Of a stretch of 64,000 bases of DNA, positions 1 through 64,000 are shown piece after piece. The notes under the pieces were generated by a model. That model saw only the letters and a list, made by a program, of their open reading frames with translations, ran no database searches and had not been told where the DNA came from. Both the position numbers and the translations under genes were made by a program. The stretch comes from Actinomycetes bacterium. GTDB lineage: Bacteria; Actinomycetota; Thermoleophilia; RBG-16-64-13. The DNA lies in NCBI GenBank assembly GCA_024637035.1, contig JAGXFW010000025.1, positions 11,626-75,625 on the forward strand. Direction: 5' to 3'. The first letter of the stretch is position 1; the number at the start of each line of letters is the position of its first letter.

Positions 1-222
1 GCTCCCACCTATGACGGTGGCCCCGTCCTCCGAGCGCACACCCGCCAACTCCGGCACACGCGAGAGGCTCACCAAGGCAGCGGGCTGCTCGACCCGGTGC
101 TTCATGTTGACCAGGAGGTCGGTGCCGCCCGCCACCGGACGCGCGCCCGGCACCTCGGAGAGCATGGTCACCGCTTCGGCGAGCGAGCCGGGCTGGTAGT
201 ACTCGAACCTGGGTAGTCGCAT
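1..222 (-). CDS. Partial CDS, N-terminal part: FAD-binding subunit of a molybdopterin-dependent dehydrogenase (CoxM/XdhB-like)
   Basis: Reverse-strand translation from the ATG at 222 (GGAGG RBS 8 nt upstream) gives MRLPRFEYYQPGSLAEAVTMLSEVPGARPVAGGTDLLVNMKHRV..., matching the FAD-binding subunit of CO/xanthine dehydrogenase. It runs off the window edge and is not in the ORF track. Confidence 0.65.
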   Translation of the reverse strand, partial: MRLPRFEYYQPGSLAEAVTMLSEVPGARPVAGGTDLLVNMKHRVEQPAALVSLSRVPELAGVRSEDGATVIGGS

Positions 223-492
223 CTATCCGCCTCCTGTGCGGGCGTGCCGTTGGGGTGCGCCCGCGCGTGCAGGCGGTCGATCGTTGTCGGCGCATGAGTA
301 GGGTCAGCGGGGCCGAGTCCCACGCACCAATCACCCGGAGTCGTACTCCTGCGACTGGGAGTTCTGTAGAGCGCACCCGCGGCCTGCTGAGCGTACTCAC
401 CCAGTATATGGTGGTTGGTGGCAGCCAGTCAAGAAGAGCGTGTGCGTATGCCTCCGATAGCTCGGGAGGTCGCAGGTGCGTACCCGCGTGCC

Positions 493-1626
493 TCAGCCCA
501 GGTGAGCATCCACCGCCATCAATAGCGCGGCCGCGGCCCGATCGATGTCACCCGCCGTGGTCTGGATTCCGAGGGTGAGCCGAAGGGCACCCAGCGCCCG
601 CTCCGGCGAGAGTCCCATCGCCAGGAGCACGCCTGAGGGGCTGTCCTCGCCCTCGTGACACGCCGATCCGGTGGACGCTTCCACTTCGGCGCACGTGTCC
701 AGCACCTCCCGACCGAGCGCCCCAGGCACACTCACGTTCAACGTGTTCGGCAGCCTGTCGGTGAGGTGACCGTTCAGCTCGAGGCCGGGGATGCCCGCTA
801 CGAGTAGCTCGTGCAGTCGATCTCGCAGCGGCCGCACCTGTGTAGCAAACGTCGCCAGACCGCGCTCCAGCGCCAGGGCGCAGGCCTCACCCAACCCGGC
901 GATGTAGGCCACGTTCTCTGTGCCGGCGCGGCGGCCACCCTCGTGACCCGCGCCGTGGATCACCGGCTCGAGTGGCACACCAGCACGCACGAACAGGGCG
1001 CCCACGCCTTTCGGCGCCCCCATCTTGTGACCCGCCACCGTGAGCAGGTCGATGGCGTCGTCAAGCACGTGGATGGGCACCTTGCCGACGCTCTGAGCCG
1101 CGTCGATGTGGAAGAGCACGCCCCGCGCGTGGCAGAGGGCGGCGATCGGCACCACTGGGTTCATCACGCCGGTCTCGTTGTTGGAGTGCATGATCGACAC
1201 GAGCACGGTATCGCGTCGAAGCGCCCGGGCCACGTCCCCGGGACGCACGCGGCCGTCGCCGCCCACGGGCACCACGGTGAGCTCCCATCCTTCCCGCTCG
1301 AGAAAGCGGGCCGGAGCCGTCACTGCGGGGTGCTCCGTCGCAGAGATCACCAGGTGGCGGCCCTTGTCGCGGTGGGCGTAGGCGACTCCCTTGAGAGCCA
1401 GGTTGTTGCTCTCGGAGCCGCTGCCGGTGAAGACGATCTCGGTGGCGTCACAGCCCAGGAGCGCGGCCACCTGCCCTCGTGCCCGGGCCACCGCCGCGGC
1501 CGCTTCACGGCCCGCGGCGTGGTCACTCGAAGGGTTGCCGCCGGGACTGCGCAGGTACGCCTCGATGACCGTCGCCACCCGTGGATGCACTTGCGTGGTG
1601 GCGTTGTTGTCCAGATAGATGGGCAT
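493..1626 (-). CDS. iscS: Cysteine desulfurase (class V aminotransferase, IscS/NifS-like)
   Basis: 377-aa ORF starting MPIYLDNNATT, with a PLP-lysine context (AGHKMGAPKGVGAL) and the C-terminal SACHEGE catalytic Cys loop. Confidence 0.9.
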   Translation of the reverse strand: MPIYLDNNATTQVHPRVATVIEAYLRSPGGNPSSDHAAGREAAAAVARARGQVAALLGCDATEIVFTGSGSESNNLALKGVAYAHRDKGRHLVISATEHPAVTAPARFLEREGWELTVVPVGGDGRVRPGDVARALRRDTVLVSIMHSNNETGVMNPVVPIAALCHARGVLFHIDAAQSVGKVPIHVLDDAIDLLTVAGHKMGAPKGVGALFVRAGVPLEPVIHGAGHEGGRRAGTENVAYIAGLGEACALALERGLATFATQVRPLRDRLHELLVAGIPGLELNGHLTDRLPNTLNVSVPGALGREVLDTCAEVEASTGSACHEGEDSPSGVLLAMGLSPERALGALRLTLGIQTTAGDIDRAAAALLMAVDAHLG

Positions 1627-1842
1627 GGTCTCGCTCGACCCCCTCCGTTCCGACGATCCGGCGAACGTCCTTCACTTTCGGGCGACCCGCCACCTCTTGG
1701 CTTACATACCCGCCTACGAACTTCATGTATCCGAACGTTCAGTGCGGCGCACTCCGCTTCTCGCCACATGGCCAATGAAACGGCCGTCCGTCTCGGCGAA
1801 AGTGTCCGGTAGGCTACAACAGCGACCGTTCGGAGCTGCCAC

Positions 1843-3144
1843 GTGGATGCCATCGACAGCGGAGATACCGCCTTCATTCTCGTCTCGACCGCGCTGGTCA
1901 TGCTCATGACCCCGGGGCTTGCCCTCTTCTACGGGGGCATGGTGCGGAGCAAGAACGTCATGAGCGTCCTCATGCAGAGCTTCGTACTCATTGGTCTTGT
2001 GTCCATCGTGTGGGCCGTGATCGGCTATAGCCTAGCCTTCGGATCCGACCACGGGGGAGTGATCGGCTCACTGGAGTGGATAGGCTTGCGCGGTGTCGGA
2101 CAGGCGCCGAACGCCGACTACGCAGCCACCGTACCCCATCTGGCCTTCATGATGTTCCAGGGGATGTTCGCCGTGATCACTCCGGCGCTCATCACCGGGG
2201 CATTCGCCGAACGCATGAAGTTCTCGACGTTCCTCGTCTTCAGCCTACTGTGGACGGTGCTGGTCTACAGTCCGACAGCCCACTGGGTGTGGGGAGTGGG
2301 AGGATGGATCCGGGAACTCGGTGCTTTGGACTTCGCCGGCGGAACGGTGGTTCACGTCAGCTCGGCCGTAGCGGCCCTCGCTGCTGTGTTGGTCATCGGC
2401 CGGCGGCGTGGCCACGGGACGGTGGCCATGCATCCACACAACCTGCCCATGACCCTCATGGGCGCGGGCATCCTCTGGTTCGGTTGGTTCGGCTTCAACG
2501 CCGGCAGCGCCCTCTCCTCGGGAGGTCTCGCGACCCAAGCGTTCGTGACCACGCACCTCGCCGCCGCCGCCGCGGCTCTATCGTGGGCCGCCGCCGAGTG
2601 GGTGCATCGAGGCCAGCCGACCAGCCTCGGCGTGGCCTCCGGGTTGGTGGCGGGTCTCGTGGCCGTCACCCCAGCCGCAGGATTCGTGGGGCCGATGTCG
2701 GCCATCGTGATCGGACTTGTGGCGGGCAGCCTCTGCTACTTGGGCGTACTCGCGAAGTTGAAGCTGGGCTACGACGACAGCCTCGACGTCGTCGGCGTTC
2801 ACGGGGTGGGCGGCACGTTCGGTGCGATTGCAACCGGGCTCCTCGCGCAGGCGGCTGTCAACTCGGCGGGCGCGGACGGTGCTTTCTTCGGCAACCCAGG
2901 GCTGCTGGCCAAGCAGGCAGTGGCCGTGTTGGCGGTCATGGCCTGGTCATTCGGGATCACCTACGGCATCGTAAGCCTGCTCAAAGCGTTCATGGGCGCC
3001 CGCGTGGACGAAGAAGCCGAGATGCTGGGGCTCGACCTGAGTCAGCACAGCGAGGCAGCCTACGCATTCGGAGCGGATGGCGGTTGGCGTCTGCAGCCAG
3101 AGCAACTGGGCGGTCATCCCGAGGCGACTGGGCTCACGGGCTAG
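1843..3144 (+). CDS. amt: Ammonium transporter Amt
   Basis: 433-aa polytopic membrane protein with Amt signatures (DTAFILVSTALVMLMTPGLALFYGG, twin-His region). GTG start with GGAG upstream. Confidence 0.9.
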   Translation: MDAIDSGDTAFILVSTALVMLMTPGLALFYGGMVRSKNVMSVLMQSFVLIGLVSIVWAVIGYSLAFGSDHGGVIGSLEWIGLRGVGQAPNADYAATVPHLAFMMFQGMFAVITPALITGAFAERMKFSTFLVFSLLWTVLVYSPTAHWVWGVGGWIRELGALDFAGGTVVHVSSAVAALAAVLVIGRRRGHGTVAMHPHNLPMTLMGAGILWFGWFGFNAGSALSSGGLATQAFVTTHLAAAAAALSWAAAEWVHRGQPTSLGVASGLVAGLVAVTPAAGFVGPMSAIVIGLVAGSLCYLGVLAKLKLGYDDSLDVVGVHGVGGTFGAIATGLLAQAAVNSAGADGAFFGNPGLLAKQAVAVLAVMAWSFGITYGIVSLLKAFMGARVDEEAEMLGLDLSQHSEAAYAFGADGGWRLQPEQLGGHPEATGLTG

Positions 3145-3191
3145 GCCCCCGCGCGGCCGGACGCCCCCTGCTCGCGCCCCCTGCTCGCGCC

Positions 3192-6100
3192 CTACTTCTT
3201 CGCGAACTTGAACCCCGCGAACTGCCCCGAGAGCTTGTTCATGAACTCCGGGAGGTTGTCCCCCAGACCGGCCGCCTTGAGAGCAGCATCGCCGGCCTCC
3301 GGTTTCCACGCGCCCGAGGCGACCTTCTCGACGATATGCATGCCCTTCAGCATCTCGGGGGGCGTGGGCTTCATCTTGTAGTCCTGAGCCATGTAGCCTG
3401 TCTTCGTCTCGACGAAGGAATGCGTGGCTTTCTCTGCCTGCTTGTAGGCGTCCAGCGTATTGCCGTCATGATACGACTCGGCCACCTTGGTCTCGTAGGT
3501 CTTGCCCAGGCCGTCGGGGTCCCGAAGCGTCGACTTGCCCTGCTTGGTGAGCGACAGGTTGCTTGTGGTCTGGGTCCTTTCCAACTTCCCAGTCGCCGGG
3601 TTCTTGACCCACGCTTGGTCGGACATGTCCACGGAAGCTTCGGCGTGATAGCCATCGGTGGGGAGTTGCTGCCGCTGACGCGACCACTCCGCGGCCTTGG
3701 CCGGGTCCTTCGGACCGCCCGTGACCTCGGAGAAGATCTCCTGCGACTTCCCTGCCCACTTCTCCTTGGGGATCTCGATGAAGATGTCCTTGCCGGTCAC
3801 AGGGTCCTTCTTCACGATGCCGGCACGATAGTCGCGATCTGTGCCGTGCGCATCACCAAACGGTTCCACCTTCACCTTCTGACCCTTGGCCTCAGGCACG
3901 TTCTGCTCCACCCACTTCGCCAACTGCGCGTCGTGCTTGCCGTACACCTCCTGCCGCGCGTTGTCGTAGGCCTCCCACGCTTTGGGGTCGTTCTTCCGAA
4001 GTTCGCGCGCGCCGTCGGGGTCGCGCATGATCTTCTCCATGGTGGAGTGGTCTACCGTGGGCTTGCCGTCGGCCCCCTTCGTGACTTTGTCCTTCACGCC
4101 CTTCGCCATCTTCTGGGCCCGGGTGCCGGGATCGGGCGCGTCGAACTCGGGAGCGTGTGCCGCCGGCTTGTGCCGAACCGTCTGCTTCTTGGCGCCGGGG
4201 CCGGGATGCACGACGCTGCCCGGGGCCGGCGGTGGGCGAGGCGGCTTCTGGCCGGGCCTCACGACGCTGCCCGGAGCGGGGGGCTTCCGTCCTGGCTTGG
4301 GCGCCGTCGGGCGCTTGGGTGCCTCCACCTCGGGCGTCCCTTTCTTCGCCCCCGGGGTCGCCCCGGGGGTAGCGCCCGTCACCATGCGCAGGAAGCTGAT
4401 GATGGCTTGGTCACGCAGCATCTTGAGCGTGCGCTCCATGGCCCCGGTGATACTGTGCTCCGGGTCGAGAGCCCATTCCTTCGCGAACGTGTAGCCGATG
4501 AAGGCCAGCCACACCACGGCCTTGTTGCGCCCGGTGAGGTGGGCGATGAAGTCGGGGTCGGTCCACTGGCCCTCGACGACGTTCAAGCCCAGGACGATCT
4601 GCTGCTTCGCCCACCACGTGAGGTCGCGCCCGTCGACGTACGCCTCCATGGCCGAGACGAGGACGGGTTTCGCCATCCCCAGACCGATCGCGCCGAGGGA
4701 GCCGAGGATGGAACCGCTCGCCACCCCGAGAGCGATGTCGCCGCAGTAGGAGATCCAATCGAGCACCCCCTCCACCTGCTCGATGTACCAGGCGATCTCC
4801 TCCCAATCGGCAGCCTCTTGGCTGAAGGCGTTCTCCGAGATGTCCCAGACGCGCTTGCGCATCTCGTAGAGACCCTCGGCCCCCATGAGCGGGCCCCGCT
4901 CCACCACCAGGTCACGGAACTTCTGCTGGTGTTCGCGCGGGGCGAAGTCCTCGATGATCTTGAGACAGCGCTCGCGTTCCAGTTTCCATTCCGGGGAGAA
5001 GGGCGAGGTGTCGACGCCCAGCAGCTTCAGTGCCACGTCGGCGGAGAACTCCGGCTTGTCGAACCCAGGCACCGACGCGCGCAGGATCGCCGGCACGGGC
5101 TCCCCGGAGGTGGGGAGTTTCCGTGCCAGGACCGCCCTGAACGTCGCCGATGGGTTCTCAACACCGCGTCGTCCGGTGTGCTCGATCGTGAACTCGCGGA
5201 ACCCGAGCGCCGTGTGCCCCGGCGTCTTCTCAGGACCGCCCGGTCGCCACTCGACCGCGTCGGAGAGCTCCGGCTCCAGCCGGATCGTTCCGGACTCATC
5301 GCGCGCATAGACCCGCACGTCGATCTCGGTGGGTTCGCCCTCGCCCCGCGCCTCAAGGTGGAAGGTGCCGTCCGGGTGACGCCCCACCGGGTCCACGAAC
5401 AGGCCCTCACGGGTGACGCTCACCTTGAGATACCGCTCGAGACGGTCCCAGCCCTCGCCGTCCGCCGCAAGGACGAGGGTCGACACCTCTTCGGGACGAC
5501 CGATGTCGGGCAGGGCGACGGCGTCCTCGGTGAGGGTGACCACGGCCGTTGACGCCGTCTCCCGCTTGATCTCGACCCGGGCGACGGGCCGGTCGCCTTC
5601 CCGCCACTTCGACGTGAACGCCCACTCGAGGCCGCCGGGATTCTCGACCCACAGCACGGATTCAGCGATCTCTCGAGTGCCCACCGAGAACTCCACGGAG
5701 TCAGGCCGACAGTCGAGGACGGGCGGACGCTCCAAAGCCACCGTGACGCTCCCCTCGAGGATCTGCACGCCCAGCTGTGCGGTCGCGGCGACGCGAACGG
5801 ACTCCGGAGGGGTGACGGGATGGTCGGGATCGGGGGGTGACGCAGCGATGGGGATGGCCTTGCCGTCGGGCACGTCTACCTCTTCACCCACATCGAGCCA
5901 GTCGGCCGCCGACGGGCGGCCGAAGCGGATCGAACGCCGTGCCGTCTCGAGGTCGAAGGCGGGGTTGGCCTGCGCCGCCGGGCTGGGCTTCAGCACGGCC
6001 ACCACCCTCGCGACGTCGCGACCATTCGGCTTGAGCGACTTCCCGGGGGGCTCGAGGGTCACCTCGAGCGTGCTCTCCTGCTCGCCGGTGAGGGACACTT

Positions 6101-7217
6101 GAGCGGATGTCGCACCCTTGGAGGCCCGAGCCGCGACCCCGAGAGCGGCACCCGGCGCCACGTCCCCCGTCTGCCACACCGCGGCCTCCAGAGGCGACGG
6201 GCCGGAGGTCGGCGCCACCCCGACCCCCGGAGGCGGCCGCAGCGTCACGGTGGCGTCATCGGCTGGCTCCACTGCTCCCGAGGCGAGCACCTTCCACACG
6301 CGCGCCGAGAACCCGGCGGAGTACGCGGATGAGAGATCGAGATGTTCAGTGGAGAGTTCGAGCACATAGCCCACGTGCTCTTTGGGGTCGAGCTTCTTCT
6401 TCTTGCCGCGGCCGGAGGCTGCAGCACCGGCCACAGCAGCCGCCGCGGCCGCGACGGCGCCGGCTGCCGCGCCAGCGGTCTCCCAGGGGAGGCCACCCTC
6501 TGCGCTCTGGCTGCCACCACCAACCTGAGTCGAGCCGCCATCGGTCCACTCGATATCGAGGCCCTCGAATACCGTCTGATTCTCTGCCCACAGCGCATCG
6601 AGTTGATCGAAGTAGGCGGGTCGAACCATCACACCGCGTCCCACGAGAACTCCGACATCACCAAGTGGGATGTAGTAGGTGATCGATCGGCTCATCTCTA
6701 GAACCCCGGTGAAGGACTCACCCGTCGTCTCGACAGTCCCCTCGGTGAAGTATGCCGGCTTGCCGAACAACTCGATCGTGCCGTTGCGGTTGGCAACCGG
6801 TCGGTCGGAGTAGGTGGTGAAAGGCACGGAGGTGGCTTCTCCGCCTCCGAGAGGGTCCTGAATCGGGGTATTCGCAATGCGTTCCCAGTCGAACCCGTCA
6901 AGGAACACCTCGAGATCCTTGTACGGATCTCCCGGCACGATGGATACGAACACCGATGATCCGAAGGCCGGTAGGCCGTCCTCCGTACTCTCTTCGCGCT
7001 TGACCGATGTCAGGTAGTTCGGTTCTCCGTTGGGCGCGGCGTTCTCCTTGAACTGCCACGCTGCGGGCTGCACGTTGAACTTGACGGTGGCGACGGGCTC
7101 GGCGAGCGCGGGGGCGCTCCCGGCCAGCACCGCAAAGACGACGCTCCCGACGAGAAGACAGAGTCGGACGGTTCGCGACAGAGGAGTCACCGGTGTACGC
7201 CGCGCGCGAACGCTCAC
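3192..7217 (-). CDS. Large (about 1,342 aa) signal-peptide-bearing protein of unknown function, with beta-rich middle domains, a Pro-rich linker and a Lys-rich C-terminal domain
   Basis: The 1,609-aa track ORF is trimmed to a GTG at 7217 that overlaps the upstream gene's stop as GTGA. The trimmed start is followed by a Sec-type signal peptide (VRARRTPVTPLSRTVRLCLLVGSVVFAVLAGSAPALA|EP). No Walker A, HExxH or CxxC motifs were found. Confidence 0.6.
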   Translation of the reverse strand: MSVRARRTPVTPLSRTVRLCLLVGSVVFAVLAGSAPALAEPVATVKFNVQPAAWQFKENAAPNGEPNYLTSVKREESTEDGLPAFGSSVFVSIVPGDPYKDLEVFLDGFDWERIANTPIQDPLGGGEATSVPFTTYSDRPVANRNGTIELFGKPAYFTEGTVETTGESFTGVLEMSRSITYYIPLGDVGVLVGRGVMVRPAYFDQLDALWAENQTVFEGLDIEWTDGGSTQVGGGSQSAEGGLPWETAGAAAGAVAAAAAAVAGAAASGRGKKKKLDPKEHVGYVLELSTEHLDLSSAYSAGFSARVWKVLASGAVEPADDATVTLRPPPGVGVAPTSGPSPLEAAVWQTGDVAPGAALGVAARASKGATSAQVSLTGEQESTLEVTLEPPGKSLKPNGRDVARVVAVLKPSPAAQANPAFDLETARRSIRFGRPSAADWLDVGEEVDVPDGKAIPIAASPPDPDHPVTPPESVRVAATAQLGVQILEGSVTVALERPPVLDCRPDSVEFSVGTREIAESVLWVENPGGLEWAFTSKWREGDRPVARVEIKRETASTAVVTLTEDAVALPDIGRPEEVSTLVLAADGEGWDRLERYLKVSVTREGLFVDPVGRHPDGTFHLEARGEGEPTEIDVRVYARDESGTIRLEPELSDAVEWRPGGPEKTPGHTALGFREFTIEHTGRRGVENPSATFRAVLARKLPTSGEPVPAILRASVPGFDKPEFSADVALKLLGVDTSPFSPEWKLERERCLKIIEDFAPREHQQKFRDLVVERGPLMGAEGLYEMRKRVWDISENAFSQEAADWEEIAWYIEQVEGVLDWISYCGDIALGVASGSILGSLGAIGLGMAKPVLVSAMEAYVDGRDLTWWAKQQIVLGLNVVEGQWTDPDFIAHLTGRNKAVVWLAFIGYTFAKEWALDPEHSITGAMERTLKMLRDQAIISFLRMVTGATPGATPGAKKGTPEVEAPKRPTAPKPGRKPPAPGSVVRPGQKPPRPPPAPGSVVHPGPGAKKQTVRHKPAAHAPEFDAPDPGTRAQKMAKGVKDKVTKGADGKPTVDHSTMEKIMRDPDGARELRKNDPKAWEAYDNARQEVYGKHDAQLAKWVEQNVPEAKGQKVKVEPFGDAHGTDRDYRAGIVKKDPVTGKDIFIEIPKEKWAGKSQEIFSEVTGGPKDPAKAAEWSRQRQQLPTDGYHAEASVDMSDQAWVKNPATGKLERTQTTSNLSLTKQGKSTLRDPDGLGKTYETKVAESYHDGNTLDAYKQAEKATHSFVETKTGYMAQDYKMKPTPPEMLKGMHIVEKVASGAWKPEAGDAALKAAGLGDNLPEFMNKLSGQFAGFKFAKK

Positions 7218-8053
7218 TTCCGGAACCCCGCGATCGCCGTCGAGACAGCCAGCACCAGCCCGGAAGCCACGACCACCAGACTGGGGATCAGAGTCACCAG
7301 GCTGCCCGGGTCCGAACGGGCGCCGAAGGCAGCCACGCCCAGCGAGACGAGTTGCACCCCGCCCGTCACTATCGAAGCGATCCCGGTAAGAGCGCGCAAC
7401 CGGCCACCCCCCCGGCCTGCGACCATACCCAAGACCGAGGTCGCGGCCCCCGAAAGTACCCGCATCGCAAGCATGGGCACGTTGACTGCGCCTCCCGAGA
7501 GCAGGGCGATGAGCACATCCATCACCACCGTCACCGCAAGGCCGGCGGCCGGGCGGCGCAAGTTGGGCCGGGGAGCCATTGCCAACAACGACGGCGCGGC
7601 GGCACGGGCGAGCCCGGCGACGTCGGCGGTCTGTCCCCTCGAGATCGTCTGCCAGGGCAGCGTGAGCGCCAACCCTCCGAACGAGCCGACCGAACTCACG
7701 ATACCCGCTGCCGAGGCCGTCCCAGAGAGCACGGCCGTGACCCCCCCGGAGTGGGGCCGTGGGGGCGGAGGCGGGGTCGCGGTGGGCAGAGGCGCGGCTG
7801 TCTCGGGGGGGAGCGCGGGCGGCGAGCCCGCGGGCTCCGGTGTAGCGCCCGGCGAAGCCCCCACCGACGCGATCCGGGCACCGCAGGAGATGCAGAAGGC
7901 CTTCCCGGGCACCAGAGTCGAGCCGCACTCGGAACACGCAGCGGGCATCGGGGGCGACCCCGGTCGTCGGGCACCGCACGCCGTGCAGTACAGCACGCCG
8001 GGCGCCAGCTCGGCCCCACACGTGGTGCAGAAGGTCACCGAACGTGCGCTCAC
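7214..8053 (-). CDS. Double zinc-ribbon membrane protein
   Basis: Two CxxC...CxxC ribbons (CTTCG..CTACG; CSECG..CISCG), a Pro-rich linker, then 3-4 predicted TM helices. Its stop overlaps the downstream giant gene's start (GTGA). Confidence 0.6.
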   Translation of the reverse strand: MSARSVTFCTTCGAELAPGVLYCTACGARRPGSPPMPAACSECGSTLVPGKAFCISCGARIASVGASPGATPEPAGSPPALPPETAAPLPTATPPPPPRPHSGGVTAVLSGTASAAGIVSSVGSFGGLALTLPWQTISRGQTADVAGLARAAAPSLLAMAPRPNLRRPAAGLAVTVVMDVLIALLSGGAVNVPMLAMRVLSGAATSVLGMVAGRGGGRLRALTGIASIVTGGVQLVSLGVAAFGARSDPGSLVTLIPSLVVVASGLVLAVSTAIAGFRK

Positions 8054-8300
8054 GCGCCCGACTCGGTCATCGCGTCCCCATACGCTGCCGCTGTCGACCC
8101 GCCATCCCGCCTCCGGTATCTCGGAAGTGGTACGACAATACTACGGCCGGTCAGCGCGGCACAAGCAAGGCGGGCCGGCATGTGGGGTGCATCGGACTTG
8201 GATGCGCCGCGAGAGACGCACAGAACGGCCGGGGCCCGCTACCCGCGGACCCCGGCCCGTCCTCGATCTACCTGCCCGCGGTCTCTACCTTCTCACGGGT

Positions 8301-10343
8301 CTACATCCCCGTGAAGTCCGCCTTCTTCCCGCTCACGAAAGCGCCGATCCCCTCAACCGCGGCCTTGGTCTCGGCCACCTTGCCGAAGGCCTGGTAGCCG
8401 ATCTCAAGAGCGGCGGGCAGGTCGGGGGCGCCGAGGCCGTCCTTGATGGCCGCCACGATGATGTCGATCACCTCGCGGGAGAGCACCATGCCGTCGGCCG
8501 AGACCGCCTCACCGGCCACCAGGGCTTCGTCGGCCACCAAGCTGAGGTCGGCGGCGGGCAACGGCAGGGTACCGGCGAGGCTGCGGGCGCGCTCGGCCGC
8601 GAGCCGCACGAGCGCCTCGTAATCGGCCTCGACCGCGGACACCATGCCGAGTTCCAAGGCTAGGACAGCCGGGAGCCGGTCGGCGCGAGTGATCATGTCG
8701 GTGAAGATCTTGGCCGCGGCGGGCCACTTGCGGTAGGGCACCACCAGACCACCGATGCCGGGCAGGATTCCGAGCGTGACCTCGGGCATCTGGAAGTAGG
8801 CCTTCGGATGCGCCACGATGTCGTGGCAGCGGGTCGCCAGTTCCATGCCGCCGCCGAGCGCCAGACCGTTCACGGCCGCGACAACCGGCTTGGTCATGGT
8901 ATCGAGGTGTAGGAGGAGGCTCCCTGAGTCGCGTGAGTAGTCCACGGCCGCGGGTCCGTCGCCCAACATCTCGGTGAAGCGTCCGATCTCGGCCCCGGCG
9001 CAGAAGGCGCGGGTGCCGTAGCCTACGATGACGAAACCGGTCACCGAGTCATCAGCCTCGAAGGCGCGGAGTACCGCCAGGATCTCGTTGTTGACATCGT
9101 CGCTAAGCGCGTTCATCTGGGCTGGGCGGCGGATGGTGATCACCACCACGTCGTCCAGACGATCGACTAGTACGAAGCGGTTGAAGGCGGTGGCTGCCTC
9201 ATAATGGTCGAGCAGCTCAGGGCCGGGCAGCCCCGGGCGCTCCGCGGCCAGGCGCTCGAGCACCCGGGAGACTTCGCCCTGGCCGGCCTTCGCCATGAAG
9301 TCGAGCGGGCTCTCCTTGAAGCCGAGGGCCAAGAGGGAGCCCAGGTGCAGGTCCTCGGGCGCACCGATGCCACGGGCGACGATGTCCAGACACTGGCTGA
9401 ACAATATGCCGAGCAGGCGGTCCCGCACAGCTCCGCGGAGTTCGTCGGACACCTCGACAGGCGTGCCGGGCCTATTGACCTCCCAGCGGTCGACGCTGAG
9501 GAGGAGTTCGGTGGGCTTGTAGGCCGGACTCTCCACCATCTGCCGCGTGTTGCACTCGTAGCTGATGGGGTTGCCGTTGGCCATGTTCAACACGAAGAAC
9601 GGCCCGGCGTGCACGAACTCCTCGGCCACCGCGTCCACCTGCTTCGCGGTCACGTCGCCCCGCATCAGGAGGTTGGCGGCGTCGCAGGTCCAGTTGTCGA
9701 AGATACGGTCGAGCATGAAGGCGATGGCGTCGTCGGTGACCAACGGCACCTTGCCGGTGACGGCGAACATCCAGCGCAGATAGTCGACCACTTCACGGTC
9801 GCCACCCTCCCAGGTGATCACTTCGACGGCGGGGTTGCGCCAGGCAGGGGCGAAGAAGTGGGTGATGGCCGTGCGGCCCGGCAACTTCATCTCGTCGAAG
9901 AGCCAGGAGGCGGGGATGGAGCTCGTGTTCGAGCAGATGATGGCGTCAGACGCCACGCGCTCTTCCACCATCGCGAAGATCTTCTTCTTGAGCGGGATGC
10001 TCTCCGTCGCCGCCTCGATCACCAGATCGGCATCGGCCAAGGCGTCGTAGTCGCTGCTGGTCACGACGCCTTCAAGCACCTTGGCGGCCTTCTCCGCGTT
10101 CATCTTCCCGCGCTTGATGCCCTTGTCGATATAGCTCTGAAAGCGGGGTACGACACCGGCGAGGGCTTCCTCGCGGATGTCGATCAGGGTGAGCTTCAGG
10201 CCGGGCACAGCTGTCTTGAAATAGTAGCCGATGTCGGGTCCGATGGTGCCGGCCCCGATGATGGCCACGTGCTTGGGCAGATCGGTGCGCGGCGAACCGA
10301 GCAGTGGGTTGTGGAACCCCGGATACAGTACGTTTTGACTCAT
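8301..10343 (-). CDS. fadB: Bifunctional 3-hydroxyacyl-CoA dehydrogenase / enoyl-CoA hydratase, with dehydrogenase N-terminal and hydratase C-terminal
   Basis: N-terminal NAD-binding GxGxxG (VAIIGAGTIGPDIG, 3HCDH_N). C-terminal crotonase fold (VVITIRRPAQMNAL...FCAGAEI). Confidence 0.85.
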   Translation of the reverse strand: MSQNVLYPGFHNPLLGSPRTDLPKHVAIIGAGTIGPDIGYYFKTAVPGLKLTLIDIREEALAGVVPRFQSYIDKGIKRGKMNAEKAAKVLEGVVTSSDYDALADADLVIEAATESIPLKKKIFAMVEERVASDAIICSNTSSIPASWLFDEMKLPGRTAITHFFAPAWRNPAVEVITWEGGDREVVDYLRWMFAVTGKVPLVTDDAIAFMLDRIFDNWTCDAANLLMRGDVTAKQVDAVAEEFVHAGPFFVLNMANGNPISYECNTRQMVESPAYKPTELLLSVDRWEVNRPGTPVEVSDELRGAVRDRLLGILFSQCLDIVARGIGAPEDLHLGSLLALGFKESPLDFMAKAGQGEVSRVLERLAAERPGLPGPELLDHYEAATAFNRFVLVDRLDDVVVITIRRPAQMNALSDDVNNEILAVLRAFEADDSVTGFVIVGYGTRAFCAGAEIGRFTEMLGDGPAAVDYSRDSGSLLLHLDTMTKPVVAAVNGLALGGGMELATRCHDIVAHPKAYFQMPEVTLGILPGIGGLVVPYRKWPAAAKIFTDMITRADRLPAVLALELGMVSAVEADYEALVRLAAERARSLAGTLPLPAADLSLVADEALVAGEAVSADGMVLSREVIDIIVAAIKDGLGAPDLPAALEIGYQAFGKVAETKAAVEGIGAFVSGKKADFTGM

Positions 10344-10358
10344 CTTCAGCGCACTCCC

Positions 10359-11546
10359 CTATCCGACTTTGATGACGAGGGAGGCACCTGTGTCTCCGGC
10401 GGCGCACCCGGCGAACAGGCCGAGGCCACCGCCCAGGATCGCGAGCTCCTCGATCAGTTCGATGATGCAGCGTCCGGCGGTGGGGCCCTGCGGATGTCCG
10501 TAGACCAAGGGACTACCGTAGTTGTTGAAGCTCATCGGATCGAGGTCCATCTCCTTGGCCATGTACATGTCGTTGACCGCGAAGGGGTTATGCGTCTTGA
10601 TCGCCTTCATATCGCCGAGCGAGAGGCCGGCCTGCTCCAGCGCCATACGGGCCGCGGGCACCGGGGCCGCAGGCATGAAGTACTTCTTCGCCCTGGCATA
10701 TCCGAAGGAGAGCACCTGGACGCTGGGGCCGTCGCCGCCCATCTCGCGCGCCCGCTCCTGAGTGGTGACGATGATCGAGGAGTTCCCATCGGCCGGGTGC
10801 GTCTGCGAACCGTAGGTGAGCACGCCATCAGGCACGACGGGCCTCAGGCCGGCAAGGCCCTCGGCCGTGGTCGGGAAGATGCCCTCATCCGCATCGAGTG
10901 TGATGGTCTTCTTCCGGCTTACCTGGTACTCGACAGGGAACATGTAACGTTTCTGGAAGGCGCGATCGTCGGCCATGCCGTCCATGTACTGCTCGTAGCG
11001 ACGGAGGGCGACGGCGTCGCACTCCTCGCGGGTGATGCCGGCTTCCTTGGCCACTTCCTCCGCGGTGGCCACCATGGCCATGGGCGCCCAGGGGTGTCCC
11101 TCGAAGTTGTCCATGATCCAGTCTTCGACGTCCACCTGGCCACCGGGGCCGTTGGGGTTGGGCCACGTGCTGTGGGGGCCGTTGGACGTGCGGTCGACCA
11201 TCAGGTTGAACACCAGGCCCGCCGTGCCTACTTCAACCGCCATGGCGGCCTGATACACGCAGGTGGTGGAGGTACTGCACGCCTGGCTGATCCACACGCC
11301 GGGCACGTTCTCGGCACCCATGATCGTCGCGGCCAAGGGCCCGCCGAAGAAGACATGGGGTTGCGCCACCGAGCAGCCGAAGTTGACGTAGTCGATCGAG
11401 CCGGGATCCCAGCCCTTGCCGGCCAGCCACCGGGCCGCTGTTGCCCCACCGAGGGGCAGGGAGTGCACTGTCGAGAGACTCCCCTGCCAGCGGGCGAACG
11501 GAGTGCTGTAGTACCCACCGTACGGGATGAACGCCTTCGTGAACAT
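10359..11546 (-). CDS. fadA: Acetyl-CoA C-acyltransferase (thiolase)
   Basis: Thiolase motifs with active-site Cys regions. Start refined to MFTKAF (ATG at 11546) with a GGAAGGTGGAG RBS; the longer track ORF has an unlikely N-terminal extension. Confidence 0.88.
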   Translation of the reverse strand: MFTKAFIPYGGYYSTPFARWQGSLSTVHSLPLGGATAARWLAGKGWDPGSIDYVNFGCSVAQPHVFFGGPLAATIMGAENVPGVWISQACSTSTTCVYQAAMAVEVGTAGLVFNLMVDRTSNGPHSTWPNPNGPGGQVDVEDWIMDNFEGHPWAPMAMVATAEEVAKEAGITREECDAVALRRYEQYMDGMADDRAFQKRYMFPVEYQVSRKKTITLDADEGIFPTTAEGLAGLRPVVPDGVLTYGSQTHPADGNSSIIVTTQERAREMGGDGPSVQVLSFGYARAKKYFMPAAPVPAARMALEQAGLSLGDMKAIKTHNPFAVNDMYMAKEMDLDPMSFNNYGSPLVYGHPQGPTAGRCIIELIEELAILGGGLGLFAGCAAGDTGASLVIKVG

Positions 11547-11896
11547 GAACTCCACCTTCCTATGGGCGTGACTTCGATACTGGACCGTGTCGATTGACAG
11601 CGCGGTACATCGGGGCACGGACGACGGAGCATCGAGACGACTCTCGACGGTCCGCGGCGCCTCAGTGATTATCTGTGCTAACTGGCCGTCCAGTCAAGAG
11701 TGACGCGTCCGCGTCTGGTGGCGAGGTGGTGGTGAGTGCGGCTAGGCGCTAGGTTTGCTGCTTTGCTTCCCACTAATACCCTGGCTAGGTAGTTGCATTC
11801 CCTCGCTTTCGGGTATCATTGGATTGTCAGAAGACCATAAAGTCGGCTGGCCGTGTGGGTAAGCGGCACCGCCATCGAGGCGCTGAGGAGTCAGGG

Positions 11897-12607
11897 ATGG
11901 AGATCACACAAGAAACCAGCGTAGGCCAGATCGCAACCACGATCCCCGCCTCGATCGACGTGTTCGAGCGCTTCGGGGTCGATTTCTGTTGCGGGGGAGA
12001 CAAACCCCTCTCCGAGGCGTTGAGAGGAACCGGCGTCTCCGTGGGCGACCTGCTGGCCGAGATCGAAGCTGCGGTAGCGGCCCTCGCATCCGAGCAGCGC
12101 CTCCACGAAGACTGGTCGGAACGCGATCCCTCCGCGCTCGCCGACCACGTCGAGCGCGCGCACCACACGTATCTCCGGGAGAAGCTCCCGTTCGTGGGTG
12201 AGAAGATGGCCACGGTCCTCCGCGTGCATGGCGAATTGCACCCCGAACTCTTCGAACTCGGGCGCTTGCTGGAGCAACTTCGCAAGGAGATCGAGGCCCA
12301 CCTGGAAACCGAGGAGACCGTCGTGTTCCCCGCCCTGCGCGAGATCGTCGAATCCGGCGCCTCGGGCACGAAGGGCGCGGCACTCGAGGACTCCCTGCAG
12401 ATGCTGGAGACGGAGCACGATGAGGTCGGCCGCCTCCTGAAGGGCATGCGGGGCATCACATCGAACTACCACCCGCCGGCCGGGGCCTGCGCCACGTACT
12501 CGGTGCTCTTCCGAGAACTGCAGGCGCTTGAGGCCGACATCCATAGGCACGTGCATCTGGAGAACAACATCATGTTCGCCGCGGCCCGGAAGCTGATCCG
12601 GTCGTAG
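11897..12607 (+). CDS. ric: Iron-sulfur cluster repair di-iron protein (RIC/YtfE/ScdA family)
   Basis: ScdA_N motif (FGVDFCCGG) plus a hemerythrin-like His/Glu-rich C-terminal domain. Start refined to MEITQET (ATG at 11897, GGAG upstream). Confidence 0.8.
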   Translation: MEITQETSVGQIATTIPASIDVFERFGVDFCCGGDKPLSEALRGTGVSVGDLLAEIEAAVAALASEQRLHEDWSERDPSALADHVERAHHTYLREKLPFVGEKMATVLRVHGELHPELFELGRLLEQLRKEIEAHLETEETVVFPALREIVESGASGTKGAALEDSLQMLETEHDEVGRLLKGMRGITSNYHPPAGACATYSVLFRELQALEADIHRHVHLENNIMFAAARKLIRS

Positions 12608-12685
12608 GTCGCACCCTGGGGCGGCGCTCGGGTGAACCGAGGCGCCGCTGATTGCGCTCGCGGCGCCTCGGTGGCTGGACTTTAG

Positions 12686-13861
12686 CTAGATGTGCGGCAG
12701 TACTCCGTCCCAGGCGCACATGTAGATGTGCTTCATGTCTTCCAGGGTCGGCTGGCGCTTGTTGTCACCGGTGCACGCGTCTTCCAACGCGTTCTTGGCG
12801 ATCAGATCGACCGATGCCATGAACTCGTCTTCAGGGATACCGAGGTCCTTGATCCTGGTCGGCATCCCCAAGGCCCTAGCCAGATCGAAGATCTTGTCGA
12901 TCAATCCAGAGACCAACTGGTCCACGCTGACGCCCCGCACCCCAAGAGCAAGGGCCACGTCGGCGTAGCGCGAACTCGAAACCGCCGCGTTGTAGGCGAC
13001 GACGTATGGCATGAGCGCCGCGTTGGCTCTGCCATGCGGAACCCCCCACACAGACCCCAGTTGATGGGCAAGCGAATGGTTGATGCCGAGCCCACAGTTG
13101 TTGAACGACTGCCCGGCCACGGCTGCCGCGTAGTGCATCTTCTCCCTCGCGGTGGCGTCGCTGCCATGTTCCACAGCCCTGGGTAGCCACTCGAATGCCA
13201 GTTGAAGGGCTTTGATCGCCGGTCCGTCAGAGAAGTCGTTGGCCGCCGCAGCCGCGTAGGCCTCGAGAGCATGCACGATGACATCCATCCCGGTGTTGGC
13301 GGTCACGTCGGGGGGCACTGTCAAGCAGAGCTCCGGATCGACGATCGCCATGTCGGGCACGAGTTCGTAAGAGTCGATGGACTTCTTGACCGCCGGAGTC
13401 GCCTCCGTGTCGGTGATCACGGCGCCGATGCCCACTTCGGTGCCGGTTCCGCTCGTGGACGGGATCGCGATGAAACGCGCCTTCGCTCGAAGCGGCGGGA
13501 TGGAGAAGGGAACAGACGCCACTTCCCACGTCATGTCGGGCAGTTCGTAGAACACCCACATGGCCTTGCCGGCATCGATGGAAGACCCGCCGCCCAGGCC
13601 CACGACGAGATCGGGCTGGAATTCCCTCATCATCTCCACACCCCGACCGACGGTGATCCGCGACGGATCGGGCTCGGCCTCAGCGAACACCGCCACCTCG
13701 GTGCCGTTCGCCTCCAAGAAGCTCTTCACGCGATCTACCCAGCCGAGCTTCAGCATCACCGCGTCGCTCACTATCATGGCACGGGCCGCCGGAAGCTCCG
13801 TCACCCGGGAGATCGCTCCGGCCCCATAGAACACATTACGCGGTACCGTGAACTGCATCAT
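12686..13861 (-). CDS. Iron-containing alcohol dehydrogenase
   Basis: Fe-ADH family fold: GGGSSIDAGKA nucleotide loop and a conserved His cluster (HALEAY...HSLAHQLG). Confidence 0.85.
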   Translation of the reverse strand: MMQFTVPRNVFYGAGAISRVTELPAARAMIVSDAVMLKLGWVDRVKSFLEANGTEVAVFAEAEPDPSRITVGRGVEMMREFQPDLVVGLGGGSSIDAGKAMWVFYELPDMTWEVASVPFSIPPLRAKARFIAIPSTSGTGTEVGIGAVITDTEATPAVKKSIDSYELVPDMAIVDPELCLTVPPDVTANTGMDVIVHALEAYAAAAANDFSDGPAIKALQLAFEWLPRAVEHGSDATAREKMHYAAAVAGQSFNNCGLGINHSLAHQLGSVWGVPHGRANAALMPYVVAYNAAVSSSRYADVALALGVRGVSVDQLVSGLIDKIFDLARALGMPTRIKDLGIPEDEFMASVDLIAKNALEDACTGDNKRQPTLEDMKHIYMCAWDGVLPHI

Positions 13862-13883
13862 CTCCGAACTCCTCCTCTACCGG

Positions 13884-14591
13884 TCAGACTCCCAGGAACA
13901 CCTTCTGGATCTCACTGTCGGCTTCGAGTTCCTCAGCTAGGCCCGATTTCACGATGCGTCCTTCACGCATGAGGTAGACCCTGTGGGCTACCTCGAAACT
14001 CACCTTCACGTTCTGCTCGATAAGACAGACGGCTATGTCGCCGCGCTCCCCGATCTCCTTGAGAGCCTCGATCAGGTTCTTCCTGATGATAGGCGCCAAG
14101 CCTAGAGTCGGCTCGTCCAAGAAGAGCAGCTTCGGACTTGCCATCAAGGCTCTGCCGATGGCTACCATCTGTGCTTCTCCGCCACTCAACGTACCGGCTT
14201 GCTGGTTGACCCTGTCTCGTAGGACCGGGAAGAGATCGAACACCTGGTCGATCGAAACCGTTCCGTCCTTCGGCGCGTTGTACGCTCCAAGCAGCAGATT
14301 GTCCTTCACGCTCATGAAGTCGAAGAGGTACCGTCGCTCCGGGCACTGGACCAGCCCGGTCTGCACGAGCCGCCGGTTCGATAGGCCTCGGATGCTCTGC
14401 CCGGCGAACAGCACCTCGCCGGCCCACTCGACGAGACCGGTCACGGCATTCACAAAGGTGCTCTTACCGGCGCCGTTGGGCCCAACGATCGCTATGCACT
14501 TCTCGTCTTGGTCAATATGGAGGCTGATACCCTTGACCGCCTCGATATTGCCGTACTTCACCTGTAGATCCTGGACCTCGAATAGACGCAT
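13884..14591 (-). CDS. livF: Branched-chain amino acid ABC transporter ATP-binding protein LivF
   Basis: Walker A (GPNGAGKST), signature LSGGE and Walker B, with the LivF-type C-terminus. Confidence 0.9.
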   Translation of the reverse strand: MRLFEVQDLQVKYGNIEAVKGISLHIDQDEKCIAIVGPNGAGKSTFVNAVTGLVEWAGEVLFAGQSIRGLSNRRLVQTGLVQCPERRYLFDFMSVKDNLLLGAYNAPKDGTVSIDQVFDLFPVLRDRVNQQAGTLSGGEAQMVAIGRALMASPKLLFLDEPTLGLAPIIRKNLIEALKEIGERGDIAVCLIEQNVKVSFEVAHRVYLMREGRIVKSGLAEELEADSEIQKVFLGV

Positions 14592-14597
14592 ATCAGC

Positions 14598-15296
14598 TCA
14601 TCCCATGTACGCGTCAACGACATCTTGATTGCTGAACAGCTCTTCGAACGTGCCTTCCGCTATGACGACGCCGCGGTCGATCACCGTTGTGACGTGCGCG
14701 ACCCTCTCGACCAGAGCGAGGTTGTGATCGACGACCAGCACGGTCAGCTGCCTCTCTTCCGCGATCTTCCTAATGATCTCGATTACTTCCATTCCCTCTT
14801 CGAAAGACAGCCCGGCAAAGCACTCGTCGAGCATGATGAACGACGGCCTGGTAGAAAGGGCCTTGGCGATCTCAAGCTTCTTCGCGCCCAACGCCGAGAG
14901 GACATCGGGGTTCTCATCCATCTCCCCTTCCAAGCCGACGGTCTCAGCTATCAGCATCACGTCGGTGGCCGGAAAGCCGTTCACCATGATCCCGAGTTCG
15001 ATGTGCCTCCGGATGGAAAGCTCGGGCACGTACAGAGCGGTCTGATGCGTCGCGTTCAGACCCTTTCTGACTCTATCCCAGATATGCATGCGCGAGATAT
15101 CTTCGCCCCGGAACCAGATGCTGCCACTGTCCGGTCGGTGGACGCCCATGATGGTGGTGATCAACGTGGACTTGCCGGCGCCGTTGGGCCCGATCAGCCC
15201 ACGCACCTCGCCCTGCTCTATGTTCAGGGTGACGCCTCCGAGCGCTATCACGCCCGGAAACACCTTCCCGACATCCCTTACTTCCAGAACAGGCAT
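14598..15296 (-). CDS. livG: Branched-chain amino acid ABC transporter ATP-binding protein LivG
   Basis: Walker A (GPNGAGKSTL). Start refined to MPVLEV at 15296; the longer track ORF would overlap livM. Confidence 0.85.
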   Translation of the reverse strand: MPVLEVRDVGKVFPGVIALGGVTLNIEQGEVRGLIGPNGAGKSTLITTIMGVHRPDSGSIWFRGEDISRMHIWDRVRKGLNATHQTALYVPELSIRRHIELGIMVNGFPATDVMLIAETVGLEGEMDENPDVLSALGAKKLEIAKALSTRPSFIMLDECFAGLSFEEGMEVIEIIRKIAEERQLTVLVVDHNLALVERVAHVTTVIDRGVVIAEGTFEELFSNQDVVDAYMG

Positions 15297-15336
15297 TACC
15301 CAGCCTCTTTGATCGATGATGTGCTTCGCGAGACCT

Positions 15337-16281
15337 CTACTGAACCGACTTCCTTCCAGGCACCACGCGCCGTATGGCAACCTCTAGGATCGAGATGAGT
15401 CCCTTGGGCCACAGGAAGTAGATCGCGAATCCCAGGCCATAGATGATCAGGAACTCGATGTGCGAGCTGACTACCGGCTTGAGCAGGAAACCCGCAAACA
15501 CAACGAAGTAGGCTCCAACGATGGACCCGTAGAGGCTGAATCGGCCACCGATTATCGCGATGACCACGATTCGGATCATGAAGGCGAGCTCGAACGTGTT
15601 GGAGACGACAGCTGCTCCACTGTAGTGCACGTACAGCGCCCCGCCGGTGCTTGCCAGGAGACCGCTCAACAGGAGCAGGCGCCCCGTGTAGCGGTGCGGG
15701 TCTGCGCCGGCGGTCCTCACAATGTCCTGGCTTTCCCTCGCGAAATCGACGATCTTCCCGGAATTCGAACTCAGGAACCTCGAGTAGCCATATCCGAACA
15801 AACACAGAAGGGCCGCGATCCCGATCGCGAAGCCCAATGTGGAGAAGATGCCGTCAAGAGGCGAGAGGCCGAGATCGCCATTGGTGAGGGGCCGAGCGTA
15901 ACCGGATAGCACCAAGTTGGTGAGGGCTATGATCGACAAGAAGCTGACCATCTCGAAGCTCAACCCCGAGACGCGCTTGTGGATCGGGTTCAAGTAGAGC
16001 CAGCCCAAGAGCGTACCGACGATAGACCCGATCACTATGCTGACGGGCATCGGCCAATCCAGGTGGTAGTTGAGAATGGCGCTCGTGTAGCCGCCCATTC
16101 CGATGAAGATCACGTGCCCCAGGTTCAGATAGCCGCTGTAGCTGGTGAAGAAGCTCCAGCTCATGGCGAAGATCGCAAAGAAGGTGGCTGAGATCACGAA
16201 CGATATGTCTGCCCGGAACAAGACAGCCGCAAGGGTCAAAGCCACGAACGTCGCTGCCCATCTCACAGAGTCTCTCGACAC
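15337..16281 (-). CDS. livM: Branched-chain amino acid ABC transporter permease LivM
   Basis: 314-aa polytopic permease with the LivM-type hydrophobic profile, sitting in the livKHMGF order. Confidence 0.85.
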   Translation of the reverse strand: MSRDSVRWAATFVALTLAAVLFRADISFVISATFFAIFAMSWSFFTSYSGYLNLGHVIFIGMGGYTSAILNYHLDWPMPVSIVIGSIVGTLLGWLYLNPIHKRVSGLSFEMVSFLSIIALTNLVLSGYARPLTNGDLGLSPLDGIFSTLGFAIGIAALLCLFGYGYSRFLSSNSGKIVDFARESQDIVRTAGADPHRYTGRLLLLSGLLASTGGALYVHYSGAAVVSNTFELAFMIRIVVIAIIGGRFSLYGSIVGAYFVVFAGFLLKPVVSSHIEFLIIYGLGFAIYFLWPKGLISILEVAIRRVVPGRKSVQ

Positions 16282-16315
16282 TAGATCCAGTCCTCCTACT
16301 TCGCAGGCAAAGCCC

Positions 16316-17173
16316 CTAGCCTATCCGCTTGCCTGCGAGGCCCCTTGGTCGGAATATCAAGATCGCAATCGCCAAGCTCAAGATCACGAACGCTCGGATA
16401 CGCGGATCGATGAACGTGACCACCGCGACTTCGAGCCAGCCCACAAGCACCGTCGCGATCATGATGCCGTTGATGCTGCCCAATCCTCCTACCGTGGTGA
16501 TGGTGAACATGATCACCAAGGGGTAGGCCCACATATGCACGCTCACGCCCAGATAGCCGCCGTAGAAGTAGGCCCCTAGGGCAAGCAGTACGCCGCCGAC
16601 GCCGTACACGATCGCCTGGATCCTGACCACGTCCAGACCTATGACCTGGCTGCCCCGCACGCTCTGAGGTATTCCTATGACCGCTCTGCCGATGTTGGTG
16701 TTGTGAGAGATGTATCTCAATCCGAAGAGGGCGATCCAGCCAACGGCACCACCAAGAAGCAGCTGCTGTCTGATCTCCACATCGAAGATATTCACGTTAC
16801 CTGAGAGTAACGGAGCTATTTTGAACGTGTATCCGGATGAGAAGAACTTGGCCATCAGGCTCTCTACACCAAGAGCTAGAAGGATCGTAGCGAAGAAGAC
16901 ACGGTAGGGGTTGTCGCGCTGCGGACGGATGAATAGAAGATAGTGGGCGACGCACAAGAGACCCAGGCCCGGTGCGACAATCAGCATGGTCCCATTTCCA
17001 AGGTATGGGCTGAGCTCGACGATCATGAACGCTCCCACCATGAAATAGGCCGGAAGAGCAATGTCGAAGAATCCGCCTAACCCGCACACCAAAGAGAATC
17101 CAACCGTCATTATCCCGTAGAGAGAAGCGAATATCAGACCGTATATGATTACGTATACTACGTTCTCAAACAT
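16316..17173 (-). CDS. livH: Branched-chain amino acid ABC transporter permease LivH
   Basis: Polytopic permease. Start refined to MFENVVYV (17173). Confidence 0.85.
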   Translation of the reverse strand: MFENVVYVIIYGLIFASLYGIMTVGFSLVCGLGGFFDIALPAYFMVGAFMIVELSPYLGNGTMLIVAPGLGLLCVAHYLLFIRPQRDNPYRVFFATILLALGVESLMAKFFSSGYTFKIAPLLSGNVNIFDVEIRQQLLLGGAVGWIALFGLRYISHNTNIGRAVIGIPQSVRGSQVIGLDVVRIQAIVYGVGGVLLALGAYFYGGYLGVSVHMWAYPLVIMFTITTVGGLGSINGIMIATVLVGWLEVAVVTFIDPRIRAFVILSLAIAILIFRPRGLAGKRIG

Positions 17174-17351
17174 ACGAACGGTCTCCCGCCAAGCAAGAAG
17201 GGGAGGGTGTGCCTCGCGGCCGGAGAAAGGTGGCCCCACGCGTCGCGCGAACCACGTCCGCGGCCAGTGGAGGGGGCGCCCAGACGGAGCGCCCCCCCAA
17301 GAGGTCAGCCAACCGGAACATCAAATACGGGTTCGCGTGTCGTCAGCCAGC

Positions 17352-18827
17352 TTAGGCGTTCGGTGACTCTGGGAAGAACGGCGGGAGTTGATACTCGCCA
17401 CCGGCCAGAGCGGGTGGCCAGATCGTCACGAGACGGCCGTAGTCGTCAGGCGTGCCGGGAAGCACGAAGCTGTCCGCCGGAGCGATCTCTTTCGGCTGCC
17501 ATTGAGTCATCGGATTGAGCGTCGAACTCATCCAAAGCCCTTCCCCACGTGTGGGATCGGCCTTCGCCCGCTCGGCCTCGTCGATAGGCATGGCCCACGT
17601 GTGGGGCCAAATCCCCTCGCCCGGACCGTAGAATCCGCCGGCGACTGGGGCGTCTGGGTAGTAGGTCATCTCGAGTTCCTTTATGACCGCGTCAGTCTCG
17701 ATGGTGCCCGCCCGCTCCACAGCTTCCTGGTATGCCTTGATCCCACGCCACGTGCACTCGCCCAGCCACATGGGCGTCCTCGGGTCGTCGGAGTACGTTG
17801 TGAACCATTCGGTGAGGAAATCGCGCCACTCGGGGCTGTGCTTTTCGAGGCTTCCCCAAGTCGAGGTGGTAGCCATCGGGCCCCAGGCGCCGTTGCTTCT
17901 CTCCCAATACCCATAGTCGTTCAGGATGCCGTTGTGGCCGAACATGGCGATCGGCACCTTGGAGTCCCAGGCTTGGTTCGCCAACTTCTCCCCGAAGACC
18001 GAGATCATGGTCCAGATCATCTGCGCGCCGGCCTTCTCCGCATTTCTGAAATAGGGCGTCAGATCTTCGACATCCAGCGGCACTACGTCGATGCCTACGA
18101 TCTCGAAGCCCTTCTGTGGAGCCGAATCCTTGAAGTACTGTTCGATCCCTTCCGTCCACACCATGTCTTCTCTGATCATGTACGCCTTGTTCCAGCCGAA
18201 CTTCTCTTTCAGCATGATGGCCGGTTCCTCGACGCAGTAGTACAGACCGTCATCGATGGCGGTGAACATGAAGTAACCCTTGAACTTCTCGTAGTCATCC
18301 CGGACGTTGACCATGTGGCCTTGGGTGGACGCGAACATAGAGAGATACAACACGTCGGGATTCTGGCCGATCCTGCTGAGGAGTGCCGATTCGACGTTGT
18401 CGTCGGAACCGCTCAGGATGACGTGGACCCCCTCCTTGAGCAGCGTCTCGTAGGCGGTTATCGCCTGCGCGGTCTCCCAATGGTCGTCGATCGGGCCAAC
18501 GATCTCGATCTGCTTGCCGATGATCCCGCCGGCGGCATTGATCTTCTTGATCATCATCTCGGCCGGCCTCAGCACGTTCATGCCCGTGGGGTCTGCCATC
18601 GGGCCCATGATGCCGATCTTGATGACGTCGCCAGACGCGCCGGTGGTGCCGCTGGATCCTCCATCACCGCAACCAGCCAGGAGCCCGCCCACGCCGGTTC
18701 CAAGACCGATGGCGGCGCCAGCTACGCCCGCCGTCTTGAGGAACTGGCGGCGGCTCAGAGGCCTACCGCCGAGAAGTCGCTTGCTCAGATCAGAATCGAG
18801 GTCGGGTTTCTTCTCGCCGCTCCGCAT
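17352..18827 (-). CDS. livK: ABC transporter substrate-binding lipoprotein (LivK family, with a long C-terminal extension)
   Basis: Tat-like signal (SRRQFLKTAGVAGAAIG), lipobox (LAGCGDGG) and a periplasmic binding protein type I fold. Start refined to MRSGEKK with an AGGAGGG RBS. Confidence 0.8.
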   Translation of the reverse strand: MRSGEKKPDLDSDLSKRLLGGRPLSRRQFLKTAGVAGAAIGLGTGVGGLLAGCGDGGSSGTTGASGDVIKIGIMGPMADPTGMNVLRPAEMMIKKINAAGGIIGKQIEIVGPIDDHWETAQAITAYETLLKEGVHVILSGSDDNVESALLSRIGQNPDVLYLSMFASTQGHMVNVRDDYEKFKGYFMFTAIDDGLYYCVEEPAIMLKEKFGWNKAYMIREDMVWTEGIEQYFKDSAPQKGFEIVGIDVVPLDVEDLTPYFRNAEKAGAQMIWTMISVFGEKLANQAWDSKVPIAMFGHNGILNDYGYWERSNGAWGPMATTSTWGSLEKHSPEWRDFLTEWFTTYSDDPRTPMWLGECTWRGIKAYQEAVERAGTIETDAVIKELEMTYYPDAPVAGGFYGPGEGIWPHTWAMPIDEAERAKADPTRGEGLWMSSTLNPMTQWQPKEIAPADSFVLPGTPDDYGRLVTIWPPALAGGEYQLPPFFPESPNA

Positions 18828-18952
18828 CACTACCCTCCTGATTTCGGTGCCTCCGCATGGCGCACGGGGAGCCACAATCGTATCAACGGCTCGTATGGCC
18901 GGTCAACACGCCATCAGCCTCTCGCGGCCGCTGGCATCCGAAGCGGTGCCCC

Positions 18953-19690
18953 CTACTTCGCGCGCCCCAACAACCTCCGCCGAACCGCGGCTCCTTTTAG
19001 CCACTGGATGGCCTCGGTGGGGTTCAGCTCCTTCGGACAAGCTTCGACGCAGTTCGTTATGGTGTGACACCGGTACGAGCCGCGCTCGTTATCGAAGCGG
19101 GGCAAGCGTTCTTTGCGGGCCTCGTCGCGTGAATCCACCTCGAAGCGGTACGCCTTCAGTAGCGCTGCGGGGCCGAGGTAGTTGCCCTCACCCCACACCG
19201 AGGGACACGAGCTGTAGCAGCTGCCGCACAGGATGCAGTCAACGGGCATGTCGAGCTTCTTGCGGTCCTCCGGCGACTGGATGATCTCCTTCTCCGGCGG
19301 TGCGGAGTTCCTGATGATGTGCGGCATCACGGTCTCGTACTTGGCGAAGAAATCGGTCATGTCACACACCAGGTCTTTCACCACCGGCATGTGGGGCATC
19401 GGCTCCACCGTGATCGGCCCATCGTCCAAGTGGCGCACGTTGGTCTGGCAGGCGAGGCGATACGTGCCGTTGATGTACATGGCACACGACCCGCACACGG
19501 CCGCCCGGCAGCAGTAGCGGAACGAGAGAGAGCCGTCGAGGTTCTCCTGGATGTAGAAGAGGCCTTCGAGCACGGTGAGGCTCGACTCGTACGGCACGGT
19601 GAAGTCGTCGTACCGATCGTCGCCGGTGCCGTTCTGATCGTCGAGCTTCTCGGGATTGTGACGCTTGATGCGGAACGTGGCTTCGGGCAT
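18953..19690 (-). CDS. sdhB: Succinate dehydrogenase / fumarate reductase iron-sulfur subunit
   Basis: 2Fe-2S, 4Fe-4S and 3Fe-4S Cys clusters (CRAAVCGSC; CILCGSCYSSCP; CHTITNCVEACP). Confidence 0.9.
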   Translation of the reverse strand: MPEATFRIKRHNPEKLDDQNGTGDDRYDDFTVPYESSLTVLEGLFYIQENLDGSLSFRYCCRAAVCGSCAMYINGTYRLACQTNVRHLDDGPITVEPMPHMPVVKDLVCDMTDFFAKYETVMPHIIRNSAPPEKEIIQSPEDRKKLDMPVDCILCGSCYSSCPSVWGEGNYLGPAALLKAYRFEVDSRDEARKERLPRFDNERGSYRCHTITNCVEACPKELNPTEAIQWLKGAAVRRRLLGRAK

Positions 19691-21396
19691 CAGTACTTCC
19701 GCTCCTGTGGTTCGAACATCCCCAGGCCCACGGCCTTGGCTTCAAGGCGGGGGCCACCGTCGGTCTGGTAGAAGGCGAGCGTATGCTTGAGCCAATTCGC
19801 GTCATCACGATCCGGGAAGTCGGTGCGCGAGTGCGAGCCGCGTGACTCCGTGCGGGCGAGGGCCCCCGCGGCGATGCCGAGAGCCACATCCACCATGCCC
19901 TCGAGTTCGAAGGTGCGGATCATGTCCAGGTTGAACACGCCCCCCGCATGCCGCAGTTCCGCCTCCTTGACGCGCACCTTGAGATCCAGCATCTTGTCCA
20001 GCCCCGCCTGCATCACCGAGGCTTCGCGGAACACACCGAAGTGCTCCTTCATGGTCGAGGTCATGGCCGCACGGATGGCGTAGGGATCCTCGCCGCCCTC
20101 GCGGTTCGCGAGGTTCCGCACGCGATCGCGAACATCGGCCAGAGCCTCCTCACCCGCGGCGGCGCTCCCGCCGAGATCTTCGAGCCCATCGATGTACTGG
20201 GCCGCCGCCGCACCCGTCCGCCGCCCGAACACCACCGTCTCGAGCAGTGAGTTGCCGCCGAGCCGGTTCGCCCCGTGCACCGAGACACAGGCGCACTCCC
20301 CAGCCGCGTACAGGCCGGGCATAGAGGTCCGGCCGTCCATGTCGGTGTCGATACCACCCATGGAGTAGTGTTGGCTCGGAACGATCGGGATGGGCTCCTC
20401 GATCGGGTCGACGCCTTCGAAGTGAATGGCGAGGTCGCGGATGCCGGGCAGCTTCTCCAAGATCTTCGGGGCTCCAAGGTGACGCAGGTCGAGGTAGACG
20501 TAACCCTTCCCGTCGATACCGCGGCCCTCGTTGATCTCGGTCTGGATCGAGCGCGAGGTGATGTCGCGCGGTGCAAGCTCCATAGCCTTCGGCGCGTACT
20601 TCTGCATGAAACGCTCGCCGAGGCCGTTCAGCAGGTAGCCCCCCTCACCGCGGGCGCCCTCGCTCATGAGGATGTTCGTCGTGAGCAGGCCGGTGGGATG
20701 GAACTGCACGAACTCGAGGTCTTTGAGAGCGACTCCCGCGTGGTACGCCATCGCCATGCCGTACCCGGTGGAGATGATCGCATTGGTAGAGTTGCTGTAC
20801 ACCCGGCCCGCCCCGCCGGTGGCGATCACCACAGCTTCGGCCTGGAAGAGCTCGAACGTGCCTCCGACCATGTCGTAGGCGACGACCCCGCGACACACCC
20901 CCTCATCGACCACAAGGCGGGCGACGAACCACTCCACGTACATGGGCACACCGGCCTCGATGGCCTGCTCGACCATGGTGTGAAGCATGTAGTGCCCGGT
21001 CTTGTCGGCCCCGTAGCAGGTGCGTGGGTAGCCGGCGCCGCCGAAGGGGCGCTGGGCGATGCGGCCGTCATCGAAGCGGGAGAAGGGGCATCCGGCATGA
21101 TCAAGTTCGTAGATCACCGGGATCGCGTCCTTGGTCATCTGAGCGACGGCGTCCTGGTCGGCCAGATAGTCGGAACCCTTCACCGTGTCGAACGCGTGCT
21201 TCTCCCATGTGTCGTCGGCCGAATCCGGGTGATTGGCAAGCGCCGCGTTCACCCCACCTTGGGCCGCACCGGAGTGGCTCCGGCCCGGCCATACCTGCGA
21301 GACGATGGCCACATCGATGCCCTGCTTCTTGGCCTCGATCGCCGCGCGAAGGCCGGCAAGGCCCCCACCCACGATCACAAGCTCGTGATAGATCAT
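19690..21396 (-). CDS. sdhA: Succinate dehydrogenase flavoprotein subunit
   Basis: FAD-binding GxGxxG at the N-terminus (VIVGGGLAGLRAA), a covalent-FAD His region (RSHSGAAQGG) and a conserved C-terminal domain. Confidence 0.95.
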   Translation of the reverse strand: MIYHELVIVGGGLAGLRAAIEAKKQGIDVAIVSQVWPGRSHSGAAQGGVNAALANHPDSADDTWEKHAFDTVKGSDYLADQDAVAQMTKDAIPVIYELDHAGCPFSRFDDGRIAQRPFGGAGYPRTCYGADKTGHYMLHTMVEQAIEAGVPMYVEWFVARLVVDEGVCRGVVAYDMVGGTFELFQAEAVVIATGGAGRVYSNSTNAIISTGYGMAMAYHAGVALKDLEFVQFHPTGLLTTNILMSEGARGEGGYLLNGLGERFMQKYAPKAMELAPRDITSRSIQTEINEGRGIDGKGYVYLDLRHLGAPKILEKLPGIRDLAIHFEGVDPIEEPIPIVPSQHYSMGGIDTDMDGRTSMPGLYAAGECACVSVHGANRLGGNSLLETVVFGRRTGAAAAQYIDGLEDLGGSAAAGEEALADVRDRVRNLANREGGEDPYAIRAAMTSTMKEHFGVFREASVMQAGLDKMLDLKVRVKEAELRHAGGVFNLDMIRTFELEGMVDVALGIAAGALARTESRGSHSRTDFPDRDDANWLKHTLAFYQTDGGPRLEAKAVGLGMFEPQERKY

Positions 21397-21412
21397 CCGC
21401 TAGTCCCTTTCC

Positions 21413-21799
21413 CTATGCGGTCAGCCATGGCCACAGTGCCCACGCGCCGTAGCCGAAAGCGGCCACGCCGAAGACGAAGAGCCCCCAGCTGAGCATGGTC
21501 TTACTTCGTCCTGAGAAGCCGTAGTCGAGCAGCACCATCCGCAACCCGTTCAGGGCGTGGAAGATGCCCGCGCCGAGAAGGGCGAAGTCCACCACGACGA
21601 ACAACGGCATGGCCAGACGGCCGGCCACGTTGTCGTAGGAGAGTTCCCCCAGATTCAATACGTGGGTGGCTACGATGTGCACGGCGAGCCCCACGATGAG
21701 CACCACCGCCGTCAACCGCTGGAGGAGCCACAACCACATGCCTCCGGCGTTCTCTTCGATCACTCCCTGTCTCACCGATAGACTCCTGTCGGACGCCAT
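21413..21799 (-). CDS. sdhD: Succinate dehydrogenase membrane anchor subunit
   Basis: Small 3-TM protein between sdhC and sdhA. Start refined to MASDRS (21799). Confidence 0.7.
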   Translation of the reverse strand: MASDRSLSVRQGVIEENAGGMWLWLLQRLTAVVLIVGLAVHIVATHVLNLGELSYDNVAGRLAMPLFVVVDFALLGAGIFHALNGLRMVLLDYGFSGRSKTMLSWGLFVFGVAAFGYGAWALWPWLTA

Positions 21800-21800
21800 G

Positions 21801-22199
21801 TCACGCGCCGTGCGAGGCGATGAACGATAGCGAGATATAGGCGAACACGGCCATGACGACCACGGAGATCGCGATGACCGCCCAGAACAGCGTCTTCTGT
21901 TGCCGGATCGCAACGCCCAGGTCGAACAACAGTACTCGGATACCGTTCAAGGCGTGGTAGACGACCGCCGCCAAGAGGAACAGGTCGAGCACGATGAAGA
22001 GTGGGCTCTCCAGAGTCTCGAACATCGTGTTGAACCCCTCGGCGCCCGTGGCCGCGCCTCGGGAGATGACCCAGATGTGGGCGAACAGATAGAGAGCGAG
22101 GGCCACGCCGCTCACCCGATGGAACAGCCAGGCCCACATGCCCGCGCCCTTCCAGAGACCGGCCCCTACATTGGCCGTCTCCCGGTCCTTCTGGCTCAA
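21801..22199 (-). CDS. sdhC: Succinate dehydrogenase cytochrome b subunit
   Basis: 132-aa 3-TM protein with conserved His, at the first position of sdhCDAB. Confidence 0.75.
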   Translation of the reverse strand: MSQKDRETANVGAGLWKGAGMWAWLFHRVSGVALALYLFAHIWVISRGAATGAEGFNTMFETLESPLFIVLDLFLLAAVVYHALNGIRVLLFDLGVAIRQQKTLFWAVIAISVVVMAVFAYISLSFIASHGA

Positions 22200-22756
22200 G
22201 ACCCCACCTTCCTTTCGAACTGCATGCGCCCTTGCTCGTAAAGGTCGCCGCCGTGGATATCGTTCACCACGATCGCTGGGAACTCCACCACTTGCATCTC
22301 CCGGATGGCCTCGGGGCCTAGATCTTCATACGCGATCACCCGGGCCGCCTCGATACTCTGGGCGATGAGCGCGGCCGCACCACCCACCGCGGCCAGGTAC
22401 ACGGCCCGATTGCGCACGATGGCATCCTTGACGGCTTGGCTCCGGTACCCCTTACCTATCATCCCTTTGAGGCCCATGTCCAGCAAGACCGGCGTGTAGG
22501 CGTCCATGCGGCCCGACGTGGTGGGACCGGCCGAGCCGATGGGTCTGTCGGGTCGCGCGGGTGACGGGCCCACGTAGTAGATGATCTGTCCGGCCACATC
22601 TATCGGCAACGGCTCGCCCTTCTCGATGAGCTCCACCAGTCGCTTGTGAGCGGCGTCGCGCGCGGCGAGGATGGTGCCGGTGATGAGCACGCGGTCGCCC
22701 GCGCGCAGGTCGGAGATCACGTCATCGGTGAGAGGGGTCGCGACGGTCCTGTTCAT
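22196..22756 (-). CDS. fumB: Class I fumarate hydratase, beta (C-terminal) subunit
   Basis: FumA_C / tartrate dehydratase beta family. Start MNRTVATPL overlaps the alpha-subunit stop by 1 nt (TGATG). Confidence 0.85.
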   Translation of the reverse strand: MNRTVATPLTDDVISDLRAGDRVLITGTILAARDAAHKRLVELIEKGEPLPIDVAGQIIYYVGPSPARPDRPIGSAGPTTSGRMDAYTPVLLDMGLKGMIGKGYRSQAVKDAIVRNRAVYLAAVGGAAALIAQSIEAARVIAYEDLGPEAIREMQVVEFPAIVVNDIHGGDLYEQGRMQFERKVGS

Positions 22757-23601
22757 CAGATCACCACCTGCTTGTGTCGAGCCGAGTGACACTGGATGTT
22801 CACCGCCACCGGCAGCGACGCGATGTGCGCCGGAGCATCCTGCACGAACACGTCCATCACGGTGATGCGGCCGCCCAGCCCCTGCGGTCCGATGCCGAGG
22901 TCGTTGCAGCGCCGCTCGAGTTCGTCTTCGAGTTCGGCGAGGACCGGATCGGGGTTGCTCGAGCCCACCTCGCGCATGAGCGAGCGCTTGGCGAGCAACG
23001 CCGCACCTTCGAACGTACTGCCCACACCCACGCCCACCACCATGGGCGGGCAGGCATTGGGTCCGGCCTTGGCGACCGTATCGACCACGAAGTCAACCAC
23101 GCCGGGCCGCCCCTGCGAGGGCTTCAGCATCGAGAGGGCACTCATGTTCTCCGCACCGCCGCCCTTGGGAGCCAGCGTGATCTTCACCTGGTCGCCCGGC
23201 ACGATGCTGGTGTGCACCACGGCCGGGGTATTGTCGCCGGTGTTCTTCCGCTCGGTGAAAGGGGCAGTCACCGACGACTTGCGCAGGAAGCCGTCGCCGT
23301 AGCCTCGGCGCACCCCCTCGTCGATAGCGGACCCCAGGTCGCCGCCTGCGAAGTGCACGTCTTGCCCCACTTCGAGGAACACCACGGCCAGACCGGTGTC
23401 CTGGCACAGCGGCAGGTTCCCGCCTCGGGCGATGGTGGCGTTCTCGAGAAGTTGTCGGAACACGTCGCGCCCCGCCTCCGACTCCTCCTCGTCTACCGCC
23501 CGCTCGAAGAAGCCCACCACATCCTCACCGAGGTGGTAGCAGGCGTCGATCGCAAGCCGGGCGACGGCGTCACGGATCTCGGCGACATCTATCTCTCTCA
23601 C
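22756..23601 (-). CDS. fumA: Class I fumarate hydratase, alpha (N-terminal, Fe-S) subunit
   Basis: Fe-S hydro-lyase alpha family with conserved Cys (LPLCQDTG... NACPPM). Confidence 0.85.
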   Translation of the reverse strand: MREIDVAEIRDAVARLAIDACYHLGEDVVGFFERAVDEEESEAGRDVFRQLLENATIARGGNLPLCQDTGLAVVFLEVGQDVHFAGGDLGSAIDEGVRRGYGDGFLRKSSVTAPFTERKNTGDNTPAVVHTSIVPGDQVKITLAPKGGGAENMSALSMLKPSQGRPGVVDFVVDTVAKAGPNACPPMVVGVGVGSTFEGAALLAKRSLMREVGSSNPDPVLAELEDELERRCNDLGIGPQGLGGRITVMDVFVQDAPAHIASLPVAVNIQCHSARHKQVVI

Positions 23602-23628
23602 TTCGCCACTCCTTCCGCGGAGAGCACC

Positions 23629-24861
23629 CTACTCGGCACAGGACAGGTCGATCATCTGCTCGGTATGACGCCGCACCTCTTCTGGATCCTTGGGGTCGCG
23701 GGCCTTGCCGTCTTCGATGGCGGCGCGGGCGACGGCGGCGGCCACGGCCGGCGCCACGCGAAGGTCGAACGCCTCGGGGATCACATGGTCCGGCGAGAGG
23801 TCGTCGCCAACCAGGTCGGCGAGCGCGTGGGCGGCGGCGATCTTCATGTTCTCGGTGATGTGCGTAGCCCGAACGTCGAGAGCACCGCGGAAGATGCCGG
23901 GGAACCCGAGCACGTTGTTCACCTGGTTCGGGAAGTCGCTTCGCCCGGTACCGACGACGGCGGCGCCCGCTTCGCGCGCCAAGTGGGGCATGATCTCGGG
24001 GTCGGGGTTCGCCATGGCGAAGATGATCGCATCCTTCTCCATGGAGCGGATCATGTCTTGCGTCACGGCGTCCTTCACCGACACGCCGATGAAGCAGTTC
24101 GAGCCCTCCATGGCGTCGGCGAGAGACCCGCACCTGTTCTCTTTGTTGGTGCGCTCCAGCATCTCGCGCTTCACGGGGTTCAGGTCGTCGCGCTCGGAGC
24201 AGACGATGCCCTTGCTGTCGACGAGCATGATGTCGCGCACGCCGAGGTCGAGCATGAGCTTGGTGCATGCGATGCCGGCGGCGCCCGCGCCGTTCACCAC
24301 GACGTGAAGATCGCTCAGTTCTCGTCCGGTGATGCGGCAGGCGTTGATGATGCCCGAGAGGCAGACCACCGCGGTGCCGTGCTGATCGTCGTGGAAGATG
24401 GGGATGTCTGTGGTCTCCTTCAGACGCTTCTCGATCTCGAAGCAGCGCGGGGCCGAGATGTCCTCAAGGTTCACGCCGCCGAACGAAGGCACGAGCAACT
24501 GAACGGTGCGCACGATCTCATCCGGATCCTGGGTATCGAGGCAGATGGGGAACGCGTCCACTCCGGCGAAGGCCTTGAAGAGCACGGCTTTGCCCTCCAT
24601 GACCGGCAGCGCGGCCTTGGGGCCGATGTTGCCGAGACCCAGCACCGCCGAACCGTCGGACACCACGGCAACCATGTTCCAGCGCCGGGTATACACGTCG
24701 ACCAAGTCGGGGTTCTTGTGGATCTCGCGGCACGGCTCGGCGACCCCGGGCGTGTAGGCCATCGACAGATCGTGCTTGCAGCCCGTCTGCACCCGGCTTA
24801 TGACTTCGATCTTCCCACGCCATTGTGTGTGCAGCTGCAGGGCCTCTTCCTGGATGTTCAC
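23629..24861 (-). CDS. maeB: NAD(P)-dependent malic enzyme
   Basis: Malic enzyme N-terminal and NAD-binding domains (VNGAGAAGIA). Start refined to GTG VNIQEEAL at 24861 with an AAGGAGG RBS. Confidence 0.85.
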   Translation of the reverse strand: MNIQEEALQLHTQWRGKIEVISRVQTGCKHDLSMAYTPGVAEPCREIHKNPDLVDVYTRRWNMVAVVSDGSAVLGLGNIGPKAALPVMEGKAVLFKAFAGVDAFPICLDTQDPDEIVRTVQLLVPSFGGVNLEDISAPRCFEIEKRLKETTDIPIFHDDQHGTAVVCLSGIINACRITGRELSDLHVVVNGAGAAGIACTKLMLDLGVRDIMLVDSKGIVCSERDDLNPVKREMLERTNKENRCGSLADAMEGSNCFIGVSVKDAVTQDMIRSMEKDAIIFAMANPDPEIMPHLAREAGAAVVGTGRSDFPNQVNNVLGFPGIFRGALDVRATHITENMKIAAAHALADLVGDDLSPDHVIPEAFDLRVAPAVAAAVARAAIEDGKARDPKDPEEVRRHTEQMIDLSCAE

Positions 24862-25273
24862 TCCGAGCCTCCTTGCTCCGGTCGTGGGGCCCGCGGCCCC
24901 CGATCCGCGCCGGCCCCTGGAATGCAGAAGATCCAGCAACCGACGCCCGCGATCTAAACGATCTCCTTCAGCATCGACGCTGGATCACCAGAGCTCCCAC
25001 CGCACCGGATTCCCGGGAGATAGACTCACCGGACCGGCGACGGCCGCCGTAGCGACAGCTATGTTCACGCGCACTTGCGCCTTGTGTAGTTCTAGCACAA
25101 TCCCCCTCCGAGCGCCACCCGCCCCTCCCGCCTTCTGGTCGCCGTCCGCCTTCAGAAGCCCCCCCGGCGCTTGCGACCGCACTCACAGGCGAGTAGACTC
25201 CGCGTACCTCGGCGGCGATCCATGGGATCGCCGTGCGGGCGTGACCAGTCACGGATCGGGGAATCGGGGGAAC

Positions 25274-26257
25274 ATGCGCGTCCTATCGGGCATCCAGCCA
25301 TCTGGACGGCTGCACATAGGCAACTACTTCGGGGCCATCCGGCAGCATCTTCACCTGCAGGCCGAGAACGAGGCCTTCTACTTCATGGCCAGCTACCACG
25401 CGCTCACCACCGTGCAGGACCCGAACGAGCTGCGGGCGCTCACGTTGGGGGTGGCCATGGACTACCTGGCGCTCGGCCTCGACCCACACAGCACGGCGCT
25501 GTTCGCTCAGCAGGACGTCCCCGCCGTGACCGAACTCACCTGGATCCTCTCCTGCGTCACGCCTGTGGGACTTCTCGAGCGGGCGGTGAGCTACAAGGAC
25601 AAGGTTGCCCAAGGGCTCATGGCCAATCACGGCCTCTTCGCATACCCCGTGCTGCAGGCCGCCGACATCCTCATCTACCTCTCGAACCTCGTGCCGGTGG
25701 GGCAGGACCAGAAGCAACACATCGAGATCACGCGCGATATCGCCGCCAAGTTCAACGCTCAGTTCGGCGAGATCCTGGTGATACCCGAACCGTACATCCT
25801 TGAGGAGACCGCCGTTGTACCGGGCGTCGACGGCCGCAAGATGTCGAAGAGCTACGGCAACGAGATCGGCATGTTCGAGGAAGGGAAAGCCCTCAAGAAG
25901 AAGGTGATGAGCATCGTCACCGACTCAGCGGGCGTCGCGGACGCCAAAGACCCCTCCGAGTCGACGCCGTATCTGCTCCTCAGCCTCATGGCATCCCCGA
26001 ACGAGACCAGGGAGTGGGCCGAGCGCTATGAGAACGGTGGGATGGGCTACGGTGAGGTGAAGAAACGTTTGCTCGAACTCCTCGACGACACGTTCGGCCC
26101 CTACCGCGAGCGCCGGCGGGAACTCGAGGCCGATCCGGCCTACGTGGCCGACGTGCTCGAAGACGGAGGCCGTCGGGCCCGTCTCGTGGCCAACGGTGTG
26201 ATGGAACAGGTGCGGGAAGCCGTGGGCCTGCCCATCTCCTACAAGCCCCCGCGATAG
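25274..26257 (+). CDS. trpS: Tryptophan--tRNA ligase
   Basis: Class I aaRS HIGH-type motif (SGRLHIGNYFGA) and KMSKS. Start ATG at 25274. Confidence 0.9.
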   Translation: MRVLSGIQPSGRLHIGNYFGAIRQHLHLQAENEAFYFMASYHALTTVQDPNELRALTLGVAMDYLALGLDPHSTALFAQQDVPAVTELTWILSCVTPVGLLERAVSYKDKVAQGLMANHGLFAYPVLQAADILIYLSNLVPVGQDQKQHIEITRDIAAKFNAQFGEILVIPEPYILEETAVVPGVDGRKMSKSYGNEIGMFEEGKALKKKVMSIVTDSAGVADAKDPSESTPYLLLSLMASPNETREWAERYENGGMGYGEVKKRLLELLDDTFGPYRERRRELEADPAYVADVLEDGGRRARLVANGVMEQVREAVGLPISYKPPR

Positions 26258-26329
26258 ACGACCCGCGCCGATAGGCTCCGCAACCCCGGAGCCCCACGAC
26301 CGCCGAGTCGGCGATAGGAACGATGCAAC

Positions 26330-27007
26330 GTGACAACAGAAGCTGATAGCTTGGGGCGCGTCGAACTCTACGCCATGCGCCTGGAAGCGCTGCAGAGGCT
26401 GATCGCGGGCGTGGCCCACGAGATCAATAACCCACTCACCTCAGTGCAGGGCCTGGTGGCGCTCCTCGAGGGTGAGGTCGAAGACGAGCAGGCCCAACAG
26501 GACCTCAAGATCGTGGGCGGCGAGGTGCGTCGGGCGGTACAGATCATCAAGGGTCTGCGGGCATTCGCCGGTAGGATCGGCGAGGAGCCCCAACCGTGTT
26601 CCCTGGGTCACATCGTGAACGTGGTGACGGACGCTCGCGGCTACGAGACGCGCGCGAAGGGCATCGACCTCCTCGTGGCCTCCGCGCCCGATCTGCCCTT
26701 CGTCATGGCGGCGCCGCCCGACCTGCATCAGCTCGTGCTCATGCTCCTGCTCCGGGCGGAGGAATCTGCCGTGGGCATGATGCGCCTAGAGGGTTCCCCA
26801 CCTCAGGCCGTGAGCATCGCCGTGACCGTCGCCCCCCACGCGGTGCTCCTCACCGTGGATGACGGCGGGCCCCCTCCGGCGCCCGCCGCGGAGCACGTCT
26901 TGCGCGCATGCGCCCTCGCCGCCGCCGACCTCGGGGGGTCGCTCTCAGTGGAGGCGACGCCCGGGGGAGGCACCAGGGTCACGGTGACCCTTCCCGCGGG
27001 GCTCTGA
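26330..27007 (+). CDS. Cytoplasmic sensor histidine kinase (HisKA + HATPase only), orphan
   Basis: H-box (AHEINNPLT) and a degenerate ATPase domain. No sensor domain and no adjacent response regulator. Confidence 0.65.
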   Translation: MTTEADSLGRVELYAMRLEALQRLIAGVAHEINNPLTSVQGLVALLEGEVEDEQAQQDLKIVGGEVRRAVQIIKGLRAFAGRIGEEPQPCSLGHIVNVVTDARGYETRAKGIDLLVASAPDLPFVMAAPPDLHQLVLMLLLRAEESAVGMMRLEGSPPQAVSIAVTVAPHAVLLTVDDGGPPPAPAAEHVLRACALAAADLGGSLSVEATPGGGTRVTVTLPAGL

Positions 27008-27106
27008 CCCGCAGAACGAAGAACCGCCTCGCCTGCCGGGGGGAGCAGACGAGGCGGTATGGAGAGAGTGAGCGTTGGGACCGGCCCGGCCCCGAAACGT
27101 CGCAGA

Positions 27107-28474
27107 CTACCCGGTGACTCCTTCGTCGGTGATGGCGAGTGCCGCATCGAAGATCTCGTACGCCTCACGCATCTCCGCTTCCGTGATGCAGAGTGGCGGG
27201 TTGCTGAACAGGTTGTTCCAGTTCACGAAGACGAAGAGGCCGTTCTCCTTCAGGAAGGCTCCCAGCTTGGCCATCTCGGGGCTGCTGCCGTTGAAGGGGG
27301 CCATCGGTTCCTTCGTCTGGCGGTTCCGCACGAGCTCGATCACGCCGAACAGGCCGATCGAGCGCACGTCGCCCACCGACGGGTGCTTCGCCTTCAGGTC
27401 GGCCATCAGGTCGGCCATCACTGCGCCCATGCGGCGCGCGTTCCCCACCAGGTCGTCCTCGTGCATGACCTTGAGGTTGGCCACCGCGGCGGCCAGCGAC
27501 ATGGGGTGGGCGTTGTAGGTGAGCCCACCATAGAACTTGTGGTCGTTGAAGTACTCGCGCAGCTTGCCGTTGATGGCGACCGCGCCCAGGGGCATGTAGG
27601 CTGAGGTGAGCCCTTTCGCCATGGTGATGATGTCGGGCACGACGTCCCAGTGATCGACAGCGAACCACTCACCGCACCGGCCGAGGCCGGCCATGACTTC
27701 ATCGGCGACCAAGAGGATGCCGTACTTGTCACAGAGCGCGCGGAGGCCCTGCAGATAGCCGTCTGGCGGCACGATGATGCCGTTGGTGCCGGTGACCGGC
27801 TCGATGAAGACCGCGGCTATGGTCTCCGGGCCCTCGTACATCATGACTTCTTCGACCTGGTCGAGGCATTTCTGCGAGAAGACGTCATCGCTGTCGCCCT
27901 CGGTGTACAGCTGGCTGCGGTACTTGTAGGGATCGAAGACGCGGATAACGCCGGGCATGCCGGGCTCGTTCGGCCAGCGGCGCGGGTCGCCGGTGAGCGT
28001 CATGCTTCCGGCCGTGGCTCCGTGGTAGGAGCGGTAGCGCACCATGATCTTGTGACGGCCGGTGTAGGCACGCGCCATCTTGATGGCGTTCTCGTTGGCC
28101 TCGGAACCGCCAAGCGTGAAGAAGAACATGTCGAGGTCGCCGGGAGTGATCTCGGCCATCATGGGGCCGATCTCAGCGCGCACCCGCGTGGCCATTCCGG
28201 GGCCGGCATAGGCGAGTTCCTCGGCCTGAGCCTTGATGGCCTCGATCACCCGCTCGTCCCCGTGGCCGATGTTGACGCACATCAGCTGGGAGTTCATGTC
28301 GGTGTAGCGCTTCCCGTGTGCATCCCAGAAGTACACGCCCTTGGCGCGAGCCATCGGGATGGGATCGACCTGCGATTGCACCGACCAGGAGAAGAAGGTG
28401 TGCTTCTTCGTGAGGTCCACGATCTCCTGAGCCGACATCTGCGTGTCAGTTGCCATGCGCACCGCCTCCGTCAT
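27107..28474 (-). CDS. Class III (omega) aminotransferase, beta-alanine / aminoisobutyrate--pyruvate type
   Basis: Aminotransferase class III fold (YHGATAGSMTLTG, DEVMAGLGRCG, PLP-Lys in TMAKGL). Confidence 0.85.
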   Translation of the reverse strand: MTEAVRMATDTQMSAQEIVDLTKKHTFFSWSVQSQVDPIPMARAKGVYFWDAHGKRYTDMNSQLMCVNIGHGDERVIEAIKAQAEELAYAGPGMATRVRAEIGPMMAEITPGDLDMFFFTLGGSEANENAIKMARAYTGRHKIMVRYRSYHGATAGSMTLTGDPRRWPNEPGMPGVIRVFDPYKYRSQLYTEGDSDDVFSQKCLDQVEEVMMYEGPETIAAVFIEPVTGTNGIIVPPDGYLQGLRALCDKYGILLVADEVMAGLGRCGEWFAVDHWDVVPDIITMAKGLTSAYMPLGAVAINGKLREYFNDHKFYGGLTYNAHPMSLAAAVANLKVMHEDDLVGNARRMGAVMADLMADLKAKHPSVGDVRSIGLFGVIELVRNRQTKEPMAPFNGSSPEMAKLGAFLKENGLFVFVNWNNLFSNPPLCITEAEMREAYEIFDAALAITDEGVTG

Positions 28475-28531
28475 CCAGTGTGAACGTTCGACGGGCCGGC
28501 CTCTCGGCCGACCCGTCGAACGGCTTGGTTC

Positions 28532-30072
28532 TTAGCTCCAGGTACCCATGGTCTTCGGGTCCCAGATCCAACGATTCACCACGACCTTCTTGTCGGTGAA
28601 GAAATCGATCGCGTCGCGACCCATGCCGTGCAGGTCGCCGAAGAAGGAGTCCTTCCGACCGGCGAAGGGGAAATAGGCCATGGCCGCGGGCACACCGATG
28701 TTGATACCGATGTTGCCGGCGTTCGCCTCGTACTTGAACTTACGGGCGGTGAAGCCGTCCTGCGTGTAGATGGAGGCGGCGTTACCGAACGGGCTCTCAT
28801 CGATGATCTTGAGTGCGTCGTCGAGGGTTTCCACCTTCATGATGCAGGCCACCGGGCCGAAGATCTCTTCTTTGGCGATGGTCATATCCGGCGTCACGTT
28901 GTCGAAGATGGTGGGGCCGACGAAGTAGCCTTCCTCACACCCCGGGGTGATGACGTCGGGGTTCCTGCCGTCAACGAGAAGAGTGGCGCCTTCTTCGATG
29001 CCCGTCTCGATCAGGCCCAGGATGCGGGCCTTCGCGGAAGCGCTGATGACCGGACCCATGAACACACGCTCGTCGAGCCCGTAGCCCACGGTGACCTTCT
29101 CGGCAGCCTCTTTGAACGCGGCCGACGCCTGAGCGTGGACCTCGTCGCCAACACACACGAGCACGGAGCCGGCCAGGCAACGCTCTCCGGCACAACCGAA
29201 GAACGAGTTGATCCAGTTCTGCGAAGCCTTCTCCATCACGGCGTCGGGCATGACCACCAGGTGGTTCTTGGCTCCGGCCTGAGCTTGAACGCGCTTCTTG
29301 TGCTTGGCGCCCTCGTGGTAGACGTAGTGACCCACGCGGGTGGAGCCGACGAAGGAGATACCCTTGATCAGCGGATGATGGAGCAATGCGTCCACCACTT
29401 CCTTGTCGCCGTTCACCATGTTCATCACGCCCGCCGGAAGACCGACTTCCTCGATGAGTTCGAAAACGATCTTCTGACTGATCGGGTCCTGCTCCGACGG
29501 CTTCACGATGTAGGTGTTGCCGGCGGCTATGGCGTAGGGCCAGAACCAGAACGGCACCATCATCGGGAAGTTGAAGGGTGAGATGCAGGCGAAGACGCCC
29601 ATGGGCTGGCGGATCATCTCTTCATCGATGCCCGGAGCCGCGCCGTCTTCCAGGTTGTAGCCCATCATGAGCGACGGCATGCCCGAGGCGACCTCGAGGT
29701 GCTCGATGCCGCGCATCACGGAGCCGCGTGCTTCCTCCAGAGACTTGCCGTGCTCCTGAGTCACGATGCGCGCCAGGTCCTCGAAACGCTCTTCCATGAG
29801 GTGCTTCAGCTTGAAGAGGTACTGGATGCGTGTCTGGGGCGGGGTGCGGCGCCAATCCTGGAATGCTGCCTGAGCGGCCTGCGCAGCCCTGTCGACCTCG
29901 GCGGCGGTGGACATGGCCACCGTGCCGATCTCCTTGCCCGTGGCGGGGTTATCGATGGTGAGGATCCTGGTGCTCTCGGACTGGACGAAAGCCCCGTTGA
30001 TGAAGTTCGGGATGCTGCCGTAGTGAGCCTTGAACTCCGGGATCAAGACGACTGGTTCTGTCGTAGCCATGT
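28532..30072 (-). CDS. mmsA: Methylmalonate-semialdehyde dehydrogenase (CoA-acylating)
   Basis: ALDH superfamily with catalytic Cys (FGCAGERC) and Glu. Start refined to MATTEPVV (ATG at 30072, AGGAGG RBS). Confidence 0.9.
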
Positions 30073-30254
30073 ATCCGCCTCCTGGTGCGCTGAGCTTCTC
30101 GAGATTGTGCGATGATCGAGTCGGTCGGTCGTGTCCCCCCCGGTGCGGGCCACCGCCTCCTGGCTGCCCCGGTGCCCCCAGACTACCCGCTGTTTCCGAA
30201 CACGGTCCAGTGGTAGTATGCACACATGTCGCCACTTGTCACAGCGTCGTGCAC

Positions 30255-31907
30255 ATGAGTACAGCCCTCCTCACTGTCCGCGACCTGTTGGCGGAGCCCG
30301 ATTTCCGTCTCGAGGCGTGGGCGGGCTCAAGATCCTACGGCCGCGCCGTCGACGGCATACACCTCTCCGAGCTGGACGACCCCACTCCATGGATGGTGCC
30401 GGGCAGCATCCTTCTGACCACCGGGCTCAATATGGACAGCGACCCCGCCGCCGGCTTGAGGCTCGTGGAGACGTTGAGCGTGGCCGGCATGTCGGGTCTC
30501 GGTGTCGCGCTCGGACACTACCTCTCGGCACTCCCCCCTGAGATGGTGCAGCGGGCTGAGGAGATCGGCTTTCCACTCTTCACGCTTCCCATAGACGTGC
30601 CGTTCCGACGGGTCAGCGCCTTCGTCTACGACGCGCTCGCCTCGCGCGACACGTATCGTCTTCGTCGCAGCATGGCGGTGCAGAGTCACCTGCTCGAACT
30701 TCTGATCGAGGAGCGGGGAGTAGAAGAGCTCGTGCAGCAACTCGCCTACCTGTTGGAGACCACGGTGCTGCTCTACGACGGCCGTGGGTCCCTGCTCACC
30801 CTGGCTCGGGGCCAGGCGCGATTCTCCTCACGTGGGATGGCCTCGGTGTGGCAAGGCTACCTGGAACATCGGGGAAGGAGAGAGATCCTGCCCGCATTCC
30901 GGTCCTCGGGGTTCCGCGTGTCGTACCGAGAAGTAGCGCTCCATGGAGTCGTGGAGCGGGTCTTGCTGGCGGCGTATGTCAACCGCCCCATCCCCGAACT
31001 TGCGGAAACGACGCTGTCGTTCGCCCAGAAGCTCCTCACGCTCGACGTGCTGCGAAACCGCGACGTGGCCGAACTCCAACGACGCATGCGAACCGGGCTC
31101 ATGGACGACCTCGTATCTGGCATCGGCACCGAGACGGAGCTCTCGGCGCGGATGCGGCAGTACGATCTGGCGCCCGAGAGATCATGGAGGATCGCAGTGC
31201 TCGACGTGGACTCCTTCTCCGAGCGCTTCCCCGCGGAAGGACCCCACACACACCGCGAGACGCGCATGCAGGAGTTCAAGACCACGCTCCTCGAGGCGGT
31301 GGACTCCTTCCTCACAGGCCAGGGTTTGCCGTTCCTCACCATGCTCAAGAGCGACTCCGTGGTGTGCCTCGTGCAGTTCGCGGACACAAGCGTCGCCTCG
31401 GCGGAACGCACTCTGGTCTCGTTGCGAGAGGCGGTGGAGACGAAACTGGCTCCCATGACCCTGTCCGTGGGGGTGTCCGCCGCCGCGACCGGAGCGACCG
31501 GCGCCGCTGGCGCCTTCCGGCAGGCCCGCGAGGCTTTGAGCCTCACCAAGCCGGTGGAAGGGTTGCGCACCCGCTTCTTCGACCTGATCCATCCTCAGAG
31601 CCGGCTGCTGGACTCCCAGAGCGTAGAGGGCCTCACCGCCATCTACGCGGAGACGATAGGGCCCCTCGACGAACACGACCGCGAGCGCGGCGCTCAGCTC
31701 CTACGGACGCTGGAGGTATTCCTGGCCGAGGAACGCTCGCTCAACCGAACGGCCGAGACCCTGCACATGCACCGGAACACTCTCGCGAAACGCATGACCC
31801 GCATCGAGGAGATCCTCGGCCGGAGCCTGGCGGTCACCGACGACCTCGTGGCGATCGGCCTGGGCCTCCGAGCGCGGGATCTGTTGGCCGGAAGACGCCC
31901 GTCATGA
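30255..31907 (+). CDS. PucR-family transcriptional regulator
   Basis: PucR C-terminal HTH (LNRTAETLHMHRNTLAKRMTRIEEILG). Divergent from the mmsA/aminotransferase operon. Start refined to MSTALLTV (30255). Confidence 0.8.
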   Translation: MSTALLTVRDLLAEPDFRLEAWAGSRSYGRAVDGIHLSELDDPTPWMVPGSILLTTGLNMDSDPAAGLRLVETLSVAGMSGLGVALGHYLSALPPEMVQRAEEIGFPLFTLPIDVPFRRVSAFVYDALASRDTYRLRRSMAVQSHLLELLIEERGVEELVQQLAYLLETTVLLYDGRGSLLTLARGQARFSSRGMASVWQGYLEHRGRREILPAFRSSGFRVSYREVALHGVVERVLLAAYVNRPIPELAETTLSFAQKLLTLDVLRNRDVAELQRRMRTGLMDDLVSGIGTETELSARMRQYDLAPERSWRIAVLDVDSFSERFPAEGPHTHRETRMQEFKTTLLEAVDSFLTGQGLPFLTMLKSDSVVCLVQFADTSVASAERTLVSLREAVETKLAPMTLSVGVSAAATGATGAAGAFRQAREALSLTKPVEGLRTRFFDLIHPQSRLLDSQSVEGLTAIYAETIGPLDEHDRERGAQLLRTLEVFLAEERSLNRTAETLHMHRNTLAKRMTRIEEILGRSLAVTDDLVAIGLGLRARDLLAGRRPS

Positions 31908-31961
31908 CTGGCGGCGTGCCGCCGGTCCCCAAGTACACGTGACCAGAAGGCAGGTAGCGGC

Positions 31962-32669
31962 ATGACCGATTCACATGAGAAAGATCTCGCGGACGCTCCC
32001 GAGTCCGGCGCGGTGGGCATCGAAGGCTCGTACGGCGGCCAGGGTGACCCGCGCGACCCAGCTGCTCGCCCCGGCCTTGAGGGGGCGGTCAAGGAAGCCT
32101 TGCGGTGTCTCGCCGAGGTGCTCGAGATCAGACTCCTCAGCGACGAAGAACGGGCGAGTATCACCGGGCTCGAGACCGAAGCCGAGGTCAGCGGTGCGGC
32201 GGGAGGCATGTTCGAGTTCGTGAACCAAGGCATGCGCGAAGCGATGGCCTGCGAGTTGGCCTTCGCCGCCCTGACCGGCCCCATGCTCGAAGACCCTCCC
32301 GAGCCCTGGACCATCATGCTCGACGACGATGGCCAGGTGATCGGGGAGTGGTTGGCCGAGAGCCGGCGCGAAGAGGTCAAGGAGAGCGGACGAGCCATCT
32401 TCCTTTCGCCCGACTTCGTGCTCTACAAGGATCGCAAGCCGAAAGGCAAGGGGCGTTTCGTGATGCCCTTCATGTGCGTCCCGCTGCCGGGCCCCGACGA
32501 GCTGAGTACGTGCGGAATGGGAACACCTTCCGGCCTTGCCGACGAGTACATCCGCAGCCTGATGGGTAACCCGGGCAAGGAACTGGCAACCGTGGTGATC
32601 GGCATCAACACCGGCGCCACGGGCAGGACGTCATCGGAGACTTCAGAGGGAGGCACCAGCGATGAGTGA
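31962..32669 (+). CDS. Hypothetical acidic protein
   Basis: 235-aa ORF with no recognised motifs. Its 3' end overlaps the cupin start by 8 nt. Confidence 0.5.
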   Translation: MTDSHEKDLADAPESGAVGIEGSYGGQGDPRDPAARPGLEGAVKEALRCLAEVLEIRLLSDEERASITGLETEAEVSGAAGGMFEFVNQGMREAMACELAFAALTGPMLEDPPEPWTIMLDDDGQVIGEWLAESRREEVKESGRAIFLSPDFVLYKDRKPKGKGRFVMPFMCVPLPGPDELSTCGMGTPSGLADEYIRSLMGNPGKELATVVIGINTGATGRTSSETSEGGTSDE

Positions 32670-32994
32670 ACCGCGCACCACACCCTGGGTCGGCGACTTG
32701 GGGACCGTGGCTGAATACGCCACCGACGGCATCGTCAGCAAGACCTTGATCGACGAACCCCGCGTCAAGATCGTGTTGTTCGCCATGTCGGCAGGCCAGT
32801 CGCTTTCCGAGCACACCGCGAGCATGCCTGCATCCATCCACGTCTTGGAGGGCACGTGCTCGATCCTCCTGGGCGAAGACAGGCACGACGCGCCTCCCGG
32901 AACCTATGTGTTCATGCCGGCGAACCTCAACCACGCCGTCGACGCGGTCGAGGACTCTGTGTTCCTCTTGCACCTGCACCGCGGGGAGAACTGA
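32662..32994 (+). CDS. Cupin-domain protein
   Basis: 110 aa with a cupin_2-like two-His motif region (SLSEHTASMPASIHVLEG ... YVFMPANLNHAV). Confidence 0.6.
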   Translation: MSEPRTTPWVGDLGTVAEYATDGIVSKTLIDEPRVKIVLFAMSAGQSLSEHTASMPASIHVLEGTCSILLGEDRHDAPPGTYVFMPANLNHAVDAVEDSVFLLHLHRGEN

Positions 32995-33020
32995 ACCAGA
33001 CAGAACTGAGGATCGGATCA

Positions 33021-33040
33021 TATACCCCATAGGGTATAAT
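33021..33040 (+). promoter_or_regulatory. Inverted repeat TATACCCC-ATA-GGGTATA overlapping a consensus -10 TATAAT (candidate CsoR-type operator/promoter)
   Basis: The IR and the TATAAT were read directly from the sequence, 100 nt upstream of ATG 33140. The resemblance to GC-cored TAxxCCC...GGGxxTA operators of CsoR-family copper sensors is from memory. Confidence 0.35.
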
Positions 33041-33139
33041 CGGCGAGACGGTGATCGACCTCTCTGTCGACGCTGAGATACCGCCGCCCGGGTGCGCGAA
33101 CGCAGCCCACGTACGCGGCGACACCCGAGGAGGATCGAG

Positions 33140-33547
33140 ATGACGAGCAGCGAGCCCGGCGACAGCGCCGAGGCGAAAGCCAAAACCACCGAGAAGAAGA
33201 CCCCACGCACCACGGGTGTCGCCACCGCGACCGTCCGTGCCGAGATCGACGCGGGCATCTGTGGCTTCAACACGACGGTCCGTGCGGAAGCCGAATCCAT
33301 GCGCAAGGTGCGACTCGACATCGAGAGCGACTGCCCTCAGATCCGCAAGGCGGCCGAGCAGCTGCCCGAGATGGACATGCTCGAAGAGCTCAAAGCGGGA
33401 CTCGGTCATGGTCATGTGTATGGGGTTCTGTCCGGCTGCGTGCGGCACGTCACCTGCCCGGTCGGCTCGGGCATCCTGAAGGCAGCGGAGTCGGCGGCCG
33501 GCCTGGCCCTGCCGAAGGATGTCAGCATCAAGCTGACCAAGGAGTAA
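33140..33547 (+). CDS. Small Cys/His-containing hypothetical protein (candidate metal-binding)
   Basis: 135 aa; GAGGAGG RBS before ATG 33140; 4 Cys (GICGF, DCPQI, CVRHVTCP) and GHGH. No family recognised. Confidence 0.5.
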   Translation: MTSSEPGDSAEAKAKTTEKKTPRTTGVATATVRAEIDAGICGFNTTVRAEAESMRKVRLDIESDCPQIRKAAEQLPEMDMLEELKAGLGHGHVYGVLSGCVRHVTCPVGSGILKAAESAAGLALPKDVSIKLTKE

Positions 33548-33628
33548 CACCGGCACATCAGGGCGCCACTACGGCGCCCTGGGGCGATCGGCGCCCCACA
33601 CGCTGGGGGGCCGAGTCCACGCCCGAGG

Positions 33629-34264
33629 CTACTCCACCAGCACCAGCCCCGTCCAACGAACCGGCTCGTCCGAGGAGAGCTTGATGGGCAGGCCGGCGTT
33701 GGCGGCGGTTCTGAATACGTCGATACCCACCCCCTCCATCGAGGGGCGCGCCTCCAACGGCCGCCGGCAGGGGTCACCGCTCGCCAAGTCTACGCACTGG
33801 GGGCACAGGATGCAGATGCCCCCGGTGAACCCGGCGGCGTAGTAGTAGCCTGCCTTGAACGCCTCCGCCTCGAGTTTGGTCACCAGCTTGCCTAGGGCGC
33901 GGTTCTCTGCGCCGTGTAACTCCGCCTCCAACTCGACGACGCTCTTGCCGCCCATGCCCTCAGCATCCAGGTCGAGTGAATTGCGCGCCGACTCGACCTG
34001 CACGAGCAGCGCGACGGAATAGCGGTCGAGGGTGCGGCGGAACTCTTGCACCGACATGATGTTGGGAGGGCAGTGAAGGTAGTTGGCGTAGCCGGGGCAC
34101 ACCGGCACCGCACACTTGAGGCGCACGCGTTCGTCCACCACCACCTGTTCGGCCGGCAGAAGCGCCGCTCCGGTCGCCCCCAACTCCAGGGCCTTCTCCA
34201 CCAGGAACGTGAAGGCGGCCGGAGCCTCCCCGTGGAGCGTCAGAGCCTTCTTCCCACTCGCCAT
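33629..34264 (-). CDS. DUF2284-like predicted metal-binding protein
   Basis: CxxPxCxxYxxxxHCPP motif (CAVPVCPGYANYLHCPP) and a C-terminal CILCPQC. Start refined to MASGKKAL. Confidence 0.55.
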   Translation of the reverse strand: MASGKKALTLHGEAPAAFTFLVEKALELGATGAALLPAEQVVVDERVRLKCAVPVCPGYANYLHCPPNIMSVQEFRRTLDRYSVALLVQVESARNSLDLDAEGMGGKSVVELEAELHGAENRALGKLVTKLEAEAFKAGYYYAAGFTGGICILCPQCVDLASGDPCRRPLEARPSMEGVGIDVFRTAANAGLPIKLSSDEPVRWTGLVLVE

Positions 34265-34547
34265 CTGCATCCTCCGTGCCGGCCCCCCTCGATGGGCGAG
34301 GCCTCGCTGGGTGGGTAGGGGGGTCACTCGGCCCCCGCCCGAGACCGTCATCGTATCAGACGGAATGAGCCCGACAAGGCAGTACAGGGGGGGCCGGCCG
34401 CGGCGCGCCGATACCCCGCTGACGCCACCCCCCCGAGCGCTACGTGCAGACGACGTTCTGCGATAGGCTAGGATCGAAGTCCTTGACGGCACGACACCCG
34501 ACGCAGTGACTTCACACATGCTCCGCGACAGCTCAGGGGGTACGAGG

Positions 34548-35502
34548 ATGACACCAAAGGGCTACGCGCCCGCCGATTCATTCGAGTCACCGCGGTTCAG
34601 CGGTGTGCGCACCTTCATGCGCCTGCCTGCGGTGAGTGACTTCGAGGGGGTCGACGTGGCCTTCCTCGGCGCGCCGTTCGATACGGGGGCCTCGTTCAGA
34701 GTGGGGGCTCGCTTCGGGCCGGAAGCGGTGAGGAGCGCCTCTCACCTGTTGCGACCCTACAACGCGGGCGCGGGGGTGGACATCTTCCAACACGTATCGG
34801 CGGTGGACGCGGGAGACCTTTCGGTGGTGCCGGGGTTCATCGCCGATTCGTTCACCAGGATCGAAGCCGGCCTGCGGCCTGTGCACGAGGCTGGAGTCGT
34901 GCCGTTGGTGATCGGTGGAGACCATTCCATCGCCTTGCCCGAACTCCGGGCAGCGGCAGCGGTGCACGGCCCCGTGGCGCTCGTGCACTTCGATTCGCAC
35001 TCAGACACCTGGGACTCCTACTTCGGCCAACCCCTCAACCACGGCACGCCGGTTCCGGCGCGCCATCGAGGAGAGGCTCATCTCGCCATCGCGTAGCATC
35101 CAGTTGGGTATGCGCGGCCCCCTCTACGCGGCCTCCGACCTCGACGACGCCCGCGCACTCGGCCTAGACCTCCTCACCACGGACGACATCCGCCGGCTGG
35201 GTTTCGCCGAAGTCATCAAGCAGATCCATTGGCGGGTGGGGAAGGCCAAGGTGTTCGTGAGCTTCGACATAGACTTCCTCGACCCGGCCTTCGCCCCGGG
35301 TACAGGCACGCCCGAGGTGGGCGGCTTCACCACCTGGGAGGCTCAGCAGCTTCTGCGCGGCCTCGCAGGCATGGACGTCGTGGGGGCCGACATGGTCGAG
35401 GTGCTGCCCGCCCACGACCCGGCGGCCATCACCGCCTTCGCGGGAGCCGCCGTGCTCTTCGAACTGCTTACGCTCGTCGCCATCAGGAGACGTGATTCGT
35501 GA
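34548..35502 (+). pseudogene. Arginase/agmatinase-family ureohydrolase, frameshifted (or sequencing error) at about 35051
   Basis: Two track ORFs (34506-35096 and 34915-35502) together encode one ureohydrolase (GGDHSIALP; HFDSHSDTWD). The reading frame switches within HGTP|FRRAIEE, where an extra G sits in ccGgttccgg. Confidence 0.6.
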
Positions 35503-36167
35503 TCCAAGCGCAGCGGCCGCCCGCCTCTGACCCCATAGACCTCACCCAGCCGATGGGGTCGGGCATGCCGGCGTACCCTGCCGACCCACCGGTGGAGATC
35601 GTCGCGTACCGGAGCCACGATACAGACGGCTACGCCGCCACGCAGTTGCGGCTGGGTACCCACTCGGGCACACACGTCGACGCTCCCAGCCACTTCTTGG
35701 TCGACGGGGCCACCATCGACTCCTACCCGCCCGCCCGCTTCTTCGGCGCGGGAGTCGTGCTCGATCTGCGCGCGGGCCCCCGGGAACTCGACGAGGCCAC
35801 AATGCGCGCCGCCGCGACGGCAGCCGGCGGGCTGGAGACCGGTGACTTCGCGGTGCTGTGGACGGGCTGGGATACGCACTTCGGCGACGACTTCATGGTG
35901 GAGCACCCGTTCCTCACGCCGGACGCGGCTCAGGTACTGCTCGAGACTGGGGTGTCCCTCGTGGCCACGGACGCACTGAACGTGGACTCCTCAGAAGGCG
36001 GGGAGTTCCCCGTGCATCCCCTGCTTCTGGGAGCCGACGTACTGATCGTGGAGAACCTCCGCGGGCTGGCGGCCCTGGGCTCCGGGCGGGCCTTCTTCGC
36101 CTTCGTCCCACTGCGGCTGAAGGGGCTGGATGGCTCGCCCATCCGGGCCCTCAGCTGGAAGGTCTAG
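35499..36167 (+). CDS. Cyclase-family protein (kynurenine formamidase-like)
   Basis: Putative cyclase PF04199-like His motif (HSGTHVDAPSHF). GTG start overlaps the upstream stop as GTGA. Confidence 0.75.
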   Translation: MIQAQRPPASDPIDLTQPMGSGMPAYPADPPVEIVAYRSHDTDGYAATQLRLGTHSGTHVDAPSHFLVDGATIDSYPPARFFGAGVVLDLRAGPRELDEATMRAAATAAGGLETGDFAVLWTGWDTHFGDDFMVEHPFLTPDAAQVLLETGVSLVATDALNVDSSEGGEFPVHPLLLGADVLIVENLRGLAALGSGRAFFAFVPLRLKGLDGSPIRALSWKV

Positions 36168-36315
36168 GTCGGCGCCGGCTGACGCGGCCGCTTGGCGACC
36201 GCTGCACCGCGGCTGTGTCGGAACGCGCACCGGCCGGGGCGGAGCCCCGGCCGGGAGGTCAGGCGTCGTATCGAGCCCTCGTGCGGCTAGACCGCGGTCG
36301 CTGGGCCGTTCTCGT

Positions 36316-37731
36316 TCAGACGGTCGCCTCCTGTTCGCCGGGCGCTTCTTTCGCGAAGACCATCTGCCAGAAGGTCATCAGCAGGCCCACGATCAGCACG
36401 ACCCCGAACACCAGCACCACCTTGAACCAGAACTGCATGTTGGCCTGCGCCACCATGAAGCCCTGGCCGAGCACACGTTCCACGTACGTCTGGATGATGC
36501 CGGCCACCGCCATGGCGACTCCGAGACCGAGTACAGCCAGGCTCATGATCCAGAACCCGGATATGGCCGCGGTGGCATCCACCTTCCTGACTCCCCGCAA
36601 CTTCGGCATCGCGTACCAGAACATGGTGAAGTTCAGAAGCGCGTAGGCGCCGAAGAAGGCGAGGTGCCCGTGGCTGGCCGTCACCTGACTCCCGTGCGTG
36701 AAGTAGTTGATCTGGGGAAGGGTGTGCGCGAAGCCGAACACCCCGGCTCCGATCAAGTGACCCACGGCGGTGCCGACCGCGAAGGTCCACACCACCTTGT
36801 CCTTGATCACGACACCCTTCTGACGCTGCGTGCGGAAGGTGTCGATGACCATCGCGATGATGGGCAGCACCTCCATGGCGCTGAAGATCCCTCCGATCCA
36901 CAACCACGTGCTCGGGGCGCCGATCCAATAGTAGTGGTGACCGGTGCCCGCAAGACCGGTGAACAGGAAGAGTGCGGTCTCGATGTAGAGGTACTTCTCC
37001 ACCACCCTCCGGTCCACACCCGTGACCTTGATCAGCACGAAGGCCAAGATGGCGGCTGTCACGAGCTCCCATGCGCCTTCCACCCACAGGTGCACCACCC
37101 ACCACCAGTAGAACCAGTCGATGGTGAGGTTCCGATAGAAGGGCATGCCGAAGATGTACAGCAGCGCCAGGAAGACGAGACCTCCCAGGAGCATGCCGAG
37201 GATCGCGGTCTTCTTGCCCTTGATGACGGTCATTGCGACGTTGAACAGGAAGATGAGCGCCCCGATGACCACCACGAAGTCCAGCGGTGTGGGGATCTCG
37301 AGGATCGGTTTGCCCTGCGTCCATCCGAAGGCAAAGCCAACAAGAGCGATGACGCCTGTGGCCACGAAGGCCACCAGTTGGATGTACGCCAGTTTGACAC
37401 TATAGATCTCGCGTTCCGCTTCCTCAGGCACGAGGTAGTACGTGCCTCCCATGAATCCGAGGAGCATCCACAGGACGAGCAGGTTGGTATGCATGGCCCG
37501 CGTGAGGCCGAAGGGAAGCGCATCCACGATGTTCTGCGGGATTGTGAAAGCGTAGCTGATCCCCAGCCATAGACCCACGAGCAGTTGGAGCACGAAGAGA
37601 GCGAGGGCGATGACGAAGTACCAGTAGGCCACCCGCTGAGAAGCATAGGGAACGAGCACTTCTTCGCCGCCGGTCACCTTCTCCGGAGCGGCTTCAGTCA
37701 TCGTCGTCTGTAGAACGGCTGCTTCCGCCAT
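36316..37731 (-). CDS. norB: Nitric oxide reductase large subunit (cNOR-type NorB)
   Basis: 12-TM heme-copper oxidase fold carrying the cNOR signature HLWVEGAWE and the FeB His pair TGHHYYW. Confidence 0.85.
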   Translation of the reverse strand: MAEAAVLQTTMTEAAPEKVTGGEEVLVPYASQRVAYWYFVIALALFVLQLLVGLWLGISYAFTIPQNIVDALPFGLTRAMHTNLLVLWMLLGFMGGTYYLVPEEAEREIYSVKLAYIQLVAFVATGVIALVGFAFGWTQGKPILEIPTPLDFVVVIGALIFLFNVAMTVIKGKKTAILGMLLGGLVFLALLYIFGMPFYRNLTIDWFYWWWVVHLWVEGAWELVTAAILAFVLIKVTGVDRRVVEKYLYIETALFLFTGLAGTGHHYYWIGAPSTWLWIGGIFSAMEVLPIIAMVIDTFRTQRQKGVVIKDKVVWTFAVGTAVGHLIGAGVFGFAHTLPQINYFTHGSQVTASHGHLAFFGAYALLNFTMFWYAMPKLRGVRKVDATAAISGFWIMSLAVLGLGVAMAVAGIIQTYVERVLGQGFMVAQANMQFWFKVVLVFGVVLIVGLLMTFWQMVFAKEAPGEQEATV

Positions 37732-37745
37732 TGTTCGTCACCTCC

Positions 37746-38444
37746 TCACTGTTGTTTGGCGAGGAACTCGCCGATGGCTGAACGGTCGTCGTCGCTCACG
37801 GTGGTCTGCGGCGGCATCGTCGATTGCGGATCCACCGATGTCGGTTCGGCTATGTAAGCCGCGACGGTGGCCGCGTCGTACGTGGCGCCGATGGTGTCGA
37901 GGGCCGGGCCGATGCTACCGCCCGCCCCGCCGATGGAGTGACAGCCGATGCAGTTCTGCTGGAAGGCGGCCGCCCCCCGAGAGAGACCGGCGCCACCGGT
38001 AGCCCGGCGTTCTGCGGCCGACATCCGCTCCTCGGAGTCCTGCGGCGGCCAGTCATGGTTGTCGATCTTGGAGACCCACTCGAGGAATGCCGCTAGGTCG
38101 GTGGCCTCCTGCTCGGTCACGCCCAGGTTCGGCATCTTCCGGAAGGAGTCCTTGAAGACCACCTCCGGCTGCAGCACCACCTGCTTGATCCCTTCGGTGC
38201 CTATCCGCTTATGGACCTTGGTGACGTCCGGCGCGTAGTACACGCCGAATCCCAAGATCGTGTGGCATAGGTTGCAGTTCTTCTTCTCCCAGACGCGCTT
38301 TCCAGCGACCACCTGTTCGCTGAGTTTGTCCGCGTTGGTGAGAGCGTCCACCTGCCGATGGGTGTCCCACGTAAGGCCCAGGAAAATAGCGAGTGATGTG
38401 AGCGTGCCGGCCAGAAAGATGTAGAACGCTTTCTTGTTGACCAC
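37746..38444 (-). CDS. norC: Nitric oxide reductase cytochrome c subunit (NorC-like) with two CxxCH heme-binding motifs
   Basis: N-terminal TM anchor, CNLCH and a second CIGCH. Immediately upstream of norB. Confidence 0.75.
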   Translation of the reverse strand: MVNKKAFYIFLAGTLTSLAIFLGLTWDTHRQVDALTNADKLSEQVVAGKRVWEKKNCNLCHTILGFGVYYAPDVTKVHKRIGTEGIKQVVLQPEVVFKDSFRKMPNLGVTEQEATDLAAFLEWVSKIDNHDWPPQDSEERMSAAERRATGGAGLSRGAAAFQQNCIGCHSIGGAGGSIGPALDTIGATYDAATVAAYIAEPTSVDPQSTMPPQTTVSDDDRSAIGEFLAKQQ

Positions 38445-38645
38445 GTAGGGCGCCTCCTTTCTCTTTCAGGGCTTGTCATTCGTACGCCTGACCTCCTCTG
38501 ATTCCAACATGTTCGCAGGAAAAACTCAAGAGCTAGTCGCGCGGCGACATCGGACGGGCGTCATACGTCGCGCCGAGGAGGGACCCGGACGAGCCGCCGG
38601 AGTCGTGCAGGGCGCCAGGAGCACCGCGGGCGCCGCAGACGGCGC

Positions 38646-40325
38646 CTACTCGTTCGCGGGTTCGGCGGGCTCGGGCTCGGGCTCGGCCGCGTCGGCTGCG
38701 TCGTCATGTGAGAACCGGTCGCGCGCGGCGCTCCAACCGCCCTGGAACAGGTCGGCCACCCCGTGGGTGAAATCGCGGGCTTCCTCGAGCATCATCTCTT
38801 TCAGAGCAGAGGAGTAGGCTCCCACCGACCGGTAGCGCTCGTATCGCTGACGCAGCAGCTTCTTGAGCGGGATGTTGTCGACCTCGGAGACCTCGCGCAC
38901 CAGCGCGTCGCGCAGTTCGCGCGCGGCGGACTCCGGATCGGCGTGGGCTCCGCCCTCCGGCTCCGGGATCACGCCATCTACGATATGCAGCTTGATCAGG
39001 TCGGGCGGAGTGAGTTTGAGCTGGTCGGAGATGTCTTCCGCCCGGCTCGAGTCGCGGTAGAGGATCGCGGCCGCGCCTTCGGGCGCGATCACCGAGTAGA
39101 TGGTGTTCTCCTGCATGAGTACCCGGTCGCAGGCGCCAAGCGCCAGGGCCCCGCCCGAGCCGCCCTCACCCACGACCACCGCGACCGTAGGTGTGCGCAG
39201 GTCGCTCATCAGGCTAAGGCAGGTCGCCAGGCTCATGGCAATGCCCCGCTCCTCGGCCTCGAACGTGGGCATGGCGCCCGGGGTGTCGATAAGTGAGACC
39301 AAGGGCAGACGGAATTTCTCGGCCAGACGCATAGCCCGCTGGGCCTTGCGATAGCCCTCGGGAAGCATGCGCCCGCCCCTTCGGCGAGCGTCGCCGTGGC
39401 CTCGTTCCTGACCCATCACGACCACAGAGCGTCCGCCCAGCTTTGCGAACCCCATGACCAGGGCGGGGTCGTCGCCGAAGAGACGATCGCCGTGGAGTTC
39501 CACGAAATCGTCGAAGACGCGGCCGATGTAGTCGAGAGAGGTGGGGCGGTCGTCGCGGCGCGCTCTCTGCACCACGTCCCAGCTCCGGCCCTCGGGGAGC
39601 GCGACGGGCTGCTCCTTGCGCACCGTCTCCATCTGCTCGGGGCGGAACTCGTCGGCCAGACATGAGAGCAGAGCGGTGAGCACCGACTTCAGGCGGGCCG
39701 GTTCGACAACGGCGTCGATCATGCCGTGCTCGAGGAGGAACTCTGCGGTGTGGGAACCGGGGGGGAGCGGCTCGCCCATCGTCTGCTCCACCACCCGCGG
39801 GCCTGCGAATCCGATCAGAGCACCGGGCTCGGCCAAGATCACGTCGCCCAAGCAGGCGAAGCTGGCGTAGATGCCCCCGGTGGTCGGATTCGAGAGGATC
39901 GAGACGAAGGGCACCCCGCGCTCGCGGAGCCGGGTGGCCGCCGCGGCCGTCTTCGCCATCTGAAGGAGCGAGATCATGCCTTCCTGCATACGGGCGCCAC
40001 CCGAGGTGGCGACCGTCACGATAGGCGTGTCCTCACGGGTGGCCCGCTCGAAGGCGCGGGCGATCTTCTCGCCCACCACCGAGCCCATGGATCCACCCAT
40101 GAACTCGAAGTCGAGCACCGCCAGTATGGCCGGAAAGCCGCCTATGCGGCACTGTCCCGTCACCACGGCGTCGCGCAGCCCCGTCTTCTCGCGGGCGTTC
40201 TTCAGACGCTCGGGGTACGACTTGTCGTCGGCGAAATGAAGCGGGTCGGCGGCCGAGAAGTAGCGGTCGGTCTCCTTGAAGGAGCCGGCGTCGGCCAGGC
40301 GCTCGATGCGCTCCCTCGCCTTCAC
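38646..40325 (-). CDS. accDA: Acyl-CoA carboxylase carboxyltransferase, fused beta-alpha (AccD-AccA) subunits
   Basis: N-terminal half is AccD-like ([17 protein letters not shown] ... SGGARMQEG). C-terminal half is AccA-like ([17 protein letters not shown] ... [13 protein letters not shown]). There is no N-terminal Zn ribbon. Confidence 0.85.
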
Positions 40326-41197
40326 AGCTCCGCCACGACCGCCTGCACGAGCTCTGCCACCTGGGTGGGGTTCACTCCCACCCGTATGCCCACGGCTTCC
40401 AGAGCCTCCTTCTTGGCGCCCGCGGTGCCCGACGTGCCCGAGATGATCGCGCCGGCATGGCCCATCTGCTTGCCCGGGGGCGCCGTGAAGCCTGCGATGT
40501 AGGCCACCACCGGTTTCGTGACCTCACGAGTGATGAACTCCGCCGCCTGCTCCTCTTCGTTCCCGCCGATCTCGCCCACCATGGCGATCACCTTGGTCTC
40601 GGGGTCGGCTTGGAACCGGGCGAGGATATCGATGAAGCTCGAACCGACGATGGGATCGCCCCCGATGCCCACGGCGGTCGACTGACCGAGACCCTTCTGG
40701 GTCAGCTCGTTCGCGATCTGGTAGGTGAGTGTGCCGGAGCGACTGACCAGACCCACGTTGCCGGGCAGAAAAATCTGGGGCGGCATGATGCCCACGTTGG
40801 CCTTCCCGGGGGATATGACACCCGGGCAGTTCGGGCCGATCATGGCCACGCCCTTGGCCCGCAGGTAGTTGTACACCTTCAGCATCTCGTGGGCCGGGAT
40901 GCCCTCGGTGATGGTCACGATGAGGCGAACGCCGCTGTCGATGGCCTCATACATGGCATCGGCCGCGAACCGCGGCGGCACGAAGATCATGGAGACGTCG
41001 GCTCCCGTGGCGGCCACCGCATCGCTCACGGTGTCGAACACCGGGATACCCTCCACGTCCTGCCCGCCCTTACCGGGGGTGACCCCGGCCACCACCTGCG
41101 TGCCGTACGTGCGATTGCGGAGTGCGTGGAAGGAACCCTCACGCCCGGTGAGACCCTGCACGACGAGTTTCGTGCCCTTGTCGATGAGAATGGCCAT
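40322..41197 (-). CDS. sucD: Succinate--CoA ligase alpha subunit
   Basis: CoA-binding and phospho-His loop ([10 protein letters not shown]). Confidence 0.95.
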
Positions 41198-42348
41198 CAG
41201 CTCTCCCTCCCGGCGGCCAGCGCTACGGCCCTGTCGGCGGCGTCGAGCATGGTGGCCTCCACGTACAGGTTGGGCACATCGGCCTGGGCGAGTATCTCGC
41301 GCCCCTCGACATCATGGGTGCCGTCAAGCCGCACCACGATGGGCATCGTGATGCCCATCTGTGCCACCGCGGCGAGCACGCCGTTGGCCACCTCGTCACA
41401 CCGAGTGATGCCCCCGAAGATGTTGAAGAAGATAGCCTTGACCTCTGGGTCGGAGGTGATCACCTCCAGTGCGCTGACGATCTCCTCCGCCTTGGCACCG
41501 CCCCCCACATCCAAGAAGTTGGCGGGTGCGCCTCCAGCATCGGCCACCACGTCGAGGGTGCTCATGACCAGGCCGGCGCCGTTCCCGAGCACGCCTATGT
41601 CGCCGCCGAGTTTCACGTAGGTGACACCCCGCTCCAGAGCCATCTGTTCCTGAGGGTCCGCCGCCTGGACGTCGCGCATCGCCACCACCTCCGGATGGCG
41701 GTACAAGCTGTTGTTGTCCACCGAGAACTTCGAGTCGAGCGCCACGAGACGCCCGTCAGCGGTGAGGATGAGGGGGTTGACCTCCACCAGCGTGGCCTCG
41801 TAGCGCGTGAAGACGTCCCATAGCTTCGTGAAGACCTCGCTCATCGGTCGCACGAGTTCGGCCCCGAGCCCCGCGCCGAAGCACAGACGGCGGGAGATGT
41901 AGTCGCTCCACCCGGCCAGGGGATCCACCCATACACGGCTCAGCGCCTCGGGATGCTCGTGCGCGACCTGCTCGATGTCCATGCCGCCGATGCCCGAGAG
42001 CATGGCGAGCACCTTCTTCGCTCCCCTATCGAGTATCAGCGCCGCGTACATCTCGCGCGCGATGTCGGAGGCCTCCTCGACCAGCACGCGGTGCACGGTG
42101 TGTCCGTGGATGTCCATGCCGAGAATCGCCTCGGCTGCGGCGCGCGCTTCGGCGGGGCCGTCGGCCAACTTCACGCCGCCGGCCTTGCCGCGGCCCCCCA
42201 CCTGCACCTGCGCCTTCACCACGACCCGGCCGCCGATCTCAGCCGCGGCCGCCTCAGCTTCCTCCGGCGTCACCGCGACCATGCCGCGAGGCACAGGCAG
42301 ACCCACTGTGGCGAAGAGCTCCTTGCCTTGAAACTCGTACAGATCCAT
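41197..42348 (-). CDS. sucC: Succinate--CoA ligase beta subunit
   Basis: ATP-grasp N-terminus ([12 protein letters not shown]), conserved throughout. Confidence 0.95.
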
Positions 42349-42429
42349 CCAAAGACCCCCCGATATCGATGACCTCGTCCCCCGGAGGGTCGCCTGGTAG
42401 CCCCCCTCCGCCGCGTGAGGACGCGTCGG

Positions 42430-44049
42430 TCAGATGTGCACCGATCCGCCGCCCTTGAACTGCCCGAACTCTTGGCGAAGCACTCCCGCGATCTCTCCCA
42501 GAGTCGCGTAGGCGCGCAGCGCGTCCTTCATCGGATAGAGCAGGTTGTCCGACGACTTAGCCGCCTCACGCATGCGTTCGAGCGCCGCGTCCACTGCCGC
42601 CTGGTCGCGCTCCTCCCGCAGATCCGCCAAACGCCGCTCCTGCAACGCCTGCACAGATGGGTCGACTCGATGCAGCGCGATGCGCGGCTTCTCTCCCGAT
42701 GCGAACTTGTTCAAGCCCACGACGACGCGGTCGCCCCGTTCGATGGAACGCTGGTACTCGTACGCCGAATCCTCGATGGCGCGCTGCATGAAGCCCTGCT
42801 CGATCGCCTTCACGGCGCCGCCGAGCCGGTCGATCTCGTCCATGAGGTCCTGAGCTTTGGCCTGGAGGTCGTCGGTGAGGGTCTCCACCGCGAAGGATCC
42901 GGCCAGCGGGTCGGGGATGTCGGCCACCCCGGACTCGTACCCGATGATCTGCTGGGTGCGCAGGGCGATGGCCACGGAGTCATCGGAGGGCAGCGCGAGC
43001 GCCTCGTCGAAGGAGTTCGTGTGCAGAGACTGCGTGCCTCCGAGCACGGCCGCGAGCGCCTGGAGCGCTACGCGCACCACGTTGTTGTGCGGCTGCTGAG
43101 CGGTCAGAGTGCAACCCGCCGTCTGGGTGTGGAAGCGGAGCATCTGGCTCTTCGGATCGGTCGCGCCGAAACGATCGCGCATGATGTCCGCCCACATGCG
43201 CCGCGCCGCCCGATACTTGGCGACCTCTTCGAGCAGGTTGTTGTGCGCGTTGAAAAAGAATGAGAGCTGGCCCGCGAAAGTGTCCACCTGCAAGCCGGCA
43301 TCAACGGCCGCCTTGACGTAGGCGATGCCGTTGGCCAGCGTGAAGGCGAGTTCCTCCGCCGCCGACGAGCCCGCTTCCCTGATGTGATAGCCGGAGATGG
43401 AGATCGTGTTCCAGTTCGGCAGGTTCGCCTGACAATACGCGAAGATGTCGGTGATGATGCGCATGGAAGGGGCAGGCGGGAAGATGTACGTGCCGCGGGC
43501 GACGTACTCCTTGAGGATGTCGTTCTGGATCGTGCCCCGGAGCCCGCGAGTGTCCACGCCCTGCTTCTCGGCCACCAACTCGTACATGAGTAGCAGCACC
43601 GCAGCCGGCGAGTTGATGGTCATCGATGTCGACACCTTGTCGAGCGGGATGCCCTCGAAGAGCGCCTCCATGTCGCGGAGCGAGTCGATGGCCACCCCTA
43701 CCTTGCCCACCTCGCCCTCGGCCAAGGGGTGATCGGAGTCATACCCCATCTGGGTGGGCAGGTCGAAGGCCACCGAGAGCCCGGTCTGGCCGCGCTCCAG
43801 CAGGTAGTGATAGCGGCGGTTCGATTCCTCGGCCGACGCGAAGCCTGCATACTGGCGCATGGTCCAAAGGCGGCCCCGATACATCGAGGGATACACTCCG
43901 CGCGTGAAGGGGAACTCGCCGGCGGAGCCGAGATCCCCCTCCCAGTCCTTGTCGGCTACGTCGGCCCACGTGTACACGGGCCGGAGTTCGACTCCCGAAT
44001 CGGTGAAGCGGGCGCTGGGGCCACCCGAGGTCGACTTGTCCTCAGCCAT
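42430..44049 (-). CDS. mcmA: Methylmalonyl-CoA mutase, large catalytic subunit (N-terminal TIM-barrel only; no B12-binding domain)
   Basis: MCM substrate-binding barrel ([23 protein letters not shown]) ending near residue 540 without a Rossmann B12 domain. Start refined to MAEDKS (AAGGAG RBS). Confidence 0.88.
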
Positions 44050-44077
44050 GTCTACTCCTTCGCGAGACGGACGGGCC

Positions 44078-44479
44078 TCAGCCCCTCTGTACCAACTCCG
44101 ACAGCACACCGAACGTGCTCTTCGGGTGCAGGAAAGCGATGCGAGAACCGGCGAGCCCGATGCGTGGGGTCTCGTCCACCAGACGTACGCCCGAGGCCTT
44201 CAAGCGCGCCAGTTCGCCCTCGATGTCGTCCACGGCGTAGGCGATATGGTGCATCCCCGCACCCTTGTCGGCGAGAAAGCGTGCGATAGGGGAATCATCG
44301 CGGATCGGTCGCAGCAACTCTATCGTGGTCTGCCCGATCTCGAGGGCTACTGCTTCGACCCCTTGGTCTTCAAGGATCTCTCTGTGGTGCACGTGCAGAG
44401 CGAACCCATCCTGGTACAAGGCAAGGGCGGCGTCAAGGTCGGGGACGGCTATGCCGAGGTGATCGATCTTGGAGAACAT
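44078..44479 (-). CDS. mce: Methylmalonyl-CoA epimerase (VOC/glyoxalase family)
   Basis: [12 protein letters not shown]... [10 protein letters not shown], the typical epimerase pattern. Adjacent to the mutase. Confidence 0.85.
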
Positions 44480-44737
44480 GTGGAGAATCCCTCCTTGTCC
44501 GGCGAGGCGAGTGGACGGCACGTTCTTGGTATGTCATCTGACCCTCCGTGCTCCGCCCGGGGTAGGGACCGAGTCCGTAGCCCGGGGGGGGAGACCATGA
44601 TAGTCGCTTGGCCCACGGTGCGCCACTAGTGCGCCGCCCGGGTCCCGGCTAAGGGCGCGGCGGCGGAATGGGCGGCCGGCGCAGGCGGATCGGCGGCGCC
44701 CTGACTGGACGAGCGACGCGCGCCGCCCGGGCGAGTT

Positions 44738-44911
44738 CTACCCTGCGCCCTCGGCCACGAGGGCTCTCAACGCCTCGGTCAACTCGGCCGACCGCACGTA
44801 GCCCACCTCGGGAGCGCCGTCGGCTTCGCGGTGCTGGTACTTCACCCAGTCGGGCTCCAGGGTAGCCGCCACCTCCGAGAACAAGAACACGCGGCCGTCG
44901 GAGAGGGTCAC
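44738..44911 (-). CDS. Possible small protein (57 aa)
   Basis: Protein-like frame not in the ORF track (GTG start; VTLSDGRVFLFSEVAATLEPDWVKYQHREADGAPEVGYVRSAELTEALRALVAEGAG*). It lies downstream of three small membrane-protein genes on the same strand. Confidence 0.3.
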   Translation of the reverse strand: MTLSDGRVFLFSEVAATLEPDWVKYQHREADGAPEVGYVRSAELTEALRALVAEGAG

Positions 44912-44932
44912 CCGGACCCCCGGAGGAGTAGT

Positions 44933-45193
44933 TCATTCGAAGAGCAGATCGGGAGGCCACAGCGCGCGGGCCTCGGCCGTGGCCGAGAAGAACCGGGCCA
45001 CCGACTCACCGGCCGGCCCTGAGGGATCTACGTCCACCCACCCTTCTCGGGCCACCTGTAGCTGCGCGAGATCCTCGACGGCGATGTCCGGCCCTGGATC
45101 GTAGATGCGGTATGTCCAGTGCCCCACCGCTGCGCCGAGCACGAGCAGCACCACCACGAGCACCGCCCACCCGCGCCGACGGCGCTGCGTCAT
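44933..45193 (-). CDS. Small membrane-anchored hypothetical protein (86 aa)
   Basis: N-terminal RRRR followed by a TM helix (WAVLVVVLLVLGAAV). Confidence 0.5.
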   Translation of the reverse strand: MTQRRRRGWAVLVVVLLVLGAAVGHWTYRIYDPGPDIAVEDLAQLQVAREGWVDVDPSGPAGESVARFFSATAEARALWPPDLLFE

Positions 45194-45621
45194 CTGGCCT
45201 CTACCTCGGCGGCGAGGCCGGCCATCACCTGCGCAAGCGCCGGCGACTCCAAGGAGCCCAGGTAGCTGCCGTCGCCCTCTGAGATGCCCACGTGTCTGTC
45301 ATCCCCGAGGATGAGATGGAACTGCAGCCCATCGTCGCGGAACAGTACGAGCAGCAGCGCGCCCTCCCGGCGCTCTACGGGCACGTTCGACACGGGGGCC
45401 TGGTTCACGGAGGCGAGCACGTCATCGACGAACCCTCCATCACTACCCCGTTCGTGCACCTCGAACTCGCGGATGTTCGTTCCATAGGGGCCGTAGGCGT
45501 AGGAATCGATGCGCGACCCGTCGAGCAACGCGTCGGGTTGGGCGAAGTAGAAGAAGTAGGCGGCAAGACCAGCCACCAAAGCTGCCACGACGGCGAGCCG
45601 GAACGATCGCTCCGCGATCAC
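45190..45621 (-). CDS. Membrane-anchored hypothetical protein (143 aa)
   Basis: N-terminal TM (LAVVAALVAGLAAYFFYF). 4-nt overlap with neighbouring genes. Confidence 0.5.
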   Translation of the reverse strand: MIAERSFRLAVVAALVAGLAAYFFYFAQPDALLDGSRIDSYAYGPYGTNIREFEVHERGSDGGFVDDVLASVNQAPVSNVPVERREGALLLVLFRDDGLQFHLILGDDRHVGISEGDGSYLGSLESPALAQVMAGLAAEVEAR

Positions 45622-46307
45622 GGGGACCCGATCATCCCCTCCGGCAACCGAAGACCCTCGATGATCACCGTACCCCCACTCGGGGGCCGGAACGCCATCT
45701 TCGGCGTCAGGCCGGCCGGACCACGGAACGTGACGATGAAATCGAACGTAGCGCCTTTGAGAAGCGACCGAGGCCCGGGACCTGTGAGTGTAGGCTCGGC
45801 TTCGGCATACGCTCCCCCAACGTCGAGGGAGAAGTGGAGCGGGTCGATGCGAACGACGGCGTCACCGTCGTTCGAGGCACGACCGAACGCTTGGTAGTAC
45901 ACCTGTCCGGATGCCAGGCCCGGCGGTGGTGAGGTGTCGACCGGCCATCGAGGTCGGGTCGGCACCTCGGCGGGATAAAAGCTCGTGATCACGACGGCCA
46001 TTCCCGAGACGGTGAACGGCTCACCCACGCCCACACTCATCTCCACCGGAGTGCCTCCATCCGGGTTCGTGGTGCCACCCGATGCCGGTGTGCCACCGTC
46101 CGAGCAGGTGAGCTGCCGCACCCCGAAGGCGACCGCCAGCACCAGCACGACGACAGCCACGAGTCGCAACATACGCTTGTTCGGTCTCGCTCTGGTGATC
46201 CTTGCCATCAGGCGGCTCCAGGCGCCCGAGGGGCGCCGCTCTGGGAAACCCGGCCGGCCGGACGGTCGCGTGCGTGCACCCCGGGACGTCCGTGCCAAGG
46301 TCGTCAT
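45618..46307 (-). CDS. Membrane-anchored / lipoprotein-like hypothetical protein (DUF4352-like beta-sandwich)
   Basis: Signal anchor (MLRLVAVVVLVLAVAFG...TCSDGG). The true start is possibly the internal Met at about 46208. Confidence 0.5.
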   Translation of the reverse strand: MTTLARTSRGARTRPSGRPGFPERRPSGAWSRLMARITRARPNKRMLRLVAVVVLVLAVAFGVRQLTCSDGGTPASGGTTNPDGGTPVEMSVGVGEPFTVSGMAVVITSFYPAEVPTRPRWPVDTSPPPGLASGQVYYQAFGRASNDGDAVVRIDPLHFSLDVGGAYAEAEPTLTGPGPRSLLKGATFDFIVTFRGPAGLTPKMAFRPPSGGTVIIEGLRLPEGMIGSP

Positions 46308-46361
46308 GGTACCTTACGCCCGCCGTAATCGCCCACCGTCTGGGGGGACGGCATTGTCGAT

Positions 46362-47078
46362 CTACGCCTGGATCCCTCGCACCAGGAGCTCGGCCAGCGA
46401 ACGACCCATCGCGACCGGGTCCCCGTACCGTTCGCGCAGGCCGTGGCTCACGTGCACTCCGCGCGCCGCCGCCAGGAGCAACGGAGCGGTTGTGTCGGCA
46501 TCCACGTCGCGGAAGTCGCCCGCCGCCATGCCTTCCACCAAAACAGTTGCCAACTGCGCCACGAGCTCCTTCTCCACACCGTCGATGCGCTCTCTGATCT
46601 CGGCATCCACGAAGAGGGACGGGTCGCGCCGAGCCAGCGTGGATGTGCCCGCCTGCGTCGACAGACTTCCCACGTAGGCCACGAGTCCCGCGCTGAGTCG
46701 CCGCTGGAATCTCCCCTGGCCGCCTTCCGGGCCGACGACACGGCGGTCGTCGGGGCAGCCGGCGGGACGGTCGCCGCGACCCTCGTCATGCGCGTCCTCG
46801 TCGCCGCCGGCGAGCGCCTCGGAGACAGCTTCGGTGACGCACGAGCAGTGACGCTCCACCAAGGCCAGCAGGACGCCTCGCTTCGAGCCGTAGTGGTAGT
46901 ACAGGGCCGGGATCGACACACCCACACCCTCCGCGATCTCGCGCACCGAGGTGGCCGAGAACCCTTTGGCCGCGAACAGCGCATGCGCGACCACCAGGAT
47001 CCGCTCCCTCACGCTGTCGTCAGGAAGGCTGAGCGTGCCGACGTCGCCATTCGGAGTCGGCTTCACGCCCTGCTCCAT
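46362..47078 (-). CDS. TetR/AcrR-family transcriptional regulator
   Basis: N-terminal HTH (RERILVVAHALFAAKGFSATSVREIAEGVGVSIPALYYHYGSK). Divergent to an MFS pump. Confidence 0.85.
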   Translation of the reverse strand: MEQGVKPTPNGDVGTLSLPDDSVRERILVVAHALFAAKGFSATSVREIAEGVGVSIPALYYHYGSKRGVLLALVERHCSCVTEAVSEALAGGDEDAHDEGRGDRPAGCPDDRRVVGPEGGQGRFQRRLSAGLVAYVGSLSTQAGTSTLARRDPSLFVDAEIRERIDGVEKELVAQLATVLVEGMAAGDFRDVDADTTAPLLLAAARGVHVSHGLRERYGDPVAMGRSLAELLVRGIQA

Positions 47079-47132
47079 GCCACCTTGACTCTCTTCTCCA
47101 CGGTGTGGTTCAATGTGCCCCTTGTCGCTTGC

Positions 47133-47146
47133 TTAGCGAGCGCTAA
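47133..47146. promoter_or_regulatory. Inverted repeat TTAGCG-AG-CGCTAA in the divergent tetR/MFS intergenic region (candidate TetR operator)
   Basis: 6-2-6 palindrome centred between the divergent TetR regulator and MFS pump genes. Confidence 0.35.
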
Positions 47147-47193
47147 CTATAACACCCGCGCCCCGCGGAACAAGCGCGCAGGAAGGACCTGAG

Positions 47194-48876
47194 TTGGCCA
47201 ACCCCTCCCGAAGAAGATTGATAGCTGTCATGGTTGGCGTAGGCCTGGGTATGCTCCTCGCGGCCCTCGATCAGACCATCGTCTCGACCGCGATGCCCAA
47301 AGTCGTCGCCCACTTGGGCGGCTTCGAGCTCTACTCCTGGGTCTTCACCGCCTACATGCTCACCTCTACCGTCACCGTGCCCATCTACGGCAAGCTGTCC
47401 GACCTGTACGGGCGCAAGGTCTTCTTCATGTTCGGCATGGTGGTCTTCATGGTGGGTTCCGTGCTCAGCGGCGGCGCGGCCACCATGACGCAGCTCATCA
47501 TCTTCCGTGGGATACAGGGCATCGGCGCCGGTGCCCTGATGCCGGTGGCTCTCGCCGTGATCGGCGACCTCTTCCCGCCCGGGCAACGCGGCAAGGTGCA
47601 AGGACTCATGGGCACCGTCTTCGGGATATCGAGCGTGGTGGGGCCCACCCTCGGCGGCTACATCACCGACAACCTGAACTGGCGCTGGGTCTTCTACGTC
47701 AACATCCCCGTGGGGATAGCCGCGCTGGTCGTGGTGGCCTTCACTATGCCGCGCGGCAGCGCAGGCCGTCAGGGCCGTTCCATCGACTACCTCGGCGCGG
47801 CGGCCCTGGTGGCGTCCATGGTCCCGCTGCTGCTGGGTCTGTCTCAAGCCGGTGGGGACCATCCCTGGCTCTCGTCCTACATCCTCGGCCTGTTCGCCTT
47901 TTCCGCGGTCATGCTGGCGCTGTTCGTGCTCATCGAGTCACGGGTCGAAGAGCCGATCCTGCCTCTTGGCCTCTTCCGCAACAGGATCTTCAGCGTCTCG
48001 GTCGTCGCCGTGTTCTTCACGGCGGCCGGCATGTTCGGCACGATCATGTACATACCCCTGTTCGTGCAGGGGGTCATAGGGACCTCAGCCACGAGCTCAG
48101 GCTACATCCTCACCCCGATGATGATGTCGATGATCGGTTCGTCCATGATCGGCGGGCAGCTCATCAGCCGCTGGGGACGGTATCGGGTGATCGCCCTTGT
48201 CGGCCTGGGCATCATGGCCCTGGGCATGGGCCTCCTCGCGTCCATGGGCACGAGCACCACGGGCAGGACGGCCGTCTACTACATGGTGGTGACCGGTCTA
48301 GGCCTCGGAGTCACGATGCCCCTGTACGTGATCGCCGTTCAGAACGCGTTCGACCATTCCCGCATGGGAGTTGTCACCAGTGCGGTAGCCTTCTTTCGGA
48401 ACATCGGGGGGACGGTGGGCGTCGCGGTCATGGGCAGCCTGATGGCTTCGAGCTTCCAGAACCGCGTGGCAGATTCCATGCCTCAAGCCCTGAGCAACGC
48501 CCTATCGCCCGAAGCGCTCGCCACTGTCAGCAACCCCCAGGCCCTGCTGAACCCGGAGGCCCAGGCAGCCATCGCCGCCCAGTTCCCCGCCGGGCAAGAG
48601 GGCCTGTTCGCGCAGCTGCTCGACACCCTGCGCACGTCGCTGGCCGGATCGATCTCGTTGGTGTTCATGATCGGGGTGGGCGTCGTGGTGCTCGCGTGGC
48701 TGATCAACCTGTTCCTCGAAGAGATCCCGCTGCGGAAGACGCACGACTTCCCGGGTGCCGCCGAGGCCGGTCCGACTTCCCCCGACGACACCTCGCAGCG
48801 AGCAGCGCCGGTGGCTGGCGCGCTCGCGCCGCAGTCCCCCACGGCCCTCGAACCGGCGGATCAAGGGGCCGACTAG
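47194..48876 (+). CDS. MFS transporter, DHA2 (EmrB/QacA) 14-TMS drug:H+ antiporter family
   Basis: MFS motif A region (GKLSDLYGRKVFF) and 14 predicted TMS. Confidence 0.85.
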   Translation: MANPSRRRLIAVMVGVGLGMLLAALDQTIVSTAMPKVVAHLGGFELYSWVFTAYMLTSTVTVPIYGKLSDLYGRKVFFMFGMVVFMVGSVLSGGAATMTQLIIFRGIQGIGAGALMPVALAVIGDLFPPGQRGKVQGLMGTVFGISSVVGPTLGGYITDNLNWRWVFYVNIPVGIAALVVVAFTMPRGSAGRQGRSIDYLGAAALVASMVPLLLGLSQAGGDHPWLSSYILGLFAFSAVMLALFVLIESRVEEPILPLGLFRNRIFSVSVVAVFFTAAGMFGTIMYIPLFVQGVIGTSATSSGYILTPMMMSMIGSSMIGGQLISRWGRYRVIALVGLGIMALGMGLLASMGTSTTGRTAVYYMVVTGLGLGVTMPLYVIAVQNAFDHSRMGVVTSAVAFFRNIGGTVGVAVMGSLMASSFQNRVADSMPQALSNALSPEALATVSNPQALLNPEAQAAIAAQFPAGQEGLFAQLLDTLRTSLAGSISLVFMIGVGVVVLAWLINLFLEEIPLRKTHDFPGAAEAGPTSPDDTSQRAAPVAGALAPQSPTALEPADQGAD

Positions 48877-48996
48877 GGCGCCAACCCTCGGCGTCCAGCG
48901 CCCCTACGGGCGGCCGGTCAGCCCGAGCGCGGCGGCGTGCCGCCATCCTTCGTGGTGTGCCTCGAGGCTGGGACCGGGACCGGAGCCGCGCCCACG

Positions 48997-50064
48997 TCAG
49001 CGGTCGGGCGAGCCGAGTGCCTCCAGGTTCACCGGATGCGGCACCCTCGCTCCAGACAGGGCGGCGATCGCGTTCCGCGCGGCCAACTCGGCCATCCGCC
49101 CGCGAGCCGCGTGTGTCGCACTGCCGAGATGGGGGAGCAGCACCACGTTCTCGAGGCCCGCGAGGCCGGGGTGGACCGCGGGCTCATCCTCGTACACATC
49201 GAGGCCCGCGGCGCCCAAGGGACCGCCCCGAAGCGCCTCGACCAGCGCTTCTTCATGCACCACCGGACCACGTGCCGTGTTCACCAGCACGGCTCCCGGC
49301 CTGACCAAGGCCAGCTCTCGCGCCCCGAGCAGGTGATGAGTCCCCTCCGTGAGGGGCACATGCACGCTGATGATGTCGGCCTGGACCAGGAGACTGTCGA
49401 GATCGGAGCAGTAGCGCCACTCAGCCCCGGCCGGTGTTTCCGTCGCCTCGAGTGGACCGGAACGCCGCGTGTAGACCACCGGCATAGAGAAGCCCACAGC
49501 CCTACGCGCAACGGCACGCCCGATCTGGCCCATCCCAACGATGCCCAGCGTGGCGCCGGCCACATCGACGCCCAGCAACATGGTCGGCGCCCACCCGTGG
49601 AACGCGCCCGAACGCACCATGCGGTCGCCCTCCGGCACTCGGCGCGCGGCGGCAAGGATCAGAGCCCAGGCGAGGTCGGCCGTGGCTTCGGTCAAGACCC
49701 CCGGTGTGTTGGTCACCAGGACGCCGCGCGCCGTGGCCGCGGCGACGTCGATGTTGTCGTAGCCCACAGCGAAGTTGGACACGACCCGCAGTGAAGGTCC
49801 CGCCGCATCAAGGACGGCGTCGTCGATGCGCTCGCGCAGCGTGCAGAGCACCGCGGCCACTCCCCGCACCCCTTCCAGAAGTTCGACAGGGGTAAGATCG
49901 CGATCCTCCTCCCCGCCGCGCAGGGTGAGGCTGTCGCGGAGCAGGGTGGGCCCGGGCTCGGGGATCCGTCGCGTGAGGAACAGCAGCGGCTTCCCTCCGC
50001 TGGCCGTGGTCCTGTCGCGGCCGAGTGCTTCACCAGTGGCATCGTCGCCAACACCCATGCCCAC
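48997..50064 (-). CDS. D-isomer-specific 2-hydroxyacid dehydrogenase (glyoxylate/hydroxypyruvate reductase-like)
   Basis: NAD-binding GxGxxG (LGIVGMGQIGRAVA) and a catalytic His region (LLPHLGSAT). The exact start is uncertain. Confidence 0.8.
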   Translation of the reverse strand: MGMGVGDDATGEALGRDRTTASGGKPLLFLTRRIPEPGPTLLRDSLTLRGGEEDRDLTPVELLEGVRGVAAVLCTLRERIDDAVLDAAGPSLRVVSNFAVGYDNIDVAAATARGVLVTNTPGVLTEATADLAWALILAAARRVPEGDRMVRSGAFHGWAPTMLLGVDVAGATLGIVGMGQIGRAVARRAVGFSMPVVYTRRSGPLEATETPAGAEWRYCSDLDSLLVQADIISVHVPLTEGTHHLLGARELALVRPGAVLVNTARGPVVHEEALVEALRGGPLGAAGLDVYEDEPAVHPGLAGLENVVLLPHLGSATHAARGRMAELAARNAIAALSGARVPHPVNLEALGSPDR

Positions 50065-50297
50065 CTGCTCCTTCGATCGTCGGTGTCCGCGTCGCGGGCT
50101 TGGCGGCCGCCGAGCGGCCCATCACGTCGCCACGCGTGTCGCGGCGAACCGTCAGCCGCGCGCGGCCGGTAGCTCGAGTCTACGGAAAGTCTATCGCCTC
50201 GGCCCTGTCAGTCGAGACCGGCGCCACCTACAATGGCTATGGGGAATCGACCGAGGGGGGGAATGTCCTGAACGACGGTCCAGCCGCGGCACACCCG

Positions 50298-51578
50298 GTG
50301 CCTCGCACCGCCTGGTATCGCGACAGGCGGGTCTTGGCATGGGCCATGTTCGACTTCGCCAACACCCCCTACGTGGTGATCGTCGCTACCGTCGGCTTCT
50401 CCACATACTTCAAAGACGTCGTGGTGCACGGCGCCCGCTCGGGTGACTTCCTCTGGGGTCTGGCCGGATCTGCCTCCATGATCTTCGTGGCCCTCACCGC
50501 CCCGTACCTGGGTGCCTACGCCGACGCGGCCGCGGCCAAGCGCCGCCTCCTCTTCATCTACACGCTTGTGGTCGTGCTGGCGACGGCGCTCCTCGGCACG
50601 GTGAAGGAAGGCATGGTCGTCTGGGCCATGCTGCTGTATGTCTTGGCCAACATCGGGTTCCAGGGCGGGCAAGCCTTCTACAACGCCTTCCTCCCCGAGG
50701 TGGCCCGCGATGAAGACCTGGGGGCGGTCTCTGGACTCGGCTCCGCCGCCGGGTACGTGGGCGCCCTCCTCTCTCTCTTCGCGGCGCTGCCGTTCTTCTG
50801 GAACGGATTCGAGGAGACGAATCTCGGCAACGTGCGCGGTATGTTCGTGGCTGTCGCCGTGGTCTTCGCCGTGTTCAGCATCCCCACGTTCGTACTACTG
50901 CGTGACGCACCGCGTCCACGAACGGCACTCGCGAACTCGGGATTCGTGGCGAGTCTGCGCACCCTGAAGGAGGACCTCACCAATCTGCGCAAGAACCGGG
51001 CGCCCTTCCTCTTCCTGGTCTCCTATCTTCTCTACATGGACGCGATCACCACGATGACGGCCTTCGTGGGGATCTACGCCCGTCAGACTCTCGGACTCAG
51101 TCTCCCGCAGATATTCAGCCTGCTCATCATCTCCCAGATCACGGCGATCCCCGGCTCGGTGGTGCTGGGCCGGGTAGCCGATCGCTACGGTGCGAAACCC
51201 ACGATCACGTGGCTTCTCATGCTATGGATAGTCATGTTGATACTGGGCGTCGTCGCCACCGGCTACTCGATGCTCGTCTTCATGGTGCTCCTGGCAGGGG
51301 TGGCCACCGGTGGGCTCTTCTCGGTGAGCCGCAGCATGATGGCGCTTCTCTCGCCCAAAGACCGCGAAGGCGAGTTCTTCGGTTTCTACGCGGTGGCGGG
51401 GCGCATCTCGGCGATAATCGGGCCGGTGGTGTTCGGGGCGGTGTCGTCGATCTCGGGGAACCAGCGGCTGGCGCTGGGCTCGTTGCTCATCATCATGGTC
51501 GCCGGATTGCTCGTGCTGCGGCGAGTGCCTATGGATGCTGCGGCTGCGGACCGGGCCGCGAGCGGGACCGCGCCATGA
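50298..51578 (+). CDS. MFS transporter, UMF1/Atg22-like family
   Basis: WAMFDFANTPY motif and a 12-TMS profile. The start is uncertain; the GTG at 50298 was chosen. Confidence 0.7.
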   Translation: MPRTAWYRDRRVLAWAMFDFANTPYVVIVATVGFSTYFKDVVVHGARSGDFLWGLAGSASMIFVALTAPYLGAYADAAAAKRRLLFIYTLVVVLATALLGTVKEGMVVWAMLLYVLANIGFQGGQAFYNAFLPEVARDEDLGAVSGLGSAAGYVGALLSLFAALPFFWNGFEETNLGNVRGMFVAVAVVFAVFSIPTFVLLRDAPRPRTALANSGFVASLRTLKEDLTNLRKNRAPFLFLVSYLLYMDAITTMTAFVGIYARQTLGLSLPQIFSLLIISQITAIPGSVVLGRVADRYGAKPTITWLLMLWIVMLILGVVATGYSMLVFMVLLAGVATGGLFSVSRSMMALLSPKDREGEFFGFYAVAGRISAIIGPVVFGAVSSISGNQRLALGSLLIIMVAGLLVLRRVPMDAAAADRAASGTAP

Positions 51579-52555
51579 GCGACTTCGCCTCACAGCCGCC
51601 GCCCGAACCTCCCGCACCGCCCGATCCACCGCTGGCGCCGCCACCCGGCCGCGTGCGCGTAGGCACCTGCTCCTGGACGGACAAGACCATGCTCGCGTCC
51701 TGGTACCCGAAGGGCGTCACCTCGGCCGAAGAGCGCCTGCGCTACTACGCGGAACGCTTCGACACGGTAGAGGTGGACTCCAGCTACTACGGCCTGCCCT
51801 CCGAGCGCAACTCGGAGCTGTGGGCGGAGCGCACTCCGCCGGGCTTCACCTTCCACATCAAGGCCTTCGCCATGCTCACGCGGCACGCCGTGCGCCCGAA
51901 CCAACTGCCGGTGCCGCTCCGCTCCGCCTACGATCTCGAGGTGGACAAGTACGGCCGGGTGATCCACCCCCCCGATGAGTTGCGAGAGACGGTGTTCGAG
52001 TGGTTCTCGGCGGCGCTCACTCCGCTGCGCGAAGCGGGCAAGCTGGGCCTCATCCTGTTGCAGTTCCCGCCCTACTTCGTGGCCGACCTGCGTAACCGCG
52101 AGTACATCCTCCGGGCGGCCGAGTTGCTGGCGCCCGACCCCGTGGCCGTGGAGTTCCGCCACGCGAGCTGGGTGTCGAGCGACGAACTCCCCCGCACTCT
52201 CGCCCTCCTCGGCGACAACGACCTCGCCTACGTGTGCGTGGACGAACCCCGGCTCGACTCGCCCACCGTCCTACCGCCCCTCGCCGCAGTGACGGCGCCC
52301 GCCGCCTACGTGCGTTTCCATGGGAGGAACTCCGCAACCTGGAACGCCCGGGTGGAGACCGCGGCCGAGCGCTTCCGCTACCTGTACGCGGAGGATGAGT
52401 TGCGGGAGTGGGTGGAGCCCATCACGACGATGGCGAGCGAGGCCGACACCACCTACGTCATGTTCAACAACTGCTACAGCGACTACGCCCCCCGCAACGC
52501 CTCGCAGCTCTCCGGCCTTCTGAACCTGGGCCCGGCTACGCCCGGCGTAGAATGA
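51575..52555 (+). CDS. DUF72 (UPF0759) family protein
   Basis: Start ATG overlaps the upstream stop as ATGA. Conserved DUF72 segments (RVGTCSWTD... YYGLP... FHIKAF). Confidence 0.8.
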   Translation: MSDFASQPPPEPPAPPDPPLAPPPGRVRVGTCSWTDKTMLASWYPKGVTSAEERLRYYAERFDTVEVDSSYYGLPSERNSELWAERTPPGFTFHIKAFAMLTRHAVRPNQLPVPLRSAYDLEVDKYGRVIHPPDELRETVFEWFSAALTPLREAGKLGLILLQFPPYFVADLRNREYILRAAELLAPDPVAVEFRHASWVSSDELPRTLALLGDNDLAYVCVDEPRLDSPTVLPPLAAVTAPAAYVRFHGRNSATWNARVETAAERFRYLYAEDELREWVEPITTMASEADTTYVMFNNCYSDYAPRNASQLSGLLNLGPATPGVE

Positions 52556-52558
52556 GAC

Positions 52559-52587
52559 GGGGCCCCGGCCTGATCGGCCGGGGCCCC
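52559..52587. terminator. GC-rich hairpin between convergent genes (candidate bidirectional intrinsic terminator)
   Basis: Perfect 12-bp inverted repeat GGGGCCCCGGCC-tgatc-GGCCGGGGCCCC between the DUF72 stop (52555) and the trpB2 stop (52652). There is no U-tract. Confidence 0.45.
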
Positions 52588-52651
52588 GCATCGCACTTCA
52601 GGTCCACGAGCGGCGCCGCCCTGGCGGCGGCGACGGTCGCGTCTCTTCGAG

Positions 52652-54007
52652 CTATCCTACCTTCGGCAGGCGAGCCTGAGCTTCGAGCACCTTCTCTTCC
52701 GGATACGCGTAGTCCTGAAGGTTGCCCGAGAGGTAGTTGTCGTAGGCGGCCATATCGAAGTGGCCGTGACCGCTCAGGTTGAACAGGATGGTCTTGGCTT
52801 CGCCGGACTGCTTGCACTGCTCGGCGGCGTTGACCACACTGGCGAGAGCGTGCGAGCTCTCGGGGGCCGGGATGATGCCCTCGGTGCGAGCGAACTGCAC
52901 GGCGGCCTTGAAGCAGGCGTTCTGCGTGTAGGCCTCAGCTTCGATCAAGCCGAGATCGAGAGCATGGGACACCATCGGAGCCATACCGTGGTAGCGCAGG
53001 CCACCGGCGTGGATGCCGGCCGGCACGAAGTCGTGACCCAGAGTGTGCATCTTGAGCAGCGGCGTCAACATGCCGACGTCGCCGAAGTCGTAGGCGTAGA
53101 TGCCCTTGGTGAGGCTCGGACAGGCCGCGGGCTCGACCGCGATGATGCGGGTCTCTTTGCCCTCACGGATCTTCTTGCCGATGAACGGGAAGCTGATGCC
53201 GGCGAAGTTGGAGCCACCGCCCGCGCACCCGATGACGATGTCGGGGTATACGCCGGCGTCGGCACACTGCTCCATGGCTTCCTGACCTATGACGGTCTGG
53301 TGGTGCATCACGTGGTTGAGCACGCTACCAAGAGAGTAGTGGGTGTCGTCGTTCGTGGCGGCCACTTCGACGGCCTCGCTGATGGCCATACCGAGGGAGC
53401 CGGTGGAGTCGGGATCGTTGGCCAGGAAGGCGCGGCCGGCGTTGGTGGTGTCCGACGGGCTCGGGATCACTTCCGCGCCCCAGGTATGGATCATGCTGCG
53501 CCGGTACGGCTTCTGCTGGTAGGAGATCTTCACCATGTAGACCAAGAGCTCCATGCCGAACATCTGGCAGGCCATAGAGAGCGCGGAGCCCCACTGGCCG
53601 GCGCCGGTCTCGGTGGTCAGCTTGGTGATGCCTTCCTGCTTGTTGTAGTACGCCTGCGGCACCGAAGTATTGGGCTTGTGCGAACCGGCCGGGCTGACGC
53701 CTTCATACTTGAAGAAGATCTTCGCCGGGGTGTCGAGTGCCTTCTCCCAGTGGGGCGCCCGGTACAGCGGCGTGGGCCTCCACAGCTTGTAGATGTCCTG
53801 CACTTCTTCCGGGATCTCGATGTAGGGCTCCGGGGTCATCTCCTGCATGATCAACGCCATCGGGAAGAGAGGCGCTAGATCGTCAGGTCCAGCCGGCTGC
53901 AGCGTGCCTGGATGCAACGGCGGCGGCAATGGGGCCGGGAAATCCGAGTTCAGGTTGTACCAGGACGTCGGCATACGGTCTTCCGACAAGAAGTACTTCG
54001 TCGCCAT
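52652..54007 (-). CDS. trpB2: TrpB-like PLP-dependent enzyme (tryptophan synthase beta chain 2 family, TrpB2)
   Basis: PLP-Lys context (GSHKPNT) and a Gly-rich PLP phosphate loop ([11 protein letters not shown]). 451 aa, typical of TrpB2. Confidence 0.85.
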
Positions 54008-54097
54008 TATTCCCCCCTTGGAATAGATCGTGGCGCGGTAGGACTTTCAAACTAGACCACCGGACGGTGCACGTCAATACCGGACGTCCAGTCAGTA

Positions 54098-54112
54098 CTG
54101 TACGTCGTACAG
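54098..54112. promoter_or_regulatory. Perfect 15-bp palindrome CTGTACG-T-CGTACAG between trpB2 and the RHS gene
   Basis: Read directly from the sequence. It lies in the 450-bp divergent intergenic region, about 345 bp upstream of the RHS start. Confidence 0.3.
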
Positions 54113-54457
54113 CGGGGTAGATTGGCTTTTGCAGGCAAAATCCTTCACAAGCCGGGTTCGACGGTGCGCGAAATGACTCGTCGCGATGGGCTTATTGACC
54201 GCCGGGCCGGTATCTCGGGTGCGCCCGGGCGGGCGTGTGCTGGCGCGTCGTCGACCGGTCGCCCGAACGGTCCGTCCTTGAATGTCCGCGGAGGGTGCAG
54301 TCGGAGTTGACCCGAGACAAGGTTCTAGACACAGCGCCCGGCAGCCGTATACGATGCGCCTCAAAGCTGAAACTTGGCAAGCAGACCGAACAGTCAGCCA
54401 GCAGTTCGGTGCCTGAGCCGCAGGTTCCAGCCCACACGCAGACACCGGGAGGGGCAA

Positions 54458-57400
54458 TGAGGCAGAGGGGTCTCGGCAGGTGTGTCTCCGTCGCTGTGTT
54501 GCTCGTAGCGCTTGGCGCTCTTACCCTCTTCCTCGGTGGTCCAATGACACCGGCTCTGGGTGTGTCTCCATCCATTTCCACAGAGCCGGGCGTGGTACGC
54601 GAACTCGTTGAAAAGCGTACGGCCAACTCTCAGACCTTCCTGCTTTCCGACGGGCGGCTGCGCGCGGTCGTCAGCAGCGGCTTCGTCAACTACCGCGACG
54701 AGAGTGGCGCCTGGCGGCAGATAGACACACGTCTGGTGGCTGGCACGAGGTCCGGCGACTACGTATCCGCCGCGACCCCGATCGAGGTCACCGCAGCTTC
54801 AGACTCGCCGGCTCGTGTCTCTCTCGCCTATCAGGACTCCACCATCACCCTCGGTCCGAAGAACGCCCGTCCCGCACAGTTCAGCGTGCGGGATTCCGTT
54901 GCCACCTATCGCGGCATCGCGACGGACGCCGACCTCACCTACCAGGTCCTCGGCGACGGCGTGAAGGAGACCATCGTCCTGCGCTCTCCCAAGGCGGCGA
55001 ACACCTACACCTTCACCATCTCCCACCCGGGCCTGCTCCTGATGCAGGATGAGACGACCGGGCAGTGGGGGCTCCGCACCGCCATGGAGCACGACCCGCT
55101 CTTCGTCCTCGGTGGCTTGAACGTCGCCGACTCCTCAGTGAACGAAGCCGGCGATCCCGCCTACTCTGATGAGGCCGAGATGCGGGTGGAGCCGGGCACC
55201 GAGGAGAGCACCGTCACCTACACCGTCCCGCGCTCCTGGCTCGACGACAAGGAGCGCGTCTACCCGGTCCTCATCGACCCCACGGTCACCGCTGTCGCCT
55301 CCACGGGGGACACATTCGTATCGAGCGCCTCCCCCAACACCAACTACGGGTCCGATGACGACATGCACGTCGGGTATTACGACTCGACCACGGGTGACTG
55401 TCGTGGCCTCGTTCGGTTCGACCTCCCTGCCGACCTCCTCACCGGCGGCTACGTGCAGAGCGCCGATCTCTACCTGCGCCAGAACTGGCAGTCGGTGCTC
55501 GCCCCGAGCGTGGCCCGTGTGGGAGCCATCGACCGGGCCTGGAGCGAATCGAGCACCTACAACTCCCTCGGTGGCCACTACATCATCGAGGCCAAGGAGG
55601 TCGCCACCGTCGCGGCCCGGGCCCAGGACCTGCATTTCGACTTCACCCAGATGGTGCAACGGTGGGCCACCGGCAAGTACGTGAACCACGGGTTCGTGAT
55701 CTACCAGGAGTGGACCGAAGGGCAGACCTACTGGCGGAAGATCCTCAGCAAGGAGCACCCGACCTCGAGTTACAGACCCAAGCTCACCATCACCTACACC
55801 GCGCCACTCGACGTGACCGCTTCCCCGTTCAACGCGAAAGGAGACGGCACGACCGATGACACCGCGGCCATACAGGGCGCCATCAACGCCGCCGACCCGA
55901 ACGGCGGAGTCGTCTACTTTCCGAGCGGCACGTACAAGGTGGGCGGCTTGAACCTCGCCAAGAGCAACGTCGTACTCCGTGGTCTGGGCACCGCGAGCGT
56001 GCTCGTGCCCGCGTCCGCGGCGCAAGGTCATCTTATCCAGGTCGGTGGGGCGACCGCCGTCACGAACGTGCTCGTCGAGAACCTCAACCTGCGCCTCCCC
56101 CCGTCGGGCGGCGGGGTGAGTGTGGCGGGCGCGGGCGGAGGCAGCAACGTGCGCATCCGTAACAACACCTTCTCCGGAGGCAACGACTCGGCGACCACTC
56201 ACGCCCTTGGTGTGGCCGCGAACTTCACCTCAGTCGAGGTCACCGACAATGACTTGGCGCTGGTCACTTCGGTGCCGCTCGACATCGAAGGGGACTCCGG
56301 GTCTGAGCGCATCGTGGCCCGGAACACGATGCCAACCGCCCCCTACCAGGCCGACCTCATGTGGGGCATCGACCGCTACCAGACGGCCATCCGCCTCTCT
56401 CAAGCCGCCTTCCCCACCTGGGCAGAAGGAGTGGTGCTGGTCTCTGGTGAGAACTACCCAGACGCGCTCTCCGCAGGTCCCCTAGCAGCGGCCTACGACG
56501 GGCCCACCCTGCTCACGCAAGCGGCTTCACTCAATGTGGGCACCAAAGCGGAGTTGCAGCGCTTGAACCCAAGTCGGGTCTTCGTCGTCGGTCTCGGCAC
56601 CTCAATATCGGACGCGGTCACACACGCCCTGCCCTCAGCCCAGGTCACTCGGCTCGCGGGCCCCAGTCGGTACGACACAGCCGCCTTGGTGGCCGCAGAG
56701 GTCAAGACCAAGCGCTCCCTCGACGGCCTCAGCGTCACCAAGGTGGTCATCGTCCCCGGTGACGGCTACCCCGATGGACTCACCTCTGGACCCATGGCGG
56801 CCAAGAACGGCTGGCCCATCCTCCTCACCCCGAAAGCCGGGCCCATACCCGCGGCCACGCAGACCGCCTATCAGACTACCCTCGGCGTGAACCAGGCCGT
56901 CGTGGTGGGCGTGAACGCCGGCGTGGCTATCCCCGGCATCGAAAGTCACCGCATCAACGGTGCCGACGTCTTTGCGACCTCCAGTCTCGTGGCTCAGTAT
57001 GCCGTGCAGAACGGCTCCTCCTATGCCCACACCGCGCTTGCCACCGGCCTCAACTTCCCTGATGCTCTGGCCGCAGGCTCCTACCTCGGCGCCGACGGAG
57101 GCGTACTGCTCCTCACCAACGGGACCTCGATCGCTCCGGACTCGGTGGCGCTCCTCGAGGCGAACTACGCCGCCCTTGATACCCTCGACTACATCGCCCT
57201 CCCCTCGCTCTGGGAGGCCGATGAGAACTGCGGCGCTTGGCTGCCCGAGGCGCCGCAGCACACCTCGGTGGGCCTCGGTGCCTTCGCGCGACACGAAATG
57301 GGTGTCAGACTCGACCAAGGAACCCTGCAGGTGGCGGTCACTGACCTCGCCATCGACTCCTTCGGCCCCTCAGCCACGCTCACCCGGGTCTACTCCTCGT

Positions 57401-60400
57401 CGCGGACCTCGGAGCGGACGGCCGAGACCCTGGGCCTCCCGGGGTGGCGGTATACGTTCGAGCAGTCGCTCAGTTTCCCGAACGCCAACAGGATCGACTA
57501 CACCGATCCAACGGGCGACATCCACATTTTCGTGCGGAGCGGCCCCTCGACGGCCGATTGGTGGACACCGCCGGCGGGCTACGCCGCCAACCTCGGGAAA
57601 GACGGCAGCGCGTGGAAGCTGAAACTCCCCGGCGGGAACACCCTCGTCTTCGACTCCTCCGGCAGGTTGCTCTCCGAGGCCGACCCCAACGGCAACACCA
57701 CCACCTACAACTACACCGGGGGCGTTATCGACAGCATCAAGGCCGCGAACGCCCAGGTGATCGACGTGACCGTGAGCGCCGGCGCGTTGACCGGTGCTGT
57801 CTACACGACAGCCGACGGCGTGCGAGCAGTCGCATACGACAAGGCGGCGAAGACCGTGACCTACTTCCCAGGTGTCTCCGGCCTTGAGCACGTCGTGAAC
57901 TACACCTACTCGGGTGATCTACTCTCATCCATCAAGGCTCTCGACTACACTACGAGCAGCGATCCGGCGGCGGCGTTCACCTATTCGTCCGATCGCCTCA
58001 CCCAGTACAAGGCGCCCGACTACAACGCCACGACCAATACCGACGCCCGCACCGAGATCGCCTACGGCACGAAGACGGCCACACTCACCGCCTACGGGTT
58101 CGTGTATTCTGCCTCGGCCATCACCGGTGCCGCGAACACCCAGATCACCCAAACCTTCACCTGGAACGATTCCGGCACCATGGCCTCGAAGACGAATCCG
58201 AAGACGTCGTCCGAGACCACGACTGAGACCTGGTACTACCAATACGAGCCGAGGACCAACCTCCCGACTAAGGAGACCGACCCGCTCGGCAAGACCCGCA
58301 CCTGGACCTACAACCTGCGTGGGAACCAACTCACCGAGACCGACCAACTGAACCGGACCACCACCTACTCGTATCCTGACACCGACCCCGGCATCCCGCA
58401 CTACCTGCAGATCCGGGTAGCTGCGGACGGAGACGACGCACGCAAAGAGGGCCCGACTGTCTACGCGACCGGGTCCGCCTGGCAGGCCGTGGGGAAGGGC
58501 TCTTCGGTGCTCAGCGAAGGCTGGCGCTTCCGGAACGTGGACATCCCCAAAGGGGCCACGGTCCGCGACGCCCGGGTCCACCTCTACGCAGCGTACGACG
58601 CGAACGGCAATCCGGCTTCGGTGGTCTCGAAGATCGGTCTGGAGGCCGCGGACAACCCCGGGGCGTGGGCGCAGACGACGCACGAGCCCATCCTCAGCAA
58701 GCTGACCACCACCCAGGCGGCCTGGTCGGTAAGTGCCTGGAAGCAGGGGCAGTGGTACTCCTCACCCGATCTCTCCGCCTCGGTCACCGAGGTGATCGGG
58801 CGCACCGGCTGGGCGGCCGGGAACTCCATGGCCGTCATCTGGGCCGATAACGGGACCGCAAGCGGCAACTACCTGAAGTCGGGCGACTACTACGGCGGGA
58901 ACCCGGCGCTCTTCACCGTCTACTACACCGTCCCCTTCGACCCAAACCGCGACGAAGTGGGCGGGGTCACCGACCCCCTCGGGTCGAAGACTACGGTCAC
59001 CCGCGACAAGAACACCAACCCCACCGAGGTCACACGCACTCTGAACGCGACCCAGTCGGAGAGCACCAAGTACACCTACGAGGACGAAGCGGTCGGCTCC
59101 GCCACCTACAAGGGCGCTCTCACACTGGAGGAGAAGCTCATCAGCGGCACATGGGGCGGTGCCAACGCTGCCACTGCCACCGACTACGACACCGGCGGCT
59201 ACGCGACGAACGGACAACCGAACAAGGTGGTCCAGAAGACGGTGGCGCTGCAGGAAGGCCAGTCCTCTCCACCCGACCTCACCACCACCTACACCTTCGA
59301 CGACTTCGGCCAACTCGAGAAGGAGACGAACCCTGACGAGGTACTTGTGGCCGACAACACCTACGACAAAGCCGGTCGGCTGCTCATTTCGATCGGCCCC
59401 GCCTTCCCCTCCGGAGGGGGTCCTGCCACCCAGGTGAAGACCCACCACGTGTACAACGGCTGGGGGTTCGAGACCGAGACCTATCAGACTTCGACCGCCG
59501 ACCCCGGGGCCGCCAAGTACAACCGCTCGGTGGTCGCCTACGACCGTGCCGGTCGGGTCCTGACGGTCAAGGATCGCTTGAGTTCCACGACGTTGGTGCG
59601 TATACGCACCAACATCTACGACGGCCGAGGACTCCTCATCTCCACCGACGACACCACGGTCAGCGACCTTGACGCGCGCACCGCGTACGACGCCCGGGGC
59701 CAGGTGGTCGCGTCGTGGGCGGGCGGCGCCTGCACGGGAACCGACTATGAGATCGCCAAGGCCACCCGCTACCTCGATGGAACCACCCCCGCCTATGACG
59801 CTCTCGGTCGAGTGACAAAGAGCGCTCCCCCGGGCGACAACCCCACCACCTTCACCTACTACGACGACGGGCGCCTTCACACCAGGGTGCTGCCCGACGG
59901 CTCGCAGGAGACCTACACCTACGACGCCGGCGGCAACCTCACGCAGACCGTCTCCACCAAGGACGGCACGAGCTCGGCCACCTACGACCTCGGCGGGCGC
60001 CGCCTGACCCAGACGAGCGCCGCCGGCCTCACCACGAGCTTCGCCTACGATCTCCTCTCCCGGATCACGAGCGCCGGCGCGGGTCCGGCCGCCTCCACCT
60101 ACGCTTACAACACCCTCGGCTGGCAACTACGGGTGACCGACGCCGACGGCTTTGCGACGGTCCGCGTCTTCGACAAACTCGGACGCACGATCTCGGAGAC
60201 GACCGCCGATGAGACCACCACCTCGACCTACGACCCCGCCGGACACCTCACGAAGCAGGTGGATCATCAAGGCCGCTGGCGGGAGCTCTCCTATGACCTC
60301 ATGGGGCGGGTGACGCGGGATCTGCAAACCTTGTCTGGCACCCCACGGGTCTCGGTGAAGGACACCACCCTCACCTACGACTCGCTCGGGCGGGTGCTCA

Positions 60401-62394
60401 CCACCTCCGACGCCGTTCGCAATCTGGGGCACACCCTGACCTACCCGGAGAACACCCCCGCCCCCACCACCGACCAGGCCGTGGTGGGCACCACAGGCAC
60501 CGACGCCGTCCAGACCACCCTCACCGTGGCTGCTGACGGATACGAGACCAGCCGAGCGAGCGAAATCTACAGCAACCCCGCACTCCCCACCATCACCCGC
60601 ACGGTGGGCCCGCGCGACACCGCGCACCGTCCGACCCAAGTCACCACCCAGACCGGCGCCTCCACCTCCATCTCTGCCCAGTACTCCTACGACACCGCCG
60701 GACGCCTGAAGCGTCAATGGGGTCCCACGGGCGCCGCGGGCTCCGGCTACCTCGCAGGTGCCGCCACCACTGACGCCTATACCTACCACCCGACCACAGG
60801 CCTAAAGACCGGCGAGAACCTCCGCCTCCAGAGCGTAGGCACGGCCGGGGTCCTCACCGCCTCCTACACCTACACGACCGCCGGCCGCCTGGCGACCGCC
60901 ACCGTGAACGGCGTCTCCGACACCACCACCTTCGACCCAGCCGGGAACCTCACCAGCTTCACCGGCACCACCCTCACCTATCAAGAGAACCGCCTGGCCA
61001 CCACCGTCACCGGTGGCGCCACCACCTACTACACCTACGATGCCGGGAAGCGCTGGCGTCTCTCCCAAGGCACGACCACCAACACGAGCGACCCGAACCG
61101 CATCCGCTACACCTACACGGCCCAAGGGCGCTTGGCCACCTACCTGAACCCGAGTACCTCCGTCTCCGCCGCCTACACCTACGACCAAGAGGGCCAGCGC
61201 ACGCAGTCTGCGGTGACCATAGGTTCGCAGACCACCGCCACCGACTTCTCCTACCAGGGACTCCAGCTGCAGAGCCTGGGAGCCACACAAAGCGGCGGCA
61301 CCAACCCCACCTCCTGGAAGGTCACCTACCTCTACGACGAGCAGGGCCGCCCCTACGGCGGTGTCTACCGGAGCCCGAAGGAGAGCATCGCCCCTCTATA
61401 CTTCGGCATCCTGACGAGTGACCGAGGCGACATCGTCTCCCTCCTCGATGCAAACGGCACCCCCTTCGCCGCCTATCGCTACGACGCCTGGGGCAAGCCC
61501 ACCGGCACGGGGAACGTCGGGACCGGCGTGTGGAGCAAGTCCACGAGTCTCATCTCCGCCGGAGTCGCAAGCGCCATCGCGACCCGACAGATCCTCCGCT
61601 ACGCGGGCTACGCTTTCGACCAAGAGAGTTCCCTCTACTACCTCTCCTCCCGGAGCTACGACCCCGTCACCCGACAGTTCCTCTCCAAGGACCTCTCCCG
61701 CAACGACGGGGAAGAGAGTGCCTACCAGTACTGCGGAGGGAACCCGGTGGCGGGGGTGGATCCTACGGGGTATCGGATGGACGAGTTCGCAACGTCGCAG
61801 GAGCGGCAGGCGGCGGAGATCTCCCGGGGTAGGATCAAGAAGGCACAGAGGGCGTCGAAGGCACGGGTGCAGCGGCGGAGATTGGACGAGAAGGGCCCCA
61901 AGCTACCTACATCTGCTGGAAACCGATTGCGGGGCCTTGGAGTTGCGCTCGATTTATTCACGGGATACGGTTCGCGAGACCGTGTGTACAGCCCATCGTC
62001 CCCCGAGACCAATGAGATGCGACATGCCTGGGGCCGAGACATGCGCGATGCCTTCGCTAAGGAAGACTACCGGTCTACCAGGTGGAAGTCGGGTCATGTT
62101 ACGCCCTTAGTGATGCAGTTGGCCTCTGGTCCCGACATCTTCAACACCATGAGCCAGGCCGGCGGTGTCTCGGGTACTGTAGCGCCCTTACCGGATGGGA
62201 GGGCCAAGTTCGAAATCACAAACGAGGCCGGGAGGGAGTCGTTCTTCAATTTCATCAACCTACCGCTTGAGCTGTTGGTGCTCGGTTCAGCCAACAGCCC
62301 AGTCATCTCGAATGCTGACAAGGAAGAGGGTCCCTGGAGCACGATACGGCAGACCTTCTACTGGTATGAGTCCATGGAGGACCTTACAAGATGA
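54458..62394 (+). CDS. RHS/YD-repeat polymorphic toxin with cell-wall-anchoring N-terminal domains and a C-terminal toxin domain of unknown family
   Basis: Start refined to ATG 54458 (GGGAGGGG RBS), followed by a signal peptide (MRQRGLGRCVSVAVLLVALGALTLFLGGPMTPALG). N-terminal domains: a DNRLRE-like domain (DGRLRA ... NTNYGSDDDMHVGYY ... LVRFDL), a pectate-lyase-like beta-helix (GDGTTDDTAAIQGAINAA ... VYFPSGTY) and three CWB2 repeats (YQTAIRLSQAAF...; SRYDTAALVAAEV...). Repeat region: many YD repeats (YTYDAGGNLTQ etc.) and an RHS core ending at YDPVTRQFLSKDLSRNDGEESAYQYCGGNPVAGVDPTGY. The final tip is a roughly 200-aa unclassified domain. Confidence 0.9.
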
Positions 62395-62864
62395 CCAAGA
62401 GCAGTCGTCGTGTGCGGGGATGCGGAACGACTGCCATCGCGGTCGCGCTGGCCCTGATCGGGTTGACGGCAGCATTGATGTGGCCGTTCCCAGTCTCCGA
62501 CGGCCATCCCTCCGGCCTTGTCGGGACATGGAAAGGAGAGGGCGTGCCGTTTGAGATGAGATCTTCGAGTGAAGACAACGAATTTCAAGTGGTGCTCATT
62601 TTGGCTCCCGACGGGTCGAGCCACGAGGAAATCTGGCGGGCTGGTCGCTTGGAACGGACTCTCTCCGGGAGTTGGGTCGTCGAAGGTGGTCGTCTGCGGG
62701 TCACGTTCATCGACCCAACACTTGACGACGTGCAGATGGAGCCACCGGCTCGGATGTCGGTCCCCGTCTACTGGGGCCTCAGCCAAGGTACCTACATTGA
62801 TGGCGGTGGCCATGGGGATGCCGGCATCGCCTTGCACAAGACGTCCTCCGAGGTCTCCCGATGA
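62391..62864 (+). CDS. Putative cognate immunity protein (membrane-anchored, lipocalin-like)
   Basis: Start overlaps the toxin stop as ATGA. N-terminal signal anchor/TM (TAIAVALALIGLTAALMW) and GTWKGEG...RVTF. Confidence 0.55.
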   Translation: MTKSSRRVRGCGTTAIAVALALIGLTAALMWPFPVSDGHPSGLVGTWKGEGVPFEMRSSSEDNEFQVVLILAPDGSSHEEIWRAGRLERTLSGSWVVEGGRLRVTFIDPTLDDVQMEPPARMSVPVYWGLSQGTYIDGGGHGDAGIALHKTSSEVSR

Positions 62865-62994
62865 GTAGTCGAGTGGTGGGTAGCGGAGGAGGGAGCGGCC
62901 GCTGCCATCGCAGAGACGATCAAGCCTTTGGGGGCTGATATCGTTGTACGCCTACGAGGGCCTGGCGCAAGGCTCGCTGCGGACCCCGAACACT

Positions 62995-64000
62995 ATGGGT
63001 TTGAACACGCAAAGCGGCGGCACCAACCCCACCTCCTGGAAGATCACCTACCTCTACGACGAACAGGGCCGCCCCTACGGCGGCGTCTACCGGAGCCCGA
63101 CAGAGAGCACCACCCCCCTCTACTTCGGCATCCTGACCTCAGACCGAGGCGACATCGTCTCCCTCCTCGACGCCGCCGGCGCCCCCTTCGCCGCCTACCG
63201 CTACGACGCCTGGGGCAAGCCCACCGGCACGGGGAACGTGGGGACCGGCGTCTGGAGTAAGAGCACCGGCCTCATCAGCCTGCAGGTGGCCACCGACCTG
63301 GCCAAGCGCCAACCCCTGCGCTACGCTTCCTACTGCTACGACGCAGAGAGCTCCCTCTACTACCTCTCCTCCCGGAGCTACGACCCCACAACGAGGCAGT
63401 TCCTCTCCAAGGACCTCTCCCGCAACGACGGGGAGGAGAGTGCGTATCAGTACTGTGGGGGGAACCCGGTGGCAGGGGTGGATCCTACTGGGTATCGGAT
63501 GGACGAGTTCGCGACGTCGCAGGAGCGGCAGGCGGCGGAGATCTCCCGGGGTAGGATCAAGAAGGCGCAGAGGGCATCGAAGGCACGGGCCATGTACAGA
63601 CGACTGAACCCAGGGGAGTCTGCAGCCAAGGAGGGCACCGCGTTCTCAGCGTCCCTATCCGTGCCCGGAGGCATGCGCGGACTGCTGAACCGCTTGTCCT
63701 TCGACCCCACTCCTTATCGCTACAGGGATAAAGGGTCGAACGTAGGGGTTCCTGGTGTTCCTATCGGCGTGAGCAACGGCACGGCCGTCAACTACGGGCC
63801 CACCGGGAGGGCGGTCTCCTCTGTTCCCTACGACGGCATGTACTTGGGCGGCCTACCCGCCTACTACGATCAGACTGGCTACGGTAGTGTTGAGCCCAAC
63901 ACCCGGTATGTGCAGGGTGGTTTGGGGTTCATCGTAGGTGCCAACTTCAGTATGAACCTCTCACGGATCGGCGACGCCTACTCAGCTGCCTATGAGCCCG
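62995..64000 (+). CDS. Orphan RHS C-terminal cassette (RHS core fragment plus alternative toxin tip), partial, continues beyond the window
   Basis: A frame open from 62884 to the window end that is not in the ORF track. It encodes GTNPTSWKITYLYDEQGRPYGGVYRSP ... YYLSSRSYDPTTRQFLSKDL...GGNPVAGVDPTGYRMDEFATSQERQAAEISRGRIKKAQRASKAR, which is near-identical to residues about 2279-2470 of the upstream RHS, followed by a divergent C-terminus. The first in-frame ATG is at 62995. Confidence 0.7.
   Translation, partial: MGLNTQSGGTNPTSWKITYLYDEQGRPYGGVYRSPTESTTPLYFGILTSDRGDIVSLLDAAGAPFAAYRYDAWGKPTGTGNVGTGVWSKSTGLISLQVATDLAKRQPLRYASYCYDAESSLYYLSSRSYDPTTRQFLSKDLSRNDGEESAYQYCGGNPVAGVDPTGYRMDEFATSQERQAAEISRGRIKKAQRASKARAMYRRLNPGESAAKEGTAFSASLSVPGGMRGLLNRLSFDPTPYRYRDKGSNVGVPGVPIGVSNGTAVNYGPTGRAVSSVPYDGMYLGGLPAYYDQTGYGSVEPNTRYVQGGLGFIVGANFSMNLSRIGDAYSAAYEP

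Follow-up and report, generated by a model that had tools for sequence, protein, structure and literature searches.

A wall-bound Rhs protein ends in a predicted toxin–immunity module from an unannotated tip family with mostly exported partners

WapA proteins of Bacillus subtilis and Streptococcus suis are built from a signal peptide, wall-binding repeats, a YD/Rhs shell and a Rhs-associated core. A variable C-terminal tip follows, a small immunity gene lies directly downstream and orphan cassettes are found. Known WapA tips are cytoplasmic nucleases and have cytosolic immunity proteins. Other systems operate outside the cytoplasm. In the Gram-positive Streptococcus intermedius, the LXG toxin TelC is a lipid II phosphatase that acts outside the membrane, and its immunity protein, TipC, is membrane-anchored and extracellular. 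Periplasm-acting T6SS effectors, as in the Tae/Tai, Tge/Tgi and Tle/Tli pairs, are countered by lipoprotein immunity proteins. Members of the colicin M family (ColM, PaeM and the pectocins) rely on TonB-dependent import. For ColM toxins, both anchored periplasmic and four-helix membrane immunity proteins are known (PMC5821083).

We analysed a 64,000-nucleotide stretch of DNA (the window) from a Thermoleophilia-like actinobacterium. A TrpB-like protein encoded nearby falls into a 90% cluster in which the named members are Thermoleophilia/Actinomycetota MAGs. All features described are on its forward (+) strand, and those listed above for WapA recur here. Briefly, a Rhs/YD open reading frame (ORF) of 2719 codons occupies positions 54235..62394, with the stop codon at 62392-62394. 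The ORF is open from a GTG at 54235 and the likely start is an ATG at 54457, placing the gene at 54457..62394. This ATG (protein MRQRGLGR...) is preceded by a ribosome-binding site, GGGAGGGG, and the encoded N-terminus, MRQRGLGRCVSVAVLLVALGALTLFLGG, is signal-peptide-like. Pfam and NCBIfam identify DNRLRE, a pectate-lyase-like segment, three CWB2 wall-binding domains, DUF6531 and RHS repeats; the YD/RHS repeats match PF05593 (1.5e-31) and TIGR01643 (4.9e-23). The Rhs-associated core (Rhs_assc_core, TIGR03696) spans aa 2445-2512 (2.2e-16) and is closed by a DPxG-type motif, DPTGY (61759-61773), right before the variable tip. We conclude that the carrier is a WapA-like, wall-bound Rhs protein. 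It differs from WapA in having CWB2 as the wall anchor, together with extra DNRLRE and pectate-lyase-like domains. It also differs in that the tip family is unannotated and the immunity protein is predicted to be anchored outside the membrane.

The sequence after DPTGY runs from RMDEF to SMEDLTR and then stops. Its first 31 residues form a constant basic linker (RMDEF...SKAR; RMDEFATSQERQAAEISRGRIKKAQRASKAR; 61774..61866). The linker is common to an orphan cassette downstream and to proteins with other tips, including P0001 and P0002, whose tips are unrelated. A short variable spacer, VQRRRLDEKGPKLPTSA, is encoded next (61867..61917) and was modelled at low confidence. The toxin domain occupies 61918..62391 and is a divergent representative of an unannotated family, 'QVGGF...Q.F.W.E', described below. 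We placed the start of the domain near 61918 because L002, a variant on another contig, has a spacer of the P0001 type but shares the window's domain from GNRLRG onwards.

The orphan Rhs C-terminal cassette (62884..64000) shares its core end and linker with the Rhs gene and extends beyond the end of the window. Its tip is glycine-rich and unrelated to the window toxin tip; a possible internal ATG lies at 62995. The Rhs core end and linker constitute a 580-nt repeat, with a left copy at 61284..61863 and a right copy, 87-90% identical, at 63006..63585. Since the repeat stops at the end of the linker, and the linker precedes unrelated tips, the variable module comprises positions 61867-62864. The GC content is 0.57-0.60 in the tip and immunity module, versus 0.65-0.69 in the Rhs core. 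This difference, the repeat ending at the linker and the orphan cassette with another tip mark the module as replaceable. The L002 pair has 82-85% amino-acid identity to that of the window, both frames are kept and pN/pS is about 0.5. The toxin and immunity genes are both real. Hence, region 61867-62864 is probably a horizontally exchangeable toxin–immunity module that ends a Sec-exported, CWB2 wall-bound Rhs protein, with toxicity and neutralisation being predicted activities.

The immunity candidate is a protein of 157 aa (62391..62864), and the ATG of its gene overlaps the TGA of the toxin gene (ATGA). A Shine-Dalgarno sequence, GGAGG (62376..62380), lies 10 nt upstream of this ATG, inside the toxin gene. 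Scanning between the two genes for a promoter or terminator identified no such site. As judged from sequence, the toxin and immunity genes are translationally coupled. The sole hydrophobic segment of the immunity protein is a transmembrane or signal-anchor segment at aa 15-33 (62433..62489; mean KD 2.12). Four positive charges come before it, so the predicted topology is N-in, C-out, with the C-terminal domain facing outward. A sequence-only reading of this DNA had proposed an N-terminally anchored immunity candidate downstream of the toxin. The single transmembrane segment, the ATGA overlap and the GGAGG bear this out.

The same reading had called the immunity protein lipocalin-like. We found no match to a lipocalin-like family for the window protein. 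Among its relatives, Pfam matches to lipocalin-like DUFs and to the N-terminal domain of NlpE were all sub-threshold (DUF3994, 2.5e-4; GH43_C, 2.9e-3; NlpE, 0.037; DUF4923, 0.22), and PDB profile matches were weak. AlphaFold predicted a beta-rich protein after the transmembrane helix; the model (pLDDT 44) is unreliable because the alignment contained two sequences only. The label is plausible but tentative. A word-indexed protein search with the immunity protein returned itself and one 86% relative only, and the same search with the tip matched the shared linker only.

The tip falls into no common toxin class, as had been proposed, and is unclassified in Pfam, NCBIfam, PHROGs and the PDB. The window tip had no match at E<=1 in Pfam and NCBIfam, and none at E<=10 among PDB sequences. 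Hence, no HNH/GHH, deaminase or ART family is detectable. Profile matches to these three classes were absent from the tip, and the Foldseek list for its predicted structure contained no ART or nuclease fold. The tip, its family profile and many family members likewise retrieved nothing for the toxin domain from Pfam, NCBIfam, PHROGs and PDB sequences. Separately, a recurrent likeness of a short 'NGDGTVTF' hairpin to CFSR and OspA repeats was treated as spurious.

Contrary to what the earlier reading implied, the tip is not unique: phmmer, profile, genome and metagenome searches all recovered a broad family that includes it. With the tip as query, phmmer found 18 proteins at E<1e-3 among 1.84 billion representatives. 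The best match, P0005 (3e-16), covers tip residues 28-174. A profile search with the family alignment added 56 further proteins. A further scan located 12 genome loci, spread over at least 10 phyla. They include one in the cultured strain Desulfobulbus elongatus DSM 2908 and others in Acidobacteriota, Nitrospira, Margulisiibacteriota, Elusimicrobia, Sericytochromatia, Planctomycetota, Bacteroidota and Cloacimonadota. Scanning metagenomes gave 80 more family loci, and no tip relative was found in the viral contigs scanned. The remote-homology search that the earlier reading had called for thus led to a widespread unannotated family, yet to no known annotated one, and we found no description of this family in the literature. 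Together, these searches show that the window tip is a member of an alpha+beta family of about 140 aa that sits after the Rhs core in many phyla. In most members, the domain is directly after a DPxGL motif. Several relatives are short and have a Sec signal peptide of their own ahead of the last Rhs-core motif. One of these short Sec-signal relatives lies within a prophage-like region.

The family consensus is N..FL.DFL.G.G...R.YGP...ET.EM..SPGA..LR..F...QVGGF.G...NNGDGTVTF.I.N.AG..SFFYH...GPMRTI.QTF.WTE. Invariant columns are G, Y, G, T, Q, GG, N, S, Q, F and W; near-invariant columns are D, R, M and E. Numbering the tip from V=1 at 61867, the window keeps the whole conserved polar set: D29, R39, Y41, E50, R60, T94, Q97, N119, S125, Q162, W166 and E168. 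The columns listed above are likewise all present, and the only departures are V98A, F101V and the absence of the near-invariant His of 'FFYH'. HAWGRD (62023-62040) and KSGHVTP (62086-62106), both within the tip, had been put forward as catalytic candidates. Their histidines, H53 and H77, fall in non-conserved alignment columns, so the proposal is not supported.

Neither Cys nor His is invariant across the family; Asp and Glu are the sole conserved candidates for catalysis. This excludes Cys-His amidases and Zn and Ser-His hydrolases, and allows glycosidases. The tip might then be a peptidoglycan glycosidase or lytic transglycosylase of new fold, which would use a conserved Glu/Asp to cut glycan strands and lyse neighbours. 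An exported immunity protein and a wall-bound delivery protein would both suit such an enzyme. However, the tip matches no lysozyme, SLT or glycoside-hydrolase family by sequence or fold. In addition, the multi-pass immunity proteins described below better suit a membrane-associated substrate than the sacculus. We consider a glycosidase unlikely.

In many relatives, cysteines in the mid-domain 'GGC' region co-occur with cysteines in the C-terminal tail (44 of 76 toxin domains; Fisher p=3e-6). Such a pattern would be expected of a disulfide, and these domains may hence function in an oxidising compartment. The window tip contains no cysteines, and actinobacterial tips as a group have none of the pair. 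The window tip also has an insertion of about 25 residues that was modelled at low confidence.

We took the ORF following the toxin in each related locus as the partner, giving 60 distinct proteins. One HMM matched 51 of the 60 at E<1e-3. Proteins of this main partner family are beta-rich, measure 130-170 aa and share the motif L.GTY...L.L..DGTF.Q.V...G.W.YD. An N-terminal hydrophobic segment, a lipobox or both are present in most of them. Four of the 60 partners are multi-pass membrane proteins. Three belong to one three-helix family (WWE.RRIP.N...GEL.PGEDA.EP) and one is a different multi-pass protein; no Pfam family was found for the multi-pass immunity proteins. Toxins with multi-pass partners are 53-64% identical to toxins with lipoprotein-type partners. 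Hence, two unrelated envelope-located immunity types serve closely related toxins. In total, 55 of the 60 partners are either exported or integral to the membrane, and typical cytosolic immunity proteins are absent from the set.

With a plain HMM of the main partner family, the window immunity ORF scored 4.6 bits, which is within the range of shuffled sequences. By hhalign, the ORF matched the family with P=7e-5 and a score of 29. In the control, 200 column shuffles scored 11.4 +/- 2.4 with a maximum of 19.4, placing the window ORF about 7 SD above. The closest toxin relative, P0005, is encoded by a locus of the same Rhs lineage (L019) and has a homologous anchored partner. This partner carries DGHP..LLGKW...VVLTLRADGSYE and bridges the window immunity ORF and the main family. 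These comparisons show that the window immunity protein is a distant member of the beta-rich family of exported, lipoprotein or signal-anchored, partners.

Since nearly every partner is exported or membrane-bound, the most likely target of the toxin is the envelope and not the cytoplasm. The sequence-only reading had taken the anchor of the window protein as a hint of a membrane or wall target. That suggestion is strengthened by about 60 loci in which partners are nearly always exported or anchored, four of them multi-pass. We therefore favour, on balance, an envelope-acting toxin that is neutralised on the outer side of the membrane by an exported immunity protein. There is a parallel with the T6SS effectors, since the immunity protein of diderm relatives is a periplasmic lipoprotein encoded directly downstream. 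In contrast, the Cys-His, lysozyme-type and Ser-Asp-His catalytic sets of those effectors are not conserved in the tip family, and the tip model has no fold match to any solved member. TelC and TipC are alike in placing the toxin outside the membrane with membrane-anchored immunity. TelC differs in being delivered by the type VII pathway via its LXG domain, and our PDB search gave no structural or sequence match between TelC and the tip.

Some observations count against action at the envelope. The plain HMM does not link the window immunity protein to the family. The window tip lacks both the cysteines and the 'FFYH' His, and has the insertion described above. Furthermore, cytoplasmic RNase toxins typically share the layout of N-terminal helices and an antiparallel sheet. 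The tip, in which helices are predicted to precede the sheet, resembles such small RNase toxins. It could instead have a cytoplasmic target, as a BECR-type RNase would, and the exported immunity protein would only intercept it in the periplasm or at the wall, before entry. Among Rhs and WapA tips that have been characterised, most are nucleases or NADases. Moreover, the family's conserved combination of Arg, Tyr, Gln and Glu, with no His, also occurs in some RelE and colicin E5-like enzymes. Set against cytoplasmic action, the tip matches no nuclease fold or family, the partners are overwhelmingly exported or membrane-integral and the correlation between the two cysteines suggests an oxidising compartment. 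In addition, lipoprotein immunity proteins were noted as exceptional in a 2012 census of polymorphic toxins (PMC3482391). Cytoplasmic action is very unlikely.

We modelled the tip using AlphaFold2 and a 40-sequence alignment (mean pLDDT 77, pTM 0.72). In the model, the tip folds into two long helices and a five-stranded sheet; confidence is low for the window-specific insertion. Foldseek found no significant neighbour of this model in the PDB or BFVD. The PDB list was headed by colicin M, pectocins M1 and M2, and PaeM, which recurred at the top. These proteins raise the idea that the tip is very distantly related to colicin M and, like it, cleaves the pyrophosphate link of lipid II on the external side of the membrane. 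The anchored immunity protein would then correspond to the role of Cmi and the multi-pass one to that of PmiA. The immunity logic is similar, since partners in both systems are either N-terminally anchored periplasmic proteins or multi-pass membrane proteins (PMC5821083), and a pyrophosphate substrate would be in keeping with the conserved Arg, Tyr, Asp and Glu residues. However, the Foldseek matches are not significant (E 0.15-1.8, TM 0.2-0.3, rmsd about 10 A) and, being mutually homologous, count as one weak match. When the tip family profile was aligned to ColM residues 120-271 with hhalign, the probability was 0.1%. Pfam Colicin_M (PF14859) was absent from matches at E<=1 for the 18+10 members scanned. 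The signature of ColM toxins, DxYDx5HR (PMC5821083), occurs neither in the family consensus nor in the window. Delivery differs too, with a Rhs shell in the window in place of TonB-dependent import, and there is no sequence or profile similarity. Membership of the colicin M family is rejected by hhalign and by motif, and we regard even a very distant colicin M-type enzyme as quite unlikely.

Alternatively, the tip may not be an enzyme. It could block an essential envelope protein by binding or perturb the membrane directly. A recognisable catalytic motif was not found in the tip, and multi-pass immunity proteins are reminiscent of those that protect against pore-formers. Nevertheless, the domain is not hydrophobic; the highest 19-residue KD mean is 1.33 and falls within the window-specific insertion. 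The twelve invariant, mostly polar columns, kept across phyla, also look like an active site. A non-enzymatic tip is, in our view, highly improbable.

Returning to an envelope-acting enzyme, the following sequence of events can be envisaged. The tip would be freed from the Rhs shell by cleavage in the DPTGY region. It would then reach a neighbouring cell and attack peptidoglycan, the lipid-linked precursor of peptidoglycan or the outer leaflet, in each case from outside that cell's cytoplasmic membrane. The tip is a probable enzyme, in which the acidic residues would be D29, E50 and E168, with R39, Y41 and R60 holding an anionic substrate. The likeliest substrates would be the lipid-linked wall precursor or peptidoglycan. 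The producer would be spared because the immunity domain, tethered externally to the producer's membrane, would bind the toxin there and block it. No import step would be required in a monoderm target, and this fits delivery by a wall-anchored protein; the host is taken to be monoderm on the basis of its taxonomy.

More tentatively, the family may represent a new enzyme fold that destroys an envelope building block from outside the membrane, be it lipid II, another undecaprenyl-linked precursor or peptidoglycan. It is similarly possible, though doubtful at present, that such an enzyme is deployed by three routes: diderm Rhs proteins, small Sec-exported proteins (one in a prophage) and wall-anchored Gram-positive Rhs proteins. 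If true, this would explain how a monoderm Rhs toxin kills without crossing the target membrane.

Rhs toxin–immunity modules are already well known. What is new here is a tip family with exported or membrane-bound partners. It has no annotation, solved relative or detectable structural neighbour, yet is present in at least 10 phyla. Two unrelated immunity types acting against closely related toxins offer a tractable system for studying immunity evolution. If envelope-acting, the family would offer a simple account of how a Gram-positive Rhs protein fixed to the wall gets at its target. It would in that case also add a new fold to the few toxins that target the wall or its precursors, and may provide potential antibacterial leads.

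Directly after DPTGY, at the junction between the Rhs-associated core and the toxin tip, is a basic linker of 31 residues, RMDEFATSQERQAAEISRGRIKKAQRASKAR, that is predicted to be helical. This is encoded at 61774-61866 and again at 63496-63588. The second copy belongs to an orphan Rhs C-terminal cassette (62884-64000), in which the core end and linker are the same as those in the Rhs gene. After the linker, the cassette tip is glycine-rich (…GVPGVPIGVSNGTAVNYGPTG…GGLGFIVGANF…) and loosely resembles the tips of the linker-sharing proteins P0001 and P0002. The linker is conserved before at least four unrelated tips: that of the Rhs gene in the window, that of the orphan cassette and those of P0001 and P0002. 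It may be a recombination site for tip exchange or, alternatively, a constant pre-toxin element. The cassette extends past the window end. Hence, its immunity gene is outside our view.

At its other end, the Rhs open reading frame was called mechanically from GTG 54235 (54235-54457). With its strong ribosome-binding site and signal-peptide-like sequence, ATG 54457 is the more likely start. The first 74 codons are probably untranslated. Immediately upstream, on the reverse strand, is a gene for a TrpB-like PLP enzyme (52652-54007). The 90% cluster of this enzyme includes members named from Thermoleophilia/Actinomycetota MAGs, and the enzyme served solely for the taxonomic placement of the window.

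Some members of the toxin family, of ~200 amino acids, have no Rhs shell. In these proteins the toxin domain is joined to a Sec signal peptide through the last Rhs-core motif (RxYDP..GR..S.DP...DPxGLT). One example is encoded by the related locus L020 (6001-7114; JGI 3300082211), and the proteins P0023, P0027, P0028, P0033, P0036 and P0045 are of the same kind. The L020 toxin copy has a phage tape-measure gene on one side and an S24 repressor on the other, and a lipoprotein partner comes next. At other loci (L016, 4618-5085; L046; L071; and also L086) a membrane-type immunity candidate takes the place of the lipoprotein, downstream of toxins 53-64% identical to lipoprotein-paired toxins. This partner, ~145 amino acids long, contains three hydrophobic helices and carries the motif WWE.RRIP.N...GEL.PGEDA.EP...N..YTLGW. 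No Pfam family was found for it.

Two toxin-immunity pairs occupy a single contig at L004 (4638-10782; ENA ERZ28564357), with an ISL3 transposase adjoining each copy. Both toxin genes are cut at the 5' end and start at MGTGDSNRVYGP, within the G.G...R.Y motif. The copies look like IS-disrupted toxins with their immunity genes retained. At L003 (2273-7265; ENA ERZ15185029), it is the family tip that forms the orphan cassette, located behind a complete Rhs gene with a different tip and a 206-amino-acid membrane-anchored partner. This arrangement indicates that a single locus can hold stacked envelope-type modules.
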